Assembly: GCA_022561335.1 (NCBI GenBank)
Contig: JADFRL010000004.1
Location: 23,817-47,816 of the forward strand
Length of the DNA: 24,000 nt
Source: Patescibacteria group bacterium
GTDB lineage: Bacteria > Patescibacteriota > Minisyncoccia > Phycocordibacterales > JACZSL01
Direction of reading: 5' to 3'
Shown here: positions 1 through 24,000 of the stretch, piece after piece
How the letters are laid out: the number at the start of each line of letters is the position of its first letter
Numbering within the stretch: the first letter of the stretch is position 1
The notes under the pieces: generated by a model
Seen by the model: only the letters and a program-made list of their open reading frames with translations
What the model was told of the DNA's origin: nothing
Database searches by the model: none
Translations under genes and position numbers: made by a program

Positions 1-816
1 TCGCAAACGCCCCAAGGGATCGGGGCAATCACGTGCTTCGGCGAACTGCCCCCCATGGTGTTTGACCTCGATAACGGCGCGCCGCTGATCACTGAGCGAA
101 AGATCGGATTCTGGCGCAAACCTATTGCTGAAATCATCGCATTCATAAATGGTGTTAGAACACTCGACGAGCTTTCCGCGTACGGATGTGATTTCTGGGA
201 AGACTACCGAGGTAGAGGCTCTAGCTTGGGTCTAGAACCTGACGATCTTGGCCCAGGTTCATATGGCGGAGCTTTCCACGACTTTCCAATGCCGGATGGT
301 GGTTCATTCAACCAGTTCGAGCACGTCATCGAACAGATCAAGAACTATCCGTCGATCCGTACACATCTCGTGTCCCCGTGGATACCGTACTACATTGGCC
401 GTGGCGGACATCAAAAGGCAATTGTTTCGCCGTGCCATGGATGGCTTCACTTTCGTGTCTTTGGTGAAAAACTTTCCATGCGGATGGACCAGCGTTCTGC
501 TGATTTCCCGATCGGAGTCCCGTCCAACATGATCCAGTACGCGGCACTTCTCCTCATGGTTGCCAAAGTGACTGGGCTTCAGCCCTGGAAATTTATCCAT
601 ACTTTCGCTGACGCCCATATCTACGAGAATCAAATCGAGAAAGTGAAGGAAATTATTGATTGGGATGAGAAAAACAAGACAGGCCGTGAACCCCGCCGTC
701 TCCCAACCCTACAACTCAATTCGGACGCGACCGATCTGTCTACGTTCAGGAGTGATGATTTTGAGGTCGAAGACTACGACCCTCACCCTAAGATGAAGAT
801 CCCTTACGCGCCATAG
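1..816 (+). CDS. thyA: Thymidylate synthase ThyA, 5'-partial (frame 1 is open from base 1)
   Basis: Translation aligns along its length with E. coli ThyA as recalled: catalytic SPCHGW (E. coli APCH), DQRSAD (RSCD), GVPSN keeps the dUMP-specifying Asn, C-terminal DYDPHPKMKIPYAP. The frame continues upstream of Met55 (SQTPQGIGAITCFGELPP), so the gene starts outside the window. Confidence 0.92.
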   Translation, partial: SQTPQGIGAITCFGELPPMVFDLDNGAPLITERKIGFWRKPIAEIIAFINGVRTLDELSAYGCDFWEDYRGRGSSLGLEPDDLGPGSYGGAFHDFPMPDGGSFNQFEHVIEQIKNYPSIRTHLVSPWIPYYIGRGGHQKAIVSPCHGWLHFRVFGEKLSMRMDQRSADFPIGVPSNMIQYAALLLMVAKVTGLQPWKFIHTFADAHIYENQIEKVKEIIDWDEKNKTGREPRRLPTLQLNSDATDLSTFRSDDFEVEDYDPHPKMKIPYAP

Positions 817-828
817 GGGGTGGTTGAA

Positions 829-1341
829 ATGAGAAACCTTGCAATAATCGCGGCGGTGTCAGAGAACAGGGTCATAGGTCGTGATAATAAACTGCCGTGG
901 TATCTATCTTCTGACCTCAAGCGATTCAAGCAAATGACGATCGGGCATACGGTTGTCATGGGGCGCAAATCCCATGAGTCAATACTAGAACGTCTTGGAC
1001 ACCCACTTGCCGGCCGTCATAGCATTATCATCACACGCCAAAGGGCATATGAGGCACCTGCTTGTGAGATACGGAGTGACATTGATTCGGTTTTCCGCGA
1101 GGCGGCGGCAAACCATGTCAGACAGTATTTCGTCATCGGGGGGGAGGCAATTTTTGACCGTGCTCTCCCCGCGGCTAACATAATGCACCTCACTTTAGTG
1201 CATACAACCTGCCGCGGCGACGCATTCTTCCCAAATTATGACAAAAGCAAATGGGATACTGAGAAGAAATGTTTCGTACCGAAGGACGAAAGGAATGAAT
1301 ACGACTCAACTTTTATGACACTCCTCCGGAGATCCTCATAA
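829..1341 (+). CDS. folA: Dihydrofolate reductase
   Basis: N-terminus LAIIAAVSENRVIGRDNKLPWYLSSDLKRFKQMTIGHTVVMGRKSHESI is classic DHFR. AGGGGG (815-820) lies 8 nt before ATG 829; the ORF track starts at GTG 820. Immediately follows the thyA stop. Confidence 0.9.
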   Translation: MRNLAIIAAVSENRVIGRDNKLPWYLSSDLKRFKQMTIGHTVVMGRKSHESILERLGHPLAGRHSIIITRQRAYEAPACEIRSDIDSVFREAAANHVRQYFVIGGEAIFDRALPAANIMHLTLVHTTCRGDAFFPNYDKSKWDTEKKCFVPKDERNEYDSTFMTLLRRSS

Positions 1342-1375
1342 GACCGTCTGCTTTGCAGACGGTCTTTCTTCTTTT
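1341..1375 (+). terminator. Rho-independent terminator after folA
   Basis: AGACCGTCTGC-TTT-GCAGACGGTCT (11-bp perfect stem) followed by TTCTTCTTTT. Confidence 0.75.
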
Positions 1376-1390
1376 ATACTGACAAGCATC

Positions 1391-1869
1391 ATGGTTAAAA
1401 ATACAAAAAAGAAACACGTAGACGTAGAAAATACTATCGGACGACCAGATTATAAAAAGGTGCTACAAAAATCACCAAGGATAATGTTTGTCCATTCTGT
1501 TTGAGTAATTTTCTTACCTACCACACCGAAATAATACTGCGACGGGGCAAGTATTGGATAGTAACAAAAAATTTTAAACCATACACCGGCTCAAAAATAC
1601 ACCTGCTTTTATTACACAAAAGTCACATTGAGCACATTTCTGATTTAAAAAAGGAAGCTTGGTATGAACTACTTAGTCATGTTACTTGGGCTAGTAAAAA
1701 ATTTAAACTCAAAGGCGAAACACTGCTGATGCGCTATGGCAATACTCGTTATAACGGCGCGAGTGTCAATCATTTGCACGCACAAATTATTTCAGGCGTC
1801 GCTCGCACTGTAAAAAATGCAAAGCCTATAAGAACCGTTGTTGGGTTTGGAAAGCAGAAGAAAAAATAA
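1391..1869 (+). CDS. HIT-superfamily (GalT-branch, HxHxQ) nucleotidyl transferase/hydrolase, interrupted by an apparent -1 frameshift at an A5 run
   Basis: The frame-1 ORF has VNHLHAQII (HxHxQ). Directly upstream and in frame is DNVCPFC, a CxxC zinc motif needed in this family, but no start codon: a TAA sits at 1453-1455 and the first usable start is TTG 1501, after CPFC. Frame 2 has ATG 1391 encoding MVKNTKKKHVDVENTIGRPDYKKVLQK and joins cleanly at CAAAAAT (A-run 1467-1471). Confidence 0.6.
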
Positions 1870-1881
1870 AGAAAACCCCCA

Positions 1882-2733
1882 TCAAGCTGACAGGGGTGGG
1901 TCCATACGCACATGAACAAGTTCAACGCCTTTCGGAATCAGAACCTCTTGCGCTCCTAAAAGCGAGTACCCTTCGGCATAGTACACATGCTTTATGCCAG
2001 AATTGGCAATGGCATACGCGCACGGTGGGCATGGAAATGTTGTTATATAGAGAGATGCTCCTTCCAGGCATACTCCGTTACGCGCCGCAGCACTAATGAT
2101 GCCCACCTCCGCGTGAAGCGCAGACGACATCTCAATTGACTCTCCCGGCTCAAAGTGACTTCTGGGGTCACCTACGAGATAAGGAGTATGCTCCGAGGGT
2201 TGATGCCTGTTAAACGCACCGAAAAGAATAGCCCCGTCCTTCACTGCAATAGCGCCGACTTGACGCCACCAATCAGAACTCTTCTCGGATTGCTCATACG
2301 CCCTCCCCATGAGTTCGCGGTCGAGTTCCTTATATGTCACCGCCCTGTGTTCAATGGGCGCATTTTTCTTTCGAGAACTGCCCCAATCCCAGCGAAGCCA
2401 GACCGATTCATAATGAATCAACGTGCCCTTGAAGTACTTCTCCGCAAGAGCATGAGAAACATCTTCGTCCGGCATCACGAGCGAACTTTCAGACATGAGA
2501 GCCCTGATTCCTTCCGACTTAAGGACATGAACCTCAGAGAAAATACCTAGAGAGCGTAGCATCCGTACAACATCTTCCGGCGTGTTTGCCGGAAGGTTCC
2601 GCACGAGGCTCGTGTGTTCCTTGATGAGCTCGGAGCCCATCACATAGAGCACCCCACCTTCATACTTTCGGAAGAATTCGATGTACCCTCGATGCGGGGA
2701 AGGAACGTAGGAAACGATGATTGCCTTCGACAT
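1882..2733 (-). CDS. dCMP/cytidine deaminase-fold protein with an extra ~125-aa N-terminal domain
   Basis: C-terminal half carries the zinc motifs HAEVGIISAAARNG ... TTFPCPPCAYAI. The N-terminal domain (MSKAIIVSYVPSPHRGYIEFF...) is unassigned. Its start overlaps the upstream gene's stop (TGATG). Confidence 0.85.
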   Translation of the reverse strand: MSKAIIVSYVPSPHRGYIEFFRKYEGGVLYVMGSELIKEHTSLVRNLPANTPEDVVRMLRSLGIFSEVHVLKSEGIRALMSESSLVMPDEDVSHALAEKYFKGTLIHYESVWLRWDWGSSRKKNAPIEHRAVTYKELDRELMGRAYEQSEKSSDWWRQVGAIAVKDGAILFGAFNRHQPSEHTPYLVGDPRSHFEPGESIEMSSALHAEVGIISAAARNGVCLEGASLYITTFPCPPCAYAIANSGIKHVYYAEGYSLLGAQEVLIPKGVELVHVRMDPPLSA

Positions 2734-3383
2734 CAGTCATCTCCCTTGAAATAGCCCGTAATGGTCTTCTGCACCAAATCGCCAAGTTCCGAAGCACCAT
2801 CAATAGCAACCCGACGTATACGAGCAGACGTTGATGTTTCCGCCTGTGGTTCCAAGTTCACCAAGTGACCACAATATTCCTTGAGGCTTTCGAAATCAGG
2901 CAGATCTTTTGTCGACATCGAAACAATGCGGACATCCGGCATGACGATCTTGTAGAGCGTGTCCTTTTCGTACTGCGGTGTCACGATGTCTACCGCACGA
3001 AGGTATGAGAGAACTTGATATCGCTCATCTTCCGGTACGATCGGACGAGTCGGCCCTTTGCGCTCCCGCGTCAACTTGTCGACGTCGACACCAATAACCA
3101 TGATCACACGCTCAGCTTTAGGACAAAGCTGTTCTGCATCTGATCGGCCACGTGTAATATATTTCGCATGGCCAATATGAAAGAGATCCCAGACGCCCAT
3201 AGTAAGCGCGACCGCACAACCCATCTTCCGAAACTGCTCGAGCAACTCGTTGAGTTCATCGTGGTTCGGAACGAATCGATCATCAAATGTCCCGACACCC
3301 CTCACAATTCGCGTTGCGCGCTGCATCAGAGGATTTGGTTTTGTGAGTGTATAACTACCCACCTTTCTTTTCGTACTTCTCAT
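2733..3383 (-). CDS. Cytidylyl/adenylyltransferase-family protein (HxGH nucleotidyltransferase, TagD / RfaE-domain-II-like)
   Basis: GVWDLFHIGHAKYI (HxGH) plus VIGVDVDKLTRERKGPTRPIVPEDERYQVLSYLRAVDIV. GAGAGG Shine-Dalgarno 5 nt before the ATG. Confidence 0.8.
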   Translation of the reverse strand: MRSTKRKVGSYTLTKPNPLMQRATRIVRGVGTFDDRFVPNHDELNELLEQFRKMGCAVALTMGVWDLFHIGHAKYITRGRSDAEQLCPKAERVIMVIGVDVDKLTRERKGPTRPIVPEDERYQVLSYLRAVDIVTPQYEKDTLYKIVMPDVRIVSMSTKDLPDFESLKEYCGHLVNLEPQAETSTSARIRRVAIDGASELGDLVQKTITGYFKGDD

Positions 3384-3430
3384 GATAACCTCTCTGTGAA
3401 GATCTAAACTATCGACAGGATAGCACTTTC

Positions 3431-3467
3431 CTTTAAAAACAAAAGGCTCGACAATTTCGAGCCTTTT
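3431..3467 (-). terminator. Rho-independent terminator after rplK
   Basis: GGCTCGA-CAATT-TCGAGCC hairpin (3445-3463). On the minus strand it is followed by TTTTGTTTTT. Confidence 0.75.
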
Positions 3468-3497
3468 GTACTATTTATTAAATAGAAAGATATTATT

Positions 3498-3920
3498 TTA
3501 CTTCACCTCGATGCCCATCGAACGAGCCGTCCCTTCGATGATGCGCATAGCGGCATCAATATCGTTTGCATTCAGGTCGGGCATTTTAATTTCGGCAATT
3601 TCCTTGACTTGAGCCTTGGTCACGGTTCCGGCTTTGCTCACCAAATTCTTGCCGGATCCTTTGGGTTTGCCGATCGCCTTGAGGAGAAGTTGTGAGGCAA
3701 GAGGAGTCCTCAATACAAAATCGAAGCTGCGATCTTCATATACCAAAATTTCAACAGGAACAATGTTGCCGACCATATCGGAAGTCGCTTCATTGAATCG
3801 GTTTACAAAATCACCTATATTGATGCCCGCCTGCCCAAGCGCAGGACCAATCGGCGGTGCAGGTGTCGCCTTACCGCCCTGAATTTGAAGTTTTAATTTT
3901 CTTTCCACCTTTTTTGCCAT
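3498..3920 (-). CDS. rplK: 50S ribosomal protein L11
   Basis: [35 protein letters not shown]... is canonical L11. Confidence 0.97.
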
Positions 3921-4100
3921 ATCTTAGATTTTTTTAACGAGTGATAATGAGTTTAGTAAATGTTAGACTCGCTTGTCTATCCGCAAAAAACAATTACATC
4001 TATCTTATTGAGAAAAATATATCTGCAAGTAAATTATCAAGCTTATAAGCAAACAAGGTGCCGGGTTAAGAAAATAATAATCACTTTGCTCCTTTATTTT

Positions 4101-4646
4101 TTAAACCTTTTTTACTTGGAGAAAATCCAATTCAATCGGCGTATCGCGGCCAAACATTGACACCATGACCTTGATCTTACCCTGTTCTTCATCAATTTCT
4201 CCAATTTTCCCTTCAAGTTCCTTGAAGGGTCCGTCAATAATAGTCACCGAATCATCAATGTTTAAATCAATCTTGTGCTTTACGGTATCAGTTTCCATAC
4301 GCTTAAAGAGATTGTCCACCTCCTCCTGCGAAAGCGGAACGGGGTGAATGCCTGAGCCGACAAAACCGGTAACTCGCGGTGTGTTGCGAACTACATACCA
4401 AGAATAATCAGTTACTATCATATCAACCATAATATAACCGGGATAAATTTTCTCATCCTCTACTATACGTTTTCCTCCTTTAATTTTTATCTTTTTTTCA
4501 GTAGGGACAATAACATTAAAAATTAAATCGCCCAAACCAAGCGACTCTATACGCTGCTTCAAATTACGCAGGACGGCATTCTCATAGCCGGCATACGTAT
4601 GGATGGCATACCAATTTCTCTCTTGATGAGCTTCCTGTTTTGCCAT
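4101..4646 (-). CDS. nusG: Transcription termination/antitermination factor NusG
   Basis: NWYAIHTYAGYENAV NGN domain and a C-terminal KOW (VTIIDGPFKELEGKIGEIDEEQGKIKV). Sits in the secE-nusG-rplK synteny. Confidence 0.95.
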   Translation of the reverse strand: MAKQEAHQERNWYAIHTYAGYENAVLRNLKQRIESLGLGDLIFNVIVPTEKKIKIKGGKRIVEDEKIYPGYIMVDMIVTDYSWYVVRNTPRVTGFVGSGIHPVPLSQEEVDNLFKRMETDTVKHKIDLNIDDSVTIIDGPFKELEGKIGEIDEEQGKIKVMVSMFGRDTPIELDFLQVKKV

Positions 4647-4648
4647 AG

Positions 4649-4834
4649 TTAGTTAAAAATAAAAATATCGAGGAGTTTTGTAAAAACAAAATCAAAAAAA
4701 CCAAGAAAGAGCGAGGTGAGAATAGAAACAATAACAATGAGAATCGTAAAGCTAATGGTTTGTTTTCGTGTCGGCCAGTTCACATGCTTAAGCTCGCCTC
4801 TGGTGTCTTTAAAATATTGAATCAGTCGGTTCAT
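4649..4834 (-). CDS. secE: Preprotein translocase subunit SecE
   Basis: 61 aa, ELKHVNWPTRKQT followed by a single TM helix. Positioned immediately upstream of nusG. Confidence 0.9.
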   Translation of the reverse strand: MNRLIQYFKDTRGELKHVNWPTRKQTISFTILIVIVSILTSLFLGFFDFVFTKLLDIFIFN

Positions 4835-4960
4835 CCCGTTAGAGGCAGGTCGCGGTCGATAAACCGCGCTGCAGAGTTATTATATTTTTAAACAAGATTC
4901 GATAGTTCCTCATACTTTTTGATCATCCATCCAGCGACCGCGGCCTCTAACGGGATTCAT
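4829..4960. repeat. Inverted-repeat element copy A (132 bp) overlapping the secE start codon
   Basis: Arms 4835-4858 (cccgttagaggcAGGTcgcggtcg) and 4935-4954 (cgaccgcggcctctaacggg) pair over 12+8 bp with a 4-nt bulge. Flanks are gTTCAT (4829-4834) and aTTCAT (4955-4960). A 17-mer at 4946-4962 is identical to 9094-9110. Confidence 0.8.
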
Positions 4961-5002
4961 AAGCATCGCGTACTAAAAATCGCCCCGCAGGGCAATGAGA
5001 AC

Positions 5003-5030
5003 ATAGTATAGAATCCAAAAAAAAAGTCAA
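5003..5030 (-). promoter_or_regulatory. Candidate sigma70-type promoter for the secE-nusG-rplK operon
   Basis: Minus sense: TTGACT (5025-5030), about 16 nt, TACTAT. The alternative -10 TATACT gives only a 14-nt spacer. A T9 tract sits in the spacer. Confidence 0.35.
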
Positions 5031-5072
5031 GGAAAAAGAAAGTGCCCGGCAACCGCAAAGCGGCCGCCGGGC
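5031..5072 (-). terminator. Rho-independent terminator after the 5084-5539 gene
   Basis: GCCCGGC (5044-5050) pairs with GCCGGGC (5066-5072). On the minus strand it is followed by a T-rich run (ACTTTCTTTTTCC). Confidence 0.6.
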
Positions 5073-5083
5073 TTATAACAAAG

Positions 5084-5539
5084 TCAGCCAACAAAGGGCT
5101 GTTCGGCACCGGGAGCAGCAACCCGGGCAATTTCAGCCTCTATAACCGCAATATCCTTCGGCGTGAGTGCTCGTGCCGCATATCTTCCGTCGAAAGATGT
5201 GGTGATACGCATTTCCCGCTTTTGAGTTCGAGCCGGGATCTTTCCAGCTTTCATCAGCTGATTCCACCACGCTCTGCGCGTATTGTGCGCACTCTTCGGC
5301 AGGTAAAGTCCGTAATGTTTTGAGGCTCTACGGAGCAAATTAATATCCGCCGTTTCAAATTCCGCACGGGTTTCAGGAATCTTCGGAGTCCTCAGAGAAG
5401 CGTCTTGTACCAACCCCTTCTCACCTTGAAGTTTGGCAACCATAGCGGCGTGGCCGTTGCCCTCAGGAGGCACTGAAGTCTTCGCTCTTTGCAAGGCTTC
5501 TCCGCGCATTTTTCTTTCAACGTCTGTCAGGCCCGTCAT
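5084..5539 (-). CDS. Hypothetical protein on GC-rich atypical DNA
   Basis: ATG 5539 (MTGLTDVERK...) is preceded by AGGGGA 7 nt upstream, with a consensus promoter at 5617-5644 and a terminator at 5031-5072. G+C is 34/60 in 5101-5160. No family recognised. Confidence 0.6.
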   Translation of the reverse strand: MTGLTDVERKMRGEALQRAKTSVPPEGNGHAAMVAKLQGEKGLVQDASLRTPKIPETRAEFETADINLLRRASKHYGLYLPKSAHNTRRAWWNQLMKAGKIPARTQKREMRITTSFDGRYAARALTPKDIAVIEAEIARVAAPGAEQPFVG

Positions 5540-5616
5540 GGTGTATCCCCTAATTCGAGAGACCACTCTTAAGCTTTAAGCAGAGCGGTAGGTTGAAATC
5601 AAAGTGTTCTATGCAG

Positions 5617-5644
5617 ATTATAGCATATGTATTTACAATGTCAA
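5617..5644 (-). promoter_or_regulatory. Near-consensus sigma70 promoter
   Basis: Minus sense: TTGACA (5639-5644), 16 nt, TATAAT (5617-5622). Lies about 75 nt upstream of ATG 5539. Confidence 0.65.
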
Positions 5645-5696
5645 TACATGCCGTTTTTAGGATAACTACTGAAAATACAGCTATAAAACTGGTTTT

Positions 5697-6533
5697 TTAC
5701 CGTATCTCGTAGGTAATTGAAATATTTGAGATGATCTTGTTTTCTCCCACAGGAATATCAGGAACAGCGGCTCCACCTAAACTTTCACCCTCTGCAAGCG
5801 TTATGTCGAAGGCTCTCAAGAATCGCGGCTGGCTTCCTGATTCGCCAAAACTAACTATGCGAACAAGCCTTACCCCTAAATCCTCTGCAAGTTGTTCCGC
5901 CTTTTCCTTCGCATTGTCAATAGCAGCTTTTCGTGCTTCCTGCTTGAGTGCCTCCTCGTCATCGATGGTAAAGTTCAATCCGCTTATATTGCTTACACCA
6001 GCCACTCCGACGTCTGTAAGTATCTTGCCTGCCTTGTCGGTATCGCGCACTTTAATGGAAATAGTTTGATTGACTTCATACCCTGTCAGTTCCTGTCTCC
6101 CCGGAGGACAAGGAATGCCAAATATGCATATTTCTCGTTTAAACTCGTAGCGAGGGTACACATTGTACGCGGTTGTCTTGATGTCACGATCTTCCACTCC
6201 GGCCTGCCGCACCAGCTCGAGTACAACATTTATCTTTTGCGTTGCCTCCCTTTGCGCTTCTTCAACCGTCGGCTTTTCTTCTATGACTGAGAATGAAAAA
6301 CTAGCCACGTCGGGTACGGCAAAGACTTCTCCTTCTCCACTTACGGTAATGGTGTTTGAAATCGGCACACCTCCGCCGATAAATCTATAGGCTTTTATTT
6401 CACCTACAGTTTTCACGGCAAGGAACGTGGCAAGAAGAAGCAGTACTAAAACAATAGACCCTTTGATGCGATGATGCTGAATGTAGCCGGCAATTTCTTT
6501 TTTATCTTCGTTCATATGAAAAAGTATATTCAA
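5697..6533 (-). CDS. SIMPL/DUF541-family secreted protein with an N-terminal TM anchor
   Basis: TM segment IVLVLLLLATFLAV, then VSGEGEVFAVPDVASFSFSV ... IKTTAYNVYPRYE ... ISITYEI, typical of SIMPL (26-kDa periplasmic immunogenic protein) domains. Confidence 0.8.
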   Translation of the reverse strand: MNILFHMNEDKKEIAGYIQHHRIKGSIVLVLLLLATFLAVKTVGEIKAYRFIGGGVPISNTITVSGEGEVFAVPDVASFSFSVIEEKPTVEEAQREATQKINVVLELVRQAGVEDRDIKTTAYNVYPRYEFKREICIFGIPCPPGRQELTGYEVNQTISIKVRDTDKAGKILTDVGVAGVSNISGLNFTIDDEEALKQEARKAAIDNAKEKAEQLAEDLGVRLVRIVSFGESGSQPRFLRAFDITLAEGESLGGAAVPDIPVGENKIISNISITYEIR

Positions 6534-6567
6534 TAATGGCCGTAGTATAACGTATGCACAAAATTAT

Positions 6568-6606
6568 GCAAAAGAAAGGGGCGGATCTCTACATAGAGAC
6601 CCGCCC
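6568..6606 (-). terminator. Rho-independent terminator after the 6639-6923 gene
   Basis: GGGCGGATCTCTA-CA-TAGAGACCCGCCC (12 of 13 bp paired). On the minus strand it is followed by TTTCTTTTGC. Confidence 0.7.
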
Positions 6607-6638
6607 TTATTGTCCGGCCGCCTTGGCCTAAGTGAAGC

Positions 6639-6923
6639 TTAGGCGGCCGCGGCCTGGTCGCCGAGCGTTGTTGCCCGAACCTGCCGGCCAGGTGTCCATC
6701 CGGCGCCGACCATGCTGTCGGCCGTCGTGGTCAAAAAATTACGAAGAGCCGCGGTGATCGATTTCAAGCGGCCGCCGAGGCCTCCGCCCTCGGCGACACC
6801 CGTCGGAGATCTGATCTTGGCGGTCTTGGCCGTGTCGACATTGATCGTCCTGGGGTAGTCGATTACCCAAAAAGTTCTCGTGAGCTGCCTGAGCAGCATG
6901 GCAAAATAGGAAAGTCTTCTCAA
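6639..6923 (-). CDS. Hypothetical 94-aa protein on strongly GC-rich atypical DNA
   Basis: TTG start preceded by GGAAGGAGGA. Has its own promoter (6990-7018) and terminator. By my codon-by-codon reading, third codon positions are mostly G/C, as expected for a real gene from a high-GC donor. G+C is 42/60 in 6661-6720. Confidence 0.55.
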   Translation of the reverse strand: MRRLSYFAMLLRQLTRTFWVIDYPRTINVDTAKTAKIRSPTGVAEGGGLGGRLKSITAALRNFLTTTADSMVGAGWTPGRQVRATTLGDQAAAA

Positions 6924-6989
6924 AATGTCCTCCTTCCTGTTAAACAGTCCTCCTGACTGCTGGAAAGCAGACCTTCATGGTCTAAACCG

Positions 6990-7018
6990 ACATTATCATA
7001 GTTGGTATTTCTTGTCAA
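6990..7018 (-). promoter_or_regulatory. Sigma70-type promoter
   Basis: Minus sense: TTGACA (7013-7018), 17 nt, TAATGT (6990-6995). Confidence 0.55.
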
Positions 7019-7035
7019 GTACTTATATTTATGTC

Positions 7036-7602
7036 CTAATTTTCTTTAGATACCTCAATAAGTGAGAGGATATGTGACTTCTTTATATCCCCCGGAACAA
7101 CTCCTGCTATAATGCCTTCTTTATTAATAAGCACATGATAGTTAGTAAACTGCACCCCGTAAGCACGGGCAACCTCTGCTCTTGGGTCTAGTACAATAGG
7201 AAAACTGATGCCGGCAGAGCTTGCGTAGCGTTCAACTGTAGTATCCCGCTCCTGAAGATTAACTCCAATAACTTCTACTTTGTCTTTATATTGCTCATAC
7301 CAATTTGAAAGTTTGGGCATATCACGCCTGCAGTTAGGGCACCACGTAGCAAAAAAATCAAGAATGACTGGTTTTTCGCCGTGGTAATCTGCTAGCGTTA
7401 TGGTACCTCCATCAAGCGAGGTAAGTGTAAAGTTTGGCGCCAGATCTCCTGTTAAGGCTCTCGAAACAGTTGCCGCTTGACTTCCCCCTCGCAGTGGACT
7501 TACAGAGTTAAGTTCCCTATTTTCACTTCCTCCAAACCAAATAAGGACGGCCGCAACTAACAATGCTCCCCCAACGATGTACTTAATGTTTCGATTTTTC
7601 AT
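7036..7602 (-). CDS. TlpA/ResA-like thiol:disulfide oxidoreductase (thioredoxin fold), membrane anchored
   Basis: N-terminal TM helix and FFATWCPNCRRDMP (WCxxC) in a redoxin-type context. Confidence 0.85.
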   Translation of the reverse strand: MKNRNIKYIVGGALLVAAVLIWFGGSENRELNSVSPLRGGSQAATVSRALTGDLAPNFTLTSLDGGTITLADYHGEKPVILDFFATWCPNCRRDMPKLSNWYEQYKDKVEVIGVNLQERDTTVERYASSAGISFPIVLDPRAEVARAYGVQFTNYHVLINKEGIIAGVVPGDIKKSHILSLIEVSKEN

Positions 7603-7608
7603 ATGAGC

Positions 7609-8373
7609 CTAAAGATAATCTAACAGCGCATCGTACTCAAGAAAGCCAAAAATTTGGAAACCATACTGTATAAGAAGGCTGAAGTTATTCGTGAGCAAAA
7701 GGATACCTAATAAAATAAGAAATACGCCTCCAATCATTGAAGCCCACTTAAGATATCTTGAAATTTTCTTGATATACTGCGTTGCGTGAGAAAACCCAAG
7801 TGCAACCAAGAGAAAGGGGACCGCAAGTCCTGCCGAAAAAACAGTTAGCAGAAGAGCCCCTGTAAGCGCTGATCCTTCGATTGAAGTAAAAAGAAGAATA
7901 GAGCCCAAGATAGGCCCCACGCATGGCGTCCACCCAAACGCAAAAGCTGCTCCAATGGCAAGTGAACTTGTTGGCTTTCCCACCTTAATGAAGGAAGGCA
8001 TTTTAATACGCTTATCAGTCTGTAAGAACGAGATATTAAAAGCGCCAAGCATAAAGAGTCCGAAAAGAATAACCAAAATGCCACCAATGCGTGTCAGCCA
8101 AATACGATAAGGTACGAGTCCCTGCCCTATAACACCCGCAAGTGTTCCAAAGGCAATAAAAACAAGCGAAAAACCAAGAATAAAGAAAACTCCATTTAAG
8201 AAAATTTTTCTCCGAGCTCGTTGTGCTGTTTCTGGATTCTCTAAATCCTTGCTTGACACTCCACTTATGAACCCCAAATATGCCGGCACCAACGGAAGCG
8301 TACACGGTGCCAAAAAAGTCAGAATTCCCGCAATGAATGCAGAGATAATGAATCCTAATCCGATAATTTCCAT
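7609..8373 (-). CDS. ccdA: CcdA/DsbD-family transmembrane thiol-disulfide electron transporter
   Basis: LAPCTLPLVPAYLGFISG and FGWTPCVGPILG, the two conserved Cys-containing TM motifs of CcdA. Polytopic membrane protein. Confidence 0.88.
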   Translation of the reverse strand: MEIIGLGFIISAFIAGILTFLAPCTLPLVPAYLGFISGVSSKDLENPETAQRARRKIFLNGVFFILGFSLVFIAFGTLAGVIGQGLVPYRIWLTRIGGILVILFGLFMLGAFNISFLQTDKRIKMPSFIKVGKPTSSLAIGAAFAFGWTPCVGPILGSILLFTSIEGSALTGALLLTVFSAGLAVPFLLVALGFSHATQYIKKISRYLKWASMIGGVFLILLGILLLTNNFSLLIQYGFQIFGFLEYDALLDYL

Positions 8374-8436
8374 ATATTTGCTATTGTAATGCTAACTATC
8401 CTTCACCTAACGTATCAGGTTCGAGATCAACAGATT

Positions 8437-9027
8437 CTAAACTCCTCCATCGTTAAGAATACTGTTGACCTTCTCCTTCATCTCGTTAAATTTCATGGGG
8501 CCGCGTTTGTGAATGAGAATATTTCCGTCTTTATCAACAAAAAGAGTTTCAGGCATCGAAAAACCACCAATAGACTTATAGAACGAATCGCTTGGGTCAT
8601 TTAGAAAAAGTAACTTACCGGTTACTTCAAGTTCATCGGTGAACTTTTTCTGTCTCGCGGTCGATTCTGCACGGTCGATGGCAATGATAATGATGCGATC
8701 TCCCATTTCCTCTTGTAATTTTGCAAAATCAGGAAGCTCATCAAGACAAAACGGACACCATACTGCCCATGAATTAATAATAAGAGGTTTTCCTTTAAAA
8801 TCAGAAAGGCTTACTTCGTTTCCATTCCAGTCATTTAGTGTAAACGCAGGAACTTGATCGAATTTCTCTTCTTGCGCCGTATTCTTTATGGCTGTTCCTT
8901 GTGTGTCTTCTTGGGCTATCTTACTGCCGTCGGAAAAAACAAGTAACCCTCCGATAATGAGAACAATGAAAATAGTTATAACAATGATGATGTTTCTATT
9001 CACCTTGCCGGAAATTTGTTTTATCAT
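8437..9027 (-). CDS. TlpA/ResA-like thiol:disulfide oxidoreductase (second copy), membrane anchored
   Basis: TM anchor plus INSWAVWCPFCLDELPDF (WCxxC). Confidence 0.85.
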   Translation of the reverse strand: MIKQISGKVNRNIIIVITIFIVLIIGGLLVFSDGSKIAQEDTQGTAIKNTAQEEKFDQVPAFTLNDWNGNEVSLSDFKGKPLIINSWAVWCPFCLDELPDFAKLQEEMGDRIIIIAIDRAESTARQKKFTDELEVTGKLLFLNDPSDSFYKSIGGFSMPETLFVDKDGNILIHKRGPMKFNEMKEKVNSILNDGGV

Positions 9028-9041
9028 AGTTGTTTTGTATG

Positions 9042-9108
9042 ATACATCCTGTTAGTATAATTGACGATTAAAAACAACTCAGTTGTTTTTAATTCTAACG
9101 GGATTCAT
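9042..9108. repeat. Inverted-repeat element copy B (short, 67 bp)
   Basis: Arms cctgttagTATaatt (9048-9062) and aattctaacggg (9091-9102). Flanks are atacat and attcat. The interior is a 9-bp hairpin AAAAACAAC-TCA-GTTGTTTTT (9070-9090). Confidence 0.7.
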
Positions 9109-9167
9109 AATATTGTTGTATTATGTATTAATGATTAAATACTTAGAAAACATATTAATTATATGGA

Positions 9168-10262
9168 TTATTTATATAATTCCGTGTCCGGATGAACGGC
9201 AACCCATGAGAACCAAAACCCTGTTATAAGAGGCAGAGGTTGATCGTTCCCTTCCTCAAAGATTCGAACGATACCGCTGGCTTCTTTGCTTATGGTTAAT
9301 GTCCGTCCGGCAAATGTATCTGACGTTTCTCCCACCATAAGCAGCTCTTTTGGATATGCCTTAAATTCGCCTTCAATTTCAATTCCAAATACATACGCCG
9401 TCGGCGAAAGGGGTGAATTCGCTTCGTTGAAATTCGGAGCAAACGAACGCGCAATACGATAATAGTCACCATTATAGGGGTCACCTATGCGGCCTGTGTT
9501 AAGCACAAGACTGCCCGGATGATCCTCACGCCAGTCAGTATACCGAACAATATCAGATTGAATTATGGGAAGTTTGGTACCTGTGTGCTTTCCAACCACA
9601 GCTTCTCCAAGAACTTGCGACCAAAGGGAAATATCATCCTCATCGGCTTCCCGATTATACATGAGGAGATTTGACTGCCAAAGCTTGCCTGACACGCCAA
9701 ATTCAAAAACCTTACCCGCAACTTTTCTTTCAAAAACAATACCTGTGCCACACAAAGGACAATAGGTAACCACGATGGGCTCTCCTGCTATTTCGTCATT
9801 CACTATTTCCCTGGTTACAAGCATATTAAAGGGATAAAAACGCTCTTCACTTTTAAAGACAAGCCCAATGCCAACAGTATCTTCCGGCAGTATATTATTT
9901 GCTTCAGCAACTGATACAAAAATAGGTTTATCAACCGAAGGAATACAATCTCTCCCAAAACAGCCCTGTCTTATCTCGTCAATAGGAATGGAATGCTTTA
10001 CGCCGTCTGTTTCAAAAATTTGTCTGCTTGATTTCAGCACAAATGATTCATTATCGGCAGCGGATGAAGTTGGAATAACCTGCTCTTCTGCCACTTTTTG
10101 ATCCTTTTCTTCTTTAACTCTCTCTCCATTCCCGTTTAATTGTGATGGCAGCAATACAGCATCTCCTTTTGGTAAATCAAATTGTTTACCGCGCGTAAAT
10201 ATGAAAAAAGTTCCAACTACAATTAGGAGAATAATAATGATTAGAGAAATATACGATTGCAT
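9168..10262 (-). CDS. DUF3179-domain protein, membrane anchored/secreted
   Basis: RDCIPSVDKPIF ... VTYCPLCGTGIVFERKV ... FGVSGKLWQSNLLMYNRE ... SLWSQ matches the DUF3179 pattern as I recall it. N-terminal TM helix. Confidence 0.8.
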   Translation of the reverse strand: MQSYISLIIIILLIVVGTFFIFTRGKQFDLPKGDAVLLPSQLNGNGERVKEEKDQKVAEEQVIPTSSAADNESFVLKSSRQIFETDGVKHSIPIDEIRQGCFGRDCIPSVDKPIFVSVAEANNILPEDTVGIGLVFKSEERFYPFNMLVTREIVNDEIAGEPIVVTYCPLCGTGIVFERKVAGKVFEFGVSGKLWQSNLLMYNREADEDDISLWSQVLGEAVVGKHTGTKLPIIQSDIVRYTDWREDHPGSLVLNTGRIGDPYNGDYYRIARSFAPNFNEANSPLSPTAYVFGIEIEGEFKAYPKELLMVGETSDTFAGRTLTISKEASGIVRIFEEGNDQPLPLITGFWFSWVAVHPDTELYK

Positions 10263-10271
10263 GCCAATAAC

Positions 10272-10568
10272 TTAATGAATAAATGTATGCATTACCTGCC
10301 TTAAATTATCCACCAATTCATTATCGTTTACCTCATAGCACACCGATTGCCCGTCTCTGTATGAAAAGACAATGTTATGTGCTTCAAGCTTTGAAAGCTG
10401 ATGCGAGGCGGCTGAATGCGAGATACTGACCTTCTCTGCTATATCGGTCACACAAAGCTCTCCTTCCGATTCAAACAAGAACGAGAGTATCTTAAACCGA
10501 GTGGGATCGGAAAGAATCTTAAAGGCTGTAGTTGCTTTTGATACTTTTTCCAAATATAAGGGCTTCAT
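10272..10568 (-). CDS. ArsR/SmtB-family metal-responsive transcriptional repressor
   Basis: LSDPTRFKILSFL ... ELCVTDIAEKVSISHSAASHQLSKLEAHNIV is the winged-HTH signature. C-terminal DNE...MHTFIH resembles an alpha-5 metal site. I prefer ATG 10568 (98 aa) because the longer ORF would read through the operator palindrome. Confidence 0.85.
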   Translation of the reverse strand: MKPLYLEKVSKATTAFKILSDPTRFKILSFLFESEGELCVTDIAEKVSISHSAASHQLSKLEAHNIVFSYRDGQSVCYEVNDNELVDNLRQVMHTFIH

Positions 10569-10590
10569 AGACTTACTAATATATGAACAT

Positions 10591-10610
10591 ACGTTCATAT
10601 TATTACAACA
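10591..10610. promoter_or_regulatory. Putative ArsR/SmtB operator in the arsR / ZIP divergent region
   Basis: ATATGAACATACGTTCATAT is palindromic at 9 of 10 mirrored pairs. It contains a TGAACA..(T/C)GTTCA core like known SmtB/CzrA-type operators as I recall them. Lies 22 nt upstream of the preferred arsR start. Confidence 0.6.
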
Positions 10611-10714
10611 CCACATGAAGTCAATTGGTTTCATTTAATGAGCTCAAGTATATCTGTATTCATCTGCGACTACTGTTGCGCATGTGTTAGTTGCACTATA
10701 TTATCTTAACTATC

Positions 10715-11509
10715 ATGGAATTAACGACTATCTATGCTCTGGCAAGTGTCGTGCTGATAAGTTTGGTGTCATTGGTAGGCATTACTATTATTTCACTTAA
10801 GGAGGCGTTCCTTAGAAAAAATATGTTTCTACTGGTAAGCCTTGCTGTGGGAGCACTTTTTGGAAATACGTTTATTTTTTTGATACCGGAAGCATACGGA
10901 ACATTCGACAATACCCCGGCAATATCATTTCTTATTATCACCGGAATTGTGCTGTCATTTATACTTGAGAAATTCTTGCTTTGGCGCCACGAACACGGCC
11001 ATGGGGGCACGGAAAATCATCACGATGAAGAAATCGAATTAATAGAAAAGCAGAGCGGGCATATAAAGCCTGTAGGCATTCTTATACTTGTTTCAGACGG
11101 TGTACACAATTTTATTGACGGCATCATTATTGGCGCAACCTATCTTATAAGTATAGAAGTAGGCATAGCAACTACTGTAGCGGTCATTCTTCACGAAATA
11201 CCCCAGGAAATAAGTGATTTTGGCATCCTTCTCCATGCAGGGTTCAGTAAAGCAAAGGCTCTGCTTTTTAATTTTCTTTCTGCTATTACGGCAATTCTGG
11301 GAACGCTCATTGCACTGTTTCTGGGCACAGCAATTAAAGCGTTTATACCAGCCATTGCAGCTTTTGCTGCTGGCAGTTTCCTCTACATAGCAGGATCTGA
11401 TCTGGTGCCAGAATTACACAAAACCTCAGATTTTAAACGCTCACTGCAGCAGCTTGCTGCTATTCTTGTCGGCATTGCTCTTATGTTTGCACTTCTCCTG
11501 CTTGAGTAA
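10715..11509 (+). CDS. ZIP-family divalent metal (zinc) transporter
   Basis: HNFIDGIIIGA and HEIPQEISDFGILL signature helices, with a His-rich loop HEHGHGGTENHHDEE. ATG 10715 preferred over TTG 10691. Confidence 0.88.
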   Translation: MELTTIYALASVVLISLVSLVGITIISLKEAFLRKNMFLLVSLAVGALFGNTFIFLIPEAYGTFDNTPAISFLIITGIVLSFILEKFLLWRHEHGHGGTENHHDEEIELIEKQSGHIKPVGILILVSDGVHNFIDGIIIGATYLISIEVGIATTVAVILHEIPQEISDFGILLHAGFSKAKALLFNFLSAITAILGTLIALFLGTAIKAFIPAIAAFAAGSFLYIAGSDLVPELHKTSDFKRSLQQLAAILVGIALMFALLLLE

Positions 11510-11587
11510 AACACCGCTACTCCCCCTGACACTCCCGCATTAAACGCTAATGCGGATCTGCCCTAATTATGACGCCGCAATTTTTTG

Positions 11588-12076
11588 CTAATAGAAAAAC
11601 CGTTGAGTCCCGTCCTCACAATCATCAAAAAACAGTGACTCCTGCCCGCTACTTGAATCTAAAATAACAGAGTAGCATATGGTGTCTGACTTCCCCGATT
11701 TCCCAAATCTGTCTCTGCTGTCAACATAGACATGCGCCTTGCATCCCAGCGGCGCTTCTCCCTCTACAACTGCAGTGGTATAGATAGGGTCCCCCTCGAT
11801 AGTTAAAAGTTTTTGATGAATCTTAGCCAATCGACATCCATCGTATGCTTCTTTAAAACATTCCCGCATACTTTTATTATATCCAAAGCCTCCTCTCAGC
11901 TCTTCATTGCCGCAATCCTTAAACTGGCTGTCCCAATCACGATAAAATTGAAATGCTTCGCCTCCGTTTTCAGATACATCATTGCCGATAATACCTGCAC
12001 CAAAATAGAATGCGGTCCCTGCCGCTGCTACTATGAGCACTCCTATTATAATTCCAGTCAGCTGTTTTTTATCCAT
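11588..12076 (-). CDS. Hypothetical Cys-containing membrane-anchored protein (possibly DUF4362-like)
   Basis: Starts MDKKQLTGIIIGVLIVAAAG (TM anchor). LLTIEGDPIYTTAVVEG resembles the TxEGDPI core I associate with DUF4362. The track's GTG 12103 start would read through the repeat arm, so ATG 12076 is preferred. Confidence 0.6.
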   Translation of the reverse strand: MDKKQLTGIIIGVLIVAAAGTAFYFGAGIIGNDVSENGGEAFQFYRDWDSQFKDCGNEELRGGFGYNKSMRECFKEAYDGCRLAKIHQKLLTIEGDPIYTTAVVEGEAPLGCKAHVYVDSRDRFGKSGKSDTICYSVILDSSSGQESLFFDDCEDGTQRFFY

Positions 12077-12201
12077 CCCGTTAGTAATAGGACGCGAACA
12101 CACAGCATCCTAGTTCCTCATTTAAGGTGTGGTTAAAAATCGACCTTTGCCATATCATATAAAAATTATTTGTTACGCGTCCTACTACTAATGGAATCCA
12201 T
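12071..12201. repeat. Inverted-repeat element copy C (131 bp) overlapping the start codon of the 11588-12076 gene
   Basis: Arms 12077-12096 (cccgttagtaataggacgcg) and 12176-12195 (cgcgtcctactactaatgga) are complementary at 17 of 20 positions. Both flanks are a perfect ATCCAT (12071-12076, 12196-12201). It shares the interior 11-mer tagttcctcat (12111-12121) with copy A (4903-4913). Confidence 0.8.
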
Positions 12202-12526
12202 ACATCAAATTATAGCAAAGATAAACTATGCAACTTCGCGAAGCTTCTGCTGAGAAATATTAAACAAATACACTGAAAACGTAAAACGCCAGCCGTAACT
12301 GACGTCGTACGCTATGCATTATGCAGTAACACCTTTGTCCGTCTCTAGGTGTTACTTAGAGTTGGACATGCGTATGCATGCTCTAATTGTAATTCGCTTT
12401 TGTCTTTTTTCAAATAAAAGATGTGCATAAGTGTTGCATAACCTGTGTCTAAGCCACTCAAGTATATTTTTTAGCCCATGTTCACCTTTCTACACACCTT
12501 ACATACGACAAGAAACGTCCAGTAAT

Positions 12527-13180
12527 TTAACGAGACGTTCTTTTTGTTTTGAATTCATCAAAACTCTTGCACAAAAAATACTTATTATGTTTCTTCTCAA
12601 AGGCTATGTCAGAAACAGGCTTTGGCCCGTAGTCATGACCGCAGTAAATGAGCGTATCATCTGGAAGCTTCTTAAGCCTTTCCAAACTATTATAGAGATC
12701 CTTAATATTGCTGTGGGGCAAATCAGTTCGTCCGCACCCCTCTACAAAGAGAGTATCTCCTGTTATAAGTTTGGGGGTGCCGTCCGTGGCGTGTTCTTTT
12801 GAAATGTAGTAGCATACGGCATCATCGATATGGCCCGGTGTATACATAACTTCTACAGAAAGTTTTCCAATCGAAATAGTATTTCCATCATTTACGAAAC
12901 GCTCAAGTTCTTGTGGGACTTCGACACGCCCCCTTGCATTCATATGCATATAGACAGGAATCTTATATTTTTGAATAAGCGCCTCGACTCCCTCGGAATG
13001 ATCAAAGTGGCTGTGTGTGAGTAAAACTGCGCTTGGCTGAAATGTATTCGCATATATTTCAGCTAACATATCATCCATATCACCAGCAGGATCGACGACG
13101 GCAATTTCTTTGCTTACACCATCGTTTACGAAGTAAGAAAAGTTGTTATCGAATCCTCCAACTGAGAGTTGCGTAATCAT
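12527..13180 (-). CDS. MBL-fold metallo-hydrolase (hydroxyacylglutathione hydrolase-like)
   Basis: LLTHSHFDHSEG (HxHxDH), later TPGHIDD and CGHDY metal ligands. Confidence 0.85.
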   Translation of the reverse strand: MITQLSVGGFDNNFSYFVNDGVSKEIAVVDPAGDMDDMLAEIYANTFQPSAVLLTHSHFDHSEGVEALIQKYKIPVYMHMNARGRVEVPQELERFVNDGNTISIGKLSVEVMYTPGHIDDAVCYYISKEHATDGTPKLITGDTLFVEGCGRTDLPHSNIKDLYNSLERLKKLPDDTLIYCGHDYGPKPVSDIAFEKKHNKYFLCKSFDEFKTKRTSR

Positions 13181-13191
13181 GATAGTTATTA

Positions 13192-13341
13192 CTACTCAAG
13201 TGCTCCTTGAAGAGCTCGATTTCGTTCAACCACCCTGTCCCGAGTGTCCACTGCACGCTCAATACCAGAAATTCCCTGCTCTATCACCGACCCATCCTTG
13301 ATAACCTTACTTCTTTTCCCATCTATCTTTATCTCTGCCAT
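13192..13341 (-). CDS. Possible small protein (49 aa from Met13 of the listed ORF)
   Basis: The only ORF filling the 126-nt mazG-MBL gap. It overlaps the mazG 3' end in another frame. No recognisable motif. Confidence 0.25.
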   Translation of the reverse strand: MAEIKIDGKRSKVIKDGSVIEQGISGIERAVDTRDRVVERNRALQGALE

Positions 13342-13621
13342 AACATTTATCCATGACGGAAGAAAATCCTCGATCAATATCTAAATCAAGAGAGTTTGCT
13401 AGACATGATAAAGTAAATATAATATCTGCTATTTCATCTTCAAGTTCCTTTTTATCTTCAGAGCTTTTCTTTTTCTTTGGACCGAATCGGTGATTTATCT
13501 CCCTCGCAAGCTCACCCGTCTCTTCGGTAAGGCGGGCCATTATCTCAAGAGGTTTCCAATAGCCAATTTTATATTGCTGGACCCAATCATCTACCTGTTT
13601 TTGATAATCTTTCATAATCAT
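13307..13621 (-). CDS. MazG-like nucleotide pyrophosphohydrolase (small single-domain type)
   Basis: LTEETGELAREINHRFGPKKK ... ELEDEIADIIFTLSCLANSLDLD ... YGRDKDRW shows the EExGE...ExxD pattern of MazG/YpjD-type NTP-PPases. Confidence 0.8.
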   Translation of the reverse strand: MIMKDYQKQVDDWVQQYKIGYWKPLEIMARLTEETGELAREINHRFGPKKKKSSEDKKELEDEIADIIFTLSCLANSLDLDIDRGFSSVMDKCYGRDKDRWEKK

Positions 13622-13652
13622 ATTCTAGCAGATTCAAACAGCACTTCACTAG

Positions 13653-13726
13653 GGTGGCTGACAGGATTCGAACCTGCGACCACTCGGACCACAACCGAGA
13701 GCTCTACCAGCTGAGCTACAGCCACC
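13653..13726 (-). tRNA. tRNA-His (anticodon GTG) with genomically encoded G-1
   Basis: Hand-folded cloverleaf: G(-1) GTGGCTG TA GCTC AGCTGGTA GAGC T CTCGG TTGTGGT CCGAG TGGTC GCAGG TTCGAAT CCTGT CAGCCAC C. CCA is not encoded. Confidence 0.92.
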
Positions 13727-13751
13727 ATATTAAATAATCCAAGAGAAAGAA

Positions 13752-14312
13752 TTATTTGTAATCCGGATGCTCCTCTGTTATACCAAATTTCTTATTTGTT
13801 AGTCTAGCAAGACCGAAGAGAAGGCTTGAAAGTCGATTCATATAAGCACGCGTATGCTCATCTAACGCCTGGATTTTTGACTCATGTACCAGGACTACAT
13901 ATCGTTCAGCTCTGCGGGCGATGGTCCGTGCAATATCGAGGAGTGTTGTAAGTTCACTTCCCCCAGCAATAGTAAAACTTTCAATGGGAGCTAATTCTTT
14001 CTCTATTTCATTCACCAGCATTTCAAGGCGCTGTACTTTCCACTGCGCAATTGTTTTTGGAGAGCCCGCAATCTCAGACTGTATGATGAAAAGATTCTGC
14101 TGTACTTCATGAATAATACAGCACACATACGCCTGCTCCTCTCCCACCGTAAATGCCGACTCTTCAGCTTTGACCTTGCACAACCCCAAAAAAGAATTGA
14201 GCTCGTCCATAGTACCAAGACACTCGGGGAGCACTGAACTTTTTGATATGCGTCTTTTAACATCAATAACCCCGGTACTGCCATCATCCCCTTTTTTTGT
14301 ATACAAAGCCAT
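13752..14312 (-). CDS. PduO-type ATP:cob(I)alamin adenosyltransferase
   Basis: MALYTKKGDDGSTG... N-terminus and the overall four-helix-bundle sequence pattern (CLGTMDELNSFLG, IQSEI) typical of the PduO/MMAB family. Confidence 0.85.
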   Translation of the reverse strand: MALYTKKGDDGSTGVIDVKRRISKSSVLPECLGTMDELNSFLGLCKVKAEESAFTVGEEQAYVCCIIHEVQQNLFIIQSEIAGSPKTIAQWKVQRLEMLVNEIEKELAPIESFTIAGGSELTTLLDIARTIARRAERYVVLVHESKIQALDEHTRAYMNRLSSLLFGLARLTNKKFGITEEHPDYK

Positions 14313-14461
14313 AGTTTGTATACTATGCGGTGGCCATAGCCTGCCCCGTAGTGTAAAACAGTCTGGGAGACTGTTTTACACGAAGCACAGCGGAGTACGC
14401 GGTACTGAGGTCTTCTTCTCCTGTATATGACATAGGGCGATTATACTACTCCTAGCACAGC

Positions 14462-14490
14462 TTGACAAGATACAGAAAAAATGTTAGGAT
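14462..14490 (+). promoter_or_regulatory. Sigma70-type promoter for the CDF gene
   Basis: TTGACA (14462-14467), 17 nt, TAGGAT (14485-14490). GGAGGGG then lies 3 nt before GTG 14523. Confidence 0.55.
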
Positions 14491-14522
14491 CTCAATAGAT
14501 TTAAACCAGCACGGAGGGGTTC

Positions 14523-15152
14523 GTGAAAGGACATTATATTGACTGCCCTGACCCCACCGATTGCTGGTGCGAGGTCAGGCGGCTCTCTCGAGTAGGGTGG
14601 GTCACTCTCGCGATACTTATCTTCGAGATCATCGGAGGGACTGTCTCGGGGAGCCTTGCGTTGCTCGCCGACGCGGGACATGTTTTTGGCGACAGCGCTG
14701 CCGTCGTAGTCACACTTCTGGCAGCTGTACTCGTCAAATTCGGCACCCAACCGCATCGTGTGCGCGATGCCGCCTTCAGGATTAATATCGGGTTTCTGTT
14801 CCTCATCGCTGGCTGGATCGTGTTTGAAGCAATAGAACGCTTCCAGGATCCCCGTGAGATCATAAGCCACGTGATGATCTTCTTTGCCTTCGTCGGCGGT
14901 GTTGGCAACTATCTGCAGCACTATATCCTCGAAGGTGCGGCGGATGAGCATAAGCACAAGGCCCACCGTTCTCTGTCTCTGCATGTGATCTCCGATCTCA
15001 TACAGAGCGTCGCGGTGGTTGCAGGCGGTATTCTCATCTGGATAAGCGGCTGGGTTCTCATTGACCCCCTGCTCTCCGTGGGAATCGCTTGTTGGATTGC
15101 ATATCGCGCAATCTGTCTTGCGCTCGACCCGCACGGCGAACACCACCATTAG
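14523..15152 (+). CDS. Cation diffusion facilitator (CzcD/ZitB-like) transporter, membrane domain only
   Basis: SLALLADAGHVFGDSAAVVVTL (TM2 signature) and LHVISDLIQSVAVV (TM5 HxxxD). About six predicted TM helices. Ends DPHGEHHH shortly after TM6. The antisense ORF 14484-15170 is judged an artefact of high GC. Confidence 0.85.
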   Translation: MKGHYIDCPDPTDCWCEVRRLSRVGWVTLAILIFEIIGGTVSGSLALLADAGHVFGDSAAVVVTLLAAVLVKFGTQPHRVRDAAFRINIGFLFLIAGWIVFEAIERFQDPREIISHVMIFFAFVGGVGNYLQHYILEGAADEHKHKAHRSLSLHVISDLIQSVAVVAGGILIWISGWVLIDPLLSVGIACWIAYRAICLALDPHGEHHH

Positions 15153-15277
15153 TCCTGCGGCACCTGTCACGGACGGTGGCTTCTTTATCCCCTCCGCTGA
15201 CAGTTCATCAGATGGAATAAGAGATAAAAGTCAAAAGAAATGACTATTTCTGCTCCATCTCACTCTCACATAAGCAT

Positions 15278-15310
15278 CCGCGCCAACCATCTTGGTTGGC
15301 GCGGTTTTTA
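15278..15310 (+). terminator. Rho-independent terminator downstream of the CDF gene
   Basis: CCGCGCCAACC-ATCTT-GGTTGGCGCGG (11-bp perfect stem) followed by TTTTT. Confidence 0.75.
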
Positions 15311-15323
15311 TGTACATAACTAG

Positions 15324-15349
15324 CAACGGCTCAACGTGTTGAGCCGTTG
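15324..15349. repeat. Palindromic hairpin repeat, copy 1 (AACGGCTCAAC / GTTGAGCCGTT)
   Basis: cAACGGCTCAAC-GT-GTTGAGCCGTTg, 4 nt from the tRNA-Leu 3' end. The same 11-nt arms recur at 18297-18323. Confidence 0.8.
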
Positions 15350-15353
15350 ACAA

Positions 15354-15440
15354 TGGTGCCCAGGAGTGGACTTGAACCACCACAGAGTTGCCCCCACATC
15401 CCCCTCAAGGATGCGCGTCTACCAATTTCGCCACCTGGGC
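15354..15440 (-). tRNA. tRNA-Leu (anticodon GAG), type II with long variable arm, CCA encoded
   Basis: GCCCAGG TG GCG AAATTGGTAGA CGC G CATCC TTGAGGG GGATG [variable arm] GGTGG TTCAAGT CCACT CCTGGGC ACCA. Confidence 0.9.
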
Positions 15441-15454
15441 AGATGATACTTATA

Positions 15455-15931
15455 CTACTCCTTTTTTACAGCCTCCTCACTTTTACTTTCTATTTCACTT
15501 GATTCAGCTTTTTCTTCAGCTTCTTGCTCTGCTTTCGTCTCTTTCTCCTTCTCAGCTATATCACTTGCCGTTGAAAGACCCATCATTTTTATATGGCGCA
15601 TTTGTCGCTTGATCTCTCGAGCTGCTTTTTCACGAATGTAGTACAACTTAGCACGACGCACTTTGGACCGTTTTATAATTTCAATCCTATCGATCATAGG
15701 TGAATAGAGCGGAAAAACTTTTTCAACTCCCACATTTCCGGTTACTCGCCGTACAGTAAAAGTCGCTCCTGGCTCATTGCCGTGCTTACGCGCCAACACA
15801 AGTCCTTCAAATGCTTGGAGTCGCGTCTTCCCTCGCTCTTGAATTTTTTGCCAAACACGCACCGTATCCCCCGGCTGAACACCAATTCTTTTTCTATCTT
15901 CCATGTTTACTGGTGAAATGTGTATTGCCAT
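15455..15931 (-). CDS. rplS: 50S ribosomal protein L19 with an acidic/lysine-rich C-terminal extension
   Basis: [44 protein letters not shown]...[33 protein letters not shown] is canonical L19. Start uncertain (15931, 15904 or 15955). Confidence 0.92.
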
Positions 15932-16028
15932 ATTAAAACAAGTACGTTCTACCACGCCAAAATTTTATCCAAAAATTAAGTCGACCGCAGTGTACCACAA
16001 GATTATGGTATATGCTAATATACTATCC

Positions 16029-16784
16029 TTAATTTTCAAGCTCTTTGAGCGCATGCTTAAAATCATCCGGCAGTGGTGCCTCAACCTTTAACGTTGTCGC
16101 TCTGGGCATTGTAATCACAAGTGATCGAGCGTGAAGCGCAAGCCGTTTGAAGCCAAGTTTGCATGGTCGTTTAGGCGCATAAAGCTTGTCGCATACTATA
16201 GGATGGTGTAGGGCTTTGAAGTGAACACGCAACTGATGGGTACGGCCCGTTTTAGGAAAAGCTTTAGCATAGGTAAATCCTTTTCCCTTTTTGATAACCG
16301 TAAACTCCGTAATAGCCCCGCGGTGTTCGCCCCGTGCCCCGGGTTGAGCCGAGCGCAGCCGAAAATCTTTAGCGCTTCGTGCAATAGGCCGGTTAATGAC
16401 CCCGCGTTCCTCTTTTAGTTCACCATAAAGAAATACATTGTATATTTTCTCAACAAGTCTACTTTTAAATTGATCCTTCACATAGAAATAGGTATGCTGA
16501 TTTTTTACCAGCATTAACACTCCTGAAGTTTCCCTATCAAGCCGATGCACAATGCCCGGGCGAGAAATAGTATCACCCGATTTAAGAACCGAAGGCTCGC
16601 CCACTTCTTTTGATTCCGGATACTGCTCAAGCATCCAGGTAGCTACCGTATAGTCCTTTGTCCTGCCATCGGAGTGTATAACAAGACCTGCAGGTTTATT
16701 AATAACTACTACACTTTCATCTTCATAGAGAATAGGAATCTCCACCCTACTGGAAGTTTTTCTTTTTTCTCCGTCAGCATCCAT
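16029..16784 (-). CDS. RluA-family pseudouridine synthase (no S4 domain)
   Basis: VVVINKPAGLVIH and the catalytic HRLDRETSGVLMLVKN motif, plus GRTHQLRVH. Confidence 0.9.
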   Translation of the reverse strand: MDADGEKRKTSSRVEIPILYEDESVVVINKPAGLVIHSDGRTKDYTVATWMLEQYPESKEVGEPSVLKSGDTISRPGIVHRLDRETSGVLMLVKNQHTYFYVKDQFKSRLVEKIYNVFLYGELKEERGVINRPIARSAKDFRLRSAQPGARGEHRGAITEFTVIKKGKGFTYAKAFPKTGRTHQLRVHFKALHHPIVCDKLYAPKRPCKLGFKRLALHARSLVITMPRATTLKVEAPLPDDFKHALKELEN

Positions 16785-16835
16785 ACATCAATCGGTTTAA
16801 TTATACAGCACTCCTAACGGGGTGGCGGCTTCCCC

Positions 16836-17537
16836 TTATTTGCCCATACGGCGCTCACGACCGCTATACTCCTCGAGTATGTATTCAAATTCCTTCCTGT
16901 CAAAGTCAGGCCAATAGGTGTTTGTAAAATATAACTCGCTGTATATAGATTGCCACGGTAAAAAGTTTGAGAGTCTCATAGCTTCTCCGGTGCGGATAAT
17001 AAGATCGGGGTCAGGAATATCTTTTGTCCAAAGATGCTTTTCAAACTCCTCTTCAGTAACGGGCTCCTTCCTTCCTTTTGCTATAAGTTCATTAACCGCA
17101 TGCAGAATCTCAGATCGCCCCCCATACGAGAGCGCCAACATAACCGTAACGCCCGTATTGTGTGCCGTTTGCTCTTCTGCGTCGTGCAGAACTTTAACAA
17201 TAGTTTTGGAAAATCGATCAATCTGTCCTATGAATTTTATACGTACGTTTCTATTTTTAATCTCTTCAAGATCATTTTTAAAGGCTGTTTCAATTAATTT
17301 AAAGAGATAACTTTTCTCACCTTCATCTCGTTTCCAGTTCTCGGTTGAAAAGACATAAAAAATAAGGTTGTTTACTCTCCTGTCACCAGCCCACCCGATA
17401 AACTCTTTGAACCGCTCGTAGCCTGCTTTGTGCCCTTCAAGTATTGATAGTCCGCGCTCTTTTGCCCACCTTCGATTGCCGTCCATTATTACACCAATGC
17501 AGTCAGGCACTTTTTCTGCTTTGTTTCTCTGTATCAT
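16836..17537 (-). CDS. uppS: Isoprenyl transferase (undecaprenyl diphosphate synthase)
   Basis: IGVIMDGNRRWAKERGL, FSTENWKR and RTGEAMRLSNFLPWQ are cis-prenyltransferase hallmarks. Confidence 0.93.
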   Translation of the reverse strand: MIQRNKAEKVPDCIGVIMDGNRRWAKERGLSILEGHKAGYERFKEFIGWAGDRRVNNLIFYVFSTENWKRDEGEKSYLFKLIETAFKNDLEEIKNRNVRIKFIGQIDRFSKTIVKVLHDAEEQTAHNTGVTVMLALSYGGRSEILHAVNELIAKGRKEPVTEEEFEKHLWTKDIPDPDLIIRTGEAMRLSNFLPWQSIYSELYFTNTYWPDFDRKEFEYILEEYSGRERRMGK

Positions 17538-17539
17538 CG

Positions 17540-17815
17540 TTAATAAACAATGTTAAAACTTGAAAATGCATCTTGCGGTTTTCTCCATACAACGTCAACG
17601 TGGTCAATGTAAGCAAGAAGGGAACCTTTTTCCAGATGTGTTATAAATTCCTCCAGTACTTCTTTTGGACCTTGCACAATTACTTCTACTGAGCCATCGC
17701 TTATATTCCTAACCGTCCCAACAAGATTCAAGACTTGGGCCCTGCGCCTTACAAAATCTCGAAACATAACCATCTGCACTCGACCCGTAATACTGCATTT
17801 AATCTCTTGTGTCAT
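17540..17815 (-). CDS. acyP: Acylphosphatase
   Basis: 91 aa. ITGRVQMVMFRDFVRRRAQVLNLVGTVRNISDGSVEVIVQG matches the acylphosphatase signatures. Confidence 0.85.
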   Translation of the reverse strand: MTQEIKCSITGRVQMVMFRDFVRRRAQVLNLVGTVRNISDGSVEVIVQGPKEVLEEFITHLEKGSLLAYIDHVDVVWRKPQDAFSSFNIVY

Positions 17816-17886
17816 ATAACTATATTTCTTAATCTAAAGATACAGCAAACTTGTCTTGAATACGTATTATATAACGGTTCGCTTAT

Positions 17887-17913
17887 TTGAAAAGAACTCC
17901 TTTTTAGTATATT
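17887..17913 (+). promoter_or_regulatory. Candidate promoter for tRNA-Val
   Basis: TTGAAA (17887-17892), 15 nt, TATATT (17908-17913), 12 nt upstream of the tRNA 5' end. The spacer is shorter than optimal. Confidence 0.4.
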
Positions 17914-17925
17914 GTTGATACCTTA

Positions 17926-17998
<73 letters not shown>

Positions 17999-18011
17999 CT
18001 ACAAACAATGA

Positions 18012-18045
18012 ACCCAACAGGATGTGTTGGGTAATTTTGTTTATT
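18012..18045 (+). terminator. Rho-independent terminator after tRNA-Val
   Basis: ACCCAACA-GGATG-TGTTGGGT followed by AATTTTGTTTATT. Confidence 0.65.
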
Positions 18046-18047
18046 GA

Positions 18048-18064
18048 GCGGTGAGGGATTTGAA
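18048..18064. repeat. Inverted 17-nt copy of the tRNA-Val T-loop-to-acceptor segment
   Basis: GCGGTGAGGGATTTGAA is the exact reverse complement of 17979-17995 (TTCAAATCCCTCACCGC). Confidence 0.85.
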
Positions 18065-18296
18065 GAGCGGAGGCGGGCGGCGGGGTGAGAGCGTACGATT
18101 TCGTTCAGAGCCACCACGCGCTTGGCGTGTGGGACATTAGTCCGCATTTTTAATAAAATAAGTTCGAGCAAAGTTGTATAATTCCACCAGAATTAAACAA
18201 CTCCGCTAAGTAAAAGCTTAGAAAGCTCCTGTTCTGCCTTCACCCGCCTATCTTTGCGTACTTTAGGGAAATAGTTTAGAACCCGCAAAAGTTTAG

Positions 18297-18323
18297 GAAC
18301 GGCTCAACTCCGTTGAGCCGTTC
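18297..18323. repeat. Palindromic hairpin repeat, copy 2 (AACGGCTCAAC / GTTGAGCCGTT)
   Basis: gAACGGCTCAAC-TCC-GTTGAGCCGTTc. Same 11-nt arms as 15324-15349, with a different loop and a flipped (compensated) closing pair. Confidence 0.8.
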
Positions 18324-18336
18324 AAACTGAAATTCT

Positions 18337-18355
18337 GTGCCCCGGGGAGGAATCG
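18337..18355 (-). repeat. tRNA-Arg 3' fragment (acceptor 3' strand, T-stem and part of the T-loop)
   Basis: gtgccccGgggaggaatcg versus 18660-18678 gtgccccCgggaggaatcg (18 of 19 identical). Similarity stops inside the T-loop. Confidence 0.8.
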
Positions 18356-18610
18356 GTCAGGAGTCAATTATTTTCATATTCACAAACTCATTGAAAATAT
18401 ATCGCTCACGACCCTGGCTCACTCCTTACATCGTTCCGCCTTTCGATTCCATAGACCAAATTTGTGGTCACGAATCACTAAGTATATTTCTTCATTACAT
18501 TTAAAATCTACTAAGTGTTCTCGACCCCGGCTCGACTGTTTTTGCATTAGGAATTGCAAAAACATGTCTCCGCCCGGCACCAAGACACGAATACAAAGCA
18601 GTTTGTATTC

Positions 18611-18654
18611 TAAACCAAAACCACATGGCATTAATGCCATGTGGTTTTGGTTTA
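18611..18654. repeat. 44-bp perfect palindrome adjacent to the tRNA-Arg 3' end (likely bidirectional hairpin/terminator)
   Basis: TAAACCAAAACCACATGGCATT|AATGCCATGTGGTTTTGGTTTA, with 22-nt arms and no loop. Confidence 0.8.
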
Positions 18655-18660
18655 TCTTAG

Positions 18661-18732
18661 TGCCCCCGGGAGGAATCGAACCCCCATCCAAAGCTTAGAA
18701 GTCTCTTGTTTTATCCATTAAACTACAGGGGC
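18661..18732 (-). tRNA. tRNA-Arg (anticodon TCT)
   Basis: GCCCCTG TA GTTT AATGGATA AAAC A AGAGA CTTCTAA GCTTT GGATG GGGGG TTCGATT CCTCC CGGGGGC A. There is one A.G mismatch at 31:39. CCA is not encoded. Confidence 0.88.
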
Positions 18733-18867
18733 AATTAGAACATTATTATACTATACCGTTCGATTAGGAATCGATCCTTACAGGATCAGTACAGGTTGTC
18801 GATATTTTATCTCGCTTCACTCACAAAATATCTGGCAACCTTTTGAAACAGTGCCCCGCACTGCTTC

Positions 18868-18921
18868 AACCCCCATCCAAAGCTTAGAAGTCTCTTGTTT
18901 TATCCATTAAACTACAGGGGC
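18868..18921 (-). repeat. Exact 54-nt duplicate of the tRNA-Arg 5' portion (positions 1 to ~54), lacking a functional T-arm/3' acceptor
   Basis: 18868-18921 is identical to 18679-18732 (aacccccatccaaagcttagaagtctcttgttttatccattaaactacaggggc). The sequence beyond the T-loop breakpoint diverges (ctgcttc versus ggaatcg). Confidence 0.9.
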
Positions 18922-18999
18922 GTGGGGCGCAAAGATGAACGAGCAAGCCGAACCGCAAAAGATAATTTCTCATGAATATAGCAGTAGCACCTAATACAG

Positions 19000-19320
19000 T
19001 CAACGAACACTCGGGATGGGAGGGGCCACACGTTTTAACCGCTCAAATCGATTTTCTTTTTCCTCAAAAAATTCAAGTGTATAACCAAGCAGGGCCTCAT
19101 CTATTGTGTTACCAACTGCCGTGCTATCGATACTTTCAATAACAAATAGATCCCCTTTATCAATACGCATAAAGAGACGTACATTTAAAGCAGTCATGAG
19201 TACAATGACAACAACAAATACTATGAGAATAAATGACCAATCGCGATTCACATGAGCTATGTCTTCATGGCCGTAGCGAGGTGCCCTTTTCTGGAATATG
19301 CTTTTTATACGCTCAAACAT
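19000..19320 (-). CDS. Hypothetical single-pass membrane protein, last gene of the pil cluster
   Basis: TM helix WSFILIVFVVVIVLMTALNV. Lies 13 nt downstream of pilO. No family recognised. Confidence 0.55.
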   Translation of the reverse strand: MFERIKSIFQKRAPRYGHEDIAHVNRDWSFILIVFVVVIVLMTALNVRLFMRIDKGDLFVIESIDSTAVGNTIDEALLGYTLEFFEEKENRFERLKRVAPPIPSVR

Positions 19321-19333
19321 TATTTTAATTTAC

Positions 19334-19882
19334 CTATTTTATTTTTGCGGCAGACAAAACAAAGATACCGCGCCATTTGTCCACAGTCCCCTCCTCGCTC
19401 ACACTTTTACCGACACTGTTAAATTGCACTCGATTCAGGTCAATCCTGTATGGAAGTGACTCAATAAGAACAAAAAAATGATACACAGCTTCCCACGAGC
19501 CTTCTGCAGTAAGATTCAATTCAAGCTGTTCAATATTCTCGAATTCTCCTGTATCATTTTCACCGACTGTTTTAATGGAAACTTCCGCTCCCGTATACTG
19601 CTCGAGCCCTTCGATTACCTCAAGGAAATCCACAATACCTTCATTGCTTACAAAATAGCTATTGAGTTTTTCCCTGTCACCCTCTGTATCACGAATGAGA
19701 TTTTGAACACCTCGTAATTGCCGATCTACCAAAAGAGCAGAATCAATTTCACTCAAGATTACAGCGGCTTCTCTATTTTTCCCCTTAATTTGATTGTCGA
19801 GTATATAATAACCGGCGACGAAAGCCGCAGATAGCAATCCGCTCACCACTGAAAACTGTATTGCTTTTGAAAATTGAATCAT
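19334..19882 (-). CDS. pilO: PilO-like type IV pilus assembly protein
   Basis: N-terminal TM, a predicted coiled-coil and an alpha/beta C-terminal domain, positioned after pilM-pilN. ATG 19882 sits 1 nt after the pilN stop. Assignment rests mainly on context. Confidence 0.6.
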   Translation of the reverse strand: MIQFSKAIQFSVVSGLLSAAFVAGYYILDNQIKGKNREAAVILSEIDSALLVDRQLRGVQNLIRDTEGDREKLNSYFVSNEGIVDFLEVIEGLEQYTGAEVSIKTVGENDTGEFENIEQLELNLTAEGSWEAVYHFFVLIESLPYRIDLNRVQFNSVGKSVSEEGTVDKWRGIFVLSAAKIK

Positions 19883-19883
19883 A

Positions 19884-20423
19884 CTAAAACATGCCAATAA
19901 TGGTAAGAGTGAAATTAATATTCCTGTCTTGAGCTAAATTGGACACCGGCAATTCAACATCATCAAATAATGCATCCCGTTCAAGATTTTGAGAAAATAC
20001 AAGAAGGTCTTCTCTGCGATCTGCGACACCATTTATAATAAATCTTGCTTTATCCTCATTTTCTTTTTGATAAACAAGCCCCGTGAGAGTAACGGTACTT
20101 GGTTTATAACTAATAGCTGTGTCAAAAACGGTCCTCAAAAAAACTTTTTCACGTTCGGGTGAAAGTATATCGAGTTTTTGCTGCGCCTCTTTCAAGACTC
20201 TTACTATATTCTCTTGGTCACCTTCTCCGTCTATTTTCTTTAGACGCTCAGCTTGATCAACGGCAGCTCGTTTTTGAAAATCTGAAATAAAATAAGACGG
20301 AAATAATGTGACAATACCGATTATAGTGGATACCGAAACAGCACCTAATACTATGGTAAGCAAACGAAATACATAATCACGGCGTATCTTCTTCTTTTCC
20401 TTTATGGGCAGCAGATTAATCAT
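19884..20423 (-). CDS. pilN: PilN-like type IV pilus assembly protein
   Basis: MINLLPIKEKKK... (the INLLP start typical of PilN), then a TM helix and a coiled coil. Confidence 0.75.
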   Translation of the reverse strand: MINLLPIKEKKKIRRDYVFRLLTIVLGAVSVSTIIGIVTLFPSYFISDFQKRAAVDQAERLKKIDGEGDQENIVRVLKEAQQKLDILSPEREKVFLRTVFDTAISYKPSTVTLTGLVYQKENEDKARFIINGVADRREDLLVFSQNLERDALFDDVELPVSNLAQDRNINFTLTIIGMF

Positions 20424-20432
20424 ACATATCGA

Positions 20433-21542
20433 TTATTCTACGTTACGCAGTGCAAGACCAATCGCGGTAGCGTACGCAAACGAATGTCTCTTTTCAATAG
20501 GGGGAATAGTATCTTCAAATGAGAGAACATTTCCCCATACATTGGCAAGTTCTATTGGCGCCTTGATGAAAAGTGACAAATAATCAGAAAGGCCTGCAAG
20601 GTTTGAGCTGCCGCCACAGAGTATTATCTTTTTTATTTTACCCGCCTCGTCATCGTGCCTGCCTGTACGCGTGTTCCAATATATGTAATGCTTGTTTACC
20701 TCATCTTTAAGAGCCGAAACGGTATTCATAAGCAGTTCAAACAACTCCGTGTTATTTTTATACCGAGCAAAACCTTTTTCATTCTTTATTTTATCAGCTT
20801 CTTCTTCTGTAACCGAAAAGTGTTTTTGTATTGCGGCGGTTAAACTCTCTCCTGCTACGGAAAGTGTTGATGTAAACCGAAGGATCCCGTTTTCCACCAC
20901 CGCAATGCCGGTGCGCATGCGCCCGAAATCAACAAGCATATACGTGCCGCTGTCACCATCAGGTATAACTGACCGAGCAATTGATTGCGCTTCAATCTCC
21001 AGCGAAAGCGGCGTGAGACCAGCTCCTTTTAATGCTTCAACATAGCTTTCCACGACATTACGCGGATATACTGCCATATTTATATTGAGCTCTTCCTCTG
21101 TGCCTGTGCCGATAATTTCATAATCAAATATAGCTTCATGGGGTTTGAGAGGAACATTTTCCTCAAGTTTAAACTCTAATATACTGCGCATTTGCCCTTC
21201 ATTTTTTGATGCAGCCGGAATAATGGTTTGGAACAAATATACCTGTTCTTCAGGAAGAGACAGGTGCACAAAATCAAGGTTATATTTTTTTCGAAGTTTA
21301 GAGAGCTCTTCAGAAAATTTTGCAATATCTTTAATTTCTCCATCAACAACAAGTCCTTTCGGTATGGGGTATACCCCGAACTTCCCAAGTTTTTTCCCCT
21401 TCTTTGTGGCCGTGAGCTCTAAAAATCTAACAGAGGATTCACTGATGTCTATCCCAACCGACGGCATTTTCAAATACCGCGGAGGTGGAAACAGTCTTAG
21501 AATCTGTTTGCCCAATATATGTTGTACCGGAAACGCTTCCAT
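20433..21542 (-). CDS. pilM: PilM type IV pilus assembly protein (actin-like ATPase fold)
   Basis: VGIDISESSVRFLEL, MLVDFGRMRTGIAV and ILCGGSSNLAGL are actin/FtsA-like phosphate and adenosine motifs, in PilM-typical order and size. Confidence 0.85.
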   Translation of the reverse strand: MEAFPVQHILGKQILRLFPPPRYLKMPSVGIDISESSVRFLELTATKKGKKLGKFGVYPIPKGLVVDGEIKDIAKFSEELSKLRKKYNLDFVHLSLPEEQVYLFQTIIPAASKNEGQMRSILEFKLEENVPLKPHEAIFDYEIIGTGTEEELNINMAVYPRNVVESYVEALKGAGLTPLSLEIEAQSIARSVIPDGDSGTYMLVDFGRMRTGIAVVENGILRFTSTLSVAGESLTAAIQKHFSVTEEEADKIKNEKGFARYKNNTELFELLMNTVSALKDEVNKHYIYWNTRTGRHDDEAGKIKKIILCGGSSNLAGLSDYLSLFIKAPIELANVWGNVLSFEDTIPPIEKRHSFAYATAIGLALRNVE

Positions 21543-21609
21543 GGTTATTTTTGTTATTATACCGTGTAGCAGTCAACAACAAAATACTGCATATTCAACA
21601 GTCTACTTT

Positions 21610-22218
21610 TTACCACACATTCAATACAAGTGTTATTATCCAAACAACAATAATAAATGCCAGTACAAAAGCAACAATCGTAAAGTATTTAAACAACAAT
21701 CGAGCTATACGCTCGCCAAAGATATGGAGTGCAAATGATACTGCAAAAAATTGGAGGCCACGGCCGAGAACAGACGCAAGAATAAACGAAAGGAACTGTA
21801 TTTTTAAAAACCCTGCAGAAAGAACAAATACTTTATACGGAAGAGGTGTAAAAGCGCCGACAAAAATAACGAGAAAGGCATTATTGTTGAACCGAGACTG
21901 TACTTCCATCATTTCTTCCGTCAAACCATAAAACGAAACAATAGATACCCCCACAGTATCGAAAAAGAAGACCCCTACGAAGTAGCCGAAAATGCCGCCG
22001 AGGACAGAAAAAAATGTTGTAAAAAGCGCATAATAGAGCCACCGTTTGGCACCAACCAGCAGAATAGGAATTAAGAATGTCACAGTAGGAATGGGAAAGA
22101 ATGAAGATTCACTGAAAGCGACAAAGGCAAGCAGTGCTTGTGCGTGTACACCGTGCGCTCTTGCTATAAACCAGTCGCGGCTTTGAATTTTTATGGATTC
22201 AAGTTTCTGCAGAATCAT
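21610..22218 (-). CDS. YqaA/DedA-related (SNARE-associated, VTT-domain) membrane protein
   Basis: FVAFSESSFFPIPTVTFLIPILL and FTPLPYKVFVLSAG motifs. Polytopic membrane protein. Confidence 0.75.
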   Translation of the reverse strand: MILQKLESIKIQSRDWFIARAHGVHAQALLAFVAFSESSFFPIPTVTFLIPILLVGAKRWLYYALFTTFFSVLGGIFGYFVGVFFFDTVGVSIVSFYGLTEEMMEVQSRFNNNAFLVIFVGAFTPLPYKVFVLSAGFLKIQFLSFILASVLGRGLQFFAVSFALHIFGERIARLLFKYFTIVAFVLAFIIVVWIITLVLNVW

Positions 22219-22219
22219 A

Positions 22220-22573
22220 CTACTTTACCGTGCTCCCTATAGGTATATGCTTCTTTGGTTCAAAAAGTGAAAACGTATTGTCATCAGCAGAAACAGCTGG
22301 AATTATACCCTTGTTCTCGAATCCTCGAATTGTTTTTGGCCCCAGATTTGCAGCGAACAAACACCGTCTGCCAGCAAGCAACTCTACATCCTCAAAATAC
22401 TCGGCCATGCCATAAATAATTTGACAACGGATAGCAACTCCGCCATCATCCATCCCTTCCACCGAGTCAACCTCAAGGCAAAGCAGTTTATCAGTGTCGG
22501 AAACACGTTCAATTCTCTTTATTTCTCCTATTCGTACATCCAGCTTTTTAAAACCGTCTACTGTAGCTTTCAT
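22220..22573 (-). CDS. tRNA-binding domain protein (CsaA/YgjH/EMAP-type OB fold)
   Basis: FKKLDVRIGEIKRIERVSDTDKLLCLEVD ... GRRCLFAANLGPKTIRGFENKGII is the tRNA_bind domain pattern. Confidence 0.8.
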   Translation of the reverse strand: MKATVDGFKKLDVRIGEIKRIERVSDTDKLLCLEVDSVEGMDDGGVAIRCQIIYGMAEYFEDVELLAGRRCLFAANLGPKTIRGFENKGIIPAVSADDNTFSLFEPKKHIPIGSTVK

Positions 22574-22995
22574 ATATTGCTTCTATTCTTATCAAGAAAA
22601 CTTTGTAAAATAATAGCTGCCGCTGAAGCATCAACGTGTCTGCGAACCTTCGGCTTTCGACTTCTCAGAATGTCTGATTCTCTTGGCTGACGTTTTGCCT
22701 CAGCCGATGTGAGAAATTCTACTTCAAAGTCAATTGGTACAGAGAGTCTCTCCTCAAGAGCCTCCTTAAATTGATGAATCCGCTTCATAATCGGATTGTC
22801 CTCACCGTGGTAGTTTGTAGACTGCCCTATCACAATGCGTGAAATATTCTCCTTCTCGGCTAGATCTGCAATATAGCTTACAAGCTCATCATCATTTTTA
22901 ATAATTTCTTTAGGAAATGCAACAGCCCCATCGTCGTCCGATAGTGCGATTCCTATTTTTTTCTCACCGTAATCAATACCTATAAGTTTTGTCAT
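22570..22995 (-). CDS. ruvX: Putative pre-16S rRNA nuclease / Holliday-junction-resolvase-like YqgF (RuvX)
   Basis: MTKLIGIDYGEKKIGIALSD... and the later IVIGQSTNYHGEDNP motif. Has a 4-nt ATGA overlap with the downstream gene. Confidence 0.88.
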   Translation of the reverse strand: MTKLIGIDYGEKKIGIALSDDDGAVAFPKEIIKNDDELVSYIADLAEKENISRIVIGQSTNYHGEDNPIMKRIHQFKEALEERLSVPIDFEVEFLTSAEAKRQPRESDILRSRKPKVRRHVDASAAAIILQSFLDKNRSNI

Positions 22996-22997
22996 GG

Positions 22998-23015
22998 GCG
23001 GTGGGGGTGGGATTC
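22998..23015 (-). repeat. tRNA-Ser 3' fragment (acceptor 3' strand, T-stem and part of the T-loop) abutting the ruvX start codon
   Basis: gcggtgggggtgggattc is identical to 23171-23188 (18 of 18). Similarity ends in the T-loop. It lies 2 nt from the ruvX ATG (22993-22995). Confidence 0.85.
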
Positions 23016-23134
23016 CTCTTCCTCCGAACTATTTGAATCGCAAAGCGATATACAAATAGTTTTCCTCCAGAGCCACGGGCTTTTGCTTTTTCCTGCGGCG
23101 CAAAAGTTCCGTTCGAATCCCATTCTGTATTGCC

Positions 23135-23164
23135 AAAATTAAGTATTTTTTAATACTTAATTTT
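23135..23164. terminator. Perfect 13-bp hairpin downstream of tRNA-Ser (bidirectional terminator-like)
   Basis: AAAATTAAGTATT-TTTT-AATACTTAATTTT, with A/T runs on both sides. Confidence 0.6.
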
Positions 23165-23171
23165 ACCAATG

Positions 23172-23258
23172 CGGTGGGGGTGGGATTCGAACCCACGGTC
23201 CGCGTGAACGGACTCTGGTTTTCAAGACCAGCGCCTTCGACCCCTCAGCCACCCCACC
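23172..23258 (-). tRNA. tRNA-Ser (anticodon TGA), type II with long variable arm
   Basis: GGTGGGG ... CTGGT CTTGAAA ACCAG, variable stem GTCCG/CGGAC, GTGGG TTCGAAT CCCAC CCCCACC G. CCA is not encoded. Confidence 0.9.
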
Positions 23259-23348
23259 CGAAAATACAATCCAATCAACTAATTGATAAATACTACACGC
23301 GGTAACTCAGGATCGCAACTTTTGTGTCCGCCACTTAAATGTCATGGT

Positions 23349-23822
23349 ATGCTTTATCCAATGGAAGAATCTATCCGCTGGAAAACTCTCGAATTTGAAT
23401 ACAAAGAAAAAAGTGCTGACTGGTACTGGACTTTTGGTATTGTTGCTGTGGCAGGGACTCTTATCTCCATTATTCTCGGCAATATCCTCTTTGCGATACT
23501 TATCATCATTGCCACCTTCACCATTGCGCTGTACGCAAGCAAACATCCCAAGTTAATAGATTTCGAAATAAGCACCCGCGGCGTACGTGCCGGCCATATC
23601 CTTCACCCCTTTAACACACTTGAATCATTTTGGATAGAAGAAGAACAAGAAAAATCTCTGAAACTTCTGCTTATGTCAAAAAAAACATTTGCTCTTCACA
23701 TCATCATCCCTCTTACAAATGCTCCCGTCCATGATATTCGTGAGTATTTAAGCCATAAGCTCCCGGAAGTCGAACAGCATGAATCTTTTACCGAGCGCAT
23801 AATGGAGCTGGTACGGTTCTAG
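23349..23822 (+). CDS. Hypothetical membrane protein (two adjacent TM helices)
   Basis: WYWTFGIVAVAGTLISIILGNILFAILIIIATFTIALYA hairpin TM pair followed by a soluble domain. ATG 23349 or 23361 preferred over the TTG 23283 in the ORF track. Confidence 0.6.
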   Translation: MLYPMEESIRWKTLEFEYKEKSADWYWTFGIVAVAGTLISIILGNILFAILIIIATFTIALYASKHPKLIDFEISTRGVRAGHILHPFNTLESFWIEEEQEKSLKLLLMSKKTFALHIIIPLTNAPVHDIREYLSHKLPEVEQHESFTERIMELVRF

Positions 23823-24000
23823 TTGCTCGGTACAACCTTAATTTATTTACTTTACAGGAACGCCAGCGCACTATCGGTGCGGTGAGTAGTTGTACGCATT
23901 AAAACTCACCGAATCCTGGCAGTAATCTAATGATGATACTCGTACTTACCGGTTTGCTTTCAAGATCAAGACACTGCAGTGTAAAGAGCACCGGCTTAGT

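Follow-up and report, generated by a model that had tools for sequence, protein, structure and literature searches.

A family of hairpin-forming, MITE-like elements with ATGNA flanks at start codons of CPR/Patescibacteria genes

Correia elements of Neisseria, ERIC/IRU and RUP are small palindromic MITE-like repeats of bacteria that duplicate a TA target. Other small elements are known from coding regions. Rickettsia palindromic elements are small mobile hairpins that lie in coding regions and are translated in frame, and bypass elements (T4 gene 60, Magnusiomyces mitochondria) lie inside ORFs, are flanked by matching take-off and landing codons and carry a stop directly after the take-off codon. 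Among the DDE transposase families of ISfinder, IS1380, ISH3 and IS1634 generate duplications of 4-6 bp and have C/CC ends, and IS1380 is often found just upstream of start codons. The genomes of CPR/Patescibacteria are tiny and are thought to be poor in mobile DNA.

The locus described here lies in a 24-kb stretch of patescibacterial DNA (the window), in which an inverted repeat reaches into the start codon of secE. Together with its relatives in other genomes, the element has most of the marks of a bacterial MITE: it is short, its 14-bp termini are complementary, it carries no transposase gene and only a short, unconserved ORF, it duplicates an ATGNA target, it is polymorphic for insertion and it occurs in multiple copies per genome. 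The features of the copy at secE (copy A) and of its surroundings are listed below; L131 and L128 are the corresponding loci of two relatives.

4835..4955, minus strand: element copy A, T + CCCGTTAG ... CTAACGGG, 121 nt; covariance model score 86.7 bits; L131 and L128 lack it at the orthologous site
4956..4960, minus strand: upstream ATGAA target copy, still joined to the native secE leader (sequence and family statistics)
4830..4834, minus strand: downstream ATGAA target copy, made up of the secE start codon and the next two bases; its counterpart in the L128 alignment is the secE start ATGAGC
4943..4956, minus strand: 5' strand of helix P1, ATCCCGTTAGAGGC (folding; pair counts over 116 copies)
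4833..4846, minus strand: 3' strand of P1, GCCTCTAACGGGAT, which contains the A and U of the secE AUG (folding and pair counts)
4934..4939, minus strand: 5' strand of helix P2, GGTCGC, after the 3-nt bulge CGC (4940-4942); long-range P2 topology common to 39 copies
4848..4853, minus strand: 3' strand of P2, GCGACC, followed by a bulged T at 4847 (folding)
4863..4868, minus strand: internal CGCGGT, whose local pairing with ACCGCG (4851-4856) is an alternative to the long-range P2
4910..4960, minus strand: short ORF from the upstream ATG, MNPVRGRGRWMDDQKV then stop (read from the sequence)
4649..4834, minus strand: secE (61 aa), start codon 4834-4832 (Pfam SecE)
4101-4646, minus strand: nusG, following secE (Pfam NusG)
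3498-3920, minus strand: rplK, following nusG (Pfam L11)
5030-5003, minus strand: promoter-like site of the native secE, TTGACT-16-TACTAT, upstream of the insertion (consensus scan)
4996-4979, minus strand: secE leader hairpin with a U-run, upstream of the insertion; conserved in L131 and L128

Along the minus strand, from 4960 to 4830, copy A has the layout ATGAA-T-CCCGTTAGAGGC-CGC-GGTCGC, about 80 nt of interior, and GCGACC-T-GCCTCTAACGGG-ATGAA-C. The predicted RNA fold is stable (-47.8 kcal/mol, z = -3.9): a 14-bp terminal helix is followed by a 3-nt/1-nt bulge and a short second helix, and a local hairpin, CGCGGT/ACCGCG, is the alternative that the minimum-free-energy structure uses. Since the hairpin buries the start codon, some effect on initiation is likely, although this is inferred without expression data. 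Shine-Dalgarno sites are missing from most genes of the window, and no Shine-Dalgarno-like motif is found inside the element. A search of the 24-kb window against Rfam returned tRNAs alone at the gathering score and nothing at the site of copy A, even at E up to 10.

The comparison with related genomes shows that copy A is an insertion. An identical element is present in contigs of the same species and in a strain whose NusG is 98% identical. In L131 and L128 (NusG 82% and 85% identical, respectively) the element is absent and the alignment has a clean gap of 128 nt, with both the leader hairpin and the SecE coding sequence retained. The start of the L128 gene, ATGAGCAGACTT, aligns with the right-hand ATGAACCGACTG of the filled site. 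As the flanks are conserved around the gap, the site before insertion can be read as ...GCGATGCTT-ATGAA-CCGACTG. In other words, the insertion at secE added T + 120 nt and a second ATGAA. According to the covariance model, L131 holds one copy of the element, with the core altered on both arms (CCCGATAG/CTATCGGG).

Two further copies are found in the window by a covariance model that was trained on copies from other genomes, which brings the tally to three element copies in 24 kb.

12069..12203, minus strand: copy C, 5' core decayed to CCATTAG; covariance model 44.2 bits, E 3e-7
9040..9110, minus strand: copy B, a short form, cores at 9102-9095 and 9055-9048; covariance model 26.6 bits, E 0.002

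With the same model the antisense strand scores far below the sense strand. Copy C is flanked by ATGGA on both sides (12201-12197 and 12076-12072), and a 162-aa membrane-anchored protein starts at the second of these. The flanks of copy B are ATGAA and ATGTA, and this copy sits 20 nt upstream of a thioredoxin-like gene. No transposase is encoded near the copies of the window. For the single CCCGTTAG at 16814-16821 there is no partner, and it is possibly due to chance.

The initial annotation of the window had described an inverted repeat at the start of secE and two related copies, and all three are present as described. The 17-mer common to A and B is real, and so is the alternative CGCGGT/ACCGCG pairing in copy A. 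The interior 11-mer ATGAGGAACTA common to A and C is also real, but its offsets differ in the two copies and it is not a feature of the family. Two of the proposals had to be modified: the 6-bp flank repeat ATGNAT is a 5-nt repeat (ATGNA) followed by T, the sixth base on the right side being free, and the stem of 12+8 bp with an ACCT bulge is replaced by a family-wide parse into a 14-bp helix, a 3-nt/1-nt bulge and a 6-bp helix. The 3' ATG of copy B (9047-9045) is not the gene start, which lies 20 nt further on, at 9027. We also note that the window contains 10 occurrences of CCCGTTAG with at most one mismatch, where 11.7 would be expected. Chance is thus excluded by the paired arrangement and not by the 8-mer, because the 8-mer alone has its expected frequency whereas the paired pattern is far above it.

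The family was searched with the pattern ATCCCGTTAG-N85-115-CTAACGGGAT, which has 20 fixed bases, is its own reverse complement and demands only AT at each end. It matched at least 120 loci in GTDB species genomes and at least 120 in JGI metagenomes, whereas by our own arithmetic about 17 sites would be expected by chance in 596 Gb. Nearly all the named matches are Patescibacteria (Saccharibacteria, Paceibacteria/Parcubacteria groups, Levyibacteriota, Kerfeldbacteria and others), and Microgenomates are among the groups that carry the family. A 107-nt subfamily was also seen in bins labelled Sedimentisphaerales and Omnitrophota. Viral contigs gave zero matches to the pattern. Most elements are 105-135 bp long, and there is a short class of 65-80 bp. 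Several loci hold two to three copies or tandem arrays; in the arrays at L069, L113, L024 and L021 the neighbouring elements share one ATGAAT. Near-identical pairs of copies also occur within one contig, and the pair in L072 differs by a compensatory change from G-C to A-T in an inner hairpin.

It is at the flanks that the family is most regular. An ATG is formed at one end in 241 of 253 distinct copies (127/131 from genomes and 114/122 new ones from metagenomes), and it opens a long ORF of 80 to 900 codons in about 110 genome and 101 metagenome copies, i.e. about 210 in total. The ATGNA is the start of a protein-coding gene in about 87% of the copies. On the upstream side, 182 copies (97 from genomes, 85 from metagenomes) have ATGN exactly four bases ahead of ATCCC, and here the base N is the same on both sides in 175 (94/97 and 81/85). 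The fifth base of the flank is A in 115 of 127 copies. Where the left flank is broken it carries point changes (GTG, ATA, CTG, ACG), as would be expected because the left copy no longer serves as a start. No internal position of the element covaries with the N of ATGNA, therefore the flank repeat is derived from the target. The junction itself is variable, with 0, 1 or 2 bases between the flank repeat and CCC, and the duplication is occasionally 4 or 6 nt long. In three copies the left flank is promoter-like and contains no copy of the ATG, and these remain unexplained. A 2-bp duplication of AT or TA was considered as an alternative and rejected, as was an intron, since both leave the 5-nt repeat with its matching N unexplained. 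ATGNA is the site of integration, and its five bases are duplicated in the process; the right-hand ATGNA stays the start codon of the gene, and the left-hand one keeps the native promoter and leader.

The share of start codons among the targets is conspicuous. In a crude census of ATGNA over the same 0.9 Mb, 367 sites were at gene starts, about 1,700 were non-coding and about 5,200 were inside genes. Gene starts are about 17% of the non-coding-plus-start sites, as opposed to about 87% for the elements, so within the limits of this census the share is about five times what would be expected if the elements merely avoided coding sequence. Upstream of the left ATG, the sequence resembles that of ordinary starts: a -10-like box 5-8 nt away is seen in 31% vs 27%, and an SD-like motif in 10% vs 10%. 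A target preference for leaderless promoters was rejected on this ground. The downstream proteins fall into 107 Pfam families among 107 proteins, no family occurring more than four times, and include SSB, topoisomerase I (TopA), PheT, L9, L17, adenylate kinase and GyrA. Such unrelated genes do not form a regulon. The orientation relative to the gene is one way in about 95% of copies and reversed in about 5%.

The helices of the element were analysed by counting paired cells and double changes across copies. P1 has 14 bp, of which 11 are invariant or nearly so; we note that ten of these 11 are fixed by the search pattern itself. The next three pairs are A-T, G-C or C-G, with about 50 double changes each in 116 copies. 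Altogether 99.3% of the P1 cells are paired, and shuffled and slid controls came nowhere near this value. P1 is followed on the 3' strand by one unpaired T and then by P2, a helix of 6-9 bp that is usually of the form GG...CC. P2 occurs in two topologies built from the same helix sequences. In one, P2 is a local hairpin that immediately precedes the 3' arm (for example ACGGAAATC-TAAA-GATTTCC-T); in the other it is a long-range helix, as in copy A, and its 5' strand lies 3 nt after the 5' arm of P1. The P2 cells are paired in 96%, with 58 double-change cells, a value that is partly circular as the set was picked for the local hairpin. The interior is A-rich and strongly polar (sense to antisense counts of 40:2 for GGGAT/GGGAA, 22:3 for GTCGA and 27:4 for ACGGA). 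Many copies have an internal CGGGAW box shortly after the 5' arm, which in a dozen is an exact CTAACGGG. The helices clearly matter for propagation of the element. Among the mismatches, G-U (32) and A-C (36) are equally frequent, and by this test there is no sign of selection on RNA pairing in resident copies. It is possible that the helices are relevant only to mobility at the DNA level.

With these data the two explanations offered by the initial annotation can be judged. A MITE-like element with a start-codon-like target and a target-site duplication had been proposed, to be checked by looking for more copies in other genomes and for empty sites at the secE loci of relatives. Every suggested check that was run supports it. 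Many further copies were found, the empty sites were found, the two flanks match as a target-site duplication should, and the arm extensions, complementary within copies yet different between them, proved to covary across the family. The other proposal, a 5'-UTR RNA switch or decoy acting as a dedicated regulator, is unsupported, as the downstream genes are functionally unrelated and the mismatches show no RNA-strand bias.

The left ATG opens a short ORF, M-(N/D)-P-V-R-..., whose peptide is unconserved beyond the ends that are dictated by P1. The interior is free of stops in the AUG frame in 35/97 genome and 36/85 metagenome copies, compared with 10, 8, 14 and 5 in the other frames and 9/97 in shuffled sequences. 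With both sets pooled, the share of open copies depends on how the ORF would end: it is 1/38 when the ORF is in frame with the gene, 48/83 when it ends at the UAA of cUAAcgggAUG and 21/61 when it ends at the UGA of AUGA. We note that these counts were not corrected for shared descent and that the copies are not phylogenetically independent. As the peptides are not conserved beyond the P1-dictated ends and the frames are open where the stop adjoins the AUG, it seems likely, by inference from the frame statistics, that translation itself, ending beside the true AUG, is what has been kept. The pattern suggests a termination-reinitiation coupling that opens the hairpin; this is inferred, without expression data. 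About 60% of the copies have an early stop, therefore coupling cannot be a universal solution. In the window the early stops are at codons 17 (A), 10 (B) and 12 (C), and for the secE copy A, whose short ORF ends at codon 17, the coupling step is the weakest link.

Our preferred explanation, to which the balance of evidence inclines without settling its inferred enzyme and coupling steps, is that the copies are a non-autonomous, hairpin-forming mobile family of CPR/Patescibacteria. In this model, an as yet unidentified enzyme would recognise the conserved foot of the hairpin and insert the element with a 5-bp stagger. The element would be transcribed as part of the host mRNA. Ribosomes would initiate at the left AUG, the context of which is unchanged, and translation of the short ORF into the element would open P1. 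In many copies they may terminate at the UAA of cUAAcgggAUG or the UGA of AUGA and reinitiate at the adjoining true AUG. Such built-in coupling would make insertion at the start codons of essential genes tolerable. In about 1.7 Mb of loci, neither a transposase nor an autonomous form with these termini was recovered, whether among pairs of termini 300-5000 bp apart or among lone ends, which were almost absent and never convincing. A bolder reading, which we regard as no more than possible, is that the element is not just a parasite that is tolerated but a device that homes to start codons: an enzyme, an RNA or a single-strand intermediate would recognise real initiation sites and not the bare pentamer, and the duplicated AUG together with the hairpin would hand the ribosome to the true AUG by termination-reinitiation or, during initiation, by a hop over the folded hairpin.

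Several other explanations deserve consideration, two of which retain the mobile element and change only the way in which the host gene is rescued. One is RNA processing, i.e. an RNase III-type cleavage in P1 of the irregular helix of 21-23 bp (P1 + bulge + P2) that would leave a short unstructured leader (...AACGGGAUG) and leaderless-like translation. In its favour, the helix length and the bulged architecture are conserved in both P2 topologies, Shine-Dalgarno sites are few, many starts lie 5-8 nt after a -10 box, and the Correia elements of Neisseria are known to be cleaved by RNase III. It is nevertheless unlikely, as the helices have no bias of G-U over A-C, and it leaves unexplained that the short ORF stays open specifically in the two frames that stop beside the AUG. 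A promoter pointing outward from the element would have the transcript start inside it, so that the mRNA would lack the 5' arm and could not form P1. TATAAT-like boxes do occur in the A/T-rich interior (TAnAAT 69 sense vs 40 antisense), TGnTATAAT is present in some copies, and the strong orientation bias would fit. On the other hand, extended -10 motifs are found more often in antisense (13 sense vs 24 antisense), the positions of the boxes are not fixed, a consensus scan finds no sense-strand promoter inside copy A, and the frame bias of the short ORF again remains unexplained. An internal sense promoter was rejected as a family feature, there being no consistent signal of strand or position, and we consider this alternative improbable as well.

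The remaining two alternatives concern the nature of the element. It could move as single-stranded DNA, like REP/REPIN or IS200/IS605 elements, with a Y1 (HUH) tyrosine transposase reading the bulged foot of the hairpin. The covarying hairpins, the one-sided bulged T, the strict polarity and the GTTAG foot would agree with this, and such hairpin architecture recalls the ends of REP (GTAG) and IS608. Moreover, clustering of all ORFs found Y1_Tnp (PF01797) genes, each with its own flanking hairpins, in 6 of about 240 element-centred loci, and one of them (L250) is flanked by CTGCGTTAGG/CCTAACGCAG hairpins that have CGTTAG in common with the element. But Y1 transposition leaves no target duplication, yet ATGNA matches on both sides in 175/182 copies; no base inside the element that could act as a guide varies together with N; CCCGTTAG hairpins are missing from the flanks of all six Y1 genes; and the enrichment of Y1 genes is modest and only roughly estimated. 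This origin is thus unlikely, and the Y1_Tnp genes are at most a possible lead. Least likely of all is that the start codon is sequestered by a cis-regulatory leader RNA that is fixed in place and does not move, be it a riboswitch, a thermometer or a protein-binding switch. P1 does bury the AUG, a local alternative pairing exists, and the internal CGGGAW or CTAACGGG box of many copies might compete for the 5' arm. As a non-mobile regulator it is largely refuted, however, by the empty sites in relatives, the flank duplication and tandem arrays, the unrelated downstream genes, the lack of any Rfam match even at E up to 10, and the mismatches without RNA-strand bias.

In Saccharibacteria, Parcubacteria, Microgenomates and other groups, a single element family with invariant ends thus occupies start codons of housekeeping genes. 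If confirmed, it would be a transposition system with start-codon specificity, and nothing comparable is present in Rfam or in the literature that we searched. It would also be a natural experiment in which a 120-nt hairpin between the leader and the AUG is tolerated, which bears on initiation in SD-poor genomes. For annotation, such elements would be a trap that leads to miscalled start codons and spurious small ORFs. They might serve as strain-level markers in metagenomes, and the enzyme of the element, once found, could become a compact tool for site-specific insertion. If the bolder reading were true, there would be a new class of mobile element and a new view of how start codons are found in SD-poor bacteria.

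The family can finally be compared with the known systems. Like Correia, ERIC and RUP, the elements are about 100-150 bp long and non-coding, form an inverted-repeat hairpin, have many gene-proximal copies, here only inferred to be co-transcribed with the genes, duplicate their target and lack a transposase of their own. Unlike these repeats, which duplicate TA and occupy varied intergenic positions, they duplicate ATGNA and are at start codons in about 87% of cases, their termini are invariant across a superphylum, the polar second helix has two topologies, and the short ORF is tuned in frame to stop beside the AUG of the gene. The elements are thus not of this IS630-like type: the repeat is ATGNA and not TA, and a 2-bp AT model leaves the matching N without explanation.

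REP/REPIN with RAYT and IS200/IS605-derived elements are similar in that structure is more conserved than sequence, one strand has a bulge, the foot is G(T)TAG-like and the element is strand-polar. However, REP and IS200-type elements do not duplicate their target and are found mostly between genes or behind them, whereas in this family almost all copies have a matching 5-nt repeat on their flanks. Those Y1 genes that lie in element loci carry other hairpins, unlike in RAYT systems. The REP/REPIN type is therefore not met, given the duplication and the six Y1_Tnp genes flanked by other hairpins, and neither is the IS200/IS605-derived type, as there is no guide covariation with N and the bases 5' of P2 are the same for N=A and N=G. 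Integron attC sites are of similar size (57-141 bp) and likewise form an imperfect hairpin with short conserved cores at its foot, extrahelical bases and a variable interior, next to ORF boundaries. In attC (RYYYAAC...GTTRRRY) the order of the cores is opposite to that of the element, which has GTTAG...CTAAC on either strand, and the present element has no cassette array and no integrase context but does have a flanking duplication. It is not an attC site, both strands reading 5'-CCCGTTAG ... CTAACGGG-3'.

The likeness to IS1380, ISH3 and IS1634 lies in the size of the duplication and in the C/CC ends; in contrast to these, no such transposase and no full-length element with these termini was found in the loci analysed. 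These DDE families are possible alternative mobilisers. As with Rickettsia palindromic elements and bypass elements, a small mobile hairpin sits at or in a coding region and the gene survives. The Rickettsia type is not met, as only 1 of the 38 copies of in-frame length is free of stops. The two matched AUGs resemble the take-off and landing codons of bypass elements, but the codon after the left AUG is NAU and not a stop, and the evidence points to ordinary translation of a short ORF. A riboswitch-type leader RNA is likewise not met, with as many Pfam families as downstream proteins (107 each) and no Rfam match. A literature search by core sequences and by topic (CPR with MITE, start codon, target-site duplication or leaderless) returned no description of the element. 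The family is apparently undescribed: it is MITE-like in kind, and its specificity for start codons (ATGNA), together with a probable translational hand-over, appears to be what is new.

The element core is invariant except in one copy carried by a relative with an empty secE site (L131 19316-19448), in which both arms are altered (CCCGATAG/CTATCGGG) and which is surrounded by perfect ATGGAT flanks. The two alterations compensate each other within the inferred recognition helix, the recognising enzyme being as yet unidentified.

A few elements lack the upstream ATG copy, namely those at L051 4794-4918, L020 7174-7260 (minus strand), L104 570-690 (minus strand) and L026 1100-1233. They lie 4-14 nt downstream of a TGnTATAAT box, and three of them share AaCTTGT immediately before CCCGTTAG. 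These copies remain unexplained; they could be separately transcribed, or they could be master copies.

Two subfamilies are noted.

107-108-nt subfamily, arms AGACCT/AGGTCT:
L070 5534-5640
L088 439-546
L092 5455-5562

Short subfamily, ends lengthened to ACCCCGTTAG...CTAACGGGGT:
L010 7483-7575
L061 434-510
L084 7469-7545

The bins that hold the 107-108-nt copies are labelled Sedimentisphaerales and Omnitrophota; either the family extends beyond CPR or the contigs are mis-binned. The short copies are flanked by non-ATG repeats of 5-6 nt (TTGAC, GYGTAC); it follows that the duplication size holds in general, whereas specificity for ATG is a property of the main family.

Six IS200-like Y1 transposase genes (PF01797) were found in element-bearing loci.

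L026 278-988
L094 1746-2474
L044 3586-4245
L250 244-939
L123 6902-7615
L015 7335-7781

Each of these genes is bordered by short hairpins of its own, and the hairpins of the L250 gene have CGTTAG/CTAACG in common with the element foot, the conserved base of the terminal helix.

The 13-mer TTGATGTATGGAT has two sites, each preceded by TATAAT: one at copy C's left flank (12196-12208, minus strand), the other at the start of an rluA-like gene (16779-16791, minus strand). A single CCCGTTAG (16814-16821, minus strand) is located 29 nt upstream of the ATG of the rluA-like gene. This arrangement might represent a common promoter/start module or, alternatively, an element relic.

The secE-nusG operon carries a promoter-like site followed directly by a G+C hairpin with a U-run, a terminator-like arrangement (4979-5030, minus strand). 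The hairpin is kept in both relatives with an empty secE site (L131 9745-9822 and L128 9530-9600), and because of this conservation a role as a 5' stabiliser or an operon attenuator is considered possible.

Repeats and palindromes were also detected at tRNA genes.

18679-18732 and 18868-18921: exact 54-nt direct repeat of the tRNA-Arg(TCT) 5' part, spacing 189 nt
22998-23015 and 23171-23188: exact 18-nt repeat of the tRNA-Ser 3' end, spacing 173 nt
18611-18654: perfect 44-nt palindrome adjoining tRNA-Arg
17979-18064: 36-nt inverted repeat overlapping the tRNA-Val 3' end

The tRNA-Arg(TCT) and tRNA-Ser repeats are partial tRNA duplications of att-like type, and they suggest past integrations.

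We note that rplA does not come after rplK; in this region (1882-3920, minus strand, rplK included) rplK is succeeded by a cytidylyltransferase-like and a dCMP-deaminase-like gene. Parcubacteria lineages without L1 are known from the literature, and an rplK without an adjoining rplA agrees with these.

Follow-up and report, generated by a model that had tools for sequence, protein, structure and literature searches.

Copy C is best read as a non-autonomous, MITE-like palindromic insertion element sitting on the start codon of the gene that it precedes, with expression of that gene probably coupled to translation from upstream; we put the probability of this reading at about 0.75. The family to which it belongs appears to be undescribed and widespread in tiny-genome CPR/Patescibacteria of the Paceibacteria type. 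Three family copies (A, B and C) were identified in the 24-kb window, by which we mean the whole stretch of DNA that was analyzed. The gene content (secE-nusG-rplK, thyA, folA, tRNAs) and the relatives of NusG place the window in Paceibacteria.

In the proposed mechanism, insertion would duplicate a 4-bp T(G/A)NA target, which in about nine of ten copies would have been the TGNA of an ATGNA gene start. The terminal A of the element together with the duplicated TG would then restore an in-frame ATG for the gene. For copy C, the target would be the TGGA of ATGGAT, the old start would still lie beside the TGcTATAAT promoter of the gene, and the downstream ATGGAT would be the working start.

Copy C and the start of the downstream gene

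The features of copy C and its surroundings are the following.

11588..12076, minus strand: downstream gene, 162 aa, Cys-rich, with an N-terminal membrane anchor and no Pfam domain
12072..12075, minus strand: TGGA, the second, gene-side repeat of the putative target-site duplication, which with A12076 would give the functional ATG; homologues start MNKKQL... at the equivalent ATG
12075..12096, minus strand: 3' arm, CGCGTCCTATTACTAACGGGAT, holding the gene-proximal CCT motif and the AT of the start codon
12076, minus strand: last base of the element, A, which is the A of the gene ATG
12076..12196, minus strand: element proper of copy C (TCC...GGGA), a member of the ATCCCGTTAGA...TCTAACGGGAT family, from the covariance model, family alignment and fold
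12083-12081, minus strand: built-in TAA within the 3' arm
12111..12121, minus strand: 11-mer ATGAGGAACTA common to copies C and A, neither a family motif nor a probable Shine-Dalgarno sequence
12166..12201, minus strand: uORF from the putative original start codon, translated as MDSISSRTRNK* (11 codons plus TAA), spanning the whole 5' arm
12176..12197, minus strand: 5' arm, made up of the terminal inverted repeat ATTCCATTAG and the stem extension TAGTAGGACGCG
12200-12197, minus strand: putative upstream copy of the target-site duplication, TGGA
12198..12201, minus strand: 5' flank ATGG, with the probable original start codon of the gene, from co-variation of the family flanks
12209..12217, minus strand: extended -10 box TGcTATAAT, by direct reading, 7 nt (12208-12202) before the first ATG

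Direct reading of the minus strand gives ATGGAT at 12201-12196 and again at 12076-12071. The original prediction, that perfect ATGGAT direct repeats flank a pair of arms, was borne out at every position, and the second repeat does open the gene at 11588-12076 (MDKKQ...). The 5' arm TCCATTAGTAGTAGGACGCG (12195-12176) and the 3' arm CGCGTCCTATTACTAACGGG (12096-12077) are complementary at 17 of 20 positions; as predicted, two of the three mismatches become wobble pairs in a minus-sense RNA (U.G, A.C and G.U). Repeat finding at copy C returned an arm pair of 27 nt with 81% complementarity. The predicted RNA fold has an energy of -40.1 kcal/mol (z = -3.98), which none of 200 shuffles equaled in stability, and it pairs the AU of the downstream AUG. 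A covariance model trained on metagenomic family members alone recovered 12075-12197 with a score of 26.8 bits on the gene strand (E = 5e-4), compared to 15.1 bits on the plus strand. In strain variant L088, the 5' arm reads TCCGTTAGTAATAGGACGCG and is complementary at 19 of 20 positions, which indicates that two of the three mismatches in copy C are recent substitutions; relative to L088, the window copy gained an uncompensated A.C mismatch.

Two parts of the original prediction changed on comparison with the family. The flanks had been described as identical over 6 bp, and ATGGAT is indeed identical on both sides, whereas the family alignment limits the repeat made by insertion to TGGA (ATGGA with the terminal bases of the element). 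The sixth matching base is a T that replaced a C within the terminal repeat, which reads ATTCCATTAG here and ATCCCGTTAG in the family. The upstream ATG had been called a decoy copy of the start codon. With an insertion and target duplication on the start codon, this ATG would instead be the original start of the gene, now heading a short uORF, and the downstream ATG would be the one rebuilt from the element's A and the duplicated TG.

The TGcTATAAT box was confirmed at 12217-12209 with a 7-nt spacing to the first ATG, and this promoter lies outside the element. Sister lineages (L212-L219) keep ctttgctataattt, and beyond it the sequences split into differing hairpins; the sequence shared with strain variant L088 begins only at TTTTGCTATAAT. 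Conservation of the box in the sister lineages up to the hairpin start makes a transcript start at or beside the first ATG plausible. The predicted placement of the element at the 5' end of the mRNA is plausible to that extent, but the sequence upstream of copy C includes a conserved, structured stretch (12285-12413) that has a promoter-like site of its own, so the element could also be internal to a longer leader.

A dispersed family with paired termini

The insertion implied by the original prediction is supported, and related copies, on which that prediction depended, do exist elsewhere: exact paired termini were recovered on more than 120 metagenome contigs, with at least 128 copies. The scan covered the long size class (gap 78-108) and used exact 10-nt termini, which inflates the apparent terminal conservation. 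Genomes of Zambryskibacteria and other Paceibacteria contain copies as well. Family members are 59-126 bp long, with an AT-rich, weakly conserved interior and without coding capacity of their own, the short ORFs being incidental and their peptides unconserved. As in MITEs, the copies have common terminal inverted repeats (ATCCCGTTAGA / TCTAACGGGAT), which in the family take the form 5'-(A)TCCCGTTAGA ... TCTAACGGGA(T)-3'. The other two copies in the window are listed below.

4833..4956, minus strand: copy A, directly upstream of secE, whose ATG is at 4834-4832; flanks ATGA (4960-4957) and GAAC
9046..9104, minus strand: copy B, short form of 59 nt, preceding a thioredoxin-like gene (18.6 bits, E = 0.035)

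Copy A scored 72.4 bits with the covariance model (E = 2e-14). The element is missing from 76 of the 78 secE upstream regions of relatives, and deleting copy A in silico gives a normal secE leader, ...gatttttagtacgcgatgcttATGAAC. In copy B, the 3' ATG begins an ORF of 7 codons whose end overlaps with the true start codon in the form ATGA. Before a DUF3179 gene, a copy is present in L001 and the window has none. The copies are thus dispersed and differ in presence at orthologous sites, as MITE copies do. Homologues of both secE and the gene behind copy C start at the ATG equivalent to the rebuilt one.

Among the matches listed, stem pairs 1-11 are Watson-Crick in 98-100% of copies (positions 1-10 were set by the search pattern), while pairs 12-14 co-vary, with 93-96% Watson-Crick pairs against 41-48% when partners were shuffled; G.U pairs make up 1-2% at the co-varying positions, with no excess over other mismatches. 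The gene-proximal arm of the family carries an asymmetric CCT/TCT bulge, and CCT was found on the 3' arm in 41 copies compared to AGG on the 5' arm in two (among the matches listed). The covariance model scored the gene strand much above the opposite strand, and the orientation of the element is fixed relative to the gene. The strand evidence from folding had been described as mixed, and it stayed so: sense and antisense folds are equally stable over 108 copies. Selection at the RNA level on the sense strand was accordingly rejected, as fold energies showed no asymmetry between strands (59 versus 48 copies, p = 0.2) and G.U pairs are scarce.

Several other readings were considered and rejected. 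Within-contig copies are mostly no more alike in their interiors than random pairs, bar two pairs, which speaks against a recent burst. For known RNA families, only tRNAs reached the Rfam 15 gathering score in the window, and over the elements nothing better than E = 4.5-8.6 was returned. A phage or plasmid origin was set aside after a megablast search of 10500-13500 against phage records gave no match, and in view of the Paceibacteria gene content and NusG relatives of the window.

Start codons and target-site duplication

Among the matches listed, the last A of the element and the duplicated TG form the gene ATG in 113 of 127 copies (~90%), and the 3' ATG opens an ORF of at least 60 codons in 106 of these 127, with the frame open to the contig end in seven more. 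In the opposite orientation, a terminal ATG opening a long ORF was essentially never found. The flanks themselves co-vary. The pairs of 5' and 3' flanks were ATGA/ATGAA in 60 copies, ATGG/ATGGA in 14 and ATGT/ATGTA in one, and the 5' flank ATGN tracks the 3' flank GNA in 75 of the 78 ATG-flanked copies (all among the matches listed). This co-variation (ATGA/GAA, ATGG/GGA, ATGT/GTA) points to a 4-bp target duplication, T(G/A)NA, and the element thus appears to be flanked by a short target-site duplication of the MITE kind. Four copies (L178, L186, L202 and L115) single out a 4-bp duplication plus an A carried by the element, with GTAAA or GTGNA at the 5' side versus ATAAA or ATGNA at the 3' side. 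The duplication length is not perfectly uniform: in eight copies among the matches listed NATG is joined directly to ATCCCG, as expected for 3 bp or for the loss of 1 nt, and in a few others it resembles 5 bp. About a quarter of the family copies among the matches listed have lost the upstream ATG, which indicates that it is not strictly required. The start-codon bias could be caused by selection after insertion rather than by targeting.

A search of about 2 Mb of related sequence detected neither an autonomous element nor a transposase bounded by these termini. Between the ends of the only long terminus pairs there, in L095 (2.9 kb) and L157 (0.4 kb), lay housekeeping genes or nothing, and clustering of 841 ORFs from 120 metagenome loci returned housekeeping families only. 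A DDE-type transposase acting on symmetric termini would not alone account for the fixed orientation. The target duplication, hairpin co-variation and strict orientation may together indicate an unusual route of transposition or recombination.

Translation from the old start codon

The interior 11-mer ATGAGGAACTA was found at 12121-12111 and in copy A, as originally reported, and is confined to copies A and C among 108 elements. Its GAGGA had been taken for a Shine-Dalgarno core, an idea that fails because the lineage does not use such sequences: GAGGA occurs in 5 of 108 copies at no fixed position, and no Shine-Dalgarno sequences were seen upstream of the genes in the window. Parcubacteria that lack uL1 have been reported to be without Shine-Dalgarno sequences (PMC9297842). 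In such a lineage, and with a hairpin of about -40 kcal/mol holding the rebuilt AUG in its foot, initiation probably takes place at the old AUG, which could lie right at the mRNA 5' end or beside it. Translation of the uORF across the 5' arm would melt the stem, and this would free the rebuilt AUG for initiation or permit re-initiation there.

Reading frames across the family are consistent with such coupling. Family uORFs open with MNPVR or MDPVR and have at least seven codons. Among the matches listed, the frame of the old ATG is stop-free through the interior in 36 of 78 copies, compared to 1-13 of 78 for the other five frames and to a mean of 9.1 (maximum 16) when interiors were shuffled. 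The open uORFs finish at the built-in TAA, 7 nt upstream of the gene ATG, in 21 copies and at an ATGA overlap in 12 (among the matches listed). Lengths that keep both ATGs in frame are under-represented among the matches listed (13 versus 36 and 29 for the other frames), and in-frame read-through into the gene was seen in only 2 of 78 copies. An open frame that ends at TAA or ATGA suggests expression by translational coupling across copies. The 5' end of the family, ATG-NAT-CCC-GTT-AGA, is stop-free, and the 3' end gives a TAA at -7 or an AUGA overlap, both seemingly suited to coupling. The uORF of copy C halts after 11 codons, 90 nt before the gene AUG, and the uORFs of copies A and B are likewise cut short; for these three, the built-in stops therefore cannot serve termination-reinitiation, and only melting of the stem could apply. 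The open-uORF statistics offer a testable idea for gene expression without Shine-Dalgarno pairing in CPR bacteria and bear on translation start.

A further proposal, which we put forward tentatively, is that these elements make up a mobile-DNA class of their own, the "start-codon element", with ends evolved so that insertion in an ATGNA start would be nearly harmless: the ATG would be rebuilt, the old ATG would recruit ribosomes through a stop-free MNPVR... entry, and the TAA at -7 or AUGA overlap would hand them on. If this were true, the elements could be plug-in translational regulators in SD-less, leader-poor CPR bacteria, and start codons could be actively targeted via a strand-specific, single-strand DNA mechanism.

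Alternative explanations

The fixed orientation could also be that of a folded single-strand recombination site, in the integron attC or REP/REPIN manner, moved by an HUH (Y1) enzyme or by a recombinase of the site-specific kind via hairpin shape and bulge, with (A)TGNA as the crossover core. Like attC, the elements have a conserved hairpin foot, which is the one part conserved in sequence, co-varying deeper pairs, a free interior and a variable length (59-126 nt); the asymmetric bulge is always on the same arm with the orientation fixed to an asymmetric target, and attC orientation is set by extrahelical bases. The absence of a G.U excess and the equal folding of both strands favor DNA over RNA as the acting form. 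The integron core consensus, GTTRRRY/RYYYAAC, is matched by the heptamers GTTAGAR and YTCTAAC, and no DDE partner was found in the 2 Mb of related sequence. However, the boxes are in inverted order, GTTAG...CTAAC versus RYYYAAC...GTTRRRY in attC, with GTTAGA ... TCTAAC read on both strands, and the copies precede core housekeeping genes (secE, LeuRS neighbours, ABC transporters) rather than following cassette ORFs at their 3' ends. No recurrent integrase or Y1 transposase was seen in the flanking 768 kb, and a crossover core and a target duplication are inseparable by sequence alone. On balance we consider a recombination site of this kind unlikely.

Less likely still is a vertically inherited, non-mobile cis-regulatory RNA leader (a protein-binding site, thermosensor, 5' mRNA stabilizer or RNase III site), in which the repeats would be there by design and the upstream ATG would be a true decoy. 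It would account for the strong fold with the start codon within the stem foot, for the placement right after a conserved promoter, which would set the hairpin at the mRNA 5' end, and for conserved termini around interiors that have diverged to background similarity. Sister lineages also keep a hairpin of similar size there that is unrelated in sequence, so a hairpin as such may be useful at this gene. Such a leader fits poorly with the varying presence at orthologous sites, with functionally unrelated downstream genes and with the lack of a sense-strand folding advantage, G.U excess or Rfam match; RNA pairing leaves unexplained why base N of the direct repeat co-varies between flanks, and the A.C mismatch gained relative to L088 went uncompensated. 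We regard as very improbable a portable expression cassette of the Neisseria REP2 or Borrelia upstream repeat type, bringing a promoter, RBS (GAGGA core) and ATG. The 3' end does give the A of ATG in nearly all copies among the matches listed, GAGGA is followed by ATG or GTG inside copy C, and the REP2 and Borrelia IR repeats with promoter, RBS and ATG are a precedent (PMC3184786), yet GAGGA is rare and variable in position, the organism's genes lack Shine-Dalgarno sequences, and the promoter of copy C is external. An outward promoter inside the element was rejected, as -10-like hexamers occur in 72 copies in sense versus 85 in antisense and at variable distance.

Comparison with known palindromic elements

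Many bacteria are known to carry small palindromic repeats, but the literature searched contained no family that sits exactly on start codons in roughly 90% of its copies, keeps a fixed orientation and rebuilds the ATG from its own last base. The Neisseria Correia/NEMIS, enterobacterial ERIC/IRU and Yersinia YPAL elements (about 100-170 bp) are likewise small, non-coding and multi-copy, with terminal inverted repeats and a short target duplication; their hairpins are co-transcribed with neighbouring genes and can alter mRNA fate. The Correia consensus has 26-bp terminal repeats, a TA duplication and an IHF site, whereas the termini here are ATCCCGTTAGA and the duplication is TGNA. Compared to all three groups, the present family has unrelated termini, a T(G/A)NA rather than a TA duplication, no Rfam match, hardly conserved interiors, a fixed orientation, a rebuilt start codon under ~90% of copies and a CPR host. 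Rickettsia palindromic elements (RPE) are also mobile repeats at or in coding regions that survive through compatibility with translation, and their sequence is read into the host protein. In-frame fusion is rare here (2 of 78 copies among the matches listed) and in-frame lengths are under-represented; insertion usually yields a separate uORF, closed by the built-in stop beside the gene ATG. In IS200/IS605-derived PATE, there are separate subterminal hairpins and no terminal inverted repeats or duplication, while both ends of the present element pair together and the duplication co-varies.

The layout is that of the coat-replicase pair of RNA phage MS2 and of the erm leader peptides, cases of translational coupling in which the start codon is in an inhibitory stem whose 5' arm lies inside an upstream ORF and is melted by translation of it; here, the arrangement would have been made ready by mobile insertion at many unrelated genes. 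The Correia/NEMIS, ERIC/IRU, YPAL and RPE repeats have been reviewed (PMC3184786). The REP2 and Borrelia IR repeats lie directly upstream of ORFs, with a 3' end that provides a fused ATG (PMC3184786), as the present element does through its A (113 of 127 copies among the matches listed). REP2 has its own promoter and RBS and lacks terminal inverted repeats; the present family has both terminal repeats and a duplication, shows neither a promoter nor an RBS consistently, and leaves the original start codon behind as a uORF.

Annotation of the downstream gene

Public gene calls start the gene behind copy C at GTG 12103, giving 171 aa, and no database record holds the exact 162-aa product. The added residues, MCSRPITNG, derive from the 3' arm of copy C and are missing from 162-aa homologues, and the element is present in 8 of 8 contigs with the 171-aa call. 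The original prediction had looked to relatives with an uninterrupted junction. This junction, ...TTGATGTATGGATAAAAAACAG, was not found among the contigs with the 171-aa call or among the 76-78% homologues from sister lineages, which bear a different, 111-nt hairpin at the same site. That hairpin was considered as a repeat family and rejected, since its TTACCCTCC...GGAGGGTAA pair is confined to this locus in the related sequence searched. Several contigs of the same species end within the copy C hairpin. The element also explains mis-annotated N-termini, as the public calls prolong the gene by nine codons into the 3' arm.

Layout of Copy C and Its Host

Copy C, a 131-bp feature (12071–12201, minus strand) directly upstream of gene C (11588–12076), belongs to a new and abundant MITE-like family whose relationship to start codons is unusual and consistent. 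Its region reads, on the minus strand, ...TTTGCTATAAT TTGATGT ATGGAT TCCATTAGTAGTAGGACGCG (79 nt) CGCGTCCTATTACTAACGGG ATGGAT AAAAAACAG..., with the following features:

12217–12209, minus strand: TGcTATAAT extended −10 box (direct reading)
12201–12196 and 12076–12071, minus strand: ATGGAT direct repeats (direct reading)
12195–12176 and 12096–12077, minus strand: arms, complementary at 17/20 positions
12121–12111, minus strand: ATGAGGAACTA, the GAGGA-bearing interior motif (direct reading)

The original prediction placed all of these correctly, and its observation is confirmed; its interpretation was partly right. A repeat finder independently recovered the arm pair (27-nt arms, 81% complementary). 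The RNA fold of copy C reached −40.1 kcal/mol (z = −3.98), and in it the AU of the second AUG is base-paired at the foot of the stem. Public gene calls begin gene C at GTG 12103 (171 aa), affecting 12077–12103. The nine extra codons (MCSRPITNG) are the 3' arm of copy C; because homologues are 162 aa, this N-terminal extension is an artefact that the element introduced into the annotation.

The window is a Paceibacteria-type Patescibacteria (CPR) chromosome carrying thyA, folA, secE-nusG-rplK, and scattered tRNAs; its NusG shares no more than 81% identity with NusG from MAGs labelled Zambryskibacteria, Taylorbacteria, and Paceibacterota. No rplA (uL1) follows rplK (2733–3920), and almost no gene in the window has a Shine–Dalgarno (SD) sequence. 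Both features are consistent with a Parcubacteria subgroup without uL1 in which the anti-SD motif of the 16S rRNA is less often detected (PMC9297842). The proposal that the GAGGA core acts as an SD sequence was rejected, as the core is no family trait and SD pairing is unused in the lineage.

Family Members

The window contains three instances of the conserved ends ATG(A/G)ATCCCGTTAG ... CTAACGGGATG, each immediately preceding a gene and lying on that gene's strand. The two members besides copy C are:

4833–4956, gene strand: copy A, conserved ends, precedes secE
9046–9104, gene strand: copy B, conserved ends, precedes a thioredoxin-like gene

Copy C is thus no singleton. One metagenome scan with the pattern ATCCCGTTAGN{78,108}CTAACGGGAT found the element in at least 120 contigs, with 127 elements among the matches listed, and looser scans of 80 related genomes added copies in Zambryskibacteria and other Paceibacteria. 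A covariance model trained exclusively on 70 metagenomic copies recovered all three: copy A with 72.4 bits (E = 2e-14), copy C with 26.8 bits (E = 5e-4), and copy B with 18.6 bits (E = 0.035). For every copy, the gene strand outscored the opposite one.

Several variants were observed. Metagenome contig L184 (6130–6368) carries a head-to-tail dimer of two 119-nt elements sharing a single ATGA junction. A sub-family (L129, L150, L160, L182, L196, L207) has an extra internal CTAACGGG just past the 5' end; this could fold into a small local hairpin in place of the long one. Three same-species assemblies (L086, L089, L091) start at approximately window positions 12152, 12127, and 12151, inside the hairpin loop. 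These breaks are probably an assembler artefact at the palindrome, which is worth knowing when such genomes are binned.

Start-Codon Position and Target Duplication

In 106 of the 127 copies among the matches listed, the terminal AT of the element joins the following G to make the ATG of an ORF at least 60 codons long, and in 7 more the ORF runs to the contig end; in reverse orientation, an ATG opening a long ORF is essentially never seen in these copies. The 5' flank among the matches listed is ATGA (60 copies), ATGG (15), or ATGT, and the 3' flank tracks it as GAA, GGA, or GTA, respectively (75/78 concordant). Such co-varying flanks are what a short target duplication leaves behind. Four copies with a non-ATG upstream flank (L178 and L186, GTAAA|TCCC...GGGA|TAAA; L115 and L202, GTG) fix the duplicated unit at 4 bp, T(G/A)NA, and assign the A of the downstream ATG to the element. 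The duplication at copy C is therefore TGGA, and the sixth matching base of ATGGAT arose by a C-to-T substitution in the terminal repeat.

Orthologous sites also gave evidence of insertion. In 76 of 78 relatives, secE is preceded by a promoter, then a GC hairpin with a T-run, and then a short A-rich spacer running up to the ATG, with no element; only the window and L063 carry one. Deleting copy A and one ATGAA in silico restored the exact leader architecture of the relatives. In contig L001, a copy lies between arsR and a DUF3179 gene; the window has a 10-nt spacer there.

At gene C, the element was present in 8/8 same-species contigs. Two of the three arm mismatches in copy C are recent and uncompensated, since the arms in strain L088 are nearly perfect. 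In lineages whose gene-C protein is 76–78% identical, the flanking DNA and the TGCTATAAT box are retained, and an unrelated 111-nt hairpin, TTACCCTCC...GGAGGGTAA followed directly by ATG, occupies exactly the interval between that box and the ATG (L212 1163–1273; also L213 and L215–L219). The uninterrupted junction sought in relatives was thus not seen as an empty site; a clean replacement by another hairpin was seen instead. This hairpin was not found beyond the gene-C locus in the sequence compared.

The strain-level contig L088 has the promoter box, element, and gene in common with the window, but from ~21 nt upstream of the element its sequence is wholly different (L088 1–205 vs. window 12218–12420). 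The cause is either a rearrangement or a chimeric assembly, and the break falls at the promoter.

Level of Selection and Upstream ORF

Stem pairs 1–11 are invariant among the matches listed, positions 1–10 being set by the search pattern. Pairs 12–14 co-vary among A-T, G-C, T-A, and C-G, with 93–96% Watson–Crick pairing vs. 41–48% with shuffled partners. G.U accounts for only 1–2% at these pairs and is not favoured over other mismatches, and the sense and antisense folds are equal (−37.6 vs. −37.0 kcal/mol, p = 0.2). Consequently, constraint on the palindrome seems to act on the DNA, or on both strands, rather than on sense-strand RNA. Past pair 14, an extra CCT or TCT is usual on the gene-proximal arm; among the matches listed, CCT occurs on the 3' arm in 41 copies vs. 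AGG on the 5' arm in 2, so the orientation of the element relative to the gene is fixed. Interiors are AT-rich and, sub-families excepted, no more similar than background. An internal outward promoter was rejected, as −10-like boxes lack sense-strand enrichment.

The upstream ATG at the 5' flank (old ATG) would retain its native upstream signals after insertion. Since a conserved extended −10 box lies 7 nt from it in copy C, the mRNA may begin at the old ATG or one base before. The old ATG opens ATG-NAT-CCC-GTT-AGA... (MNPVR or MDPVR). Among the matches listed, 78 copies retain this ATG, and all their uORFs have at least 7 codons, sufficient to span the terminal repeat. The interior is stop-free in the old-ATG frame in 36/78 copies, compared with 1–13 in the other five frames and a mean of 9.1 (maximum 16) for shuffled interiors. 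Full-length uORFs stop in 21 of these copies at the TAA within CTAACGGGATG, which lies 7 nt upstream of the AUG, and in 12 at AUGA; in-frame fusion with the gene occurs in only 2. Lengths keeping both ATGs in frame are rarer (13 vs. 36 and 29), and the uORF peptides show no conservation among the 78 copies. This pattern may reflect selection for ribosome passage: ribosomes crossing the uORF would melt the hairpin and so reach the downstream ATG (rebuilt ATG), the gene's working start. The uORF of copy C (MDSISSRTRNK*, 12201–12166) is a short version spanning the entire 5' arm, and here the expression model would reduce to stem melting that unmasks the AUG. We infer both this model and the mechanism of mobility.

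Comparison with Known Systems

No Rfam family matched the element, and no transposase partner was found in the related sequence and metagenome loci searched. The element works like hairpin-forming MITEs (Correia, ERIC), and it shares ATG donation with Neisseria REP2 and Borrelia upstream repeats (PMC3184786). It differs from all of them in terminal sequence, in its T(G/A)NA duplication, in its near-exclusive start-codon position and fixed orientation, and in its uORF arrangement. Integron attC sites are similar in hairpin logic and GTTAGA/TCTAAC boxes, but the element's boxes stand in inverted order and its context does not fit. Nothing was found on this motif or on CPR repeats at start codons in the limited searchable literature, which is no proof of novelty.

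Other Features of the Window

Upstream of the secE-nusG operon (4979–5030; L002–L080) lie a consensus promoter, directly after it a GC-rich hairpin with a T-run (ggggTTTTTTAATA), and then a short SD-less spacer. This layout is present in >70 Paceibacteria, and the hairpin is a conserved attenuator-like or 5'-stabiliser one.

Upstream of the copy C promoter (12285–12413, minus strand) lies a conserved structured region of ~100 nt, GCATGTCCAACTCTAAGTAACACCTAGAGACGGACAAAGGTGTTAC...GACGTCAGTTACGGCTGGCGTT, followed by a terminator-like T-run and having its own promoter-like site (TTGAAA-16-TACAAT). It had no Rfam match. The region is kept in sister lineages and in the distant homologues L220 and L222, where the upstream neighbour differs and the downstream gene is of the same family. 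Because of this conservation, it is a candidate riboswitch-like leader, possibly containing a pseudoknot.

CACCCCGTTAGGAG (a half-terminus-like motif), TGCTGTATAAT, and TTGATGTATGGAT, in that order, precede the gene at 16029–16784 (16784–16830, minus strand), and the final 13 nt of this stretch match the copy C 5' flank exactly. The arrangement resembles a repeated promoter-leader module or an element remnant.

tRNA-related oddities were found at 17979–18064 and 18213–18921. The first 54 nt of tRNA-Arg(TCT) are perfectly duplicated 189 nt away (18679–18732, 18868–18921), its 3' 19 nt recur at 18337–18355, and a similar anticodon-region segment recurs at 18213–18233. A perfect 22+22-nt palindrome lies at 18611–18654, and the 3' end of tRNA-Val has, 14 nt downstream, an inverted copy with which it pairs. 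The fragments, in a ~1 kb region without ORFs, may be integration scars or tRNA pseudogenes.

Follow-up and report, generated by a model that had tools for sequence, protein, structure and literature searches.

A probable stack of small, ORF-less folded modules around two tRNA genes of a Patescibacteria genome

tRNA genes, tRNA fragments and modules at the locus

The window, a 24,000-nucleotide stretch of contig JADFRL010000004.1 from a Patescibacteria group bacterium, carries an intact tRNA-Arg(TCT) gene on the minus strand and a tRNA-Val(TAC) gene on the plus strand, the latter inverted relative to the same-family genome G002, together with partial tRNA copies, hairpins and folded repeats (Table 1). 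The tRNA-Arg region contains no credible ORF, its sole frame (90 aa) passing through the tRNA itself, and there is no integrase within the bounded, ORF-free segments. ORFs of the window are chromosomal (PilMNO, UppS, RluA, L19, YqgF).

Table 1. Features of the tRNA-Arg/tRNA-Val locus, in window coordinates.
Feature	Position	Strand	Basis and remarks
tRNA-Val(TAC), anchor of plus-strand element	17926..17999	+	ARAGORN; Rfam
Terminator-like hairpin between tRNA-Val and guide	18012..18032	+	Terminator-like
Guide of Val element	18029..18064	+	36-nt inverted repeat, 81%
Degenerate core of Val element	18065..18250	+	Sequence, fold, strain comparison
Small multi-copy palindrome GAACGGCTCAAC-N3-GTTGAGCCGTTC	18297..18323	not assigned	Separate; between two convergent stacks
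Displaced tRNA-Arg 3' end CGATTCCTCCCCGGGGCAC	18337-18355	-	T-loop to discriminator, 18/19; begins CGATTCC
B2, shortened B-type module	18337..18458	-	72.4 bits
B1, B-type core only (model positions 19-121)	18448..18589	-	92.1 and 86.3 bits; fold z -4.9
Trailer hairpins after working 3' end of tRNA-Arg	18587..18654	-	Sequence and inverted repeats
Intact tRNA-Arg(TCT)	18660/61-18732	-	ARAGORN; Rfam 61.2 bits
Spacer with -10-like TATAAT (18745-18750)	18733..18765	-	Sequence; belongs to 189-bp unit
Truncated displaced T-arm copy GGATCGATTCCT	18766..18777	-	Canonical ~52-63, one mismatch; 3' end of A module
A-type core module	18772..18841	-	Repeat comparison, fold
12-bp hairpin TTGAAGCAGTGC-GGG-GCACTGTTTCAA	18843..18869	-	Fold; z -4.7 for whole A unit
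Dead 5' copy of tRNA-Arg(TCT)	18868..18921	-	Gene bases 1-54 (canonical 1-55), 54/54 vs intact gene
Predicted promoter P1, TTGACT-17-TATATT with TG	18975..19003	-	10/12 match

Two further pieces of tRNA-Arg accompany the intact gene. The dead 5' copy, a weak partial tRNA match (26.2 bits), stops in the T-loop after TT (...GGGGGTT), and the displaced 3' end forms an 18/19 direct repeat with 18660-18678, both members of which start with CGATTCC. Since the 5' copy ends in ...GGGGGTT and the 3' copy begins with CGATTCC, the break point of both is canonical 55/56, the shared T-loop position proposed in the original prediction; the 54/54 and 18/19 repeats are well above chance expectation in 1.6 kb. 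That prediction had counted four related tRNA-Arg pieces, of which these three stand. The fourth, an anticodon-arm-like copy read as a tRNA-Arg relic, contains a 21-mer (18213-18233, 18/21 to the tRNA-Arg anticodon arm) that lies inside the 3' stem of the element behind tRNA-Val and is no piece of tRNA-Arg; its motif, TTAGAAA(G/C)CTC, recurs at the corresponding position of an element that follows tRNA-Leu in a different genome (L017).

The segments between these pieces had been described as ORF-free and as holding hairpins only. The first part holds, and the 44-nt perfect palindrome (18611-18654) is real, with the two smaller hairpins visible in the sequence; however, the segments contain conserved multi-copy modules, whose cores and antisense guides had been missed, as had the opposite-strand element behind tRNA-Val. 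A module comprises a new copy of the tRNA end (56 to ~74-76) with a variable hairpin, an antisense guide, a core in the form of a conserved three-way junction, and the displaced old end; guide and core are joined by (A)AAAG, and the unit measures 120-230 nt and is devoid of ORFs. The trailer hairpins of tRNA-Arg, formed by the palindrome and by GAATACAAA/TTTGTATTC (18587-18610), sit where the family's variable hairpin follows every restored gene end.

Two B-type modules lie behind tRNA-Arg. B1 has neither a closing guide helix nor a tRNA copy of its own, while B2 runs from its guide, GGAATCG (~18441-18447), through the AAAG junction and core to the displaced tRNA-Arg end, the guide being predicted to pair with GAUUCC. 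Upstream of the gene, the 5' fragment, the A module and the spacer make up a 189-bp unit. The A-type core, GGTTGCC-GATATTTT...AAAATATC-GACAACC followed by GATCC-TGTAA-GGATC, matches three further sites in the source genome at 80-88% and also occurs at sites in other families; its neighboring 12-bp hairpin stands where complete A-type copies have the restored 3' end, terminator and guide. Because B1 and the A copy lack guides, part of the locus is debris. The spacer's TATAAT, 12 nt upstream of intact tRNA-Arg, may be a promoter element judging by its sequence, and P1 is located ~45 nt upstream of the 5' fragment.

On the plus strand, the guide of the Val element is antisense to the T-loop, T-stem, acceptor 3' strand and trailer of tRNA-Val, and the element terminates in a decayed tRNA-Val end copy, CCTTCACCCGCCTA (18237-18250). 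From 18077 on, the related strain L052 has instead a well-preserved B-type core (83.7 bits) and a different tRNA-Val-type end.

A multi-copy family that varies among strains

Copy counts for the family refer to a model built for one core type, the B type. This model finds 12 strong copies in the 667-kb source genome and ~750 copies in 121 of the 151 genomes of the order; ~20% of the order's genomes have no copy, and outside the order only 5 sampled genomes of the phylum have matches. The fold is well supported, with 95% of cells paired versus 31-43% in slid controls. Double (compensatory) changes occur in 33/38 pairs, a value attained by 0/500 shuffles, with pairs counted on an alignment fitted to the model itself. 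The excess of G·U over A·C (90 vs 12) shows that the structure is strand-specific; one G·U pair is nearly invariant, and the apical loop and stem sequences are likewise conserved among cores. The literature searched holds no description of this family, and Rfam returned only tRNA and chance-level matches (whole window at gathering score; 17800-19100 at E<=10). Nor did the window match the catalytic-core families of Rfam (group I and group II introns, known self-cleaving ribozymes); hammerhead, HDV and other ribozyme cores were rejected, the junction strands (AAAG, GG) not fitting hammerhead by inspection.

In the source genome, the order tRNA, hairpin, guide, CGAAAG, core, GTGAC and cognate gene-end copy is found at Ser-gct, Gly-gcc, Asp, Ser-gga, Trp, Tyr and Arg, and the architecture is present in 38/43 modelled copies of other genomes. 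Most of these (29/38) follow an intact tRNA or tmRNA at a distance of 22-79 nt, the remaining nine being stacked at 201-407 nt, and module orientation is always that of the tRNA. Each complete copy carries a 19-21-nt duplication of gene positions 56-74/76. The guide, of 7-20 nt, is complementary from position 56 up to 76, pairing at best 20/20. Displaced end copies are decayed or truncated, while guides remain matched to the working gene; where the two ends differ, guides match the working end in 65 cases and the displaced copy in 11, a count that does not separate the models since most displaced copies differ by truncation or indels. Terminator-like hairpins precede the modules, for which no separate promoter was detected. 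In the source genome, copies at tRNA-Asp and tRNA-Gln stack in cassette-like fashion and bracket unrelated cargo. One cargo product, a 361-aa protein between two tRNA-Asp units, was considered as a recombinase and rejected, being helical and not evidently of that kind.

Strains with 98-99.8% DNA identity differ at the tRNA-Arg/tRNA-Val locus. The 189-bp unit is missing in L056 and L060, an absence known from two MEGAHIT contigs of one study, and there P1 stands immediately upstream of a single intact tRNA-Arg; the difference can be an insertion or a simple deletion between the 54-nt repeats. Both strains nevertheless keep the 3' fragment. The original prediction had joined the 5' and 3' fragments as the edges of one ~510-bp insert with a tRNA copy of its own, a view that these strains do not support: behind B2, the displaced end accounts for the 3' fragment, and the 5' fragment belongs to the separate, strain-variable 189-bp unit. 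In L052, 244 bp take the place of a 357-bp block, with breakpoints within element cores, and the best match to this 244-bp block among the loci compared reaches only 77-81%, so that no donor was found there. Searches of metagenome and genome collections found no close relative of the locus, and the three strains sampled at tRNA-Ser-gga offered no precise empty site for the B module there, all three having it.

Inserted modules or resident RNAs

Our data suggest that the locus is probably a stack of four or more insertion modules, each small, devoid of ORFs and folded strand-specifically, attached at the segment from the T-loop to the 3' end of tRNA and tmRNA genes, and the tRNA-Arg fragments are probably the junction scars left by such modules around the two tRNA genes. 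Placement of a module would displace the old gene end downstream, with the module supplying the replacement copy (56 to ~74-76). Two modules would then lie behind tRNA-Arg, B1 as a core only and B2 with guide, core and displaced end; upstream, a dead 5' gene copy would be fused to a guide-less A-type module within the 189-bp unit; and a fourth, decayed module would lie behind tRNA-Val on the other strand.

The modules are, we infer, mobile, which brings them near to one option of the original prediction, a very small non-autonomous tRNA-targeting element mobilized in trans. How they would move is more tentative. A module could be a cassette that moves by site-specific recombination in the 56-74 identity block, the palindrome of end copy, hairpin and guide forming with the core a folded single-strand recombination site, like integron attC or CTX attP, on which an enzyme would act in trans. 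The sole candidate seen for this enzyme is a single Xer-family recombinase, encoded on another contig of the source genome (231 bits on the XerC model); almost every one of the order's 151 genomes, complete genomes and those with 16-19 copies among them, has a single Xer-like gene. Xer-type enzymes are not known to have an affinity for T-loops, nor was a dif-like site identified. The cassette model would also require guide and end copy to be re-specified for each new tRNA, which counts against it. Furthermore, tolerance of G·U is no less compatible with RNA than with folded DNA, so the core might be a functional RNA and its spread secondary. More broadly, it is conceivable, though we hold the idea loosely, that the modules represent a new class of protein-less mobile cassette with a target programmed by base pairing of a guide that recognizes the final ~10-20 nt of an essential RNA gene; the folded single strand, DNA or RNA, would be the recombination substrate, and a housekeeping enzyme, either the single Xer-type recombinase or the machinery that processes tRNAs, would move it. 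A reverse transcriptase (PF00078) had no match in the source genome G000, which is 89.7% complete.

Alternatively, and with a rather low probability, the modules may be resident, host-serving noncoding RNAs linked to tRNAs, similar in layout to the RtT repeats, with copies arising by local duplication and gene conversion. Their transcription would accompany or follow that of the tRNA, and tRNA enzymes could process them, since the helix of guide and end copy resembles an acceptor-T minihelix. The strand-specific fold with its conserved G·U pair and preference for G·U over A·C, the constant orientation, the preserved apical loop and stem sequences, the fruitless search for a mover and the retention of the module in 3/3 strains at tRNA-Ser-gga are all consistent with residence. 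However, modules lie downstream of terminator-like hairpins and showed no promoter of their own, and the displaced copies decay or are truncated while guides still match the working gene. Copies also stack, vary between near-identical strains, flank unrelated cargo, are absent from about a fifth of the order's genomes and are rare outside the order, and local duplication could not have given more than 15 different tRNAs each a cognate guide and end copy.

We consider it unlikely that the modules are non-autonomous derivatives of single-strand transposons (HUH/Y1, of the IS200/IS605 or REP/RAYT type), in which the guide would pair with a cleavage or target site as in IS608. Their strand-specific, hairpin-rich ends and the pairing of internal sequence with the flank would fit such an origin, and the source genome has a RAYT-like Y1 gene. 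Nevertheless, a Y1/HUH transposase was rejected as mover since the two show no association across genomes: G052, G026, G003 and the single-contig G049 have 9-12 modules and no PF01797 match, whereas G043, G088, G012 and G102 have 4-13 such matches and no module. Moreover, a 19-nt duplication and a 7-20-nt guide are unlike IS200/605 insertion.

The other option of the original prediction, that the fragments are eroded attL/attR footprints of integrase-bearing islands or prophages that entered the tRNA-Arg T-loop serially and were later deleted in the manner of CIMEs, is very unlikely. Although the T-loop break point and direct repeats of the gene 3' end are its classical signature, and integrase-bearing elements are known to stack, the bounded DNA is made up not of random remnants but of family cores that are conserved and recur at hundreds of tRNAs, and almost every genome has a sole recombinase, of the Xer-like kind, despite ~750 copies in 121 genomes. 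Neither the order's 151 genomes nor the viral contigs of IMG/VR yielded an autonomous parent with a cognate integrase, and the B-core motif has no match among IMG/VR contigs. A phage origin of the window was rejected, as a phage database shares only tRNA genes with it and its ORFs are chromosomal. Finally, the suggestion that collapsed or chimeric repeats created the duplicated tRNA pieces, an artefact named beforehand as one outcome that would overturn the original prediction, is scarcely credible: several related-sample contigs stop at the repeats or close to them, where one scaffold also has an N-gap, but six independent assemblies of other samples (L052, L053, L055, L057-L059) reproduce the layout. 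It is colinear in full in L053 at 99.55%, and the other five, for which different assemblers were used, cover it in part.

Should the modules be mobile, hundreds of copies of a selfish element would reside in ultra-small bacteria whose genomes measure 0.6-1 Mb and have almost no transposases; such an element would invade essential tRNA and tmRNA genes safely by rebuilding their ends, at sites apparently chosen by a short antisense stretch. In CPR metagenome assemblies, much of the puzzling tRNA debris, of the contig breaks and of the local rearrangements would also be explained by mobility; the inverted tRNA-Val and the strain-specific block swaps are local examples. The cores would, in addition, offer portable homology for recombination between strains. 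The family would then be a compact natural case of base-pair-programmed insertion and, should the protein-less cassette reading be true, a natural minimal system for reprogrammable gene-end insertion peculiar to ultra-small bacteria. A core that functions as RNA would, in contrast, represent an RNA class that is widespread, absent from catalogues and linked to the expression of tRNAs.

Comparison with known tRNA-linked and single-strand systems

The closest parallels in target are genomic islands and prophages that integrate in tRNA and tmRNA genes and belong to the T-loop sublocation class attributed to Williams (2002), which reportedly includes the tycheposons of Prochlorococcus. Like T-loop-class islands, the modules have their crossover in the T-loop, supply a new 3' end and leave the old one as a direct repeat, and form arrays behind the gene through serial insertions. 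In contrast, the modules are units of 120-230 nt that contain no integrase, with none to spare in the genome, and they have a folded conserved core and an antisense guide, which island att sites do not. CIMEs of streptococcal ICEs derive by deletion from an ICE that can be identified and that has its cognate integrase; they share with the modules att-type repeat bounds, the lack of recombination genes and an enzyme thought to be supplied in trans, whereas for the modules no parent element was found in the genomes and viral contigs searched, and their cores are conserved across >100 families of genomes.

RtT RNA (Rfam RF00391) consists of tRNA-linked repeats downstream of E. coli tyrT and resembles the modules in being made of repeated ORF-less units directly behind a tRNA, each with a ~19-nt copy of the tRNA 3' end. 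RF00391 itself, however, was unmatched at E<=10 in 17800-19100 and at the gathering score in the window, and RtT to our knowledge has no antisense guide and is confined to few loci. IS200/IS605 elements insert without target duplication, 3' of a 4-5-nt target, with guides of 4-5 nt. The modules share with these elements, and with their ORF-less PATE/REP derivatives, single-strand hairpin ends and base pairing of an internal guide with the target, and differ in their guide of 7-20 nt, their 19-21-nt target duplication and their lack of association with Y1.

CTX-type IMEX elements use a folded single strand together with XerC/D, and it is with these and integron attC sites that the modules share an imperfect palindrome (end copy, variable hairpin, guide) at the presumed recombination point, a likeness of layout only. 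The structure is strand-specific in both cases, units stack at a fixed site, sometimes with cargo genes, and the only candidate enzyme for the modules is a tyrosine recombinase of the housekeeping type. The genome differs from an integron host in lacking IntI (105 bits on TIGR02249, cut-off 265), an identifiable attI/Pc platform and a dif-like site, and the modules differ from integron cassettes in that their arms copy the target gene itself.

Pieces of tRNA-Arg and their variation among strains

The tRNA-Arg(TCT) fragments in the window are very probably junction duplications of members of a family of modules, folded insertion units without ORFs that lie behind tRNA and tmRNA genes and have core types that include A and B. 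Three of the four pieces in the original prediction are confirmed: ARAGORN and Rfam (61.2 bits) both identify the intact gene, repeat comparison recovers a perfect 54-nt duplicate of its 5' part (bases 1-54), and its end from T-loop to discriminator is copied at 18/19 positions at 18337-18355. Since the 5' copy ends in ...GGGGGTT and the 3' copy begins with CGATTCC, both share a T-loop break at the junction of canonical positions 55 and 56. Also present are a perfect palindrome of 44 nt and smaller hairpins, and the bounded region has no credible ORF. The supposed fourth tRNA-Arg piece, a 21-mer at 18213-18233, matches the anticodon arm at 18/21 positions yet is located in the 3' stem of the tRNA-Val element; its motif, TTAGAAA(G/C)CTC, also occurs at the equivalent place in an element behind tRNA-Leu in another genome (locus L017), and from its sequence we regard it as a family motif, not a tRNA-Arg relic.

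Features of the two convergent stacks around tRNA-Arg and tRNA-Val, with window positions
Feature	Position	Strand	Basis
Promoter P1	19003-18975	minus	
Dead 5' copy of tRNA-Arg	18921-18868	minus	repeat comparison
12-bp hairpin	18869-18843	minus	fold
A-type core	18841-18772	minus	copies elsewhere, fold
Truncated T-arm copy GGATCGATTCCT	18777-18766	minus	repeat comparison
Spacer with TATAAT	18750-18745	minus	sequence
Intact tRNA-Arg	18732-18661	minus	ARAGORN, Rfam
Two trailer hairpins	18654-18587	minus	sequence, repeat comparison
B1, B-type core without guide or end copy (model positions 19-121)	18589-18448	minus	covariance model
B2, shortened B module	18458-18337	minus	covariance model, fold
Small multi-copy palindrome GAACGGCTCAAC-N3-GTTGAGCCGTTC separating the stacks	18297-18323		
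End of decayed Val-element core, CCTTCACCCGCCTA, a worn tRNA-Val end copy	18237-18250	plus	
36-nt inverted copy of the tRNA-Val 3' end and trailer	18029-18064	plus	inverted-repeat comparison
Terminator hairpin after tRNA-Val	18012-18032	plus	
tRNA-Val	17926-17999	plus	

The window (G000:C30:23817-47816) comes from a 667-kb source genome, G000 (36 contigs, 89.7% complete), whose order-level relatives span 0.4-1.2 Mb, sizes that would suit a candidate-phyla-radiation (Patescibacteria) bacterium, and carries chromosomal housekeeping genes (PilM/N/O, UppS, an RluA-type synthase, L19, YqgF and acylphosphatase). A phage origin was ruled out, the phage collection having only tRNA genes in common with the window.

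Strain contigs from other samples were found by exact-protein look-ups of two flanking genes and aligned to the window. One (L053) is colinear with its layout at 99.55% and five more (L052, L055, L057, L058, L059) cover it in part; because the layout recurs in contigs from other samples, the fragments are not an assembly artefact. In two further contigs from one study (L056, L060), the P1 leader is joined directly to a single intact tRNA-Arg: exactly a 189-bp unit (5' copy, hairpin, A core, T-arm scrap and TATAAT spacer) is absent, while B1, B2 and the displaced 3' end are retained. The 3' and 5' fragments therefore represent different events, contrary to the single 510-bp insertion with its own tRNA-Arg that had been proposed. 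With identical 54-nt repeats on either side of the unit, the difference could reflect insertion or repeat-mediated deletion alike.

A different tRNA-Arg duplication in the same-family genome G001, judged from its sequence, shows that partial 5' duplication events recur: a 19-nt copy of the tRNA-Arg(TCT) 5' end lies upstream with a 95-nt insert (L012, G001:C8, reverse complement ~1690-1575). The insert contains two hairpins and a TTGGCA...TATAAT promoter, and its hairpin GTGAGAnAnCCTGGGAGGnTnTC also precedes an A-type copy on G000 contig C11. In L052, the stretch 18077-18433, from inside the Val-element core to inside B2, gives way to a different 244-bp sequence holding other family members, including a well-preserved B-type core (83.7 bits) with the tRNA-Val-type end of another allele; no donor of this block was found. 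Both breakpoints fall within conserved parts of elements, suggesting that the elements act as portable homology.

Relative to G002, another same-family genome, tRNA-Val is inverted in the window: in G002 (L010, G002:C4) the two tRNA genes are co-oriented and 183 nt apart, with acylphosphatase directly after. The inversion may have proceeded via inverted tRNA-end/guide repeats. Within the decayed Val element, 60 nt at 18089-18148 (hairpin CCACGCGCTTGGCGTGTGG, terminator-like GGGACATTAGTCC and a T-run) match genomes of five other families at 81-85% and may be a further module type. The palindrome between the stacks has near-identical copies on G000 contigs C35, C24, C17, C11 and C27 and in another genome, G016 (L013); these sequences mark it as an apparently separate REP-like or terminator-like repeat family.

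Module layout, fold and associated genes

The segments between the fragments, previously described as holding only hairpins, are not unique DNA: 18466-18536 matches eight other places in G000 at 72-84% and 18771-18844 matches three at 80-88%, and both match genomes of other families too. When the G000 copies were inspected with their neighbours, those behind tRNA-Ser(gct), Gly(gcc), Asp, Ser(gga), Trp and Tyr proved to share a single fixed layout. An intact tRNA comes first, followed by a hairpin of variable sequence, a guide of 8-13 nt (antisense to the T-loop/T-stem 3' strand of that tRNA), CGAAAG, a conserved core terminating in ...CTTAGTGAyTCGTGAC, and a second copy of that tRNA, starting at C56 and extending one to three bases beyond the discriminator. 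The gene's apparent original trailer and terminator follow the displaced copy (e.g., tRNA-Asp; L017); the unit thus acts like an insertion at 55|56 bringing a new 3' end, although it could formally equally have inserted just after the gene and end in a copy of the gene's tail.

In B2, the guide GGAATCG pairs with GATTCC of the displaced end. Where B1 would carry its guide (18563-18585), its 5' flank reads TTGGTGCC, complementary to GGCACCA, the sequence at the 3' end of mature tRNA-Arg once CCA, which the gene does not encode, has been added; this complementarity is a 7-mer only and could be a chance match.

A covariance model of the B core, built from eleven G000 copies, finds 12 strong copies in G000 and about 750 matches, at most 19 in any one genome, across 121 of the order's 151 sampled genomes. 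Beyond the order, a phylum-wide sample gave matches in just five genomes; the core type captured by this model is concentrated in a single order, with patchy occurrence elsewhere. The predicted three-way-junction consensus fold is strongly supported by 46 distinct copies, in an alignment itself fitted to the model: 95% of cells are paired versus 31-43% with slid partners, 33/38 pairs have changes on both sides, and none of 500 shuffles attains the observed pairing values. G·U outnumbers A·C by 90 to 12 overall, or 49 to 12 when one near-invariant pair (G·U in 41/46 copies) is excluded, so the fold is selected as a single strand on the tRNA-sense strand, whether RNA or one DNA strand. An RNA role would suit the main rival explanation, a resident processed ncRNA in the manner of E. 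coli RtT repeats, which we consider improbable.

Spread of the family by insertion at gene ends is likely, given cognate guides and end copies at many genes, stacking, cargo bracketing and strain differences. Of 43 copies in other genomes, 38 follow a tRNA or tmRNA encoded on their own strand (29 at 22-79 nt, 9 stacked at 201-407 nt), and at least 15 tRNA species plus tmRNA are used. The complementarity of guides runs from position 56 to as far as 76 (20/20 matches at best). At points that distinguish the working end from the displaced copy, guides match the former 65 times and the latter 11 times. Because truncation or indels account for the difference in most displaced copies, the tally marks these copies as debris without telling which end copy moves with the element.

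Some module neighborhoods hold genes. At G000:C24:37227-38950, two nearly identical Asp-type B units, with compensatory changes in their apical stems, flank a gene for a 361-aa helical-repeat protein. At C24:24591-25070, a gene for an 86-aa GIY-YIG protein sits behind tRNA-Gln(CTG) as a cassette between 84-nt direct repeats, each starting with C56 of the T-loop (junction ...TAAC|CGAG), and a B module with a tRNA-Gln-type displaced end lies 5 kb downstream (C24:29544-29683), suggesting a long cassette array. In G000, several contigs (C7, C11, C18, C28) end within about 0.1-1.2 kb of a module copy, and related-strain contigs likewise stop at tRNA-Arg repeats; modules probably fragment CPR metagenome assemblies.

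Candidate movers and known systems

Direct tests speak against classical integrase-borne islands, against retroelements and against IS200/605-type transposition. G000 has a single tyrosine recombinase, XerC/XerD/XerA-like and far below the integron-integrase cut-off, and exactly one is likewise present in nearly all of the 151 genomes, even where modules number 16-19; a search of IMG/VR gave no match to the B-core motif. Eroded integrase-island footprints, the other reading first offered, are thus very unlikely. A retroelement origin is equally remote, with no reverse transcriptase match in G000. The same holds for an HUH model: G000 has one weak RAYT-like Y1 gene (G000:C35:1134-1370, a 217-252-aa ORF; Pfam Y1_Tnp/REP-associated tyrosine transposase, E 9e-9; NCBIfam 23 bits versus a cut-off of 80), and Y1 genes are not associated with modules across the order's 151 genomes. 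G052, G026, G003 and single-contig G049 have 9-12 modules and zero Y1 matches; G043, G088, G012 and G102 have 4-13 Y1 matches and zero modules. Similar Y1-like genes of ~220-260 aa occur in 91/151 genomes, often in multiple copies.

By analogy, we tentatively propose folded-site recombination by a tyrosine recombinase in trans as the most likely single mechanism, though at low confidence. Integron attC sites and CTX phage attP(+) work in this way. End copy, variable hairpin and guide form an imperfect palindrome adjoining the conserved core; as a single strand, the palindrome would fold into a duplex likeness of the T-loop/3' end of the target gene, and the recombinase would then catalyze crossover between this folded site and the chromosomal gene within the 56-74 identity block. 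The lone Xer-family enzyme is the only candidate seen, and no Xer site was identified. Such a mechanism could account for strand specificity, the variable center, the fixed breakpoint, stacking and the lack of element-borne genes, but not for how a module gains a new guide and end copy.

The modules have no match in Rfam 15, and no description of the family was found in the literature. The modules share a T-loop breakpoint and end replacement with tRNA-integrating islands, and a lack of genes with CIMEs and MITEs. Their guide logic resembles the guide sequences of IS608 and introns, their palindrome-plus-array logic that of integron cassettes, and their tRNA-tail copies those of RtT. Nevertheless, the family fails a defining test for every family compared (islands, CIMEs, IS-type elements, integron cassettes and RtT).
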